A stretch of DNA of 64,000 nucleotides from assembly GCA_963715865.1 (NCBI GenBank), contig OY970280.1:896001-960000 (forward strand), read 5' to 3'. Each line of letters opens with the position of its first letter. The stretch's first letter is position 1. Source of the DNA: Candidatus Bathyarchaeota archaeon (GTDB lineage Archaea; Thermoproteota; Bathyarchaeia; Bathyarchaeales; Bathycorpusculaceae). Below are positions 1-64,000 of this stretch, piece by piece. Both the position numbers and the translations under genes were made by a program. A model generated the notes under the pieces. It searched no databases and was not told the DNA's origin. It saw only the letters and a list, made by a program, of their open reading frames with translations.

Positions 1-1468
1 AAAAAATACCATAGTTAACCTTACAGATTAATGACCATCATCGGAGTTATTCCGGGCTTATTACTTATCATACTTGGACCGCCACTTGGAGACCGAACTA
101 AGCTGTTTAGGTTTTGTTCATTTTGATAACAACTTTATTGTTCGGAAGCTTGTCTACGTATTCCCAGCCTTTCGCCAAATAATTATTTGCTTCGTCAACA
201 CTGACCACTTTCTGCGAAGCCCCGTTCGGCGCTTGTCCACCTAAAAGTCTCTTCCTGAGTATATTTTGCAGTTCTTCGTCGCTCATCGAGGGCACATCCA
301 TTTTGTCCAACTCCGCCTGAGTGAAACCAGCCACCAACAAAAGCTGCTTCCTAAAACTGCCCTTAAGCTTCTCCTCGCTGGTTTCCTCCTTCATCTTAGT
401 CTGCAAAAACTCCTCGCTTCTCGCGTAAGCAGCCCGCATATCCTCCAAAACAGACTCAGGCAACCTCTGCTTGTTAGTCGTATACCGGTTTTCAATATCC
501 CCCTTATGACCCATCCAAAACTGCCGGTAATCCCTGAGCACCAAACCCTTCGACTCAGCAAGCATCAGCATCGTATCAAAATAACACCGTAAAACGTACG
601 GTCGCCAAGGAAGCCCAGCACTTCTGATGGCTAGCCTCATCATATCTCCAATGTTCACTGTACGTATGAAAGGTTTCTGAGCAAACCTAGGAATGACAAT
701 AGCAGAGTCAGGTATCAGCAGTTCGCCGTCTCTGAGGCGTTCCTCCAAGTAATCTTTCAGGTAGCTACAGGCTTCTTCTGTGAGGAAAGTGAAGTACTGA
801 TGACGAGCCTTACTTAAGCCTGAGCGAACAACAACCATCGTGGGTATTTTCTCAAAGCTTACCTCGGACCCCTTGATCTTGAGTTCGGGTAAATCCCGCA
901 TTCTCAGGCCATCGTGACCCGTATAGTTGCCAAGGGTCTCCAGCCTTAAGCCTGCATGGGCGATTACAGCACAGGCTGTGCGGGCCTGTTTGCTTCCGGA
1001 CAGGAAAATGCGTTTCAGCTCTTCTTTCGTGGGAACACGTTCGTCATTGAGGGTCGGCGTCTCATGGGCACCCGTGATCTTTATCTTGCGTTTAAGCTGG
1101 ATTTCATTATGTGCAAGCCATGACTTGACAACTTTGGTCGTGTTGTGGATATAGCTGCCCGCATGCTTCTTCTGCGCGGACGTAACGTAGTCCATGAGCA
1201 GGTCTTCTAATTCCGTAACAGGCTTATGCGCGAGTTGCCCTGGCGTTGTGCCCATGAGCTGGCAAAAGTTTCCTAGGTTCCGTAGGTAGATTTGGGCGCA
1301 GGCTGGTGACCCACGGATAAGGTTCTCGTACCAGCGCCGCACATCCTTATCCTCAAGCAGATATCGATATTTGGAGCGCGGATGGGCAGAATCAGACAAA
1401 CTTCTCAGCCTCATCTACAGTAACATAGGGTTTCGGCATAAAAGATTTGTGGTTTTGAACCAGAAGTC
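1..1468. mobile_element. Right-hand edge of a tRNA-Gly-integrated element that continues off the left window edge
   Basis: Integrase abuts the tRNA 3' end; the partner att copy is not in the window. Confidence 0.6.
107..1414 (-). CDS. Tyrosine recombinase/integrase of an element inserted at tRNA-Gly
   Basis: 435-aa ORF with AGLRLET (Arg), PYVLRCYF (x-x-x-R box), MGH and downstream Tyr; starts 55 bp from the tRNA 3' end. Confidence 0.88.
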   Translation of the reverse strand: MRLRSLSDSAHPRSKYRYLLEDKDVRRWYENLIRGSPACAQIYLRNLGNFCQLMGTTPGQLAHKPVTELEDLLMDYVTSAQKKHAGSYIHNTTKVVKSWLAHNEIQLKRKIKITGAHETPTLNDERVPTKEELKRIFLSGSKQARTACAVIAHAGLRLETLGNYTGHDGLRMRDLPELKIKGSEVSFEKIPTMVVVRSGLSKARHQYFTFLTEEACSYLKDYLEERLRDGELLIPDSAIVIPRFAQKPFIRTVNIGDMMRLAIRSAGLPWRPYVLRCYFDTMLMLAESKGLVLRDYRQFWMGHKGDIENRYTTNKQRLPESVLEDMRAAYARSEEFLQTKMKEETSEEKLKGSFRKQLLLVAGFTQAELDKMDVPSMSDEELQNILRKRLLGGQAPNGASQKVVSVDEANNYLAKGWEYVDKLPNNKVVIKMNKT

Positions 1469-1546
1469 TGGTGCGGTCGCCGAGATTTGAACCCGGGTCG
1501 TCAGCGTGGCAGGCTGATGTCCTAGACCAAACTAGACTACGACCGC
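1469..1546 (-). tRNA. tRNA-Gly(GCC)
   Basis: Acceptor stem GCGGTCG/CGACCGC, anticodon arm TCAGC-CTGCCAC-GCTGA, T-loop GGTTCAAATC, encoded CCA. Confidence 0.97.
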
Positions 1547-1710
1547 ATTTTGCTATACTGGAGTACAATGGCGATTTAAATTTACATCGAGCCTTATTTC
1601 CTTTTCCGAAAAACTTCACAAACTCAACAGCCTTCACAAATTCAAAGCTGATATTTTCCGCCTTCTTGCTGTTGCTGTAAGATGACAATCACATATGGTT
1701 ATTTTTTCAA

Positions 1711-2733
1711 TTGCAAAGAACTAGTTATAGAAAGCTTATGTCAGACATTATTACGGTGAAGAATCTTGTTGAAATTTATTCTGATGGCACAAAAGCCGTT
1801 GACGATATATCCTTTAGCGTGAAAGAGCAGGAATTTTTCGGTTTTTTGGGACCAAACGGCGCTGGAAAAAGCACAACCATCAAAATCTTGACAACACTTC
1901 TTCGAAAGACCTCTGGTTCAGTTACCGTGGCAGGACACGATATTTTTAGTGACGCTGCTGAGATACGCAAAATAATTGGCGTTCAAAGCCAAGAGACAAC
2001 AGTTGACGGCGACCTAACAGGCAGAGAAAACATCATGCTTCAAGGTCATTTCCAGCAAATGGAAAGCAATAAACTCAAGAAACGTGTAGATGAACTTTTG
2101 CAGCTTGTAGGCCTCGAATCTGCCACAGACAAGCGTGCAAGAAACTATTCAGGCGGAATGAAAAAGCGGCTTGATTTAGCAACAGCGCTTGTGCATGAAC
2201 CGAAATTGCTGTTTTTAGATGAGCCGACAACTGGGCTTGATCCACAATCTCGCACGGCAATATGGGGCTATTTGCAAAAACTAAACAAAGAAGAAGGCAC
2301 AACCATATTCCTCACTACACAATACTTGGAAGAAGCAGACAAGCTATGCAAGCGCTTGGCAATTATTGATTTCGGCAAAATAGTGGCTAACGGCTCACCC
2401 GCAGAGCTTAAACGACAAGTCGGCGCTGACTCCATCAGGATTGGGCTCGAAAACTGCGAACGCGACCGCGACAAAGCAAAAAGCATCATAAAAACCATGA
2501 CGGGCGTTACAGAAATCGTAGATTCTGAAGAATGCATAAACGTTTATGCCCAAAACGCCTCGTCGTTAATTGCTGATATCGTACGCGCCTTGGACAGCAC
2601 GGACATTCGACTGACGTCAGTTACTTTCTCCCAACCGTCCTTGGACGATGTATTCGTGAAACATACTGGGCGAAGAATACGGGCAGAAGAACTCGTTAAG
2701 GCTCCAAGCGCCATGTTCGGCGGGAGACGATAA
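1711..2733 (+). CDS. ABC exporter ATP-binding protein (DrrA-like)
   Basis: GPNGAGKST Walker A, YSGGM signature, LFLDEPT; ATG at 1738 may be the true start. Confidence 0.93.
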   Translation: MQRTSYRKLMSDIITVKNLVEIYSDGTKAVDDISFSVKEQEFFGFLGPNGAGKSTTIKILTTLLRKTSGSVTVAGHDIFSDAAEIRKIIGVQSQETTVDGDLTGRENIMLQGHFQQMESNKLKKRVDELLQLVGLESATDKRARNYSGGMKKRLDLATALVHEPKLLFLDEPTTGLDPQSRTAIWGYLQKLNKEEGTTIFLTTQYLEEADKLCKRLAIIDFGKIVANGSPAELKRQVGADSIRIGLENCERDRDKAKSIIKTMTGVTEIVDSEECINVYAQNASSLIADIVRALDSTDIRLTSVTFSQPSLDDVFVKHTGRRIRAEELVKAPSAMFGGRR

Positions 2734-2736
2734 AAA

Positions 2737-3510
2737 ATGACACTGCTTTCTGATACACGCTACTTGTTTGTGCGGTACCTTAAGAAACTTGCCCGAAACC
2801 CCATCCTGCTTTTCTTCTCGCTCTTTCAGCCGATAATTTTTCTGGTTCTCTTCACGCAGTTGCTCACGAAACTCTCAAATTTTCCCGGCATACTGCCTTC
2901 AGGAGTAAGCTACTTAGAATTTGCAACCGCTGGGATTCTCCTGCAAAACGCTTTCGGCAGCGCATTACAGTCAGGCACTTCCATAGTTCTAGACATCGAC
3001 TCGGGCTTTCTGCAGAAAATGCTTGTGACACCAGTCAGAAGACCTGCAATCTTACTGGGCAGACTAACCAGCGACGCCTTCAGAGTGGCGTTGCAATCAG
3101 CTATAATTTTGGGGCTCGCTTATGCGTTAGGCGCAAGCGCCACAACGGGCGTTATTGGCATTTTGCTTATCTTTTTCACCATTGCGTTCTTTGGATTGGC
3201 ATGGTCAGGCATTTCTCTGGCATTAGGAATGAGGACAAGAAGCTCCGAGACCGTATTCGCCATAGGTGGATTCATCACGTTTCCGCTGCTGTTCCTGAGT
3301 CCAGCTTTGTTCCCGATTAGTTTTCTGCCCTCATGGGTGCAAGATGTGTCGATGTTTAACCCAATAAGCTACGCAGTAAACGCTATCCGAGCCCTCATGA
3401 TCAATGGTTACGAATGGGGCACAATACTTCCTGCTTGGGGCGTAATCGGGCTAGTCGCCGTTGTGACGTTGAGCGCTACATTGTACCAGTTCAGAAAAGT
3501 AGTCAGCTAA
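2737..3510 (+). CDS. ABC-2 type permease
   Basis: About six hydrophobic segments, NPISYAVNAIR motif, coupled to the ATPase. Confidence 0.9.
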   Translation: MTLLSDTRYLFVRYLKKLARNPILLFFSLFQPIIFLVLFTQLLTKLSNFPGILPSGVSYLEFATAGILLQNAFGSALQSGTSIVLDIDSGFLQKMLVTPVRRPAILLGRLTSDAFRVALQSAIILGLAYALGASATTGVIGILLIFFTIAFFGLAWSGISLALGMRTRSSETVFAIGGFITFPLLFLSPALFPISFLPSWVQDVSMFNPISYAVNAIRALMINGYEWGTILPAWGVIGLVAVVTLSATLYQFRKVVS

Positions 3511-3728
3511 GGGTAAACGTGAGCATCCACATCAGCTGGCTTGGCTAACCGTTTAATTTTCACTTCAATCAATTCAGGAGCCTCATCCAGCCCTTTTAGC
3601 GATTTCGAAAACCCAGCCATAATGTTACCAATGGTTTCCTGTACAAAATTGTTCAAAGGCAACTTTTTTCCATCGATAAACATTTCTGTTTCAAAACTTT
3701 TTTTCATTATCCTATGTTTTTGTTCCAA
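3507..3728 (-). CDS. Small protein resembling the stand-alone C-terminal domain of MobB
   Basis: IDGKKLPLNNFVQETIGNIMAGFSKSLKG pattern. Confidence 0.5.
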   Translation of the reverse strand: MEQKHRIMKKSFETEMFIDGKKLPLNNFVQETIGNIMAGFSKSLKGLDEAPELIEVKIKRLAKPADVDAHVYP

Positions 3729-3894
3729 AAGCTTTCACCAACTAAACTTTAGATCTTAAAACTGATAAAGCCTTCTGTTAATATTCAACGCTGAAAAAGC
3801 TCAAGCCACTAGTTTAAAGTAACAGCTAATATACTTGAACAATTAATTAACTTCTCCTTTAAGCAAAAACCCTCTCAAAGATAGGAGTAGCACC

Positions 3895-5580
3895 GTGCTT
3901 AGCAAACTGTGGAACAGACTCAATGCCTTGTCCTCTAAAAAGCCCTTAAAGTACTCCCTTTACCTTTCCGCAATCATCATTTTCTTTGCAATAATTCTTA
4001 TTCCACCCATCATTGGCATTCTAATAAAAATCGGAACAATCCAAAATGTCATAGACCAACCAACTTTAATGAATACAGCCTTGGGTGCAATCTCGAACTC
4101 ATTCATAATTGGTCTAGTTGTTTCCGCCTTAGACTTAATCGCTGGAGTTCCGTTGGCTTGGCTTATTACGCGTGGAAAATCAAGGTGGCTAAGCGTCCTT
4201 GACACTTTAGCTGACCTTCCCTTCGTTGTGCCAACAGCCGCCTTAGGCTATTCGCTTTTGTTGTTTTGGAACTCAAGCGGAGGAATATCCTCACTATTTG
4301 GGCCATCGCTTGTTTCTCCCGGCTGGCTTCTTGTTATGCTTTTGCATTTCACTTTTTCATTTCCAGTTGTTGTCCGCGTTATCGTAGGCGCACTGCTCGA
4401 TTACAAGATGGAGTATGAACGTGCATCAAGAACCCTTGGAGCTCCACCGTTAACAGCTTCAAGAACCGTGACTTTCCCCATTATAAAACCCTCATTAATC
4501 GCGGCGTTCTCGCTTGCATTCGCTAGGTCCCTTTCAGAGACAGGCGCTACCTTCATTGTGGCAGGAACCTTCCTGAATGGGCCAGTCTTCATCCAAACCT
4601 TAAGCAATGAATTTAAAAGCGGTTTAATACCCCAAGCCACTTATGAAGGCGCAACAGTCTTTGCAAGCATAATTTTAATTTCTGTTTCACTGGCCATTTT
4701 TGCTTTAATACGCATTTTAGGACAAAGAATAAAGCTGCCCTTCGGCCATGGCTTGCCAGTTTTCGAAAAGAAACTCAGCTACAAAAAGGCAGCGTTCTCA
4801 CGTAACAGCATCACGTTATTGGTTTTCATAGTAATAGTGCTGGTTCCTTCACTTTTCGTGGCGTTGCCAGCTTTCCAAGCAATCGCTACTGGAACCTCTT
4901 TAATTGAGGCTTTTAGCGGTTCCGGCATATGGGCAAGCTATTGGCAGAGCCTACTTCTATCGTACAGCTTAGCAGCTATAGTTACGGTTTTAGGAATCAT
5001 CATTGGCATACCCATGGCAATACTGATTGCACGCAAAACATTCGGCAAATTGCCCTCAGCAATCCTTGACACACTGATCAACGTTCCGATAATAGTGCCG
5101 TCTATAGCTTTAGGTGTTTCATTGAAGTTTTTCTGGCAAGGCATACCGGGTATACCTGAGTTTCTCCTATTGGTCTTTGCGCATTTGGCAATTACTTACC
5201 CATACTTTGTCAGGTCCATGTCGGCGGCAATGGAGCGAATAAGCGTTGACATGGAGGAAGCCGCAAAAACCTTAGGCGCTAAACCCTTCACTGTTTTTCG
5301 GACAATTGTATTGCCACTTGCAAAGTACTCGATTCTTTCTGGCGCAATCATTGTTTTTACAAGAAGCGTAAGCGAAACAGGTGCAACATTAGCTGTAACT
5401 TCAAGGCTGCAGACGGCGCCTGTGCTGCTTGTCAACTGGGTTAATTCACTTAGAGGAACCGTAGCGCCAATCCCCGGGGTCAACGCGCTAACTGTAGGTT
5501 TAGCATGCGGCTTCTTGATACTGTTCAGTTTCATAATATTGTTAGTTTTGAGGCTTTTAACTAGAAAAGGAAAGTATTAG
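3895..5580 (+). CDS. ABC importer permease with two fused TM domains (Fe3+/thiamine/polyamine class)
   Basis: Two EAA-type loops (YERASRTLGA, MEEAAKTLGA) and two FARS/FTRS-xSETGAT motifs. Confidence 0.88.
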   Translation: MLSKLWNRLNALSSKKPLKYSLYLSAIIIFFAIILIPPIIGILIKIGTIQNVIDQPTLMNTALGAISNSFIIGLVVSALDLIAGVPLAWLITRGKSRWLSVLDTLADLPFVVPTAALGYSLLLFWNSSGGISSLFGPSLVSPGWLLVMLLHFTFSFPVVVRVIVGALLDYKMEYERASRTLGAPPLTASRTVTFPIIKPSLIAAFSLAFARSLSETGATFIVAGTFLNGPVFIQTLSNEFKSGLIPQATYEGATVFASIILISVSLAIFALIRILGQRIKLPFGHGLPVFEKKLSYKKAAFSRNSITLLVFIVIVLVPSLFVALPAFQAIATGTSLIEAFSGSGIWASYWQSLLLSYSLAAIVTVLGIIIGIPMAILIARKTFGKLPSAILDTLINVPIIVPSIALGVSLKFFWQGIPGIPEFLLLVFAHLAITYPYFVRSMSAAMERISVDMEEAAKTLGAKPFTVFRTIVLPLAKYSILSGAIIVFTRSVSETGATLAVTSRLQTAPVLLVNWVNSLRGTVAPIPGVNALTVGLACGFLILFSFIILLVLRLLTRKGKY

Positions 5581-5630
5581 AATGGCAACTGATAAAAGCT
5601 TTAAAACTGTTTCAAAGGGAGAGTTAACTT

Positions 5631-6731
5631 ATGCCTGAAGTCCGAATCGTTAACGTAACAAAAAAGTACGGAAAAATCTACGCGTTAGACAACGTTAGCT
5701 TAACTATATATGACAAAGAATATTTCTCTCTTCTGGGACCAAGCGGATGCGGAAAAACCACACTTCTTAGGCTTATAGCGGGACTTATTGAACCTGACAG
5801 CGGCGAAATCTACATCGGCGGCAGACGCGTTGATAAAGTGCCTCCTGAAGACCGAGACGTAGGCTTTGTATTCCAAACTTTCGCGTTGTTTCCACACATG
5901 ACCGCATGGGGTAACGTAATTTACGGTCCAAAAGTCAAGAACTATGATGCAAAAAAGGCAGATACGATTGGGCATGAAGTTCTGGAGCTTGTAAAGCTTG
6001 ACGAGCGCTTAAACGCTTATCCCAGTGAACTAAGCGGAGGTATGATGCAGAGAATAGCTGTTGCCCGCGCGTTGGCTGCAGGCGCCAAAACCTTGCTTTT
6101 AGACGAACCGCTTGGTCAGTTGGATGCTAAAGTAAGAAATGAAATACGATATGAAATCAGAAGAATGGCGAAAGATCTCAAATTAACGGCTATTCATGTG
6201 ACGCATGACCAAGCGGAAGCCATGTCAATCTCGGATAGAATTGCAGTAATGAAGAAAGGAAAAATCGTGCAGATTGGAACTCCACAGGAACTTTATATGC
6301 ATCCGAAGAGCTTGTTTGTTGCCCACTTTATCGGGGAATCCAACTTTTTAGAAGGCTACATTACTAAGGCAAATGGTAAACTCTCGGAAATAGAGTTACG
6401 GGATGGATTAAGAGTTAAGGCCGTAAATCCAGACATCAAGCAAGGCGAAAGAATAGTTTTAGCTATAAGACCCGAAACTTGCGAAATTAAAAAAGGCCGC
6501 AGTTCTATTGAAAATGGATTGTTTGGAAAAATTGAAAAAATCACTTTCGAAGGAACTATTGTTCGTTATGAAATTAGGCTTGAAAATGGAGACCGTTTGG
6601 TAATCAACCGGCCTTCGTTGACTGAGGAATGGGTTGACGTTGGTGAAGAAGTCACAATTACTTATCCGCTTGAAAAGGCTTATCTCTTTGCGTACCCTGA
6701 AGCTGGTTTAACTGAGGAAATTTCGGTTTAA
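5631..6731 (+). CDS. ABC importer ATP-binding protein (PotA/FbpC-like, TOBE domain)
   Basis: GPSGCGKTT, LSGGMMQR, LLLDEP, HVTHDQAEA. Confidence 0.92.
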   Translation: MPEVRIVNVTKKYGKIYALDNVSLTIYDKEYFSLLGPSGCGKTTLLRLIAGLIEPDSGEIYIGGRRVDKVPPEDRDVGFVFQTFALFPHMTAWGNVIYGPKVKNYDAKKADTIGHEVLELVKLDERLNAYPSELSGGMMQRIAVARALAAGAKTLLLDEPLGQLDAKVRNEIRYEIRRMAKDLKLTAIHVTHDQAEAMSISDRIAVMKKGKIVQIGTPQELYMHPKSLFVAHFIGESNFLEGYITKANGKLSEIELRDGLRVKAVNPDIKQGERIVLAIRPETCEIKKGRSSIENGLFGKIEKITFEGTIVRYEIRLENGDRLVINRPSLTEEWVDVGEEVTITYPLEKAYLFAYPEAGLTEEISV

Positions 6732-6834
6732 GGCTCTTTAAGCGTTGATTTGCCTGTTTTCTACTATGAAGCGGCAATGTTTTAATTTGGTTTTTTTTCA
6801 ATTACCTTTTTAAGAATCTTACATCTTTTTCTTT

Positions 6835-8364
6835 ATGAGGGTAACCATGGGGCTAAAAAGTGATTCTCTTATAGCGTATAATATTTTAGAAAAACGAATT
6901 ATTAATTCTGGCCTTTGCACGCTATGCGGAGCGTGTGAAGCCGCATGCCCAGTTGGTGCCTTACATATCGACGGCGAAAAAGTCAAACGCACATACGATT
7001 GCTCCAAAGATATGGATTTGTGTCCTATTTGCTATGAAATTTGCCCCCATTCGGAAGCGCTCCTGCTTCGAAGCTTGAGTTTCGTCGCAGATGCTCCAGT
7101 GAAGAACGAGGCGTTAGGTTATTACCGAAAAATTGTGCTGTCTCAAGCCGTAGACCCTAAGATACGCAAGTTAAGCCACGGTGGAGGTGTTGTCACTTCG
7201 CTGCTTAAATTTGGCATTGAAAACAAAGTTTTCGATAGCGCCATTGTCTCTCAGGGTGAACCTGAAAATCCTGCTAAACCTAAGCCTTCCGTGGCGCTGG
7301 TGCCTGACGATATACTTTCAGCAGTAGGAAGCAAGTTCTTTCCCTCTTCAGTAGCCAAAGCATATGGAAGTGCAGTGTACGGTTATGGAAAAACAAACAT
7401 TGCCTTCGTAGGCGTTCCCTGTCACGTGTTGGCTCTTCGTAAGCTGCAGGCTTGGCAGCATAAAATTAGTGGCAACTTAAAGATAACAATCGGCCTCTTC
7501 TGCTTCGGCACGCTCTCGCTTAGCGCCTTGCTTGAATACATAAAAAAGAAATATAATGTCGAGCCGTCAGACATCAAACAAATTCGCTTATCATCAAAAC
7601 TTGTATTTCAAACAGAAAAAGGCGAAATCAGGCTTCCATTATCTGAGGTTTCAGACCACATCCTGCCTAGTTGCCGCAAATGCACAGATTTTACTTCTGA
7701 ACTCGCCGACATATCCGTTGGAGGAGCCTATCCTTTGAAGGATTGGTCAACAGTGATTATCAGAACAAAGGCTGGAGAAGACTTCTTCTATAAAGCAGTT
7801 GAAAACGGCATCATCAACACTTGGGTCATAGAAGAGGAACCCACAGTTATCGAGCGTGTAATGGTTGCAGCTATGCAAAAGCGAACAGCAGGCCTCAAAA
7901 AAGCTAAAGAAATGGAAGAAACCAGCGGATATCTTCCTGCACTTTTGCTTAGAGAAACAGATGCTCTTGCCAACATAAAGATTGGTGACATAATGGCTAA
8001 GAACGTTAAGACACTAACACAGAACACTACTGTACACCAATTCTTAGATTTGGTAGCAAGAAACCACCACATAGGCTATCCCTTAGTAAACGAAAACAAT
8101 GAGCCTGTTGGCTGGGTGACTCTAGAAGAAGCTGCAAGCGTTGACAAAAACAAGAGAAACGAAACTTTAGTTAGCCAAATAGCCCGGCGAAAACTCGTGA
8201 CCGCTTACCCCGATGAAACCGCTTTAGATGCCTTCAAAAGAATGAGCGAAATTGAAACAGGACGTGTTCTCGTCTTAGACAGGGCTGACCCGAAGAAACT
8301 TTTGGGCGTTGTAACTAAAACTGACCTAATGCATATTTTAACGAAAGCAGCAAACAACCGCTAA
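6835..8364 (+). CDS. F420 hydrogenase/dehydrogenase beta subunit (FrhB/FpoF-like) fused to a C-terminal CBS pair
   Basis: CTLCGACEAACP ferredoxin motif, GGGVVTSLL, VGVPCH, IGLFC, CRKCTDF; CBS repeats HIGYPLV and GRVLVLD...LLGVVTKTDL. Confidence 0.85.
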   Translation: MRVTMGLKSDSLIAYNILEKRIINSGLCTLCGACEAACPVGALHIDGEKVKRTYDCSKDMDLCPICYEICPHSEALLLRSLSFVADAPVKNEALGYYRKIVLSQAVDPKIRKLSHGGGVVTSLLKFGIENKVFDSAIVSQGEPENPAKPKPSVALVPDDILSAVGSKFFPSSVAKAYGSAVYGYGKTNIAFVGVPCHVLALRKLQAWQHKISGNLKITIGLFCFGTLSLSALLEYIKKKYNVEPSDIKQIRLSSKLVFQTEKGEIRLPLSEVSDHILPSCRKCTDFTSELADISVGGAYPLKDWSTVIIRTKAGEDFFYKAVENGIINTWVIEEEPTVIERVMVAAMQKRTAGLKKAKEMEETSGYLPALLLRETDALANIKIGDIMAKNVKTLTQNTTVHQFLDLVARNHHIGYPLVNENNEPVGWVTLEEAASVDKNKRNETLVSQIARRKLVTAYPDETALDAFKRMSEIETGRVLVLDRADPKKLLGVVTKTDLMHILTKAANNR

Positions 8365-8424
8365 ATCACCTTTATTAAGGTAACTCACGTTAATTTATCA
8401 ATTAATTCAGGTTGCCCTGATTTT

Positions 8425-8922
8425 ATGGCTGAATGCCCTGCAGAAAAAAAGCAAGGAACCAATTCTTTAGCACTTACTTTATTGATTATAATAGCTGTTG
8501 TGGCTGTTTTTGGCGTCGTTTTGAGTTTAGTTTATCCAGAATTTATTAGCCTGCTATCTGGAGGAACGTATGTCTCGGGTGGTGCTATTTACGATGCGAT
8601 TTATGTTGTGCTTACCATGGCCGCTGATGCGCTCTATCTTTTCGGCGGTGGTGTGATGGCTTTTGGCGCCATATTGGTAACGATCCGTTTTATTCAATAT
8701 AAACTTAAGGATCCTTTTCAATCATCATCTTCTACGCGTTTCTTGTCAGGATATTTAACGTTAAGTCTGAACTTTTTTATTGGCGCAGAAATCATCCGTA
8801 CAGTGGCTGTTAGATCTATTCCCGAGTTCGAATTGCTTTTTTTGGTAATTTTCAGCCGGGGTCTCTTCAGCTTGATTCTTTACTTGGAAAGAAGATGGCA
8901 TGGGACAACAGAGACAGAATAA
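8425..8922 (+). CDS. Membrane protein, DUF1622-like C-terminal half
   Basis: LTLSLNFFIGAEIIRTV...LILYLE pattern. Confidence 0.6.
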   Translation: MAECPAEKKQGTNSLALTLLIIIAVVAVFGVVLSLVYPEFISLLSGGTYVSGGAIYDAIYVVLTMAADALYLFGGGVMAFGAILVTIRFIQYKLKDPFQSSSSTRFLSGYLTLSLNFFIGAEIIRTVAVRSIPEFELLFLVIFSRGLFSLILYLERRWHGTTETE

Positions 8923-9205
8923 TCCTTCTTTTCCCTCTGCTTGGCAATTTGTTAAAGACCATGGAGTTCGCGCTGTTTCAGTTGTTAATATTTAAATCTG
9001 AGTACCATACTTTATAGAGAACTAGCTCGGGGTAGTATGGGAGAACAAAGAGCAGTACGAGAGAGTATTGTCGATAACATTGTTTGTTTGCACAGCTTTT
9101 ATGCAGATAAACTTATATACGTTCATAATACCGCTCTTGGTTATAACAAGTGCAAATTTAACTCTACCCTTGAGGCAGCTTTAATGATTAAAAGCAAAAG
9201 CATTA

Positions 9206-9550
9206 ATGGAGAAATGTCGCATGCTTGTTGAAGCCCTCATCGCATTTATATTAATATTCATATCAACATTAGTAATCTACACTTTGGGCAAAAGGTCAGC
9301 GCCTAAAACCACCATAAGCGAAAACGAGCAAGCATCATACGCTTGTGGAGAAAAAGTGTCATTCCACGGGTTAAAAGTCAACGTATCCCTATATAAGTAC
9401 CTAATTTACTTCGTAATCTTTGACTCGTCCGTCATATTGCTAGCTTTTGCTTCTTTTGCACTAGCAGGCACAAATCCGCTGCTCTTAATCCTTTACCTTG
9501 GCATAATTCTTGCCGCCGGCTTGGTTCTTTTGGAAGGAGGTAAAGACTAA
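9206..9550 (+). CDS. NuoA/FpoA-like membrane subunit
   Basis: YACGE loop, YLIYFVIFD, three TM segments, first gene of the operon. Confidence 0.82.
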   Translation: MEKCRMLVEALIAFILIFISTLVIYTLGKRSAPKTTISENEQASYACGEKVSFHGLKVNVSLYKYLIYFVIFDSSVILLAFASFALAGTNPLLLILYLGIILAAGLVLLEGGKD

Positions 9551-10116
9551 TGGCAAACACAGTAACATGGGCACGAGTAAAATCACCATGGGTCTTGCAC
9601 TTCAACTCAGGCGCCTGCAACGGATGCGACATAGAAATAGTCGCCTTACTCACCCCAAAATATGATGTTGAACGCTTCGGCGTAAAACTCGAGCCTTCGC
9701 CAAGACACGCAGACGTCCTACTAGTAACAGGCGGCGTCACACACCAATGTGCAGAACGACTAAAACGAGTTTACGACCAAATGCCACAACCCAAATTCGT
9801 CGTAGCCATCGGCGCTTGCGCGTGCTCAGGCGGAGTTTTTGCAGGATGCTACAATGTGGTCGGCGGCGTAGACAAAGTAATTCCAGTTACAGCTTACATA
9901 CCTGGATGCCCACCGCGTCCAGAAGCAATCTTAGATGGCGTTGTCAAACTTTTAAACGCGTTAAGTCCACCAAAACCAAAGAAGCAGCCTAAACAAGAAA
10001 AGCCTCTTGAATTGCCTATGGAAGAGGCAAAGCCTGAGGCTACAAAACAAGAAGCAGTAGCCCCACAAGAGGTTAAACCCAACATTGAGGAGGCAAAAAC
10101 AGATGCCAAGCAGTAA
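9550..10116 (+). CDS. Group 4 [NiFe] hydrogenase small subunit (NuoB-like)
   Basis: GACNGCDIE, SPRHADVL, GACACSGG, GCPPRP; charged C-terminal tail. Confidence 0.92.
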   Translation: MANTVTWARVKSPWVLHFNSGACNGCDIEIVALLTPKYDVERFGVKLEPSPRHADVLLVTGGVTHQCAERLKRVYDQMPQPKFVVAIGACACSGGVFAGCYNVVGGVDKVIPVTAYIPGCPPRPEAILDGVVKLLNALSPPKPKKQPKQEKPLELPMEEAKPEATKQEAVAPQEVKPNIEEAKTDAKQ

Positions 10117-11674
10117 CATAGACATTATCAACGTAATCGAATCCAAGCTTAAGGATAAAGTCCAAATTCAAATAGGGCAACTTAGCACAGCCACAATAAT
10201 TACCAACAATGGCTTGCACAGAGACGTACTTAAAGCTATGATGGACGCAGACGAGAAAACCGCCATTATAACCATCACAGGCATAGACTTGGGCGCAAAC
10301 ATCGGCGTCTACTACCATGTACGCACATCAAATGCTTTCCTAACAATCAAAGCTGAGGTTCCCAAAGACAATCCCAAAATCCAAACAATAACCGACATCA
10401 TTCCAGGTGCGGTCTTCCACGAAATGGAAGTAATGGACCTTTTAGGCGTAGTCTTCGAGGGGCATCCAAACCCAGGGCGGATTGTCTTACCAGAAAATTG
10501 GCCACAAGGCGTTTACCCGCTTAGAAAAGATTTTAAAGCAAGCGAGGTTAAGCTGGAGCCTCCCAAGGCAGAAGCTAAGACTTCAGATGAAGAAAAACTC
10601 GTAAAAATTATCATTGGTCCTCAGCATCCTGCACTATTGGAGCCAGAAAAATTCGCCGTAACAGTTGACGGCGAAACCGTAACTAATGTTATACCTAGAA
10701 TCGGCTATGTACACCGGGGTGTAGAAAAAGCATCTGAATCCCGCACTTACCTTCAGGATGTTTACTTATGTGAGCGTATCTGCGGCATATGCAACAGCAT
10801 ACACGCTTGTGCCTTCGTTGAAACTGTTGAAAAAATATTAAAAACTGAGATCCCGCCAAGAGCCAAGTACCTGCGAGTAATAACTTTAGAACTTAACAGG
10901 CTACATAGCCACTTATTAACACTGGGTCATGCCGGGCTAGAAATTGGTTACGAAACTTTGTTCCAGTACTTCTGGCGCGACCGTGAACCAATCATGGATT
11001 TAATTGAGTTAACTAGCGGCAACCGTGTTTTATCATCAGTCATGACTGTAGGCGGTGTGAGACGAGACCTAAAAGACAGCGATATACCTAAAATCAAGAC
11101 AACCTTGGCGGATCTAAGAAAGAAATTGCCGTTCTACAGGCAAATCTACGAAAACGAGCCTTCAATAAAGATGCGTATGAAAAAGGTAGGCACACTCAAA
11201 AGAGAAGATGCATTGAAACTTTGCGTTGTTGGTCCAGTAGCCCGAGGATCAGGCGTTGACATTGATGTGCGTAAGGATGAGCCTTACGAGGTGTATGGCG
11301 AGATTCCATTCAAAGAAATAGTTTACACCGCTGGCGATACATGGGCGAGAATGAATGTCCGTATGGATGAAGTTGAAGAAAGCATCAACATAATCGAATA
11401 TGCAATCGACCACTTACCAACAGGACCATTCAGAGTTAAGGCGCCCAGGGTTGTGCCTGCAGGCGAAGCGGTAAACCGCGTTGAAGCTCCAAGAGGCGAA
11501 CTATTCTACTACATTAAAAGCAACGGCACGGCTTTTCCAGAACGCGTTAAAGTGCGCACTCCAACTTTCTCTAATATTCCAGCTTTCCTCAAAACAGCAA
11601 TAGGTGAGAACATAGCTGACATTCCTCCAAACTTTGTTAGCTTAGACCCATGCTTCTCATGCACTGACAGGTAA
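10085..11674 (+). CDS. Fused NuoC-like domain plus group 4 [NiFe] hydrogenase large subunit
   Basis: GHPNP...YPLRKD (NuoC), GPQHP, ERICGICNSIH and C-terminal DPCFSCTDR Ni-binding motifs; ATG near 10105 is the more likely start. Confidence 0.92.
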   Translation: MRRQKQMPSSNIDIINVIESKLKDKVQIQIGQLSTATIITNNGLHRDVLKAMMDADEKTAIITITGIDLGANIGVYYHVRTSNAFLTIKAEVPKDNPKIQTITDIIPGAVFHEMEVMDLLGVVFEGHPNPGRIVLPENWPQGVYPLRKDFKASEVKLEPPKAEAKTSDEEKLVKIIIGPQHPALLEPEKFAVTVDGETVTNVIPRIGYVHRGVEKASESRTYLQDVYLCERICGICNSIHACAFVETVEKILKTEIPPRAKYLRVITLELNRLHSHLLTLGHAGLEIGYETLFQYFWRDREPIMDLIELTSGNRVLSSVMTVGGVRRDLKDSDIPKIKTTLADLRKKLPFYRQIYENEPSIKMRMKKVGTLKREDALKLCVVGPVARGSGVDIDVRKDEPYEVYGEIPFKEIVYTAGDTWARMNVRMDEVEESINIIEYAIDHLPTGPFRVKAPRVVPAGEAVNRVEAPRGELFYYIKSNGTAFPERVKVRTPTFSNIPAFLKTAIGENIADIPPNFVSLDPCFSCTDR

Positions 11675-11680
11675 CAATGA

Positions 11681-12670
11681 ATGATTGACTTCGACCTAAT
11701 CTTCCGAATACTTGTCTTCCCCGGCTTCACATTCATACTATTGTTAACTTTATTCTGCGATTGGCTTGAGCGAAAACTCGAAGCCCGCATACAAAACCGT
11801 GTTGGCCCCATGGTCGCAGGACCAGCTGGAATTCTCCAGCCGTTAGCAGACTTCATAAAGCTATTAACAAAAGAAGACATTGAACCAAGAGACGCAAAGA
11901 AAACAATCTTTAAGTTTGCACCCCTCGTAGCGTTCACAATTATGGTTTTCGCAACATGCTTCTTGCCCATTGATGGTGCAAGCGTACTTTCCGCCAGCGG
12001 GTTCAATGGTGATTTAATCATTATTTTGGCACTTGTTACAATTGCTAACTTTCTATTGTTCCTTTCTGGATGGGCATCCTGCAACCCTTATGGCTCTATT
12101 GGCTCAGCAAGGGTGTTAACCCAGTTCCTAGGGTATGATATACCGCTTTCCCTGCTCGCATTAACACCAGCATTTATCGCTGGAAGCTTAAGCATTGCAG
12201 TCATAGCTTCAAGCCAGATTATCCCATTCATAATTTTGGCGCCATGGGCTTTCGTGTTGTTCATAATAACTATGCAGGCAGAACTGGAAAAAGATCCCTT
12301 TGACATTCCGCATGCAGATAGTGAAGTGGTCGGTGGATTAGAAACCGAGTACACAGGCGGCAAACTAGCCTTTCTTCACTTAACGCGTGACGTGCAAATC
12401 GTTTTTGGAGCGGCATTAGTAGTTGAATTGTTCCTTGGCGGGCCATACGGGCCAGTATTCTTTGGGTTCCCAGCGTTCTGGTACTCTTTGTGGTTTGTGC
12501 TGAAACTGTTAGCGGTCGTAGTAGTCACCGAGTACATTTCATGTGTATTTGCGAGGTTGCGCATTGACCAGGTATTGTCAGCTAACTGGAAAATACTCTT
12601 GCCCTCAGCATTATTATCGCTAATGCTAACCGTAGCATTGGTTACATGGATTTATCCAATGGTGGTGTAA
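11681..12670 (+). CDS. NuoH-like membrane subunit
   Basis: ERKLEARIQNRVGP, QPLADFIKL, PFDIPHADSEVVGG. Confidence 0.92.
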   Translation: MIDFDLIFRILVFPGFTFILLLTLFCDWLERKLEARIQNRVGPMVAGPAGILQPLADFIKLLTKEDIEPRDAKKTIFKFAPLVAFTIMVFATCFLPIDGASVLSASGFNGDLIIILALVTIANFLLFLSGWASCNPYGSIGSARVLTQFLGYDIPLSLLALTPAFIAGSLSIAVIASSQIIPFIILAPWAFVLFIITMQAELEKDPFDIPHADSEVVGGLETEYTGGKLAFLHLTRDVQIVFGAALVVELFLGGPYGPVFFGFPAFWYSLWFVLKLLAVVVVTEYISCVFARLRIDQVLSANWKILLPSALLSLMLTVALVTWIYPMVV

Positions 12671-12671
12671 A

Positions 12672-13049
12672 ATGGCGAAAAAATCCCGTGTATCTCCAAT
12701 GTTTAAAAGAGCTGTATCGCATATCTTTACCAAACCAGCAACAACCAAGTATCCCTTTGTGAAACCAACGCTTCCCGATGACTTCCGAGGCCAACAAGTG
12801 TACGACATTAAATTATGCATCAGTTGCGGTCTATGCAGCCGAGATTGCCCTGCAAAAGCAATTGAAATGGTTGAAGTTGAAGGCAAAAGGCGCCCACAAT
12901 TCAAGCTGGACCAATGCATTTTCTGTTACCAATGTGCTGAAAGCTGCCCTAGAAACGCAATTAAAAGCTCAGTGTTCTACGAGTTAGCCACAACCGATAA
13001 ATCCTCATTAGTCCTAAAGCCTCAAGCAAGTGTTCAAAAAGGTGCATAA
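12672..13049 (+). CDS. NuoI-like 2x[4Fe-4S] subunit
   Basis: CISCGLCSRDCP and CIFCYQCAESCP. Confidence 0.92.
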   Translation: MAKKSRVSPMFKRAVSHIFTKPATTKYPFVKPTLPDDFRGQQVYDIKLCISCGLCSRDCPAKAIEMVEVEGKRRPQFKLDQCIFCYQCAESCPRNAIKSSVFYELATTDKSSLVLKPQASVQKGA

Positions 13050-13051
13050 CA

Positions 13052-13513
13052 ATGATCCTTGAAGCCCTCTCAATAGGCTTAATAGTTTCCGCTTGCCTAG
13101 CCCTGTTTCTCGATGAAGCCGTTTATTCTGTTGCCGCTTTGGCAGGAACTTTTCTTTTTACAGCATTAATTTACGTGTTAAACGGCGCGGTTTTTGTAGC
13201 AATTTTCCAGTTTGCGGTTGGTGTAGGCACGTTAGCCATCCTGTTTTTATCAGGAGAAATGTTGAGTGATAAACCAACAAAGAAAACCTCGCCTAAAAAC
13301 ACCGTAGCCTTGATTGGTACAGGAGTAGTTCTATCGTTACCAGCAATTTTCCTTTCCGTTTCAGGTTCAGCGGGTTCGGGTTCCAATGTTTCTTTTGGTG
13401 ATGCCTTATGGAACCTAAGAGGCGTGGATGTTATTTTGCAAGGCTTAGTTATTTTGACGTTGGCGTTAGGAATCGCTATCGTCTTGTATGAGAAGAAGAA
13501 CGGTGGAAAATAA
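13052..13513 (+). CDS. NuoJ-like membrane subunit
   Basis: Hydrophobic, LWNLRGVD motif, operon position. Confidence 0.75.
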   Translation: MILEALSIGLIVSACLALFLDEAVYSVAALAGTFLFTALIYVLNGAVFVAIFQFAVGVGTLAILFLSGEMLSDKPTKKTSPKNTVALIGTGVVLSLPAIFLSVSGSAGSGSNVSFGDALWNLRGVDVILQGLVILTLALGIAIVLYEKKNGGK

Positions 13514-13827
13514 TGGACTTTGTAATTTTATCGCTGGCAATGCTGGCAATCGGCATCTACGGCTTGCTAACCAAACGGCAACTCTTGAAAGTGTTCATTT
13601 CTATTGAGTTAATCGCTACTGGTGCAACGTTGAATTTTGTGACGCTTGCTTCTGCCATGGGTAAAGGTTTAGGCGAAGCGTTTCTGATCTTGGCGTTTTC
13701 TACAGATACTGCCGTTAGTGCGGTAATTTTGGCGTTGCTTGTTATTGTATCGAAAAAGTATGGAACAAGTGACATCAGTGAAATAATAAAGATGGAAGAT
13801 AAAGATGAAAGTGAGGCTGAACTATAG
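13513..13827 (+). CDS. NuoK-like membrane subunit
   Basis: IGIYGLLTKRQLLKVFISIEL. Confidence 0.85.
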   Translation: MDFVILSLAMLAIGIYGLLTKRQLLKVFISIELIATGATLNFVTLASAMGKGLGEAFLILAFSTDTAVSAVILALLVIVSKKYGTSDISEIIKMEDKDESEAEL

Positions 13828-15815
13828 TGTTGCTTGATAATGTTTCTTCGTGGCTCGTTTGGATACTACCACTCGTTTCCAGCCTGTTCGTTCCACTATT
13901 CGCAAAATACAGCGCTAAAGCCCGAAACTACTTCGTTATAGCAGTCTCTGTGGTTACTGCTGGCTTGGCGCTTTCTCTTGTACCAAGCGTCTTTTTCGGC
14001 TCTGGGCAAGCTACAGGCACATCAGTTGCTTGGATTGCAGGCATCAACGCTGGCGTATTCATTGATCCACTCAGCGTCTTATTCACTACACTTGTTGCCT
14101 TCTTCGGCTTAATCATTGTTGTCTACTCGTTAGGTTACATGGCAGGGGAAGAAGGATTAACACGATACTACTTCTTGCTTATGCTCTTCATCGGTTCAAT
14201 GATAGGCCTTGTAATATCAGATAATCTCCTTCAAATGTTTATTTTCTGGGAAATGGTAGGCTTATGCTCTTACGCGTTAATTTCTTTCTGGTACAAACGA
14301 CCCGAAGCAGTAAATGCAGGTGTTAAAGTTTTCATTATGACCCGCATCGGCGATGCGTCCCTGCTTGCAGCCATAGGCATCCTTTACGCGACTTTCGGAA
14401 CTTTCAGCTTTCATGGAATAATAAGCGACATCCAATCAGCCGCGGCAGCAGGAACTTTGAATACTGGACTCATGGTTACCGTTGCCTTCTTGGTTTTGGG
14501 AGGCGCTATCGCAAAGTCAGCTCAGCTCCCATTGTTCACTTGGCTCTATAGCGCAATGGAGGCGCCAACCTCAGTCAGCGCCCTCCTCCACGCTGCCACA
14601 ATGGTTAAGGCAGGTATATACCTTATTGCAAGATTCATCCTCATAGCCGCAGCAGCCGCACCCCTAATGATCGCGCTTCAACCGCTCTGGTTGCCAACAG
14701 TCGCCTGGGTGGGCGTCTTAACGGCGCTTGTCGGTGCTACGCTGGCTTTTACCACTACCGATATCAAAGGAGTTCTCGCATACTCAACTGTTAGTCAACT
14801 CGGTTTCATGATGGCTGCTTTAGGTTCGGCTCTTACGGGACCTTCATCTGTCGGCTGGTTTGCCAGTTTATTCCACATGATGAGCCACGCTTTCTTCGAA
14901 GGTCTCGGATTCCTCTTGGCAGGAGGCATCATACATGCACTTGGCACTAGAGACATGCGGTTGATGGGTGGCTTAAGGAAAGCTATGCCCGTCACCTTCA
15001 TTTTGGCTCTGATAATGGTAATAACTACGAGTGGTTTGCCTCCTTTTGCCGCATTCTTTAGCAAAGGCTTAATCATCACAAGCGTAACCGACGCAGGAAA
15101 CCTCATACAAATAATCCTGATCTATGCCACAACAGCAATTACGTTTGCTTACAGCCTGCGGTTCTTAACCCTTATTTTCATGGGCAAAGAATCAGAACAC
15201 TTAGTTAAACAGCATCCCCATGAAGCTCCAAAAGTCATGCTATACCCAGCTGTAATACTTGCAGGTTTATGCATCGTTTGGGGTGTCGCTGAGCCTTTGG
15301 TAGCGAGCTTTATGCATGTGGACATTGGAGTTACACTGTTGGGCTCATTTGTTAGCTTGGAAACACCTATTTTCCTAGCCCTTCTCCTACCGACTGGCTT
15401 AATTATATATCTAACTTACTACAAGAACAATCAAACTATGAGGAATATTGCGGCAAGCAAAAATCCAATATCTGCTCTCCTAAGTCACGGTTACTTCTTT
15501 GACGATTTTTACGGAGTAGTAGCAAAAGGAGTCGCACGTTTCTCTGGTGGTTTGCGACGCTTTGAGGATTCTTTGTTTAGCCGCTTTCCACAACTGGTAG
15601 CATCATCAGTTACTCATACTGCTAATTTGGTTCAAAAATACCTTGACGTTTTAGCGGATCAATTACTAAACATCTTGGCAATTAGGACATTGCGAGGCGC
15701 TTCAAAGTTGAAAAAGGTGCCATCTTCATCGCTTCAACACTATGTAGCTGCTGCAGTACTTGGTTTCGTCCTAATCGTAGTGCTGATAATATTGACGGTA
15801 GGTATAAGGGTGTAA
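13827..15815 (+). CDS. NuoL-like antiporter subunit
   Basis: FWEMVGLCSYALI, AKSAQLPLF, AMEAPTSVSALLHAATMV. Confidence 0.92.
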   Translation: MLLDNVSSWLVWILPLVSSLFVPLFAKYSAKARNYFVIAVSVVTAGLALSLVPSVFFGSGQATGTSVAWIAGINAGVFIDPLSVLFTTLVAFFGLIIVVYSLGYMAGEEGLTRYYFLLMLFIGSMIGLVISDNLLQMFIFWEMVGLCSYALISFWYKRPEAVNAGVKVFIMTRIGDASLLAAIGILYATFGTFSFHGIISDIQSAAAAGTLNTGLMVTVAFLVLGGAIAKSAQLPLFTWLYSAMEAPTSVSALLHAATMVKAGIYLIARFILIAAAAAPLMIALQPLWLPTVAWVGVLTALVGATLAFTTTDIKGVLAYSTVSQLGFMMAALGSALTGPSSVGWFASLFHMMSHAFFEGLGFLLAGGIIHALGTRDMRLMGGLRKAMPVTFILALIMVITTSGLPPFAAFFSKGLIITSVTDAGNLIQIILIYATTAITFAYSLRFLTLIFMGKESEHLVKQHPHEAPKVMLYPAVILAGLCIVWGVAEPLVASFMHVDIGVTLLGSFVSLETPIFLALLLPTGLIIYLTYYKNNQTMRNIAASKNPISALLSHGYFFDDFYGVVAKGVARFSGGLRRFEDSLFSRFPQLVASSVTHTANLVQKYLDVLADQLLNILAIRTLRGASKLKKVPSSSLQHYVAAAVLGFVLIVVLIILTVGIRV

Positions 15816-15820
15816 AAGAA

Positions 15821-17341
15821 ATGCCGTTTGCTCTGCTGTCAGTATTTCTGATTCCGGCTATAGGCACACCATTTGTATACTTTGCTGGAAAGAAATCGCC
15901 CAAAGCTGCAGCCATCTTAATAGCCCTGATTGCTATTGTTAACATAGCGCTTGTTCTAACAACTGTTCCAACTGTTCTTAACAGCCCCGATCACCGCTAT
16001 GTAGAATCTTACACGTGGATTACAATATTAAATACATCATTCACACTTTTCGTCGATGGAATTAGTGTTTCAATTGCCCTCATAAGCCTTATTCTTATTC
16101 TGGCTGCGGCTCTTTTCTCAATAAACTACATGGCTGAAAAAAAGAACCTACCCGCGTACTATGCACTTTTATGCATGCTTTCAATCGGTTTAGTGGGGGT
16201 TTTCTTGACATCTAACCTTCTGCTCTTCTACTTCTGTTGGGAACTAATGCTCGTCCCAGCCTACTTCATCATAGGCGGATGGGGTTATAAAGACTCATAC
16301 AAGGCAGCATTCAAACTCTTCATATTCACACATGCAGGCGCCGTCTTCGTACTCCTAGGTATCGGCACAATTTACATGGCAACAGGAACCACTGACATGT
16401 TTGCAGCTCAAACCGCCTTAATGACGGCTAGCCCAGATATTGTCAAGTGGGTTCTTATCGCCTTAACCGCAGGATTTGCCGTTAAAATGGCCGTCGTGCC
16501 AGTCCACATGTGGCTTCCCGATGCTCACTCGGAAGCTCCAGCACCAATGTCAGCGCTATTAAGCGGTGTCATAATTAGCGCAGGAGCTTACGCAATTCTT
16601 CGCCTTTCACTGGGAATGGTTTTCCCAGCAGTTGGAATAACATTCGGAACAAACTTCCTGCATGCCTTAGCAATCCTCGGCATAATATCCGCTTTCTTCG
16701 GATCGCTAATAGCATTGGTTGAAACCGACATAAAACGGCTTATCGCCTACTCAAGCATCGCCCACATGGGTTACATAATGTTCGGTCTCTCACTGTTTCC
16801 CGTTAGCGTGGCCGCTGGAACAGCAGTAGTACTAATTTCAGCAATAGCCATCACAGGTACAGTGCTTCACATTATCAGCCACGCAGTAAGCAAAGGTCTT
16901 TTCTTCCTTTCTGCAGGAGCAGTGATGCATCAAACTGAAACCAGGGACATCCGTGAAATGGGCGGTTTAGCCGGTAAGATGCCGTTTACAGGTGTTTCAG
17001 CAGCTACAGCAGCCTTAAGCATAGCTGGAGCACCCCCGTTCGCATGCTTCATTAGCGAATTTCTAATATTTATCGGCGCTTTTCAAATAATAAAGACTGA
17101 TGGTTTCTACCTGTTACCCACTGCTCTTATGCTCGTAGCAACGGTGCTTTCGCTTGCTTACGCGCTAAGATTTATTTCACGTGTTTTCCTTGGACAATCA
17201 AAGAATGGAGAGGAAAAGAAAATCTTTGAGGTACCAAACTACATGAAAGTATCTTTGGCCATCTTAGTAGTTTTAGTCATCCTTATAGGAATCTACCCAA
17301 CCTTCTTCCTAAATTTAATTCAAACAGTAAAATTTGGTTAA
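15821..17341 (+). CDS. NuoM-like antiporter subunit
   Basis: FCWELML, HMWLPDAHSEAP, KRLIAYSSIAHMG. Confidence 0.92.
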   Translation: MPFALLSVFLIPAIGTPFVYFAGKKSPKAAAILIALIAIVNIALVLTTVPTVLNSPDHRYVESYTWITILNTSFTLFVDGISVSIALISLILILAAALFSINYMAEKKNLPAYYALLCMLSIGLVGVFLTSNLLLFYFCWELMLVPAYFIIGGWGYKDSYKAAFKLFIFTHAGAVFVLLGIGTIYMATGTTDMFAAQTALMTASPDIVKWVLIALTAGFAVKMAVVPVHMWLPDAHSEAPAPMSALLSGVIISAGAYAILRLSLGMVFPAVGITFGTNFLHALAILGIISAFFGSLIALVETDIKRLIAYSSIAHMGYIMFGLSLFPVSVAAGTAVVLISAIAITGTVLHIISHAVSKGLFFLSAGAVMHQTETRDIREMGGLAGKMPFTGVSAATAALSIAGAPPFACFISEFLIFIGAFQIIKTDGFYLLPTALMLVATVLSLAYALRFISRVFLGQSKNGEEKKIFEVPNYMKVSLAILVVLVILIGIYPTFFLNLIQTVKFG

Positions 17342-17357
17342 ATCTAGGTGAAATCCA

Positions 17358-18857
17358 ATGGTTGAAATTATAGACATTATATTACCAATAATCACTTTAG
17401 TTATCTCAGCATTACTAACCATTCCAGTATTCAGAATAATAAGAAAAAGCAATCACAAGACTGCCTTAACCCTCGGCTGGTTCATATCTGTCTATATAAT
17501 TGCAGGTGCAGCCGTCGCAAACCTAGCATTAAAATATTACAGTACACCATCACCATCCATTCTTAACCTAACATTAAACAATAATGCACTCTCAACATTT
17601 TCAAGCGCTTTCATGGTAGATGCCATTTCAGTTTACATGGCAATAATCATAGTAGCAATCAGCTCAATAGTCCTAATCTATACCGTATTCTTTGTAGGCT
17701 CAAATGACCGACCGTCAGAACGATACTTCGCCGTCATGCTAATGGTTACAGCGGTTTTGCTGGGCGCTGTCCTTTCAGGCGATCTACTAACACTTTTCAT
17801 ATTCTGGGAAGCCGCAGCAGCAGGTGCAGGCTTCTTAATGCTGTATAAGAAAAACGCGTTAACTTTGAATGCCACATTAAAGTATCTGGTCATGGTTATC
17901 ATTGCTTCAGCATTCATAGTTTTTGGGCTTTCAGTCGTTTACGGGTTAACCGGAAGCCTAAACTTCTTGGCTGTTCGGCAAGCCTTGATATCTTTACCTA
18001 ATAAAAACCTGCTTATCATAGCCTTCATATTCATAGCAGCTGGCTACGCCATTGAATCTGCAATTGTGCCTTTCCACTTCTGGCTACCTGATGCTTATAC
18101 TGCGGCTCCTGCAACCTCATCGGCTTTCCTCTCAGCCCTCGTTGACCAAGGCAGCTACTACATTCTAATCAGAGTGCTAGTATTTATTCTAACTCCGTCT
18201 GGAGTGTTAAATTGGACTTTCATGTTAGCCATCATGGCAGCGTTAACCATGGTTGTCGGCAACTTGTTTGCATTAATACAGAATAACGTGAAACGTTTAA
18301 TAGCAAACATCTGCGTTGCTGACGTCGGCTACAACCTTGTAGCAATAACAAGCGTAACCTCACTTGGCTTAGTGGGCAACCTTTACTTCTTCCTAATAGG
18401 CGGTATAACTACAGCGCTCGCTTTCATGGCCGTCGGCATCATAAACAGTCATGGATTCAAAACCTTAGAAGATTTCTCGGGGCTAGGTAAGAAAATGCCC
18501 CTTGTAAGTTTAGCCTTGGTTATGGCTGGGCTGTCGTTTGCAGGAGTTCCACCTTTCGGAGGATTTTTGGCTAAGTACTTAGTTTTCACCGCAGCAATCG
18601 AAGCGAACCTAAGCTGGCTAGCGGTTATAGGCGTTTTGACGAGTGTCCTTCAAACCGCGTACTTGTTCAGGCTGATAAATGTCATGTATGCAAAGAACCC
18701 CAAAGACGAGACGGTGATAAAAGAATCCAAAGGGTTACTTATCCCAATCTTCATCTTAGTTGCTGCAATAATAATCTTGGGACTATACCCAGAAATCGTT
18801 TTCAAGCTAATTCAGCCAGTGGTAAACCAACTACCATTCCTAACACCAACACTATAG
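17358..18857 (+). CDS. NuoN-like antiporter subunit
   Basis: PFHFWLPDAY, AGVPPFGGFLAK. Confidence 0.9.
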   Translation: MVEIIDIILPIITLVISALLTIPVFRIIRKSNHKTALTLGWFISVYIIAGAAVANLALKYYSTPSPSILNLTLNNNALSTFSSAFMVDAISVYMAIIIVAISSIVLIYTVFFVGSNDRPSERYFAVMLMVTAVLLGAVLSGDLLTLFIFWEAAAAGAGFLMLYKKNALTLNATLKYLVMVIIASAFIVFGLSVVYGLTGSLNFLAVRQALISLPNKNLLIIAFIFIAAGYAIESAIVPFHFWLPDAYTAAPATSSAFLSALVDQGSYYILIRVLVFILTPSGVLNWTFMLAIMAALTMVVGNLFALIQNNVKRLIANICVADVGYNLVAITSVTSLGLVGNLYFFLIGGITTALAFMAVGIINSHGFKTLEDFSGLGKKMPLVSLALVMAGLSFAGVPPFGGFLAKYLVFTAAIEANLSWLAVIGVLTSVLQTAYLFRLINVMYAKNPKDETVIKESKGLLIPIFILVAAIIILGLYPEIVFKLIQPVVNQLPFLTPTL

Positions 18858-18959
18858 GAAACGGGTTACACAAAAAAAGCCGAATGCTATGACCATAATC
18901 AATTGGGCTACTATTCTAACGGCTAATTCTAACAAGCTCTGCCTATAAGGTAGGGCAAG

Positions 18960-20201
18960 TTATTTTCTGATTTGCCCATTACCAAAAATAACATATTTTG
19001 TCGTCGTCAAGTGTTGCACGCTCATGGGTCCTCTTACGTGAAGTTTCTGAGTGCTGATGCCTATTTCTGCGCCTAAACCAAACTGGTTCCCATCAGTAAA
19101 CCGTGTGGATGCGTTCCAGTAGACAGCGGCAGAATCCACTTCCCGCATGAACCGCAAAGCCTTGTCAAAGTCGTTTGTAAGAATGGAATCTGAGTGTTTA
19201 GTTCCATACTTGTTGATGTGCTTAATTGCTTCATCCAAGTCTTTCACGACTTTTACGCCCATAATTAAGTCCAAGTATTCGGTGTACCAGTCCTGTTCAG
19301 TTGCAAGTTTCACGTCTGCAACAATTTTTCGGGTTTCTTCGTCGCCTCTAATTTCCACGCCTTGCTTTCTGAGCGCAGCAATCACAACTGGCAAGTAGCG
19401 CTCTGCGATTTTGCTGTGAACCAAGAGTTTTTCTGCGGCGTTGCAGGTTCCTGGCCTTTGGCATTTAGCGTTTATGACTATGGGTGTTGCTTTATCTAAG
19501 TCAGCGTCTTCTTCAACGTAAACATGGCAGTTGCCAGTTCCTGTTTCAATAACTGGAATTCGCGAAGTCTCAACCACAGTCTTGATTAAGTCTGCGCCTC
19601 CACGAGGAATAAGCACGTCAATGTATTCGCGCATACGCATCAGTTCTTCTGCAACCTTGCGTTCAGGAGAATTCACCACTTGAACCGCGTCAACTGGAAC
19701 ATTTGTTCCCGCCAAAGCTTCTCTAAGCACATCGCCAATGGCTACGTTCGAGTTTAAAGCGTCTGAGCCGCCTCGAAGGATAACTGCGTTTCCAGATTTT
19801 ATGCAGATTCCCGCCGAATCCGAAGTGACATCTGGGCGTGATTCGTAAATTACTCCTACAACACCTAAAGGCACGCGAACTTGGCTGATTATCAAGCCAT
19901 TTGGCCGTGTCCAACTGCTTATGATTGTGCCGATTGGGTCAGCTAAGGCTGAGACTTCCCTTAAGCCGCGAGCCATAGTTTGTATTTTGCGCTGGTCTAG
20001 TGCTAACCGGTCAAGTAATGCTGTTTTGAGCCCTTTGGCTTTGGCAGCTTCTACATCTGCTTGATTTGCAGCCAAAATTTTATCAGCATTAGCTTCAAGA
20101 GCGTTAGCCATCCTGCAAAGTGCAGTGTTTTTTGTTTCCGCCGAAAGCTTTGCCATTTCGACTGAGGCTGCTTTTGCTTTTTTGCATATTTCGGTTATCA
20201 T
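18960..20201 (-). CDS. proA: Gamma-glutamyl phosphate reductase
   Basis: IYESRP, LRGGS, GNCHVYV, CNAAEKL, GAEIGISTQKLHVRGP. Confidence 0.96.
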   Translation of the reverse strand: MITEICKKAKAASVEMAKLSAETKNTALCRMANALEANADKILAANQADVEAAKAKGLKTALLDRLALDQRKIQTMARGLREVSALADPIGTIISSWTRPNGLIISQVRVPLGVVGVIYESRPDVTSDSAGICIKSGNAVILRGGSDALNSNVAIGDVLREALAGTNVPVDAVQVVNSPERKVAEELMRMREYIDVLIPRGGADLIKTVVETSRIPVIETGTGNCHVYVEEDADLDKATPIVINAKCQRPGTCNAAEKLLVHSKIAERYLPVVIAALRKQGVEIRGDEETRKIVADVKLATEQDWYTEYLDLIMGVKVVKDLDEAIKHINKYGTKHSDSILTNDFDKALRFMREVDSAAVYWNASTRFTDGNQFGLGAEIGISTQKLHVRGPMSVQHLTTTKYVIFGNGQIRK

Positions 20202-21328
20202 TTTTCTTCCTCAATTAAGTGTATATTTCTATGTTCAATAACTTCTTTAGGTTTATTTGAACCAAGTTTCTTTTGTGCTTGTGTTATTTGTAATCCTTTA
20301 ATTAGGTTTAACTCACCGCTAGTATAATTCGGATTACCTTTTGCAAACTCAACCTTGTTTTCGTCAACGATGCTGACTACGTCGCCAACGTTAAAGTGCC
20401 CCACAACCCGTGTTATGCCAACTGGTAACAAGCTTGAGCCTTCAATTATAGCTTTCTTTGCGCCTTCGTTCACGTGGATTTGTCCTTTAACTGCGGCGCC
20501 GTACGCTATCCAGCGTTTTACAGCTGACATTGGATTTTGCGGCTTAAAGAAGGTGCCAACATCTTTCCTTGCAAGAATGTCCAACAATACGTTTTCTCTT
20601 CTGCTGTTCGCTATCACCACTGGAATACCGCATGAAGTAGCAATTTCAGCAGCTTTAATTTTGCTTTGGATTCCTCCTCTGCCCAACTTGCTCTTTCCGT
20701 TAAGTGAACTTTTCAATTCAGGCGTTATGTCTTCCACTGTTTTTATCAATTGTGCGCCTGGCTCTTGGGGGTCAACCGTGTATAAGCCGTCAACGTCTGA
20801 AAGTATTATGGTCATGTCTGCACCGATTGCACTTGCGACCAGAACTGAGAGGATGTCGTTGTCACTGAAGTTTACTTTGTAGCCTTCTGTCCGTCTAAGT
20901 TCATCTACCGATGTTACATCATTTTCGTTAATTATTGGAATAACGCCTGTTTTCAGGAGCATTCTTAAGACGTTGCATGTGTGTACGTAGGATGCTCGGT
21001 TGGAAAGGTCTTCTGCAGTAAGCAGGATTTGCGCAACTTTTAATCCATGCTCTTTGAACAGTTCACGATATTTAGCCATGAGTACACTCTGACCAGTTGC
21101 AGCCGCAGCCTGTTGAAACACCACATCATTAGGTTTTGGCGGTATACCAAGTTCCGCTATCCCTGCGGCTACCGCTCCTGAGGTTACGAGGACTACTTTG
21201 TCGCCTTGCTTGGTCGCAGCTGCTATTTGACTGGTTAGTTTTTGCATTTCTTCTTCGTCAAGGTTTCCTTCGCTGGTAGTTATGCCGCTTGTGCCAACCT
21301 TAACAACTATTAATCTTGAAGGCATCAC
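20198..21328 (-). CDS. proB: Glutamate 5-kinase with PUA domain
   Basis: VVKVGTS, IINEND, DNDILS, GGIQSKI. Confidence 0.95.
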   Translation of the reverse strand: MMPSRLIVVKVGTSGITTSEGNLDEEEMQKLTSQIAAATKQGDKVVLVTSGAVAAGIAELGIPPKPNDVVFQQAAAATGQSVLMAKYRELFKEHGLKVAQILLTAEDLSNRASYVHTCNVLRMLLKTGVIPIINENDVTSVDELRRTEGYKVNFSDNDILSVLVASAIGADMTIILSDVDGLYTVDPQEPGAQLIKTVEDITPELKSSLNGKSKLGRGGIQSKIKAAEIATSCGIPVVIANSRRENVLLDILARKDVGTFFKPQNPMSAVKRWIAYGAAVKGQIHVNEGAKKAIIEGSSLLPVGITRVVGHFNVGDVVSIVDENKVEFAKGNPNYTSGELNLIKGLQITQAQKKLGSNKPKEVIEHRNIHLIEEEK

Positions 21329-21549
21329 TTAATCACTTTTAAAGCACAGACTTATTGAGATATGTTTGACTTGCTTAAAAATGCAACCAAATAGGCAATA
21401 GCAGAATTATGTTTAGGTTCATGCTAATTGCAGGTTCAACCAAAACATTGCTTAAAACTCTGAGAAAAATATATGAGCGATAGGGGCATCGGTTTTTGGC
21501 TTGGCTGGTCAACATGTTCATCACGTTACAATCATTAACCTCATTAACA

Positions 21550-21670
21550 TTTAACTCCCCAATCGTGTTTTGGCTCGCGCCAACAGCGGGCATAATCGCT
21601 ATAGTCTCTTCACTTTTACTCATGCGTAAAATAGGCAAAATGAGTCCTGGCGCACCGAAAGCGGTGGAAG
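21550..21670 (+). pseudogene. Possible N-terminal remnant of a membrane pyrophosphatase (HppA)
   Basis: WLAPTAGIIAIVSSLLLMRKIGKMSPGAPKAVEVAN resembles HppA TM1 plus loop, then the ORF ends; boundaries approximate. Confidence 0.4.
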
Positions 21671-21802
21671 TAGCTAATCATAAATACCGCTTGAATAAAT
21701 TTAAATATTGTCAATGAATCCCAACGTTTGTATGCCTAACGTTTTTTCTGCCTTGCATTGTAGCATGTTTTTATTTCTTTGTGTGCAACTAACTAAAGAG
21801 AT

Positions 21803-22903
21803 GTGCAGACTGTGAAGATTATTGAAAAGAACCTTGGGCAAGGTTTCGTTAAAGTGGTTCCGGATTCGCCAGATGACCTTTGGCACTTATACAATGTCAT
21901 CTATAAGGGCGATGAAGCTTACGCTTACACTTCCCGAGCAATAAAAAATGACACAGAAACTTCGCGTCCTAAAAGTGCTGAGCGCGTTTCAGCCTTCATT
22001 GGTGTAACAGTGGAATCAGTCAGCTGGGATAAGTTTCTTGGTAAATTGCGGGTTCACGGGTTGATTTGTCATGCACCTGATATTATTCCTACTGGTGCCC
22101 ATCACACGCTTAGTATAGCGTTGAATCAACCGTTAACGATTGTGAAGAAAGAATGGCCTAAACACCTTTTAGACAGGCTTACGAGGGCAAGCGAAACCGA
22201 GAAGTCCATGCTCATAATTTCTATTGATGACGAAGGTTTTGCCATTGCTGAAACCAAGCAATACGGCGTAGAAATCAAAGTTGAAGAACGCATGAGGTTG
22301 CCTGGAAAACATGAAGCCGACAAACGCGTCGAAGCCACAAAGGCGTATTTTCGTCGTGCACTCAACAGCCTAAATCAACTGTGGGCTCAAAATCACAGTC
22401 CAATCGTTATTATCGGGGCTGGTTTTGTTAAGAATGACTTTGTAAGATTCCTTTCCGAAGAGGCTCAAGAAATGTCCAAGGCTGTTGCGGATGTGAAGAG
22501 CGTTAACAATGGCGGCACAGCAGGGATCTATGAGGCTTTGCGTTCTGGCGTTTTGTTACGGGCGGCAAATCAACTGCGCGTTGTCGAGGAAACAGAAACT
22601 ATTGAAGAAGTTTTGAAACGCTTAGGCAAAGGTGAAGGAACAGTCACATATGGCTTAGAAGCAGTAGAAAATGCCGCTAAAATGGGCGCTGTTGAAAAAC
22701 TGGTCCTTGCCGATGTGACACTTCGTGATGCGGACGAGCAGCAACGATTGAAGCTGGAGGGACTCATGAGGGAAGCGGAAAAGCGAGGTGCGAACGTAAC
22801 TGTAATCAGCACAGAGCATGAAGCAGGCGCAAAACTGTTAGCTTTAGGCGGAATCGCAGCTTTGCTACGGTTCCCAATCTACCGAGACACCACAACGCAA
22901 TAA
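21803..22903 (+). CDS. pelA: Pelota/Dom34 ribosome rescue factor
   Basis: DDLWHLYNVI N-domain, HHTLSI, LGGIAALLRF. Confidence 0.95.
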   Translation: MQTVKIIEKNLGQGFVKVVPDSPDDLWHLYNVIYKGDEAYAYTSRAIKNDTETSRPKSAERVSAFIGVTVESVSWDKFLGKLRVHGLICHAPDIIPTGAHHTLSIALNQPLTIVKKEWPKHLLDRLTRASETEKSMLIISIDDEGFAIAETKQYGVEIKVEERMRLPGKHEADKRVEATKAYFRRALNSLNQLWAQNHSPIVIIGAGFVKNDFVRFLSEEAQEMSKAVADVKSVNNGGTAGIYEALRSGVLLRAANQLRVVEETETIEEVLKRLGKGEGTVTYGLEAVENAAKMGAVEKLVLADVTLRDADEQQRLKLEGLMREAEKRGANVTVISTEHEAGAKLLALGGIAALLRFPIYRDTTTQ

Positions 22904-23087
22904 ACCTTGAATCATATAGAAACTCTGCTCGGAACAAGTTAAAGCCCCCTATTTAAAGCAAAATTTTTTATTCTGACCAATGTCGGGGTAGCACTTTTTT
23001 CATCTGATTAGCGGTTGAGTGCTCTTTATAAATAGATGCTGTTATATACCCCCTGTGCTATTTAAATACTCAAGCATGTGAGTTGAC

Positions 23088-23657
23088 ATGAGTAAACGAA
23101 AACCGATCATTTGTATACAAAACATTGTTGCTTCAGTTTCGCTTAACCAGAAAATCGACTTACAAAAAATCGTAGAAAAATTCCCCCAAACTGAATATAA
23201 CCCAAGCGTGTTCCCAGGTTTAGTTTTCCGACTTAAAAAACCAAAAACAGCCACATTAATCTTCGGCACGGGCAAAATGGTTTGTACAGGCGCTAAATCA
23301 GAAAAAGAATCACGCAGCGCAGTTGAAAAAGTAGTTAAAGAACTGCGAAGCGAAGGAATCCAAATCACAGAAAAACCAATCGTAAAAATCCAAAACATAG
23401 TTGCCTCAGCAACACTAGGCGGCGAAATTGACCTTGAAAGCCTAGTCTACAAACTCAGCAAAGTCATGTACGAGCCAGAACAGTTCCCAGGCGCAGTCTA
23501 CCGAATGGATGAACCCAAAGTAGTATTCCTAATATTCTCAGCGGGAAAACTCGTCTGCGTAGGCGCCAAAAAAGAAGAGCAAGTTTACGAAGCAGTAGAC
23601 AAAATCCAAGCACTACTCGAAGAAAAAGAACTCATCTTTTACCCCGCTCCCTCTTAA
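23088..23657 (+). CDS. tbp: TATA-binding protein
   Basis: Two TBP repeats: IQNIVAS, YNPSVFPG / YEPEQFPG, GKMVCTGAK / GKLVCVGAK. Confidence 0.98.
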   Translation: MSKRKPIICIQNIVASVSLNQKIDLQKIVEKFPQTEYNPSVFPGLVFRLKKPKTATLIFGTGKMVCTGAKSEKESRSAVEKVVKELRSEGIQITEKPIVKIQNIVASATLGGEIDLESLVYKLSKVMYEPEQFPGAVYRMDEPKVVFLIFSAGKLVCVGAKKEEQVYEAVDKIQALLEEKELIFYPAPS

Positions 23658-23658
23658 A

Positions 23659-24363
23659 CTATTTTTTCATTCTTCTACGAACTGCAGGATTAGAGTCAGA
23701 GAGTTTTTTGAGCGCTAACTCAAAAGTCTCGTCTGGAGCCAATTCTCTTTTAACAAAAACCCCTGTTCTACCAACAGCGTCACGCTTCAAAAGCGCATGA
23801 ACCCTGTCAAACACGGTTTCAGCGGATATTCCCAAAATTTTAGCTGCAAAGTCTTCTCTGCCGATGATGCTGCTTTCCACATGCCCCTTTTCTGTGGGTT
23901 CAATAAGCATAAGTCGCTTATCCACACCCGCGACCCGAACGTCCGCTTTAAGCTGGTTAAAGTTTACTTCGCCGCCGAACCTGTAAAACTCCCTCTCCAC
24001 CCTGCGCATTTGCATAAGAGGAAAGGAAACAGTGATTTGCTCGCTGATTTCAATGTGCGCTTTCATAGCGTAGGTTGGCGTGGCTTGAACAATTAAACGG
24101 GCATTAACCGTTATGCGTGCTTTTTCTAGGGCGGTTTCTACAAGGAAACTATTCTGCACTTCAGGAATGAAAACGTCGATGTCGCTGTCCTTGTTCACGT
24201 CGCCTCTGGCTATGCTTCCATGCACAAGCGACTGCAAATGAAACTCTTCTAACGCAGTCATAATTTCAGTTGCTTTGCTTCTGAGCTCGTTTAGCAGTTG
24301 CCAGCGTGCACTAGTATATGTTACTTCCTTGTAATCTGAAGGTTTTGTTAGCTTAACCGCCAT
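23659..24363 (-). CDS. Predicted nucleotidyltransferase (archaeal)
   Basis: GSIARGDVNKDSDIDVF. Confidence 0.8.
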   Translation of the reverse strand: MAVKLTKPSDYKEVTYTSARWQLLNELRSKATEIMTALEEFHLQSLVHGSIARGDVNKDSDIDVFIPEVQNSFLVETALEKARITVNARLIVQATPTYAMKAHIEISEQITVSFPLMQMRRVEREFYRFGGEVNFNQLKADVRVAGVDKRLMLIEPTEKGHVESSIIGREDFAAKILGISAETVFDRVHALLKRDAVGRTGVFVKRELAPDETFELALKKLSDSNPAVRRRMKK

Positions 24364-24425
24364 ATTTATCAGCCATTTTAATGAATTAGTAGCGGCATTG
24401 TTTATTTAGTTTAATAGTCAATCAA

Positions 24426-25385
24426 ATGTTAAACCGTGAAAGCCAAATGACTGCGCCTGTCTGTAGCGCCTGCAAAACCAGAGAAGCCTTCTTCCACAGG
24501 CAATACTCAGGTGAAACGCTGTGCAAAAAATGCTTCACCCAATCCATCGAAGCAAAGGCGAGAGCAACCATGACGCGCTACCATATGCTGAGCTTTGATG
24601 ACCATTTAGCAGTGGCAGTTTCAGGCGGCAAAGACAGCCTAAGCCTACTGCATATCTTGGCGAAGTTGAAGCGGTTTCGCCCAAAAACCACGCTTACTGC
24701 GGTAACGGTGGATGAGGGCATTAAAGGCTACAGGGATGAAGCCTTAGAAATTGCGGCTGCAAACTGCAAAAAACTCGAAATCCCCCACCACATCGTCTCA
24801 TTCAAAGAGCTTTACGGCTTCACGCTAGACGAAATAATACTTAAAGCACGCAGCAAAGGCGAAACAGAGTTAACTGCCTGCGCTTACTGCGGCGTCCTGA
24901 GGAGAAAAGCCATAAACATTGGCGCCCGACAGGTTAAAGCAAACAAAGTCGCGACTGCACACACCTTAGACGACGAAGTGCAAACAATTCTCATGAATAT
25001 TTTTCACGGAGACATCATGCGGTTGGCTAAGGAGAAACCAGTCACCAGCGAAGTGCACCCGCTTCTTGTTCAGAAGATTAAGCCTTTTTGCGAAATCCCC
25101 GAAAAAGAAAGCGCCCTATATGCTTATGTGAAAAAAATCTCTTTTCAGGATACGCCGTGCCCCTACGCTTCCGAAGCCCTGCGCAATGATATTCGCGGGA
25201 TGATTAACCGCATGGAAGCGAAGCATGCTGGAACAAAATTTACTGTTTTCAAAGCCATGGAACGCTTAAGACCCGCATTGGAGGAGACAGCGAAGAAAGA
25301 AAGTTTCAAAACATGCGTTGAATGCGGCGAACCATCAGCATTGGATTTATGCAAGACCTGCGAGATGCTGAGGCAAGTGCGTTAA
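24426..25385 (+). CDS. PP-loop tRNA 2-thiolation protein (TtuA/NcsA-like)
   Basis: SGGKDS, CAYCGVLRR, terminal CxxC zinc motifs. Confidence 0.88.
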   Translation: MLNRESQMTAPVCSACKTREAFFHRQYSGETLCKKCFTQSIEAKARATMTRYHMLSFDDHLAVAVSGGKDSLSLLHILAKLKRFRPKTTLTAVTVDEGIKGYRDEALEIAAANCKKLEIPHHIVSFKELYGFTLDEIILKARSKGETELTACAYCGVLRRKAINIGARQVKANKVATAHTLDDEVQTILMNIFHGDIMRLAKEKPVTSEVHPLLVQKIKPFCEIPEKESALYAYVKKISFQDTPCPYASEALRNDIRGMINRMEAKHAGTKFTVFKAMERLRPALEETAKKESFKTCVECGEPSALDLCKTCEMLRQVR

Positions 25386-25588
25386 GCTTTGCGGGTAAAT
25401 CCCTGGTCACTTTTTAATTTGCGAAGCATTTTTGAAGCTTCAAACGCGTTGCTTGCTGAGGCTACCTTTTGCGCCCGCAACAAATCAACATGCGCGCCGC
25501 AGTAGGGACAAATTTTTGTCCTTTGCCCTTTAGCTGTTAACATTAAACCTGCACATTTTGTACATTTTACTATTAACGTTGCTCCCAT
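25382..25588 (-). CDS. Small Zn-ribbon protein (DUF1922-like)
   Basis: CTKC and CPYC motifs. Confidence 0.7.
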   Translation of the reverse strand: MGATLIVKCTKCAGLMLTAKGQRTKICPYCGAHVDLLRAQKVASASNAFEASKMLRKLKSDQGFTRKA

Positions 25589-25663
25589 TTCTGGTTTGCT
25601 TCCGAAAGGCTTTACGTCTTATCTCCAATTTGCATCTCCCGCATAATATCCCTTTTTCTTTTT

Positions 25664-25906
25664 TTGTCAAGTTTGCGAGGTTTTCTTAATATGAGCGACA
25701 CAGTTTTTGAGCCTTTCCTAAACAAGAATGTCCTAGTTGAAACCGACAACAATTTTCAGGTTAAAGGAAAATTAATTTATTACAAGTCCTCAGAGAAGGA
25801 AGACCATGAACCCTTTGTTTTAGTTTTGAAAGCGCAAGACCGCTTTATAGTTCTAAGGAATTGGGTTGTAATCAAAGAAATTAACCCCTGGAGCAAAGGC
25901 TTCTAA
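25664..25906 (+). CDS. Small protein with an Sm/LSm-like pattern
   Basis: FLNKNVLVET...VKGKL...LVL...IVLRNW..I; ATG near 25691 is the likely start. Confidence 0.45.
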   Translation: MSSLRGFLNMSDTVFEPFLNKNVLVETDNNFQVKGKLIYYKSSEKEDHEPFVLVLKAQDRFIVLRNWVVIKEINPWSKGF

Positions 25907-25907
25907 C

Positions 25908-26117
25908 ATGGTTAACGCTGAAAAAGTTAAGCGGAAACTGCCTTCCTTACTCTTAGACAGCAGCACTAATACTAAGAAGGGCTGGAAAGCCTTTATGCGC
26001 TCACGTTATCATTATGACCGATTCAAGAAAAAGAACCCTGAAAGATGCGACACTTTAACAAACAAGATTATAGCTGATCTTAACGAGCTGGAAACAGCGG
26101 TTTCAAGCGGTAGTTAA
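25908..26117 (+). CDS. Hypothetical protein
   Basis: ATG ORF immediately after the previous gene. Confidence 0.55.
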   Translation: MVNAEKVKRKLPSLLLDSSTNTKKGWKAFMRSRYHYDRFKKKNPERCDTLTNKIIADLNELETAVSSGS

Positions 26118-26170
26118 TCATAAGCGTTAATGCAGCCGAGAAACATAAAAAAAAGAAAAAAGGGATAGTG

Positions 26171-26440
26171 CTATTTCACTTCTTGATCTGTTATTTCTGG
26201 CTTATAGTTTCCGTCGCCTAAGAGTTCGTAGAATATATCACCAAAACCAAGCGCTATAGCGACTTCCTCGCCACTCATGGCTTCCATAATGGACCGAGCG
26301 CTATCAATTATCACATACTGCATTTCTTCTTCTAGTGAAGAAGTGTTATCATGAGCTTGGCGACGATACCAATTTGCTATCGATTTTGGCACTTTAACAG
26401 TTACAGACTCATACTCTATAGGTTTTTTTAATTCAGACAT
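26171..26440 (-). CDS. Hypothetical protein, paralog of 30405-30773
   Basis: Shared PIEYExVTxKVPK and YKPEITDQExK. Confidence 0.75.
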   Translation of the reverse strand: MSELKKPIEYESVTVKVPKSIANWYRRQAHDNTSSLEEEMQYVIIDSARSIMEAMSGEEVAIALGFGDIFYELLGDGNYKPEITDQEVK

Positions 26441-26556
26441 TTTTTATTTCTCCTTTTTCGTTTGGAATATTATAAAGATATTCCTGAAAGTATTAATGGG
26501 ATATACTTATATTTAAGAATATCTTTAAGATATATGTGGTGTCAAGGTTGGAAAAA

Positions 26557-26715
26557 ATGCCCGTGAAATTCAAAATAAGCGTTGTATTAGTCGGCAAGTC
26601 ATTAAAAGTAACTATTCCTAAAGAACTAAGTGAACACATCAAAATCAAGAAAGGCGACATCGTTTCAATGTGGGCGGATAACTCACATATAGTCATGGAA
26701 AAAGAGAAACCTTAA
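26557..26715 (+). CDS. AbrB/MazE-like DNA-binding protein (52 aa, not in ORF track)
   Basis: My translation: MPVKFKISVVLVGKSLKVTIPKELSEHIKIKKGDIVSMWADNSHIVMEKEKP. Confidence 0.8.
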   Translation: MPVKFKISVVLVGKSLKVTIPKELSEHIKIKKGDIVSMWADNSHIVMEKEKP

Positions 26716-26812
26716 CCTCTCTTTATTTTTTATATGTTTCTCGGATTATTTCTCAAACTTTCTTATAATTATTATACGCTATTTAAAAAGCTGATTTGCT
26801 AAACGCTTAGTC

Positions 26813-26911
26813 ATGGACACCGCTAAACAATTCAAAAATTCACCTGAAATAAGGGAATACTGGAAAATCCACAAGCGCCAACAGAGAACAAAGAAGGCTA
26901 AAAAGAAATGA
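26813..26911 (+). CDS. Small basic peptide (32 aa, not in ORF track)
   Basis: MDTAKQFKNSPEIREYWKIHKRQQRTKKAKKK; ATGA overlap with the next gene. Confidence 0.45.
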   Translation: MDTAKQFKNSPEIREYWKIHKRQQRTKKAKKK

Positions 26912-27273
26912 AGCATAAAAGCGCCCTAGCAATCATGTGCATAACAGTTATCTTAGCCATGCTCACGCTACCATTCGCTTCCGCCATCACAGTGCCAACT
27001 CAAGGCGTATATTTGCCCTATGAAAACGGAACAACCGTTTTTTTACCATCAGGAACATATAGCAGCATCAACCGCACAAACAACGTTTGGTATGTGAATG
27101 GCGTGGTATATCCACAAGATTTGTCTTTGTCAAGAAATGACCTTGTACTAATGGTTGTCTTCTTCGTCTTTGTGCTTTTAGCATTCATAGGGTTTGCGCA
27201 GATAACGTTCGGTGTGTGGCTGCTTGTGGCTTCTTATCAGCATAGCTTGAAGGATAAGAAGGGGGAGAAATGA
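26908..27273 (+). CDS. Small exported, C-terminally membrane-anchored protein
   Basis: Signal-peptide-like N-terminus; C-terminal TM followed by basic tail. Confidence 0.7.
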   Translation: MKHKSALAIMCITVILAMLTLPFASAITVPTQGVYLPYENGTTVFLPSGTYSSINRTNNVWYVNGVVYPQDLSLSRNDLVLMVVFFVFVLLAFIGFAQITFGVWLLVASYQHSLKDKKGEK

Positions 27274-29861
27274 AAGTTAAGATTTTGGTTCTTGTTTTCT
27301 TGCTGGTTAGTTCGCTGTTTCTGTTTTTGTATGTTCCTCAAGTTCATGCAACTGGAATAACGTGGGTTCAAGGCGACGGCTCCACTAATGGTCATGCCGT
27401 TGGAAGTGGCAGTTCAATTTCTCCTTCCATGACTAACACGCCTGCCTCAGGAAACGTTTTGATAGCCACGATAGGCATATCGGATTATAATGGTGCTGTA
27501 ACTGTTTCAAGCATCAGCCAAACCAATGTGGCATGGACTAAACAGAAAAGCATCAATGGTTATCCGTATGGTGATGGTCATTTTTGGCTGGATTCTGAAA
27601 TATGGTTAGGAGTAGTTAGTTCAGGTGCATCTAAAAATATTACCGTGAACTTGTCAGGAACTCCAAGTTATGCTTCTGTTGCTAATATTTGCGAGTACAG
27701 TGGAGTGGCAACAAGCAGTTTTCTTGACCAAACAGCAAGCAATTTCGCAATATCAAACCCCAAAATAATGGACACTGGCACAACGTCTGCAACGACACAA
27801 GCTAACGAATTATGGATTGGAAGTGTAGCAGCAGAAGCCTATGGCAATTTGTCAAATCCAGCTAATGGTTTTACATTGCTTGACGGGGTACAAGTATCGC
27901 CTAACTTGGGAAATGCCTATTTAGAGAAAATTGTTTCTTCAACTGGAACTGCAAGTAGCAGTGTTGATGACCCTGATTCTGTTGATGGTTTTGCTGGTTG
28001 CATCGCCACTTTCTTTGCGTCAGGTCCATTTAGCGGGTACCATTATGTTAATGGTCAAAACAGTCAAGTGGACAGCGTAGCTGACATAGGCACTCACAGC
28101 AACTTCACGGCGCAGCAGCAAGCCCCAGTAGCGAACAATCCTTACAATGACACTTTAACTGAGGCAGATAAAGGAGCCGCAGAAAGCTGGGTTAGCCCCA
28201 CTGGATACCAAGACCCTTCCAGCGGATGGAACAATGAAGCTAAAGCTTATGACGGTAACGCAGCGACAAGTTCTGATTCTAACCTTATCGTTAAAAATAC
28301 TTGGTCAACTTGGCTTGTTCTCAACTTCACAAATTCCGTTAGTGGCTCAAAAGTTGAGTACACGGTGCAAAGAAGCAATACCTATATAACAACTATGAAT
28401 GTTAGTGCAGCCAACCAGACTGGTTCTTGGACATTGCTTTATTCTGGTACGCCAACTTATAATTCATGGGAAAATCGAACTTTCACTAAGAGTGCCATGA
28501 CGGCTATTCGTTTTGCCTTTTACAATTCTTATACTAGTACTGGAACCCACAGTTACTATGCTTACGTTAACGAAACAGCATATCTAAATGATTATGTCGC
28601 AAATTATCAGCTAGGCCTTGAGGAACAGTTCACTTCTGTTCCAGCAGGTTACACTAATCAACAACTCGATATCTTTATGGGAACTTGGACAACAAGCGAT
28701 ACGGTTGGTGTTCAAGCATGGGGAGGAAGCAGTTGGACAAATATAGAAACCTTAACTAAGAATCAATGGAACAATTACACTTCAATAGGCACTTACATTA
28801 TCAGTAACACTTTAACAATCAAATTTGTTAATGAAACTCAAGCAGACCATACGGTTCAAGATTCATGGAGCAAATGCTCATGCCTACTATACCTATGGAA
28901 TAGCACAGGGCAAGAATATTCTTACATGCAATATAGTTCATCAATAATTTTGTCTTCTTCGTCACTTGGCAACGAAAAAGGTTTCTCATCAAGCAACATT
29001 CCAATAATATTAGGCATGACCGCAACAGGATTGGAAAAAGGGTTTGTTTCAAGTGGTCAAGCGTCGCTTTTGTCACTGTTAACATTTGGTCTTGAAAAAG
29101 GATTTAGCCAAATTTCTACAATAAGTTTGCTTAGTGGCATGGTTTTAGGAATTGAAAAAGGGTTCATATTTAATTCTGTAACGCAAATTCTCGGATTAAA
29201 TACGTCAGGACTTGAGAATGGTTTCTTATCAATCAACATTCTTCAGATTCTTGAGTTAAGTTCATCTAGTATTGAAAACGAATTTAGCCAAAATGAACAA
29301 GGAACTTTATTATCTCTATTAGCATCAGGCATAGAGAAAGGTTTTCTTCCACTTGAAATAGGCAGTTTACTAAGTAACATTGCTTTAGGACTTGAAAAAG
29401 AATTCAGTTCAAGCATAACTTCACTATTAGCATTTACAACTTCACTATTAGCATTTACAAGTGAGATACCTTATGCATCTTTTACTTTTATATTTTCAAA
29501 CATAATTCGAGGCTTAGAAAACTGGTTTGGCACCGCAGAACTATCCACAACATCAACCCCAATCACCATAATCCCCGCCACTCTTCCCCCATTACCCTAC
29601 GACCAAACCGCCTCACTAATCACAATGCTAATCCTATTCATCTTCTTCCTGTTCCTAGCATTCATAATCCGCACCCCCTTCATATTCGCAGTAGAAGCCT
29701 TCATCAGCATAATTTTCGGAATAAGCCTAATGATAAGCTACAGCAACACAAGCGTAGCGTGGCTTTTCGATATCATAGGCTTCGCACTAGTAACCCTTGG
29801 AATATGGTTGCTAGTCGCGGCTTACCAGTACAACATGCAAACAAAGAAGGCTAAAAAATGA
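27270..29861 (+). CDS. Large Ser/Thr-rich surface protein (adhesin- or spike-like)
   Basis: Signal peptide, beta-rich domains, 20-aa repeat stalk, Pro/Thr linker, about three C-terminal TMs. Confidence 0.8.
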   Translation: MKVKILVLVFLLVSSLFLFLYVPQVHATGITWVQGDGSTNGHAVGSGSSISPSMTNTPASGNVLIATIGISDYNGAVTVSSISQTNVAWTKQKSINGYPYGDGHFWLDSEIWLGVVSSGASKNITVNLSGTPSYASVANICEYSGVATSSFLDQTASNFAISNPKIMDTGTTSATTQANELWIGSVAAEAYGNLSNPANGFTLLDGVQVSPNLGNAYLEKIVSSTGTASSSVDDPDSVDGFAGCIATFFASGPFSGYHYVNGQNSQVDSVADIGTHSNFTAQQQAPVANNPYNDTLTEADKGAAESWVSPTGYQDPSSGWNNEAKAYDGNAATSSDSNLIVKNTWSTWLVLNFTNSVSGSKVEYTVQRSNTYITTMNVSAANQTGSWTLLYSGTPTYNSWENRTFTKSAMTAIRFAFYNSYTSTGTHSYYAYVNETAYLNDYVANYQLGLEEQFTSVPAGYTNQQLDIFMGTWTTSDTVGVQAWGGSSWTNIETLTKNQWNNYTSIGTYIISNTLTIKFVNETQADHTVQDSWSKCSCLLYLWNSTGQEYSYMQYSSSIILSSSSLGNEKGFSSSNIPIILGMTATGLEKGFVSSGQASLLSLLTFGLEKGFSQISTISLLSGMVLGIEKGFIFNSVTQILGLNTSGLENGFLSINILQILELSSSSIENEFSQNEQGTLLSLLASGIEKGFLPLEIGSLLSNIALGLEKEFSSSITSLLAFTTSLLAFTSEIPYASFTFIFSNIIRGLENWFGTAELSTTSTPITIIPATLPPLPYDQTASLITMLILFIFFLFLAFIIRTPFIFAVEAFISIIFGISLMISYSNTSVAWLFDIIGFALVTLGIWLLVAAYQYNMQTKKAKK
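28968..29528 (+). repeat. About nine 20-aa coding repeats, consensus G[LI]E[KN]GF
   Basis: GNEKGF, GLEKGF, GLEKGF, GIEKGF, GLENGF, SIENEF, GIEKGF, GLEKEF, GLENWF. Confidence 0.85.
29417..29458 (+). repeat. Exact 21-bp tandem duplication AACTTCACTATTAGCATTTAC x2
   Basis: Read directly; duplicates the peptide TSLLAFT. Confidence 0.9.
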
Positions 29862-29913
29862 AAAAAGAAGTAATAGTAGCGCAAAACCTTTGGCAGAAAG
29901 GTAAACCCATCAC

Positions 29914-30123
29914 TTGCAACAAAGTAAATGGCGGAAGCAGAGGAAAATAAGAATGATGTTAGATTGGAATACCCTGATTAACTCAATGATTAACGGTTTG
30001 TTTGTTGGCATGGGTTCAGGTGTCGGAGTGTGGATTGTGACAAGGCACTTGATAAGGCATTTAGAAGCCCTTGAGGAAAAACTCAAGAACGAAAACGGAA
30101 AGGCAGGTAAGAAGGAAGAATGA
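29914..30123 (+). CDS. Small single-TM protein with charged tail
   Basis: GLFVGMGSGVGVWIV; ATG near 29953 is the likely start. Confidence 0.6.
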   Translation: MQQSKWRKQRKIRMMLDWNTLINSMINGLFVGMGSGVGVWIVTRHLIRHLEALEEKLKNENGKAGKKEE

Positions 30124-30251
30124 TCTCACGAGATTGCGATGGATGCAGTATTCAGAGGGATTGCTGCATGCGCTATAGGTTAGCGGTCATAGGCGATAAA
30201 GTCTATTGCCCTGATGGAACGGCTCACCTGATAGATAGTGGATCTGCTTGA
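30120..30251 (+). CDS. Cys-rich peptide (43 aa, not in ORF track)
   Basis: MISRDCDGCSIQRDCCMRYRLAVIGDKVYCPDGTAHLIDSGSA; ATGA overlap with the previous gene. Confidence 0.5.
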   Translation: MISRDCDGCSIQRDCCMRYRLAVIGDKVYCPDGTAHLIDSGSA

Positions 30252-30404
30252 TGGCAACGGAAAAGCAGAGTAGGAATTAACGTAAAATGCAGGATAACGA
30301 AGTCTATCGGCTCCGTTCTAAAGTTTGCCCACACATCATTAAGGCAGCTAGCCTAAAACGTTGATGCAACCAAGAAACATAAAAAAGGGAAAAAAGGGTG
30401 AGGT

Positions 30405-30773
30405 TTACTTTTCTTCTTGATCTGTTATTTCTGGCTTATAGCTCACATCACCCAATATATTATAGAAAATCGGGCCTACCTCAAGCATAGCGATTAGTTC
30501 CTTTCCATTCAGACCTTCCATTTCAGCGCGCACATTATCAAGCAAGTCATATTCTATTTCTTCCTCTACCTGGACGTCCCGCTGCCCAGCTTCGAAGCGT
30601 AGAAAAGCCATTATTCGCTTAGGCACTTTGATAGTCACTTGTTCATACTCAATGGGTGCTGTTTGTTCTGTTTTTGCGTTAGTATCATTCAAGCCCATAG
30701 TTTCTTTTTTCATATATTCTCTCTCCTTTTTAGCGGTTGTATGCTGGATATTAACATAAGTTTTATTTAACAC
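30405..30773 (-). CDS. Hypothetical protein, paralog of 26171-26440
   Basis: Shared motifs; the real start is probably an internal Met. Confidence 0.75.
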   Translation of the reverse strand: MLNKTYVNIQHTTAKKEREYMKKETMGLNDTNAKTEQTAPIEYEQVTIKVPKRIMAFLRFEAGQRDVQVEEEIEYDLLDNVRAEMEGLNGKELIAMLEVGPIFYNILGDVSYKPEITDQEEK

Positions 30774-30836
30774 TTGTGCATAACTGCATACTAAAGGACA
30801 TAAACGTAAAAAGGAAAGGTGATTAACATAAGTGTC

Positions 30837-30986
30837 ATGGTTAAGAAAAGAATAGCCGTCACAGTAAGCGATGATCTCTTAAAATGGGTTGACCGCAAGG
30901 TTAAGGAAACAACTTTCGCCAATAGAAGCCATGCGATAGAACATGCTTTAACTAAACTGAAAGAAGCTGAAGAAAAGAAACCTTAA
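30837..30986 (+). CDS. Ribbon-helix-helix (CopG-like) protein (49 aa, not in ORF track)
   Basis: MVKKRIAVTVSDDLLKWVDRKVKETTFANRSHAIEHALTKLKEAEEKKP. Confidence 0.82.
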   Translation: MVKKRIAVTVSDDLLKWVDRKVKETTFANRSHAIEHALTKLKEAEEKKP

Positions 30987-31096
30987 CCTCTCTTTATTTT
31001 TATGTATTTCTCGGAACTTTTCTTAGACTTTTTAAAATATTTTATACGGTATTCAGAAATCGCGTCATTTCTTTTCATGCCTTAACGATTTTTGAT

Positions 31097-31897
31097 TTAT
31101 TCTGTTGCTGCCGGCGTCGGAATTTTGTATTCTGTTACTGTTTTTGATTTATCTACTTTTAGGCTTGGTTGTGGTGGCGACGGTTCCTTTTTCGATGGTG
31201 CTATAAACCCAAGCTTGTTAACCTCTTTTTCTCCGCCTTGAGCATATACTCGTTGTACTGTGAGCTCCCTTGATTCTCTTGGCTCGATTTTACCTTGTAT
31301 TTCTTTTGCAGCTATTCTGTTGCTTCCTGCATCGGTTTCTTTGTCTCTTTCGGCCTTTTCTTTAGACGGCTTTTTTGGAGCATGAACTTTTTTGACTGCT
31401 TTCTTGATTAAATTAGAAAATGTCTCTTCCGATGGTTTAGCTGTCTTTTTATGAGGTAATTTTGGTTTTGTTTTCGGTTTCTGTTTTATTTTAGGTTTGC
31501 GTTTGGTTTTGCTCTTCTTTTTGCGTGCAGGCTTCTTTTTATGACGTGTTTTGTTGGGTAGCTTATCTTTGTCCTTGTCCTTATCTTTGTTAGAGCTTTC
31601 GGCTTTTAATGGTATATCTTTACTCTTGACAGTTTGCTTGACCTCTGTAGCCGATTCGTCTACATGCGGGCTATTACTGGGTTCTTTTGAGGTTTCTGAA
31701 GGTGCTTTACTTCCTGGTTCCTCAGGGGGGCTTCTTTTAAGTTGAGGTGGATCCCCTGCAGGATACGGAGCACCATCCGTATCCCTTCCATGTGTAGCTG
31801 TCCCTTTGCCTAAATATATTGAATGCACTTTTGAGCCGTCCCGTACGCTTTCATACATGTAAGGGCCGCATCCATAGATTAATCGGTCATACACCAT
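31097..31897 (-). CDS. Highly basic Lys/Pro-rich protein with a short N-terminal beta motif
   Basis: GPYMYESVRDGSKVHSIYLGK followed by low-complexity K-rich sequence. Confidence 0.65.
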   Translation of the reverse strand: MVYDRLIYGCGPYMYESVRDGSKVHSIYLGKGTATHGRDTDGAPYPAGDPPQLKRSPPEEPGSKAPSETSKEPSNSPHVDESATEVKQTVKSKDIPLKAESSNKDKDKDKDKLPNKTRHKKKPARKKKSKTKRKPKIKQKPKTKPKLPHKKTAKPSEETFSNLIKKAVKKVHAPKKPSKEKAERDKETDAGSNRIAAKEIQGKIEPRESRELTVQRVYAQGGEKEVNKLGFIAPSKKEPSPPQPSLKVDKSKTVTEYKIPTPAATE

Positions 31898-32075
31898 TAC
31901 ATTTACACTGCATATTGCTATCTATAGCCACTAATTTAATGCTTACGCTTTTTGAGTAGCTACCCAAAATTAAGTAATGCCTTATATTTACACTACAGAC
32001 AGTCAATAACATGGAAAGAAGCAAGTGTTTAGACTGGGTATATTAATGTAGAAAAGGCTTATCTCGATACATGGT

Positions 32076-32905
32076 TTAATCTTTTTTGTCGTTCCACTGT
32101 TCCGTCTTTTGTGTGCCATGCAAAGCGTAAAACTCCGCTGTTCTCTTGCTAATATCTAAAATGTTCGCTATGTCAACCAAGCTAGCGCCGTCCTCACTAG
32201 CAGCTGTACCCACTGAAGAACGCGAAAGATGCAACCAAATAAAGGGATTAACAAGCATAACACGCCGATAAACAAAACCCCCCGACATATAACCCCCAGG
32301 CACATTGTAAGTATAAGCTCTCAATTCTTCCGATCCATCTCTAAGAGTACATAAAGTATGAACGGTTTTTTGGCTGGGTTTTCGGTTATACGGGAAAAGA
32401 TATTCTGTTTTCCTTCTAGATGTTAAACGCCAAGTGTCCCATTCTTTAAGGTACTGAAGTATATAGGGCATAGCATAATGCTCTAAAGTTTTCTTATGAA
32501 GATACATTTTATTAACAACAGCTTTAGTTTTGCCTTCCTTCTTACCCACATAAAACCGAACAAACAAGTAACCGTCTTGTATCCAAATATCCCGACGCTT
32601 CAATCTGGAAATTTCATCTCTCCTCTTGCCCCACACGGCCGCAAACCCTAACCAAGCAGTAACCAAACACCAAACATTTCTTCAGCTTTGTTTAAGGTTT
32701 CAATCCATTCAGGTTTATAGATTATGTCAGATAACCCTCGAGCTTTTCGCATAGCTAACCTATACTCTTTGGTGTGCCTTGTCTTGATTAATACGCCGTC
32801 TTGCATGTACTCATATTCAATAGACTTCCTACCACTGCCTTTTCTCGATGAGTTAGACCTGGGTATTTGTGTAATAATGTTCTGTGTTTTCTCTAAGTTT
32901 GCCGT
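32076..32905 (-). pseudogene. Tyrosine recombinase interrupted by a -1 frameshift near 32667
   Basis: C-terminal frame has GKRRDEISRL, HLSR and a terminal Tyr; an upstream open frame (ATG 32806, open back to about 32905) joins as EEMFGV-LVTAW if one T is added. Confidence 0.65.
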
Positions 32906-33034
32906 TTGTTATCGCTCCTTTGGTGTCTTGCAGTTTACTATATCCACTGCTATATCTTTTAAAGATGTATCTTTAGCAGATACAAACATAACAGTGTTAT
33001 AATACATCCTTCCTATTTTAAAGTTATGGTTTTA

Positions 33035-33052
33035 ACTTACATGACTGTAAGT
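33035..33052. promoter_or_regulatory. Palindrome ACTTACA-TGAC-TGTAAGT, possible operator
   Basis: Perfect 7-bp arms in intergenic DNA upstream of the recombinase. Confidence 0.4.
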
Positions 33053-33280
33053 GTTGACAATCAACATTAGAACGATATTCTCATACTATCTACATACAGC
33101 AAGAATGAAAAATGAGAAAAATAATAGCCTTTAAACTCTACGTTTCTTTTTGTCTATAGCGTCGAACTTTGCGCTAATACTTTTCAATGATTCCTTAAGA
33201 GCAGCTATTGATTCAGCGCTAGCCACATAAACGTTTGATTCCTGTCATTGTTCTTTTTAGTTCTTTCTGGATTGGTACAA

Positions 33281-33940
33281 CTAAATGTCTCGGTCAAAGC
33301 GCGCGCCGATAGCTTTGGAAATTAGATCAAATTTGTCTCTTTCACGATTGCATATTTTTTGAATTGTTTTTACAATTTCCTTGTTTTCAGGAGAGACGTT
33401 CTTTAGTATCTCGCTCATTTCAGTTTTGCTGATAAAATTTGTAATTTTGAATTTAGAAGCAATGGACGCGTCCAAAATAGCAATTGTGAGAGCTTCATAA
33501 AAGTAATTTTCGTTAAAGAACTTTAAGTTTACTTTAGGCTTCAACTTTAATAAAGCATCAGCTAAACTCTCTGAAGGAATACCGTATAGAAATGATGGGA
33601 ATTTGTTTTTTTGAAAATAGTACTTAACTGCTTTACTCAGTTCTTCTTTTTGCAGGTCTCCATCAATTATCAGAGTAGCTAATCCTCTTGGCGTAAATGT
33701 TGGTGACTGTGCGCCTCTTTTGTCTAGTTTTCCATTCTTTCTTAATGTTTTAGTCGCGTTCAAAAGACCATCTTGCCGCATCTTTTTAATATGACGAAAA
33801 ACCGTTGCGTAATTCGATTGTTTCCCAGTTTCTTTAAGGGTTTTCTCTAATCCGTACATGCTTTGCTGTGAGTCAAACAAAGCCAACATTATTTCTTTAT
33901 CTAACCTATCCATTTTTCCACCTTTTTTAAATATAATCAA
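33281..33940 (-). CDS. Winged-helix transcriptional regulator
   Basis: DKEIMLAL...YATVFRHIKKMRQDGLL...FTPRG; divergent from the replication module. Confidence 0.7.
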   Translation of the reverse strand: MIIFKKGGKMDRLDKEIMLALFDSQQSMYGLEKTLKETGKQSNYATVFRHIKKMRQDGLLNATKTLRKNGKLDKRGAQSPTFTPRGLATLIIDGDLQKEELSKAVKYYFQKNKFPSFLYGIPSESLADALLKLKPKVNLKFFNENYFYEALTIAILDASIASKFKITNFISKTEMSEILKNVSPENKEIVKTIQKICNRERDKFDLISKAIGARFDRDI

Positions 33941-33998
33941 TTCACATGGTAATTATGTACATAAAGCGAATATATAACGGTTATTATTTTGTTAATAC

Positions 33999-34184
33999 AT
34001 GCCAATCATTAGAAAACTCTTGGAAGTTGGTAATAGTCGAAGCATAACTCTGCCTAAATCATGGCTTGAAAATGCAGAGCAAGAAGAAGGCAAAAAAATA
34101 ATCGCTGTAACGATGGAAGTCAACGGACAAATAACGATAGCTCCAGTTTTTGAAAAGAAAAACGAGCCTATCCCAGCCCAATAA
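33999..34184 (+). CDS. AbrB/MazE-like DNA-binding protein
   Basis: RKLLEVGNSRSITLPKSWL. Confidence 0.82.
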   Translation: MPIIRKLLEVGNSRSITLPKSWLENAEQEEGKKIIAVTMEVNGQITIAPVFEKKNEPIPAQ

Positions 34185-34476
34185 TCAAAAAACTAACTGT
34201 GGAAGGGCAGGTTCCACAAAAATGACTATAAGAATACAACCCTTAAAAAACTTTGCCAAAATGGAACGACATCACAGATTCCCAGATGCATGCTTGGTGT
34301 TATGTGACGGCAGCCCTAGCGGAAAAACTCTAAACGAATATCTGCCTAAAAAAGTTAAGTTTGAAAGATGTTGCCAGTGTTTGCATTTTAAGAAACGTTG
34401 CGATTTAGGCTATGTCGTAAGCGCAAACTCTAGGCCCTGCAAGCAGGGAACACCATACGGCAGGCAAAAGCCATGA
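34150..34476 (+). CDS. Hypothetical Cys-containing protein
   Basis: CCQCLHFKKRCDLG; start uncertain. Confidence 0.45.
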   Translation: MKRKTSLSQPNNQKTNCGRAGSTKMTIRIQPLKNFAKMERHHRFPDACLVLCDGSPSGKTLNEYLPKKVKFERCCQCLHFKKRCDLGYVVSANSRPCKQGTPYGRQKP

Positions 34477-34609
34477 CTGAATCGGTGCCAGGTTGCTATA
34501 CAAATTATCCACATGCACTAGCGCCTAATAACTGCCGAAAATGCGATACAGAATTAAAAAGCCAATGTCAACTGATCGCGGTAAATAAGCCAAAAACGGA
34601 GCTTCTAAA

Positions 34610-37159
34610 ATGACTGAGCAGCAGGAACTTAAGGCAGCGGCAGAGGTTTATCACGAGTTAGGCATGTCCATTATACCTTTTTACATTAACCCTCAAGCCG
34701 ATGCTAACGGAGTACATGACAAAAAACCGATAATAACCACTTATGCACAATGGCAAACAACACCACAGACAGACGAAGAGTTTAAGGGCCTAGACTGGAG
34801 AGGATGTAACGGTTTTGGCATACTGTTAGGCAAGAAAGCCAAAAATGGTTTATACCTTTCTGCTATTGACTTCGACACAAAAAACAACAAAAAGACCCCT
34901 GAAGAACGCGAAGCCTACGAAAAAGCAATAATCAAAGGGAAAGAAATCTTTAACGACTTTCCAGTAACCATGATAGAAAAGACCGTTAATGACGGATTGC
35001 ATAAGCTCTATTGGAGTAAGATTAAACCAAAAATCGAAGGCACTTTTCACGATACGATAGCCCTTGAGCTTTTAGGAGAGAATAAACTCTGTGTTATGCG
35101 TCCTTCATACGGTTATACTAATATAGGCTCTGATGTAATAACTGAAGTTGAGAACTTAGAAGAAACTTTTTACTATATTCTAAAACAGCATGGTTTCAGT
35201 CTTGATGAAGAAACAGAAATAGCAAACCAACAAGATAATTACAGCTTCGAGATCAGTAAGATTGTTGACTTATCCAAACTGGAAAAGCAAGCAAACGGCT
35301 ATGAATACCAAGGCTCTCACCCGATCCACGACAGCACAACGGAAAAGAATTTTTGCGTAAACACCAAAACTAACACATGGTTCTGCTTTAGACACAACAG
35401 CGGAGGCGGTGTACTTCAATATTTAGCCATGAAGGACGGCTTAATCAAGTGCGAACAAGCCAAAAAAGGCGCGCTTAGAGGAAAGAAGTTTAAAGACGTT
35501 CTTGAGTTAGCAGTCGCTAGTCACTTGTTAGACGAAAAGGTACTCACTCAGAGCGAAATTAACCCGGTGATTTTGGCTAAAGATATCATGGAAGATTATG
35601 TTTTTGTGGTTGACAGAGAAGCAGACGAACTTTATTTCTATGATGAATCTGAAGGCATATATTCCAATATGACTGAGCAGTTTCTTAGAAGGCAAATTAC
35701 AAAGCGTCTTGATGAAAATTTCAAATCCCGATATCAGACAGAAATAACCGAGTTTATCCTAGGCATAGCACCGCTCGTTATAATGAATTCTGCAAAACCT
35801 GAAATGCTACCGATAAAAAACGGTTTATTAAATGTCCTAACTAAAGAGTTCTCAGAGTACACTTCAGACGTTTACATAACCAATAAACTAACCGATGTTA
35901 CCTTTAATCCTGCAGAGCAAAGCACCGTTTGGCACGACTTTTTGAATCAAGTATTACCAAATAAAATACAGCAAAGACAGCTCCAGCAACTCATAGGACA
36001 TTGCCTTATCAAAGCAATCTTAACGGAAACATGTGTTATTTTACTTGGAAAAGGTGCTAACGGTAAAACTATTTTCTTACTAACTATCACTAAGTTTCTT
36101 GGAGGCTCAAACAACGTTAGCAGCCACTCAATACAAGCCTTATGCTACGACAAATTCATAACTGGAGAAATCAGAGGCAAACTTGCTAATATTTGCGCTG
36201 ACCTACCGCATAAAGAACTCTTAAACACAGCAATTTTTAGAGGCTTAACGTCCGGTGACAGTTTACAAGGCTATATCAAACACGTTCAAAAAACCGTATC
36301 ATTCATACCGACAGCTAAATATATCTTTTCAGCTAACCAAACGCCTCCAGTAGCCAATGAAGAGGACTGTTACGCATGGTACAGACGTTTCGTTTTTGCA
36401 GATTTTAACGTAACTTTCACCGGTGAAAACGCGAAGCCACGACAAGAATTATTAAACAGCCTATCAACTCCAGCCGTATTCAGCGAAATCTTGAATTGGG
36501 CCTTAGACGGTCTAGCTGACTTAATTAAAAACAAATGTGAAATCTCAGAACGCCCAACAGTGGAATACATAACACACCAATACATACTCCGCTCAGATAC
36601 AGCCCTAGCATATTTTGAGGAAAAAGTAACAATCACGGATAACTCTACAGACTTCGTTTTTACAGATGATTGGCATAGAGATTATGTAACTTACTGTCAT
36701 AACACCGATTTGAAACCTAAAAATCAAGGCGAATTCATTGAAACAGTAAAACAACATTTACCAGGTGCCGAACACTGTAGAATTCGGCCCTACTATGCAA
36801 AAGGTGACCATAAACCGAGTGCTTTATCAGCCTATCGTTATGTTAAAATCGTGAAAAGTGTACCACGTGTACCAGATGTACTGGCTCCCGAAATTATAAC
36901 GCCAAAACAAGAAAAAAAACAACTAGGTGATTTTACTATTTCAGGGGGAATAATTCCAGAAGCCAGTACACCCAGTACCAGTGGTACACAACGAGAGAGA
37001 ATTCAGCGAACTTATGATTTAATCAAGCAACAATACAAAAAATCAAGTATGCCTTTAGAAGTTAAGACAATAGAAGATCAAGAGGCAGTTACGCAACTTA
37101 TCCGGGAAAGTAAGGTGTTTTTCACTCAAGCTGGGTATATAGCGCCAACGGAGGCTTAA
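34610..37159 (+). CDS. Prim-Pol primase/polymerase + Zn-binding domain + D5/P4-type SF3 helicase
   Basis: MSIIP...KKP, IDFD, GLHKLY; HPIHD...WFCFRH; GKGANGKT Walker A; SANQTP, WYRR. Confidence 0.9.
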   Translation: MTEQQELKAAAEVYHELGMSIIPFYINPQADANGVHDKKPIITTYAQWQTTPQTDEEFKGLDWRGCNGFGILLGKKAKNGLYLSAIDFDTKNNKKTPEEREAYEKAIIKGKEIFNDFPVTMIEKTVNDGLHKLYWSKIKPKIEGTFHDTIALELLGENKLCVMRPSYGYTNIGSDVITEVENLEETFYYILKQHGFSLDEETEIANQQDNYSFEISKIVDLSKLEKQANGYEYQGSHPIHDSTTEKNFCVNTKTNTWFCFRHNSGGGVLQYLAMKDGLIKCEQAKKGALRGKKFKDVLELAVASHLLDEKVLTQSEINPVILAKDIMEDYVFVVDREADELYFYDESEGIYSNMTEQFLRRQITKRLDENFKSRYQTEITEFILGIAPLVIMNSAKPEMLPIKNGLLNVLTKEFSEYTSDVYITNKLTDVTFNPAEQSTVWHDFLNQVLPNKIQQRQLQQLIGHCLIKAILTETCVILLGKGANGKTIFLLTITKFLGGSNNVSSHSIQALCYDKFITGEIRGKLANICADLPHKELLNTAIFRGLTSGDSLQGYIKHVQKTVSFIPTAKYIFSANQTPPVANEEDCYAWYRRFVFADFNVTFTGENAKPRQELLNSLSTPAVFSEILNWALDGLADLIKNKCEISERPTVEYITHQYILRSDTALAYFEEKVTITDNSTDFVFTDDWHRDYVTYCHNTDLKPKNQGEFIETVKQHLPGAEHCRIRPYYAKGDHKPSALSAYRYVKIVKSVPRVPDVLAPEIITPKQEKKQLGDFTISGGIIPEASTPSTSGTQRERIQRTYDLIKQQYKKSSMPLEVKTIEDQEAVTQLIRESKVFFTQAGYIAPTEA

Positions 37160-37160
37160 G

Positions 37161-38348
37161 ATGGAAGCCCAAGCCGTTATTAAGTGTCCTGAATGCGGCA
37201 GCGAGAAATTCTTTAAAGACGGGGTAAGGAAACTTTCAAACAAGCAAGAAAAACAGCGTTATGTTTGCCGTGTATGTGGCTACAGATATACATACCCTAC
37301 TAGCTTAAATTCTGTCTCGGACAATTCAGTGAGCAGCCAAATATGCGTCGCGGAGACGAAAAATTTGGAACCAGTGCAGAAAACAAAAGGAAAACTATTC
37401 TGTGCTGGAGATGCAAAACTAAGTGCTGACACCAAAGGATTACTAACACAGTTCTACGCCTACCTAGAAAAAGAAGCCTATTCTGTTGAAAGCGATTACG
37501 TTGATAAAGTTAAGCACCTTGCCGTTCTTGGAGCTAACATTCGCGATCCAGAACACGTTAAAACCGTAATCGGACACATGCAACGGAAAGACGGCCAAAA
37601 AACTAAAAACGGCACTAAAATGCTGTACTGTTATTCCTATGATGCTTTTGTTAAAATGCTTAAAATTCAGTGGGATATGCCTACCTACGTTCAAGAGGAC
37701 CATGATCCTTTTGTTCCTGACGAAACCGAATTAGACGCATTAATCAGCTCTGCTAAATCTAAACTGTTAGCCGCTTACCTACAATGCCTAAAAGAAACGT
37801 TTGGCGACCCCGGCGAAGTGTTAAGAATCAAATATTTAGACGTTGACACCAACAACAAGGCAATAAGCATACGTTACCCCGTAAAAAATCACCTACCACG
37901 AACCCTTCAAGTATCAAACCGACTGTTAGCCATGATTGAAGCACTACCAAAAAAAGACGATAGAGTTTTCCCGACATCTTACGCAAACATGCTTAGACGT
38001 TTCGTGACTATGCGCAAAAGAACGGCTGATATCCACCAAAACCCCAGGCTATTAGCGGTTGACTTCACAGCCTTTAGAACTTGGGCTGGAACCATGATCG
38101 CCTACCACACAAACGGAAACGTGCTAATAGTTAAGAAACTGCTAGGCCACAAACAAATCAAAAACACAATGAAGTACATAGGCAAAATACAGTTCCAAAG
38201 CCAAGACTTTGAAACAACAAGCGCGTCAACCGTTGAGGACATCTTAAAATTGGGTTCTCAAGGCTGGATAGAATACTCAGTTGATAAAATCAACAATGTT
38301 GAATATCACTGTTTCAAGAAGCCTAAGAGGTTTAGCACTTATGTCTAA
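37161..38348 (+). CDS. Zn-ribbon-fused tyrosine recombinase with a degenerate active site
   Basis: CPECG...QRYVCRVCG N-terminus; KETFGDPGE, FTAFRTW, LGHKQIKNTMKY. Confidence 0.8.
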   Translation: MEAQAVIKCPECGSEKFFKDGVRKLSNKQEKQRYVCRVCGYRYTYPTSLNSVSDNSVSSQICVAETKNLEPVQKTKGKLFCAGDAKLSADTKGLLTQFYAYLEKEAYSVESDYVDKVKHLAVLGANIRDPEHVKTVIGHMQRKDGQKTKNGTKMLYCYSYDAFVKMLKIQWDMPTYVQEDHDPFVPDETELDALISSAKSKLLAAYLQCLKETFGDPGEVLRIKYLDVDTNNKAISIRYPVKNHLPRTLQVSNRLLAMIEALPKKDDRVFPTSYANMLRRFVTMRKRTADIHQNPRLLAVDFTAFRTWAGTMIAYHTNGNVLIVKKLLGHKQIKNTMKYIGKIQFQSQDFETTSASTVEDILKLGSQGWIEYSVDKINNVEYHCFKKPKRFSTYV

Positions 38349-38374
38349 AATGTTAGTAGTAAGAATAAATCAAC

Positions 38375-38806
38375 ATGAAAGTTGGAACAGAAAGGCTTTT
38401 CCACACACAGGTTGATAACACTTTAGGGAAGAGAGCGAGCGACATGAGCATTGGACAAGAACAGCCGAAGTCTAGGGTACATTTGGTTGAGTTATCGGTT
38501 CAGTACTTCAAAAAGGAAGGCTATAAGGTTAACAGGGAAAACGTAGTGCTTGAAGGCTACAGCGGCAATACCAGGCACTTTGACCTCATCGTACAGAAAG
38601 GCCGCGTGGAGCAAGGCGTTTGGGTCAGGGACTGGAACAGAACCATAGGCGTAAACTTAATCATCGGCTTGGACACGTCTTCTGAAGATGTTGGCTTAGG
38701 CAGCCCCATCATGATTGGCGAGAAATTCAGTGATCATGCCAAATCATATTCGAACAGGCGAAAAATTACGTTGTTGACTAAGCAGAAATTAGGCAGCTTC
38801 AGGTAG
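38375..38806 (+). CDS. Mrr-like PD-(D/E)xK-fold protein
   Basis: GYSGNTRHFDLIV, FSDHAKSY; ATG near 38444 is the likely start. Confidence 0.65.
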   Translation: MKVGTERLFHTQVDNTLGKRASDMSIGQEQPKSRVHLVELSVQYFKKEGYKVNRENVVLEGYSGNTRHFDLIVQKGRVEQGVWVRDWNRTIGVNLIIGLDTSSEDVGLGSPIMIGEKFSDHAKSYSNRRKITLLTKQKLGSFR

Positions 38807-38966
38807 TCAAAAGGAACTTTTCCTGCTTATTTTAGCTCTTGATAAGCTATTTGTGCGTGCACAGACCTCCCCCCGGGTCTACTATATGCTTCTAATATGC
38901 CCAACTATGTTTCAACATTAGGTTGCATAGACTTGTCTGACTGCAATTCTGCTGAAATTCCAATAA

Positions 38967-39551
38967 TTAGGCTTTCAAGTACTGGTCTGTTAAGCCTTCC
39001 CGTTCAAGCATGCCCAGCCAATCAACAATGCCACTGTAGCATTTCTTGCCATTTTCCAAAACATCCATGATGTCACCTACGACTTCTTCAACCGTTCTGC
39101 CTGTCACATCTAACTCGCAAACCTTGCCCGACTGCGACTGCACAGCTTCGATGAGGCAAACGTCGAGGATTTCAGCGGACAGGTTCTCCCAAAGCTTGGC
39201 GCCTTCAAAACCGCATTTTTCCATGAACCGTTTTAGTTCTTTGGGGTTTCGACGCAAAACAAAAACGTTGGTGACAAGGTTTGCCGGGGTCACAGCGCTG
39301 GCATAATGCCCGTCGATGATGACGTTTGCTTTGTCTGTGGCGTTTATGGTTTCGGCGAGTTTTTGGCGCATTTTTTCTTCGTCGATTATGATTGTTTTTC
39401 TTTGTTTGTCTTCGCCTGACGTTAAGCTGTGCGTTTTGGCGTAATCGGTCAAGTTAAGGTACAGGGCATCCAGTTTGGCGGTTAACTGTTTTGCAGTGGT
39501 TGTTTTTCCAGTGCATGGTGTGCCGGTTATTAGGATGACGCGTTTATTCAT
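38967..39551 (-). CDS. Adenylate kinase, AK6/Fap7-like
   Basis: GTPCTGKTT, IIDGHY, VFVLRRNP. Confidence 0.88.
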   Translation of the reverse strand: MNKRVILITGTPCTGKTTTAKQLTAKLDALYLNLTDYAKTHSLTSGEDKQRKTIIIDEEKMRQKLAETINATDKANVIIDGHYASAVTPANLVTNVFVLRRNPKELKRFMEKCGFEGAKLWENLSAEILDVCLIEAVQSQSGKVCELDVTGRTVEEVVGDIMDVLENGKKCYSGIVDWLGMLEREGLTDQYLKA

Positions 39552-39617
39552 GAATAGTACTGATGAGTTGGGAAATTCTTATTGCTTCCGATAGCGCATA
39601 TAGGTGTGGGCTGGCGA

Positions 39618-39914
39618 GTTGGTGTGTGGCTTTCGGACCCAAAAAATGCTGGGTCTGAGGAAACTCCGCCCACGTGTAGAATTGCAGTGCCCCAAGGGTA
39701 CAGGGCGAGAGCCTTGGCTACGGAGCAGAAACGAAACGTCCAATTGGACTTGGCGATGAGACATTTGTGATGTCGAGTGTGCCAGTTTGGAAGCGGTGAA
39801 ACGGCCGTCCTGCAAGTGGAAAGGGCAAACAGTCGCTGATGAGGAATCTACCTGAAGGCGCGGGTAGCCCGATTAGCCGAATGCCACAATAACAGAAGGC
39901 GGGTTACAACCAAC
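39618..39914 (+). ncRNA. rnpB: RNase P RNA (archaeal)
   Basis: GAGGAAACTCC, CAGAAACG, GGTGAAACGGCC and AACAGAAGGCGGGTTA conserved regions; P1 GTTGGTG/C(A)ACCAAC; P2 TGTGGC/GCCACA; ends may extend a few nt. Confidence 0.92.
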
Positions 39915-39920
39915 ACACCA
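39896..39920 (+). repeat. att copy 1, AAGGCGGGTTACAACCAACACACCA (3' end of rnpB)
   Basis: Identical 25-mer at 44436 and 50952. Confidence 0.95.
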
Positions 39921-39931
39921 CCCCAAATCAC

Positions 39932-40852
39932 TTGTACACCGCCTTAGAAACACCCAACGACACATCAATACTAAACGTATTAATCAACATGAAAAACAAC
40001 AACAAAAGCGACAGCACAATCAAATTTACAAGAAAAGCATTAAACAGATTAAGCAGTAAAGCAAAACTGAATGAACCCAAAGAAATAAAATCATTCATAG
40101 CCAACCTTAAAACAACAAACGCCTACAAAAGAAACCTCTGCATCGCATACAACAAATACGCAAAATACTATAAAATTCAATGGGAAATGCCACTATACCA
40201 ACAGGAAGAACAAAACATAGCACTCCCAACAAAAGAACGAATAGACGCACTCATAGCAAACGCAAGTACAGTAATGTCAACCAAACTAACATTAAGCAAA
40301 GAAACAGGACTACGACCCGTAGAACTATGCAGACTAAAAGTCAAAGACATAGACACCGACACAAACAAAGTTTATCCAATAACCGCTAAACATGGACAAG
40401 CCAGAACACTAAACATAAGCACAAACCTAAGCCAAAGACTTAAAGAATACATAACCAAAAACAAACTACAAAAAGAAGACAAACTTTGGCAAGAAGACGC
40501 AGACCACTACGGAGCAAACTTTCGCGAAATGCGAAACAAATTAGCCATAAAACTTAATGACCCAAAAATAGCTGAAATCAGACTATACGACCTAAGACAT
40601 TACTTCTGCACAATAACACTGCACAACACAAACGACACATACTACACAATGGTACAAATGGGTCACAAACACCTAACAACAACACAAAAATACTTACACC
40701 TAATCGCAAACTCAGGAAACGAAGAATACACAAGCAAAGCAGTACAAACAGGAACACCAACAACACTAAAAGAAATCATGCAACTAATAGATGAAGGATA
40801 CACCAAAGCAGACGAAATCGAAGGAATCCACATCTACAAGAAGAGGAAATAA
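39932..40852 (+). CDS. Tyrosine integrase, int(C) portion (frame open from 39893)
   Basis: KETGLRPVE (R), AKHG (K), YDLRHYF (R), MGH and terminal KY; frame runs through att copy 1. Confidence 0.92.
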   Translation: MYTALETPNDTSILNVLINMKNNNKSDSTIKFTRKALNRLSSKAKLNEPKEIKSFIANLKTTNAYKRNLCIAYNKYAKYYKIQWEMPLYQQEEQNIALPTKERIDALIANASTVMSTKLTLSKETGLRPVELCRLKVKDIDTDTNKVYPITAKHGQARTLNISTNLSQRLKEYITKNKLQKEDKLWQEDADHYGANFREMRNKLAIKLNDPKIAEIRLYDLRHYFCTITLHNTNDTYYTMVQMGHKHLTTTQKYLHLIANSGNEEYTSKAVQTGTPTTLKEIMQLIDEGYTKADEIEGIHIYKKRK

Positions 40853-40890
40853 ACAACCCTCTCTTTTCTTCAGACACAAGTCAAACACAT

Positions 40891-40920
40891 GCTACGCTCC
40901 GCTACGCTCCGCTACGCCCC
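40891..40920 (+). repeat. Tandem 10-mers GCTACGCTCC-GCTACGCTCC-GCTACGCCCC followed by a T7 run
   Basis: Read directly, between convergent gene ends. Confidence 0.85.
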
Positions 40921-40952
40921 TTTTTTTAACAAAAAACATAAAAACAAAAACA

Positions 40953-41147
40953 TTATGAAAACAAAACCTTCTCAAAAGCCCCACAATCAGGATTAACACA
41001 TACAAACAAATCATTATGAATAACACGAATATCAAATTCAACATAATATTCTAAAATAAAACCACAAGAAGGACACAATTTCACATGTAATTGAGAACCA
41101 AGTTTAGATAAATAAGAACGCTTAGAAACAGGAATATGCCAACTCAT
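40953..41147 (-). CDS. Small Zn-finger protein
   Basis: CPSC and CVNPDC; ATGA overlap with the upstream gene. Confidence 0.7.
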   Translation of the reverse strand: MSWHIPVSKRSYLSKLGSQLHVKLCPSCGFILEYYVEFDIRVIHNDLFVCVNPDCGAFEKVLFS

Positions 41148-41368
41148 AAATTAGCTATCACCGCCAAACCAGAAACATCATTATCCAAACCATAACGAAA
41201 CTCCATTTCAACAGAAGACAAATCTTGAAGAACCAACAAAAGAGGAAAAATACCAAAATTACCAAACCGCAAATAAAAACGGTACTGAAACTTACCAATC
41301 CCTTCACAAGCAAAAAAAACAACATCATCCGTCAAATAAAAACCATAAAAAACAGCCTTATCAACCAC
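41144..41368 (-). CDS. Hypothetical protein
   Basis: Frame is open up to about 41425 (CTG after GAGGTG), next to the Rep stop codon. Confidence 0.55.
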   Translation of the reverse strand: MVDKAVFYGFYLTDDVVFFACEGIGKFQYRFYLRFGNFGIFPLLLVLQDLSSVEMEFRYGLDNDVSGLAVIANL

Positions 41369-41417
41369 TTTTTTACCCTTAACAAACTTAACCTCAGAAA
41401 CAGGAACCTCAAAAGAT

Positions 41418-42560
41418 TTATTCAGAGTTACACCTCAAATTACCATCCGAATCCTTAACAAACAAATTACCGCCAAAAGCATCATACATATCCAAAATCA
41501 AATGCCTATGAAAATCAGGCGAACTCTCAACAGTACAAATCTTAACCCCACCGCAACCGCATTGACTAATTCTAACAAGTTCCAAACCGCAAAGAGGACA
41601 AACACGCTTATCCTTCTCAGGCTTATAATGCAACTTATGATAACCAGCCACACCAAACCAAGTCAACGGATAAAACCGTTTACCACCCTTAAGAGAACTA
41701 ATCTTAATCGACGAATGCCCTAACTGATACCAAATCGTACCAACAACAGTTTTACGTTCACCCTCAACCTTACAAATATAACCATCAGTCTTATTCTGCT
41801 CACGGGTCAACTGCTCAAAACCATCACAATGACAAGCCCGATTACAACCCGAAGAAGTACCCCCATGAGAAATCCATTGAGCAAAATCAGGACAATTTCG
41901 ACACCGAGCATAGCTCTCTTTCAGAAAACCAACAATATGCCAATGAGGAGCAAAAAACCACCCTAAACTTGCATCAGAAGTATTCAACTGTTGCCACTCA
42001 CGAAAACCATGATACCGAAAAGCATGAAAGATGACCAAACCGCCAATAATACCCCGCTTAAACGCAATCTTCAACGCCTTAGCATGTAACTTCTCATAAC
42101 TTAAACCATAATCAGACACAGGAACACTCAAAATAATATGCTCTATCTTTCCAAATTGCTTAGAAGCAAACTGTAAACGTTTCTCAGCCTTCCGAGCCTC
42201 ACGAGAAGCCCAACCAAACTTATAACAGACTCTACAAGACGGCTTATTACAATGAATCGAAGCAACATAAACATAAGCCTTATTCGCAAAATTACCAACT
42301 AAACTGTTCACATGACCCTTAACGTTAAGGCATCCTTCTAAATGAGAATGAGAACCACACGAACGATTAGTTTGCTCTTCAAGCCCGACTAACTCAAAAT
42401 CACCATGACGACCCCAAGTCGCATTAACCGCCTTAAAATCAGTCTCAGCAGAAACCTCATCATTCTTCATATCTTTCTGATAAACACGATAAATCTGTTC
42501 AAACTCACTGTCACAATATAAACGCAAAGGAAAAACGCAAAGCGAAACCTTCTTAGTCAA
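41418..42560 (-). CDS. Putative HUH rolling-circle replication initiator
   Basis: HIILSVP (motif I-like), PHWHIVG (HUH), WYQLGH (Tyr motif), several Cys clusters including a C-terminal CPLCG. Confidence 0.68.
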   Translation of the reverse strand: MTKKVSLCVFPLRLYCDSEFEQIYRVYQKDMKNDEVSAETDFKAVNATWGRHGDFELVGLEEQTNRSCGSHSHLEGCLNVKGHVNSLVGNFANKAYVYVASIHCNKPSCRVCYKFGWASREARKAEKRLQFASKQFGKIEHIILSVPVSDYGLSYEKLHAKALKIAFKRGIIGGLVIFHAFRYHGFREWQQLNTSDASLGWFFAPHWHIVGFLKESYARCRNCPDFAQWISHGGTSSGCNRACHCDGFEQLTREQNKTDGYICKVEGERKTVVGTIWYQLGHSSIKISSLKGGKRFYPLTWFGVAGYHKLHYKPEKDKRVCPLCGLELVRISQCGCGGVKICTVESSPDFHRHLILDMYDAFGGNLFVKDSDGNLRCNSE

Positions 42561-42745
42561 ACACCAAGCCCCCCAAGTTTTTCAAAATGAAAATGGCAAC
42601 AATCCTTATTCCGAGCAGGAACCAACAAACCATCTTTCCAATCACACTGAAAGCCAGCTTTAGGATTCAAACGACAAATACAACCATTAGCGTAACAATC
42701 CACATAATCGCAGTCACAAACACCAAAAACAGGAACAGGCATCAT
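42557..42745 (-). CDS. Small Cys-rich protein
   Basis: Eight Cys; overlapping start/stop with both neighbours. Confidence 0.55.
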   Translation of the reverse strand: MMPVPVFGVCDCDYVDCYANGCICRLNPKAGFQCDWKDGLLVPARNKDCCHFHFEKLGGLGV

Positions 42746-42882
42746 TCAGAACCCCCATTATGCACCTTACGAATAAGCTTAATCAACAAATCAGCCAGCT
42801 CCTTACTAAAAACACCTAAAAACGGAGAAGTAAACACAATAATAGCAATCAAGCCATAGCCAACAGAAGCCAAAACAATCAA
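42742..42882 (-). CDS. 46-aa single-TM protein (not in ORF track)
   Basis: TTG start in a TTGA overlap; MIVLASVGYGLIAIIVFTSPFLGVFSKELADLLIKLIRKVHNGGSE; stop overlaps the next ATG. Confidence 0.6.
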   Translation of the reverse strand: MIVLASVGYGLIAIIVFTSPFLGVFSKELADLLIKLIRKVHNGGSE

Positions 42883-43151
42883 CGCTCCAAATCTGGAAAA
42901 CCATCCAGCTTATCACAAATCCACGTTAAATGAAACCCATCAAAATGAAAAGAAAACCTATAACGTTTACCGCCAGACCGACAAGCCCCAGAACCCAAAA
43001 CACAGAGGCAAAAAGGCTTACCAAAACGAGTTAAACCAATGAAATTAGCAGAAGGACAAACACTCAAACGGTCTTTTTCAGCCTTACCAACGATAACAGA
43101 ACCAACAACGACTTCTATATTCTTACTCAATCTTAACAAGCTCCAGACCAT
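42879..43151 (-). CDS. Hypothetical protein
   Basis: Part of the overlapping leftward gene chain. Confidence 0.5.
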   Translation of the reverse strand: MVWSLLRLSKNIEVVVGSVIVGKAEKDRLSVCPSANFIGLTRFGKPFCLCVLGSGACRSGGKRYRFSFHFDGFHLTWICDKLDGFPDLER

Positions 43152-43329
43152 CGAATATTAGAAGGGATTTACCCTTATCCAAACATTCAACAGCCCAAAG
43201 CTGATTCTCCATCATCATAAAATACAAATCATCGACACAAAGGTCGAAAACAATACTAAATTCTTTAGAGGCACGTTTATGATAAACATAAACAGACGAA
43301 CCGTTATCACGAAACGCCTTAAGTGCCAT
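43123..43329 (-). CDS. Hypothetical protein
   Basis: First ATG ORF of the leftward operon. Confidence 0.5.
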   Translation of the reverse strand: MALKAFRDNGSSVYVYHKRASKEFSIVFDLCVDDLYFMMMENQLWAVECLDKGKSLLIFDGLELVKIE

Positions 43330-43393
43330 AACCCCTAATGCAATCTACTAATATAAAAAACTTTTCATGTCTATAGCATATACCGTAGCATGA

Positions 43394-43615
43394 TATAGTC
43401 AACGACTATAAAACATTACACACAACAAAAACGAAAAAGGGCTTGCGTACCTAACAGATGTTTAAGCCATCTGGCAAGCCCCACACAAAAGGACAAAACA
43501 AAGACAAAGTAACTCTTTTTAGGAAAAGAGATTACAGAAAAACCTTGAAACTAAACTGGAAGCGCAACACTCACAAAGAGTGTGCGAATTAACGAGCCAT
43601 CTACTCTTTCCAGAA
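43394..43615. other. Hairpin-rich non-coding region, candidate replication origin
   Basis: TATAGTC-AAC-GACTATA (43394-43410); GGGCTTGC...CAGATG-TTTAAGC-CATCTG-GCAAGCCC (43439-43481); further inverted repeats to about 43615. Confidence 0.5.
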
Positions 43616-44235
43616 AGAGATAGCAGAAAGCAACGCAACACGGCGAAAAAAGCTAAAAGTGGCGAGCCAGAGGTAAAAATGAGCCAATTTTTTTCCCTAA
43701 GTGCAAGTTCTCCAATTTCACGGAAAAAAAATGCTTGATAGCCCGTATTCCCCTTTTCACATATAATAGAAAAGGGAACCCCGAGCGGTGCCTCATTTTT
43801 ATCCACTTTTCCGAGCTTTTTTCGCCAAGCCAAAAACGAGAAAGAGTGTTAATAATGAAAATATATAGAAAAAGGCTAAAGACCAAACTTTCTTAAAAAA
43901 AGTTACAAAGAACTTATGGAAAAGAAAACATGAACGCATACGCTAACATATTTACGATATACCTGTAAAGCATCATAAACCGTTAAAAAACAGTTAATCT
44001 AAAAACTACAAATTAAAACGCTAAAACAAAAGTGATAAACAGCTAAAAAAAATGTAGAGATTAACCTACACTCAAACAAGCAAATGATAACAAAGTAACC
44101 ATTAAACCACAGGTTAAAAAAAGGTACAAAATCACCACCCCAACAATATCGTAACAAATTGTACCAAATAGAACATTAATGTATCAATAATATATAAAAA
44201 CATATATACAAATATCAATATATCCTAACATACCT

Positions 44236-44382
44236 ATGGTGAAAATTAAAATGGGAAAAACAACAATAATCTTAACCCAAGAAAACGAGAACCAAATCAG
44301 AATACGAAACCGTAAAAAAGGAGATATATCAAACACAATCAACCAAGCATTAGAACAATACTTCAAGAAGGTAGAACAATGA
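44236..44382 (+). CDS. RHH/CopG-like regulator (48 aa, not in ORF track)
   Basis: MVKIKMGKTTIILTQENENQIRIRNRKKGDISNTINQALEQYFKKVEQ. Confidence 0.65.
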   Translation: MVKIKMGKTTIILTQENENQIRIRNRKKGDISNTINQALEQYFKKVEQ

Positions 44383-44460
44383 CAGAAACAACAATAGAAA
44401 TAATAACAACAGAACCCACAAAAGAACGTACGATTAAGGCGGGTTACAACCAACACACCA
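44379..44460 (+). other. int(N) fragment of element A integrase
   Basis: ATG coupled to the RHH stop; MTETTIEIITTEPTKERTI-KAGYNQHT enters att copy 2 in the same frame in which att copy 1 leads into int(C). Confidence 0.8.
44436..44460 (+). repeat. att copy 2
   Basis: Exact 25-mer (26 bp shared with copy 1). Confidence 0.95.
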
Positions 44461-44540
44461 CGCCCAATTTCTGCTTACAATTGCTAAACTTACTTCTTTT
44501 TGTAAACTGCTTTGTCAACAAAGAACAGCATGATCTGGCA

Positions 44541-45494
44541 TTAATGCAAAACTTGCAAAAGAATAGCAATAATTGCTAAAGAAGCTGCAAAATATGGTGA
44601 TCGTGCTACAGCCTTTAAGGTATCAATGGGCGTGACAACTGTTATCATTGACGATAACTCTGATATTGGGTATTCCTTGTCATCTCTTCCAGTTTTGATA
44701 TTTTTTAAGGCTGTTAAAGCATCTCTAAGATCCTCCTTGCGTTGGGCCACACGCAAAGACTTGAGGAAGAGTTCAATTTGATTCCTGACTACAATCAGTT
44801 CATCATCTTTTCCCGCCAGAAATTCGCAGCAAGCTATCTTGCTGTATTCTTTTAAACCCTCAATACTGACATGGACGACCATAACTTGATTGAGATAGTC
44901 ATTATAAGCGTCTAACCCGGTATCAAAAAGATTTGAAAAGCTCTTTATTATTTTCTTTCTTTCAAGCTCATCTTGTACTTGTCTTACATTTATTGCTTTA
45001 ATTAAGGCTAGTTTAATGTAAATACGAGCCTTCCTATATTTTGATAAAGAGCCGATTAGCAAAAAAACCGATATTAGCAATAATGGTAGCGTAAGATTGA
45101 GAGAATAATCAATTAAAGAGTAAAGTCCTCCATTATTTTTAATCCATTGTGGATAATAAGCAAGCAATAAAATGGAAGTAGCAAACAATAATGTGAAAAT
45201 AAACATAAGGAAGGCAACAAAATATGTTCGGTATTTGTCTATAAAAATGAGGTTGCCTGGGTACAGTTCTTTCTTGCTTAATGAAATATAAATTCGACTA
45301 TGTATTAAAACTGCAGTTGCAAGAATAATTGTCCAAATATAGATAGTTAAAGACGATGGAGCTAAATAATATATAATCTCAAAAATGGTTAAGATGATTA
45401 TGATTAAGCTTAGCTCAATGAGCCTAATGTGTTGCCCATACGAATGATAAAACCTTTCGCTCAGTTTTATTCTCTTAAACGCTTTTGAAAACAT
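44541..45494 (-). CDS. Hypothetical multi-TM protein
   Basis: About four N-terminal hydrophobic segments, helical soluble region, C-terminal hydrophobic end. Confidence 0.75.
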   Translation of the reverse strand: MFSKAFKRIKLSERFYHSYGQHIRLIELSLIIIILTIFEIIYYLAPSSLTIYIWTIILATAVLIHSRIYISLSKKELYPGNLIFIDKYRTYFVAFLMFIFTLLFATSILLLAYYPQWIKNNGGLYSLIDYSLNLTLPLLLISVFLLIGSLSKYRKARIYIKLALIKAINVRQVQDELERKKIIKSFSNLFDTGLDAYNDYLNQVMVVHVSIEGLKEYSKIACCEFLAGKDDELIVVRNQIELFLKSLRVAQRKEDLRDALTALKNIKTGRDDKEYPISELSSMITVVTPIDTLKAVARSPYFAASLAIIAILLQVLH

Positions 45495-45629
45495 GTGTGA
45501 TTAAATGACCTTTGTGGTTAAATATTTTGGCGTTAGATCAAGGTAGAGTCTTGTTGATTTGTTTTAACTTAAATAAAACGCCTATTCATAGACTGAAACT
45601 CTTCAATTTTTAATTTAACTATTCCCAAT

Positions 45630-46457
45630 ATGCTTAAATTTAGTTCCTCACCAAAGAATTGCAAAGGTCTCTCCATAATGGCAAGTACATTCAGTTTGAA
45701 AAGATCCTATTTGGTGTTAATTCTATTAGCTATTTTTTTTAGCGCCTTATCTTCTTACTTATTTTTTGCTTACAAAGAACAGTGGTTCTCAGCTTATTCT
45801 ACCAGCATTGCTTCAGGGATTGTAGGTTCATTAATAGTGATTTTTCTTATTGACCGAATAATTGAGAGAAACCGAGAAAGGGAACAAATGCAAATGAGAA
45901 AAATTGCTCTGGAAAAGCTGCGCATACCAATTGTATGGCAAATGATGTTGTTATGTAATGTGTATAAAGCTGCTTCAAAAGACAAACCACAGAAGCTACC
46001 ATCCAACTTTCAAGAGATATTTACGGACAATTTTTACACTGAAGTATCATTCCTTGATTTTGCCAAGGATGCTGGCGTTACGCCGAAGACGGATTGGTTC
46101 AACCGCTTGGATTCAGAGCTCCGATTCTTTAAGAAAAAAATTGAGCAAACCATTGATACTTACGCTATTTTTTGTGATAGCTCATTCATTAGTCTGCTTG
46201 AGAAGCTCATCAACTCACACTTTACCTTTTTTATTATTCAGGCAAAAGCTATTCCGATTGTAGACATGCAAATGGGATTCAAACGTCGCTATACTATGTT
46301 CTCAGGAACTGAAGAATTTTTGAAAGAACATGCTCTTCTTATGCTTCAGCTAATTGATTACTTCAATTCGGAAGCTGAAAAACCAATTGAATTTGATACA
46401 AGTATTTGGAGAGATGATGTTTCTCCACTATGGGGTAGCGGGCGAGTTCAAGGTTAG
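45630..46457 (+). CDS. Hypothetical protein, two N-terminal TMs plus soluble domain
   Basis: 275-aa ORF; ATG near 45678 is the likely start. Confidence 0.75.
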   Translation: MLKFSSSPKNCKGLSIMASTFSLKRSYLVLILLAIFFSALSSYLFFAYKEQWFSAYSTSIASGIVGSLIVIFLIDRIIERNREREQMQMRKIALEKLRIPIVWQMMLLCNVYKAASKDKPQKLPSNFQEIFTDNFYTEVSFLDFAKDAGVTPKTDWFNRLDSELRFFKKKIEQTIDTYAIFCDSSFISLLEKLINSHFTFFIIQAKAIPIVDMQMGFKRRYTMFSGTEEFLKEHALLMLQLIDYFNSEAEKPIEFDTSIWRDDVSPLWGSGRVQG

Positions 46458-46506
46458 CCAATATATAGCAAAAGGAAAAAGCCTAGCTTTATTGATAACC
46501 CACCAT

Positions 46507-46829
46507 CTATTTGGGTTTTCTAAAAGCATGATGCCTTCGGTAGTAATGCAAACAAAGCTGAAGCCATCTTCAGTTAGTCTCTGAGCCTCTTCTGTCGTTT
46601 TAGCAATTGCTGAATAGTATTTGTCTCCCTCAGTTTTGATTAGATGCGTATATACCATTGTCGAGTTTATATTTTTATGACCTAATCTTTCTTGGACATG
46701 CAGAAGGACGTTTGTTTTAGCGTATTCTGTTGAACCAAACCAATGTCTGAGGCTATGAAACTTTATTTGATTAAGCCTTGGATTTTGTAATTTTATCGCA
46801 AGTCTTTTTCTCTGCTTTTCATAACTCCA
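46507..46829 (-). pseudogene. C-terminal remnant of a tyrosine integrase
   Basis: YEKQRKRLAIKLQNPRLNQIKFHSLRHWFG...LGHKNINSTMVYTHLI; stop immediately upstream (46830-46832); adding one T at 46522-46525 restores an MLFRKPK-stop ending. Confidence 0.85.
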
Positions 46830-46840
46830 TCAGTGACGCT

Positions 46841-47167
46841 TCAATTTTGCTTGGATTCTTTGTAGAGAAGGATTAGCCCCGCCAAGATAAGTAATGCTGG
46901 AACTACTCTAAAGATGACATTGAAAAAATAAATCCAACCCCAAGGAATGATGTAGGTTAATACAACTTCCATCCTAAGATAAATGTAGCTAATTACAATG
47001 GGTAAAGCTATCCATCCAACCGCTAGCAAAGCAGAGCCGACACCCATAATTAGGTATCCTTTCTTCTTCATCTTGAGAAAAAAGAAAGTTGAAACTGCTC
47101 CGACCATACCAAATATTATTGCTGGCAAGTAACTATTCAAAAGATCATACAGCAATGTTTCCCACAT
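46841..47167 (-). CDS. Small three-TM membrane protein
   Basis: Hydrophobic ATG ORF. Confidence 0.65.
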   Translation of the reverse strand: MWETLLYDLLNSYLPAIIFGMVGAVSTFFFLKMKKKGYLIMGVGSALLAVGWIALPIVISYIYLRMEVVLTYIIPWGWIYFFNVIFRVVPALLILAGLILLYKESKQN

Positions 47168-47604
47168 TTTTACGCCCTCAATTGGTTAGGTATTAAGTCT
47201 TACCGCTTATAATTTTTTCAATAACTTAACCTGTAACCCGCTAAACAACACGAAATTCTATTAGTGATTGCCAATTAAAGATTAGATTATGCCTTAGATT
47301 TTCTCAAGATATGACAGTATATCTCAAGTTAAGTCTCGGCGTCGCTCCGCTCCACCTCGACGTTTACAAAATCAACCAACCGCGTTTTCGATGGCAAAAC
47401 TAAAGTCAATTCCAATACCTAAACCACTTCTAAGAAACAGAACTCGGCAATCAACCTTTGAGACTGACTTTATAATGGTTCAATTTGATATTCCTTAAAT
47501 ATAGTGTTACAACAATTAGCCTAGAATTGTCGATCCGATGTTTTAGTATTGCATGAAAATGCCAAAAGTTTTATCTTGTCTCTTAAACAATACTTAAACT
47601 TTAA

Positions 47605-48156
47605 TTGAAGGTAAGACAAATGGGAAGACTTAGCCTTGCATTCAAAACAAAGTATGGCGATATCAGAATTGAAGGCGATTCACTCGCAGATTTCAAGAAT
47701 ATTTTGCTAGAAATTGGAGTTTCAGAGATAGACATAGAGAGTATTAGAAACACAATCACATCCCAAATCGAGCATCAAGACATTATTGTTAGTATTCCTT
47801 CAATTCCAATTAGTTCATCAAAACCCGAGCTTACGGGAGTAATTGAGTATGGAAATGATGGGACTCCTCATATCACAATATCTTCTGACAAATTAACTGC
47901 AAGAGAAGTTATAGGTCTTCTTCTGTATACAAAAAGTCCAAATTCAATTTCCATGGGCGAACTTACTAACTTAGTAAAAAACAACTGGAAAAATGTTGAT
48001 ATGACGCAGATTTCGGCTAATCTAAGTTTTATGCGAGCTTATGTAATTAAAGAAGGGACAAGAGGCTCTTATTCATACAGACTCTCTGGGTCGGGCAAAG
48101 AATGGATTGAAAATGAACTGCTTCCAAAACTAAGGATGAAGTCAGTAAAGGCTTAG
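47605..48156 (+). CDS. Protein with a C-terminal winged-helix domain
   Basis: LTAREVIGLLL...ISANLSFMRAYVIKEGTRGSYSYRLSGSGKEWI. Confidence 0.7.
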   Translation: MKVRQMGRLSLAFKTKYGDIRIEGDSLADFKNILLEIGVSEIDIESIRNTITSQIEHQDIIVSIPSIPISSSKPELTGVIEYGNDGTPHITISSDKLTAREVIGLLLYTKSPNSISMGELTNLVKNNWKNVDMTQISANLSFMRAYVIKEGTRGSYSYRLSGSGKEWIENELLPKLRMKSVKA

Positions 48157-48996
48157 GTGTGCCTTATGGGTGATGCTGAGAGAGATGGGGTCTGGTTGGG
48201 AATAGCATTGCAGAGTCTCATAACACTAGGGACAACTAAAAACGTGGTTAAGGAACAGGGTGGGATTTCAGATATTTTAGGCGAACTTATCGCGACCTAT
48301 AACAGAAGTGGAATTTCTGGAAATTTGCTAGCCGAAGCTCAGAGATGGGCGAATTATTTTAGAGACAATTATGCAGGAAATGAAAGTTTAAGACAAGCTG
48401 ACTCGGATAGGTTTGTTGCAGACTGCAGTAATTGGACTAAGTCTTTGATGGATATAATGAAGGAAAGGTTTGCTCACCCGAAGGAACTTTATGATAGACT
48501 GCCCAAAATTGATTTCATTCTTGATTCAATCAAGCAAATACAAACAGTAGAGCATCAATTTGTTTGTACAACACCCAATTCTCGCATTATTAAAGAAAAA
48601 GCCTCCGCAGCAATTGACGCAACTAATCAAGGGGATGTAATCCTTTTAACTGGTTATTTTGATAATGCTTTAGTTGACAAATTGAGTAGAGCATTGAGAC
48701 GAGGGGTTCAGGTTCGGTTAATCGTTCCAACCTACCATGCGAATGAGCATGATAATATTAATGCAACTAGAAGAGTTAGAACTGCAAATGGTCAGGTAAA
48801 ACAGCACGATTCAAATCACGCCAGACTAATGGTTTTCGGTGTAAGAGAAGCTATGGTTTCCTCTGCAGACCCAAAGACGGATGGTTTAGACCAAAATTAC
48901 GAAGCTGGAATTTGGACCACCAACAGAACCATAATCCAAAACTGCAAGGATTTTTTTGAAGAGATTTGGAATGAAGCATTAGATTGGAATATGTAG
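48157..48996 (+). CDS. Unknown helical domain fused to a PLD-like domain
   Basis: ALRRGVQVRLI, HARLMVFG (HxK position is HxR), SSAD, NYEAGI, FFEEIW. Confidence 0.78.
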   Translation: MCLMGDAERDGVWLGIALQSLITLGTTKNVVKEQGGISDILGELIATYNRSGISGNLLAEAQRWANYFRDNYAGNESLRQADSDRFVADCSNWTKSLMDIMKERFAHPKELYDRLPKIDFILDSIKQIQTVEHQFVCTTPNSRIIKEKASAAIDATNQGDVILLTGYFDNALVDKLSRALRRGVQVRLIVPTYHANEHDNINATRRVRTANGQVKQHDSNHARLMVFGVREAMVSSADPKTDGLDQNYEAGIWTTNRTIIQNCKDFFEEIWNEALDWNM

Positions 48997-49409
48997 ACAT
49001 TGCCCAAGTTGGCAACTATATGCAAGAACCTGTCTAAATGACGCGAATAGAATCCTGTCATAGTCAGGCAGACTTGTGAACTATCGCAAACATCAAGACC
49101 GAGTCAAAAGGGGAACCCCACGATAAACTCGGTTTCCGAGCTTGGAACTGCACGAAACTCAGGCTAAAACCAAGCTATCACTTGCCTTTCCTATGCTCGA
49201 AGGAAAGAAAAAAGGGTTATGAGCTTAAACTACTTTAAAGGATGCGTTCCCTGAATGCATCAACAAATGGAGTAGCTTAACCCCAAACTCCAGAACCCCA
49301 GACTCCTTAGGGGTTCTTACAAGCAACTGACACCTCGCTTAGCGAGTACACCTCTCCTAAAGGGCACCCCCTCGCAAGCGAGGACTCTGTCTTACAAAAA
49401 AGTAAGTAC

Positions 49410-49703
49410 TTAATGCAAATTATTCTTGGGTTTATAGATTATGAATGTGTCTGGGTCTGTTTTGTTTATAGACCGCTTTGTTTTCCACATACTGCCAGCT
49501 TGGTAGGTAAGTTGATGTTTCATTAATATTTCTTGTATGCGTTTTTTTGTTTCTTCATCAAGGGCTGTTTTTATAGTAATTTGGTACCCTCCCATCATTG
49601 ACAAAGAGGCGTTAGAAGATGATAATTCCAAATAATGACCATCAAGACCACTACAATTGTCAAGGAGTTCCTTCAGAACCGATATGGCTTCTTCACGTTT
49701 CAA
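49410..49703 (-). CDS. Hypothetical protein
   Basis: 97-aa ATG ORF with ordinary composition. Confidence 0.6.
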   Translation of the reverse strand: MKREEAISVLKELLDNCSGLDGHYLELSSSNASLSMMGGYQITIKTALDEETKKRIQEILMKHQLTYQAGSMWKTKRSINKTDPDTFIIYKPKNNLH

Positions 49704-50179
49704 AACAATCCCCTATAATTCTCTTAAGAACTTCTCCTAAAAAAGATTCGGTAATACTCTCTTCAAAGGGAGTAGCATCGCTCCCGACTCCCCCCTTTAG
49801 TTTAAGCCTAAAGGAAACCCCCTGCCTCTAAGGAATAAAATGAGAATTAGATAAGTAACTTTCTTAGAAAGAAAGGTTACAAAGAACAATTACTCTATGT
49901 CTGCACAAGAGTAATCAGAAAGCCGTTTTTTTGGCACCCCAAGACCCAAAAAAACCAACAACACCCACCAAGCCATCAAACCACAGTTAAGTAAAAACAC
50001 CTCAGGTAGCGAACAACTTTGGTGCAGAGCACCACCTTTCGCACCTAAGGACTCTGTTTTTTGCTCAGACAAGAAACAACAAAAGAGGAAAGTGAAAGAT
50101 TATTTTATTGTGTTTAGCGCGCGCGGATGTCTGCATCCCTTCATTTGACTCTCCATTTTTTAAATTCATCCAAGTTTTC

Positions 50180-50650
50180 TTAGGATTGCTTAGGTTTTTT
50201 AAGCATTGAACCAGCATACAGCCCGATGAAATATACTACCACAGAAAGGACAACATCGATTAACACTGTCAGCGCGAAATAAGCGAACCAATCGTAATTT
50301 GTCCACGAGCCCGTAGAGAATGTACTCTGGATGGAGTCTTTGAAAGCAGGACTTGCCAGCGGAGTGCCAAAGAAAGCTACAAGGAATATCATCAGCCCAA
50401 CCGTACTCAACATAACTATGCTGCCTATCGCTTTCAGTCTTGATTCCTCCTTAATCTGAGCAGCAAAAACGTAGCCGACTATCAGCGAAGTTACAATATT
50501 CGAAATAATGCCAGCAACAATAGTCATGGAGTTGTTGTTCAGTGGAGCAAATAGTACGAACAAGACAGCATCAAACAGTAAACTACTCACGAATAATGAA
50601 GCTGCAGCTATAACCACGTCACTAAATTTCAACCAATCACCTCCTCCCAA
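50180..50650 (-). CDS. Four-TM membrane protein
   Basis: Four hydrophobic segments and a basic C-terminus. Confidence 0.7.
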   Translation of the reverse strand: MGGGDWLKFSDVVIAAASLFVSSLLFDAVLFVLFAPLNNNSMTIVAGIISNIVTSLIVGYVFAAQIKEESRLKAIGSIVMLSTVGLMIFLVAFFGTPLASPAFKDSIQSTFSTGSWTNYDWFAYFALTVLIDVVLSVVVYFIGLYAGSMLKKPKQS

Positions 50651-50870
50651 ACTGAGCGCAAAAATCTATTTCATTATTCTTGGCTTAAATAATTTGTGTT
50701 GTTGATTCATTTACGGTTGCATTTTTTTTGTTTTTTTAAGAATGTTTGATATTTCCGTTCTTATTAGGCTTGTTTTGTTCGACGCTCTCCATACTCTAAA
50801 TATCAAAACTAAAATTCGGTTTACTTAACAGTGTCTTCACAACCTGAGTTGCCACAAGAAGTAACCGTCT

Positions 50871-50882
50871 AAAAGCTTATAA
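50871..50882 (+). promoter_or_regulatory. Candidate BRE/TATA promoter (AAAAGCTTATAA) upstream of the second int(N)
   Basis: Lies about 35 bp before ATG 50916. Confidence 0.5.
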
Positions 50883-50915
50883 CTAGACATTAACAATAAG
50901 AACACAGGGATAAAA

Positions 50916-50976
50916 ATGAGTAAAGAAACAAGTAAAAAATTACTAAGGCTAAAGGCGGGTTACAACCAACACACCA
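50916..50976 (+). other. int(N)-like fragment of element B
   Basis: MSKETSKKLLRL-KAGYNQHT, in the same frame through att copy 3. Confidence 0.7.
50952..50976 (+). repeat. att copy 3
   Basis: Exact 25-mer. Confidence 0.95.
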
Positions 50977-51002
50977 GCTTCACAAATCTCACTACTTGGT
51001 AA

Positions 51003-51377
51003 CTAGACTATTCTTATATTTTCTTTGCCAACACTGGCGAGTTTCTGGTCTCTTGTTAGTAAAACCTCATTATTGGCAAGAGAAATGCCCGCAATAAGCA
51101 AATCGTTCTCGTTAATCATTCTTCCAGAATCCCGTAGCTCTTCAAAAAGCAGGGCGGCTCTTTGGGCGGCGGCTCTGTCGAAAGAGTAGACGGTCACGCC
51201 AGACAGGAACCTTTCAGCAGCTTGTTTTCTTATTTTAGTCTTGTGTCTAAGCAACTCGTATTCGGTTATGGTTGTGGTTTTCACGTCTTCTCTCCTTATG
51301 ATTTCTTGGATTAGAGCAACGATTTTTTGGTCGCCCGCCAAGAAATCTATTATGACACTTGTGTCTAGTAGTGTCAC
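51003..51377 (-). CDS. vapC: VapC-like PIN toxin
   Basis: LLDTSVIIDFL, TEYEL, ENDLLIAG, LLTRD. Confidence 0.9.
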   Translation of the reverse strand: MTLLDTSVIIDFLAGDQKIVALIQEIIRREDVKTTTITEYELLRHKTKIRKQAAERFLSGVTVYSFDRAAAQRAALLFEELRDSGRMINENDLLIAGISLANNEVLLTRDQKLASVGKENIRIV

Positions 51378-51631
51378 TCGAATGTCCTTCCGTAATTAGC
51401 CTCTCTTTCGGCGGCTATTTGCTGCTTTAATCGTTCAAGCGTCTCTTTATCATCCTTTAAAATGCCAGCTAAGCTCATGATGTCTACTTTTTCTTCCTTT
51501 GGGCAGAGGTTTTCTTTGATTACCTGTGAAAAACTCTTTTTGCCTTTTCTTTTTGATAGAAGTTCATAAACCTCATTTGAAACTGAAATCTGCCTTGCCA
51601 TAAACATTCCCCATATACATAATGTATACAC
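51374..51631 (-). CDS. vapB: VapB-like antitoxin
   Basis: MARQISVSNEVYELL...SFSQVI; overlaps the toxin start; ATG near 51601 likely. Confidence 0.85.
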   Translation of the reverse strand: MYTLCIWGMFMARQISVSNEVYELLSKRKGKKSFSQVIKENLCPKEEKVDIMSLAGILKDDKETLERLKQQIAAEREANYGRTFE

Positions 51632-51944
51632 ATCATTTATTTAAACTGTGTTTTACGAGCTACTCATGAAAGGTGCTTTTAGCGATGAGCATAGAGCTAC
51701 ACTTTTCTGCTTCTAATTTTGGTTAGCAAAAAGATAGGGCAGAGTAGAGGCTGTTTTTTAGCTAATTTACTGGAACACGGCGCCTCAGAACGCATTTTTA
51801 TTTTCCAAGTCATTTCTTGGGAAACAGACGTTAACTGAATCCCTGCTTATCCAAACGTGCAATTATCATCACAGGCGCCATTACAAAGCTAAGTTTCTTG
51901 AACTGGATAATAACAGTATTCAGTTTATGCTTAAAAAAGGAAAT

Positions 51945-52265
51945 TTACTTTTGATATTTAGGACGTTTGGATTCTCTCAACCAAAATTGAGGGTCATCGA
52001 CCGTTATGATCTGAATTTCAACTACGTTTTTCGGATTAGTTATTGCTTCGCGGAATTTCGGAGATAAATCAGGTTTTCCCAGAAATGCCATTCTGGACTC
52101 TTCCAACTCATCTGCAACGCGTTCACTTTTTTTGTTGGCGTAGCCACGGTACTTTACGCTTTTTCCTTCAACGATAGCTTTATCGAAATCCTCTTTACAG
52201 CACTGCACTAGTTTGGCGCCATCTCGGATGAACCAGTGGGGTGAAGTTGGAGAAGTCTTGGACAT
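51945..52265 (-). CDS. Hypothetical protein
   Basis: 106-aa ATG ORF. Confidence 0.55.
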   Translation of the reverse strand: MSKTSPTSPHWFIRDGAKLVQCCKEDFDKAIVEGKSVKYRGYANKKSERVADELEESRMAFLGKPDLSPKFREAITNPKNVVEIQIITVDDPQFWLRESKRPKYQK

Positions 52266-52647
52266 AATAATCTGTTAGCAATATCGTTTAGGTGTTTCTT
52301 AATTAACATTGTCATTGCCGAATGGTAAGATGCGCCTCAGAATTAGATTTAAAGCAAATCATCTCGAGGAACTGAAATCCTCTTCAGACTGACGTGTTTA
52401 TCATCATAGGCAATTCTAAACAATAATTCGGACAAAAAGAATAAGGTTACTATAAACCTGCGTTTGCACGAATGCGAATAAACAAAAAGACGGGAAGGGA
52501 CCGTAGGATCATTTTTAGCTAGTGAAATTAAGTCTAAAAAGTAGGGAATGAGAGGATAGGTCATTTTTGTTGTTAAGTTTTTCTACCTAAATTGAGGTAG
52601 GTAAGCTAGTTTTTAACTAGTGAAACTAAGCCTATGAGGTAGGGCTC

Positions 52648-53073
52648 TTAGGGTAGCTGGCAGATTTTGATGTCTTTATTGAAGCGTTGAAGGTTTATAT
52701 CTTGAGAATAAACAAAATTAGCCGCTTGGTTGAGTGCTGTGGCCACAATTAAAGCGTCAGGTAGTCTTCCGCCCCTCTTAGCTCGCAGGTTAGCGGCTAA
52801 ATCAGCAATTTCAAACGTGACTGGCACTATCTTAAAACTGTTAAGAGTCAAATCGTTTAGCAGTTTTTTCACTTTACTGGCCTTATTTGCGTCTGCCATG
52901 TAGAATCCGGTTAAGACTTCTGCAACTGTTACGGTTGAGATGATTCCTTCATTCTCCGTTTTCATGAATGTATTCAATATTTTTTGAGCTTTGCTTGCTT
53001 GAGGCTCGATTCCTTCTAAAAAGTAGATGAGGATGTTAGTGTCTAAACCTATTTTCATTGCTGGCATTCCCAT
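52648..53073 (-). CDS. vapC: VapC-like PIN toxin
   Basis: LDTNILIYFL, TVAEV, LPDALIVATA, SQD. Confidence 0.9.
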   Translation of the reverse strand: MGMPAMKIGLDTNILIYFLEGIEPQASKAQKILNTFMKTENEGIISTVTVAEVLTGFYMADANKASKVKKLLNDLTLNSFKIVPVTFEIADLAANLRAKRGGRLPDALIVATALNQAANFVYSQDINLQRFNKDIKICQLP

Positions 53074-53297
53074 TCTTCTCGGAGTTTTTTCTGGTATTTG
53101 ACGGGGTCTCCGAAGACGCCTTTTCCAAGCCCCTTCATCTCAGCTACTGGATTAAATGGTTTTAAAAGCAAGCCCTCTTCTGTTTCGTTAATTTCTATTA
53201 TAATCCCATTTTCAATGTTGAATTTCTTGCGAAGCTTTTTGGGGATAACTACTTGTCCGCGCATGCCAACTTTTACTTTTTCAGACAAATTTTTCAC
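53055..53297 (-). CDS. AbrB/MazE-type antitoxin
   Basis: VKVGMRGQVVIPKKLRKKFNI; overlaps the PIN gene. Confidence 0.88.
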   Translation of the reverse strand: MKNLSEKVKVGMRGQVVIPKKLRKKFNIENGIIIEINETEEGLLLKPFNPVAEMKGLGKGVFGDPVKYQKKLREEWECQQ

Positions 53298-53528
53298 TAT
53301 CAGATAAATATTTAATCAGAGAAATAAAGTTTCTTACTCAAGATAGTTGCAGTTTGTTACTGTCTCGTATTTTGTGTGCTGTTTGATGCCGAAAATTGTC
53401 GTGACAGCTACAAATACAGAAAGAAACTATTTGAAAAGGCAATTATTAAGCCAACTTAGATTTGGTAAAATATTGGTATCACAAATTTTTTACCACAGGT
53501 CAGCGCATTAATAGTTTGAGGGAGTATT

Positions 53529-53738
53529 ATGGCCGTTCTCGAATGCCCATTCTGCTATGAAATCCTTGAAGTTAAACCGCCGGATAGACTCCATACAGCA
53601 TTCTCATCAGTAAAGCCAATATCAAATAGTTACTATGGCGATGTTGTGAAAAAGAAGTATACGTGCCAAAACCCAGATTGCAAAAAATCAGTTACAGTTT
53701 TCTGGTATGCCCCACTAGAATACTTCAACAGAATATGA
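53529..53738 (+). CDS. Small Zn-ribbon protein
   Basis: CPFC and CQNPDC. Confidence 0.65.
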   Translation: MAVLECPFCYEILEVKPPDRLHTAFSSVKPISNSYYGDVVKKKYTCQNPDCKKSVTVFWYAPLEYFNRI

Positions 53739-53836
53739 TAACTCCAAATAGTTAATGCGAGCAACCGACTAGCGTCAACTCTTCTGCAGACACTTCAGAG
53801 TTTTCTCAAGACATAAACAGTATACTTCACAAGTAA

Positions 53837-54106
53837 ATGGATAGAAAGCTTAAATCTAAATTACATCTAATAGAGGCAAAGGCTGAAAATCTCATGGATA
53901 ACAATGTTTTATTGTCGGTAACGGTAAGCCGAGAAAAAGATGAAATTGTTTACAGAGTTGACCGCTCAAGCAACTTAACAAATGAAGAACTCGAATACTA
54001 TCTTGAAGAAATAATCGAAGGCATATGCAAATGGAAACCAGGCGTTTGCGAAGAAGCAGTACAAAACTTCAAAGGAACAATCAGAAAAAGGAAAACAAAA
54101 AAGTAA
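53837..54106 (+). CDS. Hypothetical protein
   Basis: 89-aa ATG ORF. Confidence 0.55.
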   Translation: MDRKLKSKLHLIEAKAENLMDNNVLLSVTVSREKDEIVYRVDRSSNLTNEELEYYLEEIIEGICKWKPGVCEEAVQNFKGTIRKRKTKK

Positions 54107-54619
54107 CTAGTTCGGCGTTCGAGTTACCAGCTTTCTGGCAAAAAAGGTAATTGTTAAAAGCAACGATATCCATCCATGTTAAACTCAATGTTGTTTTTTT
54201 ATCGGTCACACATTTTTTTAAGCTTTTTGCCGCTTTTGCGAGCTGGAATGAAGAAAAACTAACTAAAGAGTTACTAAATTTCCTTGGTGAAAGCGTTAGC
54301 GAGAAAGTTCCAATGCAAGTCCCAGCATAACAACATATGCTTTCTATATTCAATTTTTTTTAATGCTTCATTAATTATGCTCTAAAAATATTCCAACAAG
54401 CAAAGATAAAATAAGCTGATTATAACTATAAATGGCGAAGCATGAGCTTTTAGGCTAAAATTTCTATGCCTGTGTTTTGCTCTGCTTTTCCTTGCGTTTC
54501 TTTCTTTTCTCGTCTCTCTCTTTCTTAGTTAACGGTTTTTCTTTTTTCATTCGGATTTTCTCCGGATGCTAGTTTATGCTGATTAGAGCTTTAATAGCTT
54601 TCGAAAAAAACAAGCTAAT

Positions 54620-54961
54620 TTAAGTGTATTCCCTGAAGGTGTGACCGCACTTTGTGCAACGCATGAATTGGGTTGATGCTTCGTCGCCGCCGCGAGTCTG
54701 CACTTGCCAAACATAAACCAAATTGTTTCCGCATTTCTCGCATTTCATGCGAATCGTTGGCATAGTCGTGATTTTTTGTTCTTCTTCGCTTATAACAGTC
54801 ATAGACGGCTGAGACGTAGGTTGAATAACCTTAACGACCTTAGCCTGTGCCCTATTGCTTGCAGCTTGCTTAATGTAACCGCATTTTGAGCACGCAAGCA
54901 CTATGGAACCTTCAGCTTTTTTTGGTTCAAGACGACAACCGCATTCTGGACAAAACTCCAT
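54620..54961 (-). CDS. tfs: Transcription factor S (TFS/RpoM family)
   Basis: FCPECG N-ribbon; CEKCG...QTRGGDEAST.F.RCTKCG acidic hairpin. Confidence 0.93.
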   Translation of the reverse strand: MEFCPECGCRLEPKKAEGSIVLACSKCGYIKQAASNRAQAKVVKVIQPTSQPSMTVISEEEQKITTMPTIRMKCEKCGNNLVYVWQVQTRGGDEASTQFMRCTKCGHTFREYT

Positions 54962-55138
54962 AAATTAGAAACCTCTCGCGTTATTCCTCAATCAAAGCAA
55001 ACAATACAATATAAGTGTTATTTTTCAAAAGTCAAACAAATTCTGGTTAGAAACAAGTTTTGCTTTCTTAACTGAAGGAATAATAAAAAAGCGCAAATTA
55101 AAATATCCTACCCTATTGTATCAGCAAGAGGGTAGCAT

Positions 55139-55789
55139 TTGGAAAAAGAGGGCGTGCCTATAAGCGAATCGCAAACGATTGACCATGCACTCGCATATTT
55201 GGCACGGGCAGATAAACTTCCGCATCGAACAGAAGCTGAAAAGGTACTGTTTGAACAGATTCCCTCAAGCGTCAAACGTGTTCTCGACTTAGGAACAGGC
55301 AATGGAAGGTTACTCTCGCTGGTTAAGCTAAATAATCCAGAAGCTGAAGGGGTGGCGTTGGATTTTTCCGAGCCAATGTTGGAACAAGCCAGAAAACGCT
55401 TCGCACAAGACAAACATGTAACCATCATAAAACATGATTTTAGTTTTCCGCTTCCATCAAAGGAACTTGGCTGTTTTGACGCTGTAGTCTCCAGCTTGGC
55501 TATTCACCATTTGACCCACCCAAGAAAGAAACAGTTATACAAAGAAGTATTCGACCTGTTAAATCCAAAAGGCATATTCTGCAATCTAGAGCATGTCGCT
55601 TCTCCAACACAGAATCTCCATCTTAAGTTTCTAGCCGCAACAGGCTTAACTCCTGAGACAGAAGACCCCTCAAACAAGCTCTTAGATGTTGAAACACAGC
55701 TTCAATGGCTAAGACAAATAGGATTCACCGACGTTGATTGTTACTGGAAATGGCTTGAAGTAGCCCTCTTGATTGGTGTAAAGCCATAA
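55139..55789 (+). CDS. Class I SAM-dependent methyltransferase
   Basis: [22 protein letters not shown]. Confidence 0.9.
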
Positions 55790-55901
55790 AGCTTTCAAAC
55801 TAAACGTTTGAAAAACCCTTTTGTGGTTTCATAGTGCTTGTCACTGATAGAAAATATTAAATAATAATTGCTACAACAAAGCTAACAGGAGTTTTAAAAA
55901 G

Positions 55902-56426
55902 ATGACAACCGATATTGAGCAGATAAACTGGAATCATTGGATATTTCGTTTGATTGCATTGATCATCGACAGCATAATACTTGTTATTCCAGCAGCAATA
56001 ATATACTATCTTGCACTATTGCCACTTCTCACACCATCTGTCTCCGTCTTAGGCGTCACAGTATACGGAGTTGCTCCTTGGTGGGCTTCTTTTATACTTC
56101 CCTTCCTCTTAGGAATCTTCGAGTTGTTCTACTTTATGATTCTTGACAGCGTTTGGGGTGGAACAATAGGAAAGAGAATCTTAGGATTGCACGTACAGAC
56201 AGTAAACGGCGGCAAAGTACCCTTTGATAAATCATTTATCCGCAATATTAGCAAAATCTATGGATTCTTTATCTTTATAGATTGGCTAGTAGCAATCGTT
56301 ACCCCTGGAGCCGATAGACGCCAAAAATACACAGACCGCATTGCAGGAACCACTGTTGTTCAAACAGGGCAAGCATTCCAGTCAACCGCGCCTCCACCGC
56401 CTCCGCCACCGCCGCCTCCAAGTTAA
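55902..56426 (+). CDS. RDD-family membrane protein with poly-Pro tail
   Basis: RLIALIID, TIGKRILGLHV, DRIAGTTVV. Confidence 0.88.
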   Translation: MTTDIEQINWNHWIFRLIALIIDSIILVIPAAIIYYLALLPLLTPSVSVLGVTVYGVAPWWASFILPFLLGIFELFYFMILDSVWGGTIGKRILGLHVQTVNGGKVPFDKSFIRNISKIYGFFIFIDWLVAIVTPGADRRQKYTDRIAGTTVVQTGQAFQSTAPPPPPPPPPPS

Positions 56427-56638
56427 AAAACCCCTTTTCTTTTTTCTCAAATAGTTTTCAAGTTAGCTTTTGTTCTGTTTCCGCTTCAGTAAAGCAGTCA
56501 ATAATAGGGTTCCTCCAGCGATTACTATTGCAATTATTGCTGCTTGAAAATACATGTTAACCGTAAGAGCGTGTTTGAGAAGGTGTTGAAGCAATTTGGC
56601 AAGCGCAATACAAAGCTGGCTTACTAGTGTCGCTTAAG

Positions 56639-56980
56639 TTATCGAACCTTAAACTCCTCTAGCCAAACCTTAAGTTGTTTTTCACTCAAGCCCACGCCAA
56701 ATTTTCCGTCAAGCCGCCTGCTAACCTTACCTTTTTCAAAAAATATAACTGTCGGAACGGCGTCTATAGAATAATCATCCCATAATGGATTGTCATATTC
56801 ATTTAAGAGGACGTGAAGGGCGCTCCCAAAGGCAAAGTTATCTACTTTTTTGTCAAAAACAGGAACAAAACTCACACAGTAAGGGCACCATGAAGCGTAG
56901 AATAATACGAGAACCTTTTCATTCTTCTTTAATTCGTCGTTTAAGTCTTGTTTGTTATCAACTTTAATCATTATTCTCAT
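56639..56980 (-). CDS. Thioredoxin-family protein
   Basis: FYASWCPYC, IDAVPTVIFF. Confidence 0.9.
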   Translation of the reverse strand: MRIMIKVDNKQDLNDELKKNEKVLVLFYASWCPYCVSFVPVFDKKVDNFAFGSALHVLLNEYDNPLWDDYSIDAVPTVIFFEKGKVSRRLDGKFGVGLSEKQLKVWLEEFKVR

Positions 56981-57098
56981 GTTAAATCGATTTTACGCTG
57001 TTCATAAACATGCCGTTTTTAACTACTTTAACCATGAACTGCAAAGTTAAGCGACAGCCTAAATACCGCAAGCCGCTAGATGGATTAAGGAAAGAAAA

Positions 57099-57821
57099 AT
57101 GAAGACGAAAGCTTACAAACGTGGGTATCCTGTTGCAATCCTCATAGGAATAGAAAATGATCATGCTGCTTTATGGCAAGTTTTCAGCCAAGTTGCTAAA
57201 CACCAACAAACCATACCTTTAAGCGGTGACAGAAAAGACTCAAAAGCATTATACAACTTTCATGAATCCATCGTGAACGCGTTAAGGCCAACATTGAAAG
57301 AAGGTGTAAGAAGCATAATAATAGCTGCCTCAGCAAAAACCAATTATGCACAAGACTTCCTTAATCACATCAGAGCACATCACACCTGGCTTATTCAAGG
57401 ACCAAACAAAGCAACATTCTCGCCGATCACAGGTTCAGCGAGCACGCCACCGCAAGTAGCTGCCTTAACAAAGACAGCCCTGTTCAAACAATTAATCAAC
57501 GAAACCACGGCTGAAGAAACAGAAAACCTGCTCGAAATCCTTGAGAAACGGCTCAACGAAACCGACAATCTTGTGCTTTTTTCGCTGGAAGAAGCTGAAA
57601 ACCTCATCCTTGGCAAACAAGCAACAGGAAAACCCAAGCCGGAATACCTGTTACTCACGGATAATTATCTTTCAAGAAGCCGCCAAAAGAACAGAGTTCA
57701 CAGGCTGTTGCAGATTGCCACAAATAGAAAAGTTAAAACAAGAATAATAAACGCTGAATCAACCGCGGGCATACGCCTCACCCAGCTTGGCGGACTTGTT
57801 TGTTTAGCAAAAATTGAATAA
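57099..57821 (+). CDS. Pelota/eRF1-like protein lacking the N-terminal domain
   Basis: C-terminus TRIINAESTAGIRLTQLGGLVCL parallels pelota VTVISTEHEAGAKLLALGGIAAL. Confidence 0.65.
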   Translation: MKTKAYKRGYPVAILIGIENDHAALWQVFSQVAKHQQTIPLSGDRKDSKALYNFHESIVNALRPTLKEGVRSIIIAASAKTNYAQDFLNHIRAHHTWLIQGPNKATFSPITGSASTPPQVAALTKTALFKQLINETTAEETENLLEILEKRLNETDNLVLFSLEEAENLILGKQATGKPKPEYLLLTDNYLSRSRQKNRVHRLLQIATNRKVKTRIINAESTAGIRLTQLGGLVCLAKIE

Positions 57822-57828
57822 AATTGGC

Positions 57829-58560
57829 TTAAAGCAACATAGCCTGCTTCAGATCATCCATCGATATTTTTCCTGAATGCAAAGCAGTAGCCACCAACAC
57901 GCCTGACACACCCAAATTCTGCAACTCAACTAAATCCTTAATGTCTCTCACTCCACCACCAACATAAACATCTATTGATATGTCTTCAAGCACTTTCTTC
58001 AAAAAATTAACATTAACTCCTTCACCACTACCAACACGCGCCAAATCCAAAACAATAACTCCTGAAACACCCATTTCCTTAAACTCACGCAAAAGACACA
58101 TAGGACTCTTGCAACCAGCAAACCCCAATTTAACAAGGACTTTGTCACCCTTCAAGTCTAAGCTAACAATCACGTGGTCGCTTCCGAAAAGCCTGACCGC
58201 TTCACCCACGAAGCTTTTGCTTTGCAGCGTTTCTGTTCCAATAACAACTTTTGAAACTCCGCAGTCCAGCAATTTCTTCGCCGTTTCAAGGTCAGCTGCT
58301 CCAGCATCTACCATCAACTTAAGGCTGGTTTCGTCAACGATACGTTTGAGAACCTGAGAATTCACTGAGCCACGGGTGATTGCGTCTAAATCTGCAATGT
58401 AAAGCTCGCTGAATCCCAGCTTTTTGAATGCTTTAGCAACCTCTAACGGTTCAACCGACTTGCACAGGTTGCTTTGGAGCGGTTGATACTCTCGCCTTTT
58501 TCCCCTGACAGCATGAACCACTACGCCGTTTAAAATGTCGATTACCGGTATAACCTTCAA
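57829..58560 (-). CDS. HisA/HisF-related TIM-barrel protein
   Basis: VIPVIDILNGVVVHA, YIADLDAI, LDLARVGSG, VGGGVRD. Confidence 0.85.
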   Translation of the reverse strand: MKVIPVIDILNGVVVHAVRGKRREYQPLQSNLCKSVEPLEVAKAFKKLGFSELYIADLDAITRGSVNSQVLKRIVDETSLKLMVDAGAADLETAKKLLDCGVSKVVIGTETLQSKSFVGEAVRLFGSDHVIVSLDLKGDKVLVKLGFAGCKSPMCLLREFKEMGVSGVIVLDLARVGSGEGVNVNFLKKVLEDISIDVYVGGGVRDIKDLVELQNLGVSGVLVATALHSGKISMDDLKQAMLL

Positions 58561-58665
58561 GTTCTCAGCCTATCCATGAATTGTCTCTTAACGAATAGAA
58601 AAACCTAACCGTCACTACAGCAAAACTTTTAAAGGCATCGTTAATCCGCATGAGTATGATGCTAT

Positions 58666-59406
58666 TTGAAGTTACTCATTAGCCCCACGAACGAAAAAGA
58701 AGCCTCTGAAGCCATCGCTGGAGGCGCAGACATAATAGACGTAAAAAATCCCCAAGAGGGAGCGTTAGGCGCCAATTTTCCATGGGTTATCAAGCGAATA
58801 AGAGAAATCACGCCAAAACACATCCAAGTAAGCTGCACACTGGGAGAAATTCCGAACCTTCCAGGCTCCATATCATTGGCCGCGTTAGGTGCAGCATCAT
58901 TAGGGGTTGATTACATTAAAGTAGGGCTTTACGGACTAAAAACGCCTAAAGAAGCCACCTATTTGCTGCAGAACGTCAACAAAGCTGCCAAAGAATGCAA
59001 TCCTAAAATCAAAGTGGTAGCCACAGGCTACGCGGATGCAGAAAGAACAGGTGCAATAGAGCCGCTGCTAATTCCCGAAATAGCATTTAAGGCTCAAGTG
59101 GACGTAGCAATGATTGACACAGCCGTTAAAGATGGCAAAAGCATCTTCACTTTCTTAACCGTTAAGCAACTTGAAAAATTCGTTGATTCCGCGCATAACC
59201 TTGGCTTGGAAGCGGCGTTGGCTGGTTCGTTAAGAAAACAAGACTTGCCTGTAGTGTATGCTTTAGGCGCTGATATAGCAGGTTTACGCGGTGCAGCCTG
59301 CAAAAAAAACGATAGAGTCAAAGGTCAAATTACCAGAAAACTAGTGCATGAACTAGTTGAAACTGTCAAGCAAGCGGAAATGCAAGCCAACATAAAGAGG
59401 GTTTAA
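58666..59406 (+). CDS. mfnB: (5-formylfuran-3-yl)methyl phosphate synthase
   Basis: LLISP...GGADIIDVKNP.EG.LGA, MIDTAVKDG, LAGSL, GLRGAAC. Confidence 0.92.
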   Translation: MKLLISPTNEKEASEAIAGGADIIDVKNPQEGALGANFPWVIKRIREITPKHIQVSCTLGEIPNLPGSISLAALGAASLGVDYIKVGLYGLKTPKEATYLLQNVNKAAKECNPKIKVVATGYADAERTGAIEPLLIPEIAFKAQVDVAMIDTAVKDGKSIFTFLTVKQLEKFVDSAHNLGLEAALAGSLRKQDLPVVYALGADIAGLRGAACKKNDRVKGQITRKLVHELVETVKQAEMQANIKRV

Positions 59407-59409
59407 TCA

Positions 59410-60546
59410 TTGCGTGATAAGGGGTTAAGCAGAAAAGCGGTGCTGGCGGAGCTCAAAAGAACCAGTGAAAAAGACAGGCGGTATGATGACGGAAAAATTT
59501 TGTGTTCAATGTGCACAAAACCCCATCCCTTAGCAGAAAAGGCTTATCGACTGTTTTTAAGCTCCAATCTGGGTGACCCAGGACTCTTTCCCGGAAGCGC
59601 TCAACTTGAAAAAGAAGTCATAAACGAACTGGCAACGCTTCTTCATGGTGAAAACTGCGTTGGCTTCCTTGTTTCAGGTGGAACAGAAGCGAACTTGATG
59701 GCGCTTTTAGCTGCACGAAACATGGTACGTGTCAGTCAACCGGAAGTGGTTTTGCCAGAATCAGCTCATTTTTCTTTCACTAAAATTTGTAACCTGTTGA
59801 ATCTAGAGCCAGTTTACGCAGGTTTAGATAGCTCTTTTAGAGTTAGCTCTTCGTCGGTTGAAAAATGCGTCAGCAAGAACACAGTCGCCATAGTCGGCAC
59901 GGCTGGAACAGCTGAATTAGGCGTTATTGACCCCATCGACGAGCTATCTCGCATCGCTTCTGAGCATAATGTTTGGTTGCATGTTGACGCAGCCTTCGGC
60001 GGCTTAGTAATCCCATTTCTAACCAACACTAAGTACAATTTTGATTTCAATTTAGAAGCTGTGAAGTCCGTCACCGTTGACCCGCACAAGATGGGTATGG
60101 CGGCAATCCCTGCAGGAGGAATCATCTTTCGAGACAGCAAAACCTTGGATTTTATTAAAACTGAAACGCCTTACTTAACTGACGAGTTCCAGTACACCTT
60201 TGTTGGAACAAGAACAGGTGCATCCGCAGCCTCAGCATGGGCAGTTTTTAAATCTCTCGGCATGGAAGGATTCACTAAAATAGTTGGCAACTGCGTGAAA
60301 ATTACTCGACTTTTGACTGTTGGGCTCAGAAATGCTGGGTTTAAACTTGTCGTGGAGCCAACTTTGAATATAGTAGCTTTTCGCAGTAGGCAGAGCACCA
60401 AGCATCTGGCAGAAAAACTTTGGGAACGTGGCTGGTTTGTCTCTTATGTTCCACGCTATGACTGCATTAGAATTGTTGTAATGCCTCACGTGAAGAAGCA
60501 GCATGCTTTGGCATTTCTGAAAGATTTAATTGAAATCGATTCTTGA
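59410..60546 (+). CDS. mfnA: Tyrosine/aspartate decarboxylase (PLP)
   Basis: SMCTKPH, SGGTEAN, HVDAAFGG, TVDPHK. Confidence 0.92.
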   Translation: MRDKGLSRKAVLAELKRTSEKDRRYDDGKILCSMCTKPHPLAEKAYRLFLSSNLGDPGLFPGSAQLEKEVINELATLLHGENCVGFLVSGGTEANLMALLAARNMVRVSQPEVVLPESAHFSFTKICNLLNLEPVYAGLDSSFRVSSSSVEKCVSKNTVAIVGTAGTAELGVIDPIDELSRIASEHNVWLHVDAAFGGLVIPFLTNTKYNFDFNLEAVKSVTVDPHKMGMAAIPAGGIIFRDSKTLDFIKTETPYLTDEFQYTFVGTRTGASAASAWAVFKSLGMEGFTKIVGNCVKITRLLTVGLRNAGFKLVVEPTLNIVAFRSRQSTKHLAEKLWERGWFVSYVPRYDCIRIVVMPHVKKQHALAFLKDLIEIDS

Positions 60547-61793
60547 AGGCGCACCATTTGAAGGTTATTGTTTACGAGCACATTTCAGGCGGTGGATACG
60601 CAGGGCAGCCTATTCCACCTAGCGTTTTATCTGAAGGGTTTGGAATGTTGCGCTCCCTTGTTTCTAATTTTAAAGCTGCAGGACACGAGGTAACAGTTTT
60701 ACTTGATGCGAGGATTTCAAAACTGAATCCGCCCATAGCTGTCGACTGCATAGTCCCCGTTTTTTATCCTCAAGAACCCAAAAAATTCCTCGTTAATGTA
60801 GCTAAAATTAATGATGCGGCTTACGTTGTTGCCCCTGAAACAGGACAAACCCTGCAGTCACTTGTGGAACTTGTAGAGCAGACGGGTAAGGTTTCGCTTA
60901 ACTGTGAATCCAGCGCTATTCAAATGGTTGCAGATAAAGCGGTTCTCTGCGAGATTTTGAAAAAAAATGGTCTGCCCACGCCTAAAACATTGGTACTCAA
61001 TGTTGCTGATGGTTTAGCGGAAGTTAAGCGAGCTATCAAAAGCAAGTTAAGTTATCCTGTAGTGTTCAAGCCTATGGATGGTGTCAGCTGCGGCGGCTTA
61101 AGCGTCGTTAAAGAAGAAGATGCCCAAGTGGAGAAAGCCATTGCAAAAATAAAAGCTGAATCGGCAGGGAAGCGTTTTATTATTCAAGAATTTGTTGAAG
61201 GCGAAGCTGCAAGCGTCAGCTTACTTTCCGCAAGAGGCAAAGCGTTGGCAATTAGCTTAAACAAGCAAAGCGTCAAGGTTGCTACGCCAGGGGCAGTTTC
61301 AAGTTATGAAGGCGGTGCTGTTCCCTTTAACCATCCGCTTAAGCAAGAAGCTTTTGCTGTGGCAAAGAAGGTTGTTGAGTCCTATCCTGGCTTAAGAGGA
61401 TATGTGGGGGTTGACTTGGTTTTGGCACAGGATAAACCGTTTGTGGTAGATGTTAATCCACGGTTAACGACGTCTTACGTTGGCTTATCTAGAGTTGCCG
61501 ATTTTAACGTTGCTCAGGCATTAGTTAACGCTGTTTTGAAAAGTGAGCTTCCAGCTAAACACGAAAGCCACGGTTTCGCTTGTTTCTCAAAAATAGAAAC
61601 GCCCAAGCCAACAATTAGCGCTTTCCAAAAAGCGGCTCAAATAAGCGAAGTTGTTTCGCCTCCTTTTCCATTAAACGATAACACCAAAGCATGCTCACTA
61701 ATCGCTGGTCATGGTGACTCCTTGGAGAATGCAAGGTTACGGTTAGAAGAAGCTAAAAAGCGCACACTCAACATTATCAGCAGAGGAAAATAG
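60543..61793 (+). CDS. mfnD: ATP-grasp ligase, probable tyramine-L-glutamate ligase
   Basis: VAPET, VVFKPMDG, GYVGVDLV, DVNPRLTTSY; context in mfn cluster. Confidence 0.72.
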   Translation: MKAHHLKVIVYEHISGGGYAGQPIPPSVLSEGFGMLRSLVSNFKAAGHEVTVLLDARISKLNPPIAVDCIVPVFYPQEPKKFLVNVAKINDAAYVVAPETGQTLQSLVELVEQTGKVSLNCESSAIQMVADKAVLCEILKKNGLPTPKTLVLNVADGLAEVKRAIKSKLSYPVVFKPMDGVSCGGLSVVKEEDAQVEKAIAKIKAESAGKRFIIQEFVEGEAASVSLLSARGKALAISLNKQSVKVATPGAVSSYEGGAVPFNHPLKQEAFAVAKKVVESYPGLRGYVGVDLVLAQDKPFVVDVNPRLTTSYVGLSRVADFNVAQALVNAVLKSELPAKHESHGFACFSKIETPKPTISAFQKAAQISEVVSPPFPLNDNTKACSLIAGHGDSLENARLRLEEAKKRTLNIISRGK

Positions 61794-61794
61794 C

Positions 61795-62868
61795 TTGGTA
61801 GACGTGTTAGGCTACGATATTGGAGGCGCCAACACTAAAGCCGCCTTCATAAGCACACAAAACGGAAAGCTTCAAGATGCCCGCGTGGCAGTGGAGTACT
61901 TCCCAGTTTGGAAAGAGCCGGAAAAACTCACTATTGTCCTTTTAACGCTTAAAGAGCGGTTAGGCGCTAACAGGCTTGACGGTTTAGGAGTAACCATGAC
62001 CGCTGAATTATCTGATGCTTACACAACTAAGCGTGAAGGCGTCCACCATATTTTAGCATGCGTTAGAAAAGCTTTCTCTGATGCGCCTATTTACGTTTTG
62101 AACACTGAAGCAAAATTAGATCCCCTCGACGCCGCCGAACAGGAGCCGCTTGGCGTTGCCGCTGCTAATTGGGTTGCAACAGGCTGGTTGGTAGCCCAGC
62201 GAGTTAAAGATTGCGTGGTGGTTGATGTTGGAAGTACAAGCGCCAGCATCATTCCCATAGTGGACGGGCAGGTTGCAGCTAAAGGTAAAACGGATTTGGA
62301 TAAGCTCATGTGCGGAGAGCTTGTATACAATGGAAGTTTAAGAACGAATGTTGCTGCAATTGTGCATTCTGTTCCAGTTAAGAACGGGGTTGCCGTTGTC
62401 GCTTCGGAACTGTTCGCGTTATCTGGCGATGTTCACCTAGCATTAGGCAACATCACTGAGAGGGACTATACTTGTGAAACAGCTGATGGTCGAGGAAAAA
62501 CTTTGCCTGAAGCTTTAGCGCGGTTAGCTAGAGTAGTCTGCGCTGACACAGAAATGTTGACTCAACAAGAAATCGTTAACATATCGAAGTACATTTATGA
62601 TAAACAAGTCATGCAGGTCGCCGAAGGCTTAACCAAAGTCTACTCCTATACAAAAGCGCTGACTTCCAGTAAGGTTCCAGTGGTGGTTACGGGTCTAGGC
62701 AAAGATTTCATCGCAAGGAAAGCCGCTGAGAAAATTAGCGTTGACGCCATAGTTGATTTGGGAGCGTTAATGCAAAACGATGCTGCCGTGGCTACTCCTG
62801 CATTTGGCGTTGCCTTGATGGTTGCAAGCAAACTTGAAGGAGAAATCGTCAAATGGATGCCACAATAG
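61795..62868 (+). CDS. mfnF: Hydantoinase-like methanofuran precursor synthase
   Basis: DIGGANTK, VTMTAELSD, AAANW, DVGSTS. Confidence 0.85.
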   Translation: MVDVLGYDIGGANTKAAFISTQNGKLQDARVAVEYFPVWKEPEKLTIVLLTLKERLGANRLDGLGVTMTAELSDAYTTKREGVHHILACVRKAFSDAPIYVLNTEAKLDPLDAAEQEPLGVAAANWVATGWLVAQRVKDCVVVDVGSTSASIIPIVDGQVAAKGKTDLDKLMCGELVYNGSLRTNVAAIVHSVPVKNGVAVVASELFALSGDVHLALGNITERDYTCETADGRGKTLPEALARLARVVCADTEMLTQQEIVNISKYIYDKQVMQVAEGLTKVYSYTKALTSSKVPVVVTGLGKDFIARKAAEKISVDAIVDLGALMQNDAAVATPAFGVALMVASKLEGEIVKWMPQ

Positions 62869-63521
62869 TGAAAGTTGGCGGCAGCTTAGCGTTATACCCT
62901 GAGAAGCTAAGAGCCTTATGCGCAAAATTAAGCGAAATCTCCACGAAGCATAAGCTAATAGTGGTGCCGGGAGGCGGCGAATTCGCTGATGTTGTAAGGG
63001 ACTTAGATAAACGGTTTAAATTATCCCGTGAGGCTTCGCATTGGATGGCAATTTTAGGCATGGACCAATATGGTTTCTTGTTGTCTAATTTGATGCCGTG
63101 CTCTTGCGCCGTAAATCAGCTTGAAAATGCTCAAAAAGTTTTGGATTCGGGGAAATTGCCAGTTTTTTTGCCTTCTAATTTGTTGCTTAGCAAGGACCCA
63201 TTGGAGAACTCGTGGGATGTAACTTCAGATTCCATCGCCGTTTACATTGCAGGTCAACTGAACACAAGCAAAGCTTTGTTGGTGACTGACGTTGATGGGA
63301 TTTATACATGTGACCCTAAAAAGCATTCAGATGCTAAATTGATTAAGAGGTTATCAGCTAAAGAGCTTCTAATGATTAATAAGCGAACAAGTGTTGACAA
63401 GTTTTTGCCTAAATTGCTCGTGCAGTTGCAGATTAAATGTTTTGTTGTTAATGGGCTGTATCCTGAGAGGGTTGAGGCTGTTTTAGATGGACGAGATGCT
63501 GTTTGCACATTAATTAATTAG
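62853..63521 (+). CDS. mfnE: Amino-acid-kinase-family furan kinase
   Basis: VKVGGSL, VPGGGEFAD, SWDVTSDSI, TDVDGI. Confidence 0.85.
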   Translation: MDATIVKVGGSLALYPEKLRALCAKLSEISTKHKLIVVPGGGEFADVVRDLDKRFKLSREASHWMAILGMDQYGFLLSNLMPCSCAVNQLENAQKVLDSGKLPVFLPSNLLLSKDPLENSWDVTSDSIAVYIAGQLNTSKALLVTDVDGIYTCDPKKHSDAKLIKRLSAKELLMINKRTSVDKFLPKLLVQLQIKCFVVNGLYPERVEAVLDGRDAVCTLIN

Positions 63522-63542
63522 CAAGTCCTGTGGATGCTTTTT

Positions 63543-63821
63543 TTATTTAGATCGCATTATCACTTGAGTTTCATAAGCAGGCATCATAGACTGGCGCTTA
63601 CTTTTTGTTCCAACGATTTTTTGCAGTTCCAACCATTTTTCCAAAAAGATTAATCCTTTTCCTGTTATTTTTAATTTCTTTTGACCACAATTCTCGTCCA
63701 CAAGCTCTAACCATTCGCGCAGAAGCAGTTGCATAATGCAATTTTGAAGCACAGCATAGGAAATATTTGTTTGGCGTCTGATGTAGGTTTTAGTTTGAGG
63801 GCTTCTGCATGAACTAAGCAT
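63543..63821 (-). CDS. Winged-helix DNA-binding protein
   Basis: In-frame upstream KKRDRIQIVAE-MLSSC...TNISYAVL...KITGKG. Confidence 0.75.
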   Translation of the reverse strand: MLSSCRSPQTKTYIRRQTNISYAVLQNCIMQLLLREWLELVDENCGQKKLKITGKGLIFLEKWLELQKIVGTKSKRQSMMPAYETQVIMRSK

Positions 63822-64000
63822 CTCCGCGACGATTTGAATGCGGTCTCTCTTCTTGTTAAAAGCCGTTCCTTCCTTCCTCTAAGGGATTGGCAGTTAGTCA
63901 GGCAATTAAACGTTTGTTGTAGCGGTTTAGCAGTCACAAATAAGACTGGTAAAAAGAAAATTAGAAAAAGGAAAATTGGAAGCTTGCGTTTAGATTTTTT

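Follow-up and report, generated by a model that had tools for sequence, protein, structure and literature searches.

Organization of the rnpB locus

The window, namely the whole stretch of 64,000 nucleotides of the bathyarchaeal contig that was analysed, contains the following features at and behind rnpB, the gene for the RNA of archaeal RNase P.

39614–39918, plus strand: rnpB, archaeal RNase P RNA gene (Rfam RF00373), the integration target
39896–39920, plus strand: att copy 1 (exact 25-mer), attL of element 1 and 3' end of rnpB
39896–40852, plus strand: int(C), the integrase frame leaving attL, with all conserved residues (PF00589)
40921–40927, plus strand: possible terminator, the first run of at least five T downstream of rnpB, located 69 nt beyond the stop of int
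40953–41368, minus strand: two small ORFs (64 and 74 aa) of unassigned function, no family match
41418–42560, minus strand: putative HUH rolling-circle replication initiator (Rep) of 380 aa with Cys-rich zinc motifs
42557–43833, minus strand: four small ORFs (62, 90, 68 and 104 aa) of unassigned function, no family match
44236–44382, plus strand: RHH-like gene (48 aa), the stop of which overlaps the int(N) start (ATGA)
44379–44460, plus strand: int(N), which shares the frame of int(C) and consists of an ATG-led leader of 19 codons followed by 8 codons encoded by att
44436–44460, plus strand: att copy 2 (exact 25-mer), attR of element 1 and attL of element 2
44461–50951, no strand assigned: element 2, a decayed mosaic without an intact integrase
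46560–46830, minus strand: inverted pseudogene fragment of an integrase C-terminus in element 2, with an in-frame stop
50870–50976, plus strand: promoter-like box, a further int(N) stub with ATG 50916 that reads MSKETSKKLLRL-KAGYNQHT, and att copy 3
50952–50976, plus strand: att copy 3 (exact 25-mer), right end of element 2
51003–51631, minus strand: vapBC pair in the right flank

The RF00373 covariance model matches rnpB over its full length (model positions 1–288) with 188.6 bits against a gathering score of 84. By this placement, the 25-bp block covers the conserved ACAGAAGG..GGUUAC stretch, which we take to be the 3' side of P4 according to the established architecture of RNase P, and the 3' strand of P1. 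The exact 25-mer occurs three times in the window, while 100 shuffles give an expectation of 0, and the identity between att copies 1 and 2 is 26 bp. The three copies delimit two tandem elements. Instead of a tRNA gene, element 1 targets the 3' end of rnpB. The preliminary description located copies 1 and 2 correctly and identified the block as the 3' end of rnpB, as the Rfam model confirms, but it missed the third copy. The exact 25-mer is absent from IMG/VR.

Element 1 spans 4,540 bp (39921–44460), and the strand composition is distinct between 40000 and 44500. The RHH-like gene is preceded by an A/T-rich, TATA-like stretch. An Atlas feature match to RHH_1 clusters (0.93) is the sole basis of its label, and the 48-aa ORF gives no match in Pfam. 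Element 1 is very likely the integrated form of a small circle of approximately 4.5 kb, a replicon from a family common in Bathyarchaeia. The cargo of element 2 consists of membrane proteins and a PLD-like protein (48157–48996), and the right-hand 1.7 kb of this element is common to related strains.

Two probable halves of the integrase gene

The frame of int(C) follows an in-frame TAA at 39890–39892 and comprises 318 open codons up to the stop at 40850–40852. Its product is, as judged from its sequence, a tyrosine recombinase. It matches PF00589 of Pfam with 62.4 bits (cut-off 27.1, E 6e-17), and R141, K166, R235, H236, H258 and Y267, which form the R..K..xxR-H..H..Y catalytic set, are invariant in 34 sequences. 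At the other end of element 1, the ATG at 44379 overlaps the stop of the 48-aa ORF (ATGA), and the frame that it opens reads MTETTIEIITTEPTKERTI-KAGYNQHT through att copy 2. This is the sole ATG-led frame that enters attR, and it is frame 0, as is that of int(C) at attL. The portion that is split off amounts to approximately 27 residues, none of which is conserved, and int(C) represents the whole conserved protein. The sequence thus bears out two points of the preliminary description, that the frame is open from the TAA through copy 1 into the integrase, and that the ATG at 44379 enters copy 2 in the integrase frame while being coupled to the RHH-like gene.

Two codons within int(C), TTG 39932 and ATG 39989, could serve as internal starts to give 306-aa and 287-aa forms respectively. 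Neither is supported as the ancestral start, and the residues upstream of ATG 39989 are conserved.

Putative Rep protein of element 1

H206-x-H208 and Y278 of Rep are invariant in 15 homologs, so that both a HUH motif and a catalytic Tyr are present. Homologs of this protein are found in more than 30 related elements. Atlas feature scores of 0.95–0.96 connect Rep with clusters that partly carry Rep_1, and the top rows of VIA-align are HUH Rep domains, with Z values of only 4.2–5.2. Rep gives no match in Pfam, PF01446 (Rep_1) included, and a Foldseek search of its model against the PDB gives nothing significant. Element 1 is presumably replicated by this HUH-type protein in the rolling-circle mode. 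The family resembles the rolling-circle plasmids of the Rep_1 type, such as pC194 and pUB110, in size (4.5–5.5 kb), in the largest ORF, which encodes an invariant HUH motif and Tyr, and in the strong strand asymmetry of base composition. It differs from them in that Rep of element 1 lacks a Pfam Rep_1 match and has Cys-rich zinc motifs, and in that this bathyarchaeal replicon is joined to a site-specific integrase.

A circular relative with an unsplit integrase gene

One related contig, L057, closes as a 5,459-bp circle with a 13-nt end overlap. Its Rep ORF, which is 42% identical to Rep of the window, is continuous across the circle junction, and the contig does not contain rnpB. L057 carries a single 318-aa ORF, in which an ATG-led leader, an att-like block and the integrase follow one another, and the ATG ahead of att is the one codon from which translation could start before the conserved residues are reached. 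Thus, attP lies inside the integrase ORF of a free form in L057. For element 1 itself, the same arrangement would result from the in-frame joining of attR to attL. Among about 160 loci searched for circular contigs, none but L057 closes. The promoter and leader at 50870–50951, at the right end of element 2, are homologous to those of the unsplit gene of L057.

Related integrases at rnpB

A search of related genomes for integrases next to rnpB, which the preliminary description had proposed, yields 86 related integrases directly behind rnpB in genomes and metagenomes of Bathyarchaeia, 76 of them non-redundant, in a family of 629 protein matches. Of these 76, 68 keep the int frame open across att, as compared with 92 of 152 for the other frames. 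The plus strand is T-poor, and open frames are therefore common by chance (61% in the off-frames). In 57 of the 68 loci (84%), no ATG, GTG or TTG is present from att to the conserved core. In addition, the seven residues ahead of the internal Met are strongly conserved (I in 99, N in 108 and L in 115 of 135). These results together indicate that translation must begin upstream of att. Some subclades, however, possess an ATG of their own after att, with stops preceding att (forms starting with MDFRYK or MPYRN), indicating that not every member of the family has the split.

Of 17 complete elements, 11 have the leader and int(C) in agreeing frames, where chance would give 6.0 (P about 0.01), and concordant elements, some of which were checked by hand, are found in each of the three frames. 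The frames are discordant in the other 6, which may be due to tandem stacking or decay. The leaders are not conserved and are unrelated across the family, and the att-coded peptide is not conserved among relatives either. All three frames through att are used (33/22/21), so that the expected conservation of the KAGYNQHT frame is not observed. Hence, the earlier statement that one stretch of DNA acts as both a ribozyme helix and an integrase peptide is literally true, but the peptide is an unconstrained linker.

Distant relatives (30–40% identical) are located directly behind the genes for tRNA-Ala, tRNA-Gln and tRNA-Val, with frames open through the tRNA 3' end. These tRNA targets are confined to a more distant sister clade. 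For ten loci of the 'AGVDLW' and 'EAGALS' groups, the upstream peptides of which hint at another RNA target, cmscan detects no RNA family adjoining the integrase. The ATG in the GAATGC motif of rnpB was also considered as an alternative start of int(C) and was rejected; 22 of 72 loci have it in frame, as many as chance predicts.

Proposed splitting of the integrase gene by integration into rnpB

A replicon that splits its integrase gene when it docks in rnpB is, with good confidence, the best explanation of the locus. The basis of this explanation is the anatomy, its recurrence in relatives, the agreement of frames and the unsplit circular relative. In the circular form, att, which duplicates the 3'-terminal 25 bases of the host rnpB, would lie at integrase codons 20–27, and the integrase would be expressed from the promoter upstream of the RHH-like gene. 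By recombining with the 3' end of rnpB, the replicon would rebuild rnpB exactly and would place int(C), with its 318 codons, directly behind it without a promoter or start codon of its own, leaving the promoter, the RHH-like gene and the ATG with its 27-codon stub stranded at the far end. Excision would rejoin the halves to give a protein of 337 residues. The second, decayed element with its own stub would have been stacked at the same rnpB site. The relatives and L057 agree with the preliminary description in that attP lies within the int ORF, that the halves are parted and that rnpB is restored.

An alternative is that the integrase is self-contained, like those of lambda and pNOB8, with att in the 5' untranslated region and translation beginning at TTG 39932 or ATG 39989 whether the element is integrated or free. 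Both the ATG-led ORF at attR and the frame that stays open through att would then be by-products of the T-poor composition. The openness of off-frames through att at 61% of loci, the use of three different frames with unrelated leaders and the subclades with their own start downstream of att are all compatible with this alternative, and Met at 39989 is kept in 65 of 69 rnpB-linked relatives. It is nevertheless improbable, because seven conserved residues precede this Met, 84% of relatives have no start codon from att to the conserved core, and the circular L057 can start only at the ATG before att. In the integrated state, a 306-aa protein initiated at TTG 39932 is conceivable in principle, but this codon aligns with an ordinary Leu in relatives. 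The agreement of frames from end to end is also above chance, and this holds in three frames. Still less credible, to the point of being hardly worth entertaining, is an assembly artefact or a chance duplication with no mobile element. The genome is a metagenome assembly, and the public reads that were searched include none independent for this strain; however, three exact 25-mers are present where none is expected, the same layout recurs in dozens of independent assemblies from several studies, and element 1 is distinct in strand composition.

It is also conceivable, though rather unlikely, that the split is real but not 'suicidal', because a low level of int(C) produced from the internal Met or TTG 39932 suffices for excision, so that integration is a promoter switch and not the destruction of a gene. 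int(C) retains every conserved and catalytic residue. The strongly transcribed rnpB immediately precedes it, and stretches of five or more T are absent from rnpB to 40921. Met 39989 is present in 94% of rnpB-linked integrases and is replaced by Leu in 8 of 8 tRNA-linked ones, but this difference may simply track phylogeny. Neither a Shine-Dalgarno-like nor a promoter motif is visible before 39989, and the ATG within rnpB is in frame with int only as often as chance allows.

According to the preferred reading, in which integration splits the gene, this copy of element 1 is presumably mobile or was so in the past. Six public peat metagenomes contain words of the stretch, with shares of only 0.05–0.08. 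The four of these six runs that were examined contain contigs of related strains with other rnpB arrangements, in which the joints of read-derived contigs have short sides of 25–34 letters, and neither an att-to-att junction nor an empty site is detected in them. Thus, the circular junction and the empty site, proposed earlier as targets of read mining, were not found for element 1 in these runs. Exact look-ups with the RHH-like and Rep proteins retrieve no other contig.

Comparison with known integrases and integration sites

Type I integrases of the SSV type were reportedly described by She et al. in 2001. These 'suicidal' integrases are represented by SSV1, pTN3 and pT26-2 (PMC7253208; PMC8371274). 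Element 1 resembles these three in that attP lies inside the integrase ORF, that int(N) and int(C) are at opposite ends after integration, that the 3' end of a structured RNA gene is used as a target and rebuilt, and that tandem elements and hybrid stubs pile up. It differs from them in that its target is rnpB instead of a tRNA gene, and in that the hosts are Bathyarchaeia of peat and sediment instead of hyperthermophiles. Throughout the data set of Badel et al. (2020), the targets are tRNA 3' ends (PMC7253208). The att site of element 1 is at codons 20–27, whereas that of SSV1 is at about codons 64–78, and element 1 therefore loses only a non-conserved leader.

The integrases differ in sequence family as well. 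SSV1 Int consists of PF16795 (Phage_integr_3, 207 bits) and PF07935, whereas the integrase of element 1 matches only PF00589 in Pfam, even at E values up to 10, and does not match PF16795. BLASTP and hhalign give no significant collinear match between it and SSV1 Int. Its best matches among solved structures are the archaeal XerA/XerC-like 4a8e and 5hxy (E 1e-18 and 3e-16, profile positions 26–275). Because the integrase is XerA-like and belongs to PF00589, not PF16795, the split layout probably arose independently. The SSV1/pTN3-type gene partition invoked in the preliminary description is accordingly appropriate for the layout, but not for the sequence family.

XerA is a chromosomal dimer-resolution enzyme that acts at dif. 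The integrase of element 1 has the identical catalytic residues, but it is borne by a mobile element and is predicted to act on rnpB or tRNA 3' ends, and its family has a conserved C-terminal extension of approximately 50 aa after the catalytic Tyr. Integration at the 3' ends of genes for tRNA and tmRNA is reported for genomic islands (Williams, 2002). Such islands and proviruses share with element 1 the identity block at the 3' end of an RNA gene, the restoration of this gene and tandem stacking, while element 1 uses another RNA gene, rnpB. The thaumarchaeal targets reported by Krupovic et al. (2019) are tRNA genes, intergenic regions and the 3' ends of protein genes, and do not include rnpB (PMC6563490). 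A full-text literature search retrieves no description of rnpB as an integration target, although large island databases may list such sites, and none of split integrases in Bathyarchaeia.

A review of tyrosine recombinases in archaea regards self-splitting integrases as having been invented once, recently and within the PF16795 lineage, and ties them to hyperthermophiles (PMC8371274). The layout appears to be known so far only in another integrase family, at tRNA genes of hot-spring and vent archaea. The locus and its relatives place the logic of gene partition in an unrelated-looking branch, in archaea of cold peat and sediment, and at a different essential RNA gene. We offer only tentatively, as a rather unlikely reading, that self-partitioning integrases had a second, independent origin in XerA-like enzymes of mesophilic Bathyarchaeia, with a switch of target from tRNA genes to rnpB and with integration acting as a switch of expression. 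If so, nothing but the promoter, the start codon and a leader that is dispensable would be lost by the split. The complete body of the enzyme would then be parked behind a strongly transcribed ribozyme gene, and the conserved internal Met would allow a low-level product for excision.

Split, unsplit, own-start and tRNA-targeting forms exist side by side in the family, which therefore provides a natural series for how att enters an integrase gene and how targets are switched. rnpB is an added docking site for island-finding software to check. In favour of the proposed integration, the right flank in the window (vapBC) is located directly after rnpB in a genome of the same genus, and vapBC itself is bracketed by a second, degenerate copy of the rnpB 3' end.

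Three att copies and the rnpB target

The 25-mer reported in the preliminary description at 39896 and 44436 is found at both positions, and a third copy, absent from that description, is located at 50952. No copies (0) are expected from 100 dinucleotide shuffles. The three att copies delimit two stacked elements, element 1 (39921-44460, 4,540 bp) and element 2 (44461-50951, 6.5 kb, without an intact integrase). The features are as follows.

39614-39918: rnpB, archaeal RNase P RNA (full-length Rfam match, 188.6 bits versus a gathering score of 84)
39896-40852, + strand: integrase body of element 1 (PF00589), termed int(C)
Element 1, - strand: seven small ORFs and a 380-aa ORF
Far end of element 1, + strand: RHH-like gene and 19-codon leader
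~46560-46830, element 2, inverted: integrase C-terminal pseudogene
Right end of element 2: promoter-like box and short ORF (ATG 50916), in the same frame into att copy 3

The ACAGAAGG..GGUUAC stretch is universally conserved in RNase P and supplies the 3' side of P4 in the established architecture of this RNA. The 25-bp block spans this stretch and the P1 3' strand of rnpB, because Rfam places the RNase P RNA at 39614-39918. This covariance mapping agrees with the initial assignment of the block to the rnpB 3' end. The host belongs to the Bathyarchaeia, and 48 stretches from assemblies of this group contain the exact 25-mer. Beyond att, the next 20 bases of the elements (39921-39945, 44461-44480 and 50977-51000) resemble the native chromosomal rnpB flank of many genomes, gcctattttactaatacacc, and leaders carry a related TTTACTAA motif before att; relatives' loci L009, L012, L021 and L043 also bear on these arms. 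As judged from sequence, the 25-bp identity block is probably only part of a longer functional att that has imperfect arms.

Probable division of the integrase gene across att sites

An in-frame TAA is located at 39890-39892, upstream of the int(C) frame, and the frame leaving att copy 1 is open for 318 codons. At the other end of element 1, ATG 44379 overlaps the stop codon of a 48-aa ORF, and its leader enters att copy 2 in the int(C) frame. The TAA, the open frame, the coupling of ATG 44379 and the common frame through copy 2 had all been described, and are confirmed base by base.

The element 1 integrase has 629 homologs. Among loci taken from genomes and metagenomes, a homolog lies directly behind rnpB in 86, of which 76 are non-redundant. 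In 68 of these 76, no stop interrupts the int frame back through att, and the same is true in 92 of 152 cases for the remaining two frames; this enrichment is modest, because T-poor DNA carries few stop codons. The seven residues preceding the internal Met (ATG 39989) are strongly conserved (I 99/135, N 108/135, L 115/135), and 57 of the 68 open loci contain no ATG, GTG or TTG between att and these residues. This result indicates that translation begins upstream of att, a position that rnpB occupies once the element is integrated. Among the elements for which both ends are available (n=17), the ATG-led attR frame is the int(C) frame in 11, versus 6.0 expected (P ~0.01), and each of the three frames is represented among the matching pairs (KAGYNQHT, RRVTTNTP and GGLQPT). 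The frames are discordant in 6/17 elements, which could be explained by tandem stacking and hybrid ends, frequent at these loci.

An unsplit gene is present in L057, a relative on a Logan contig that closes as a 5,459-bp circle with a 13-nt end overlap. Its Rep ORF, 42% identical to the window Rep, is continuous over the circle junction, and no rnpB was found in the contig. L057 contains one 318-aa gene that consists of promoter, ATG, leader, att-like block and integrase, and its promoter and leader recognisably match the window stub at 50870-50951. Together with the open frames, the lack of downstream starts, the frame agreement and the tRNA-linked relatives described below, this circle supports the proposed split of the integrase across att sites. 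The KAGYNQHT frame, however, is not conserved: the three frames through att are used by 33, 22 and 21 loci. The leaders are unrelated save for a loose E..LL pattern. Thus, the att-coded peptide is a linker free of sequence constraint.

Some integrase subclades behind rnpB (MDFRYK.., MPYRN.. and MQ.RD..; loci L034, L065, L066, L070, L101 and L117) have acquired an ATG of their own, located downstream of att and preceded by stops, with two tandem in-frame stops between att and this ATG in L066. The family therefore includes unsplit derivatives, and these subclades look like reversions from the split to the self-contained layout.

Replication type of element 1

The + strand of element 1 is markedly A- and C-rich, with an AT skew of 0.2-0.56 and a GC skew down to -0.47 (40000-44500). 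It contains 49% A, 24% C, 13% G and 15% T within int, and the asymmetry continues over genes of both strands, as expected for an asymmetrically copied (rolling circle) replicon. Spurious long ORFs are therefore likely on both strands. The 380-aa protein is, with moderate confidence, a putative rolling-circle initiator. Its H-x-H motif and Tyr are invariant in 15 homologs, its Atlas features point towards Rep_1 clusters, and its top fold matches are HUH Rep nuclease domains, but with Z of only 4.2-5.2.

Comparison with known integrases

In the textbook picture of type I ('suicidal') integrases, the integrase frame is open through a tRNA 3' end. Distant relatives (30-40% identity) of the window enzyme are located 17-38 nt behind tRNA-Ala, tRNA-Gln and tRNA-Val genes, and their frames are open through the tRNA 3' end. 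In a midpoint-rooted tree, rnpB-linked sequences dominate a clade of 108 (support 0.90), and tRNA-linked sequences are in its sister.

The element operates in the manner of a type I integrase, but the enzyme lies outside the type I sequence family. Against PF16795, SSV1 Int reaches 207 bits; PF00589 is the sole Pfam match of the window enzyme, even at E up to 10. No significant similarity connects this enzyme with SSV1 Int, and its nearest solved structure is XerA. Thus, the split-gene reading of SSV1/pTN3 type holds for the layout, but not for the sequence family; the observation is confirmed, and its interpretation is supported with corrections. Suicidal integrases have been described as PF16795 proteins, a single event and a hyperthermophile trait (PMC8371274), the targets in Badel et al. 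are tRNA 3' ends only (PMC7253208), and the thaumarchaeal targets listed by Krupovic et al. do not include rnpB (PMC6563490). Full-text searches of the literature yielded no account of rnpB as an integration target, nor of split integrases in Bathyarchaeia. The target, integrase lineage, habitat and minimal int(N), the ATG leader with att codons at attR, are new.

Proposed mechanism

The anatomy of the element is directly shown, and from it we infer the following. The RHH-like gene and the integrase would form one unit in the circular state. The 25-bp block, inside codons 20-27 of the integrase gene, would be recombined by the integrase with its exact counterpart at the rnpB 3' end. Integration would rebuild rnpB, leaving int(C) behind it without promoter or start and a stub at attR. 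The excision integrase could be supplied by a co-resident or incoming relative, by analogy with the proposal for SSV2/pTN3 (PMC8371274), or by low-level translation of int(C). Int(C) contains every conserved residue, no run of at least five T is present between rnpB and int(C), and the internal Met is found in 65/69 rnpB-linked enzymes (Leu in 8/8 tRNA-linked ones). These three observations favour low-level translation, but are not proof of it.

Docking site and surrounding mobile DNA

No circular-junction or empty-site read was found for this exact copy. A site without both elements is present, but in another species: in a same-genus genome, rnpB is directly followed by the vapBC pair of the window's right flank. 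In this genome (locus L217, G002:C4:434200-435700, reverse strand), vapBC is followed by a ~52-nt degenerate copy of the rnpB 3' end. Bracketed by this copy, vapBC looks like an old integrase-less cassette of the same docking site (window 51003-51631).

Element 2 encodes, at 47605-48996, a 183-aa protein without known family and then a PLD-like protein (PLDc_2, E 4e-15), possibly nuclease-type defence cargo. The right-hand portion of element 2 (~49.1-50.4 kb) has, in four peat metagenomes, a contig depth like that of the chromosomal flanks, and the strains concerned have it linked to att copies in a different order (window 49100-50400 and 50790-51600). Element 2 is thus a mosaic with an older, widely shared 1.7 kb on its right. 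The gene for a second tyrosine recombinase (37161-38348, 395 aa, PF00589 E 7e-7) ends ~1.2 kb upstream of rnpB; its product shares 30% identity with the integrase of element 1.
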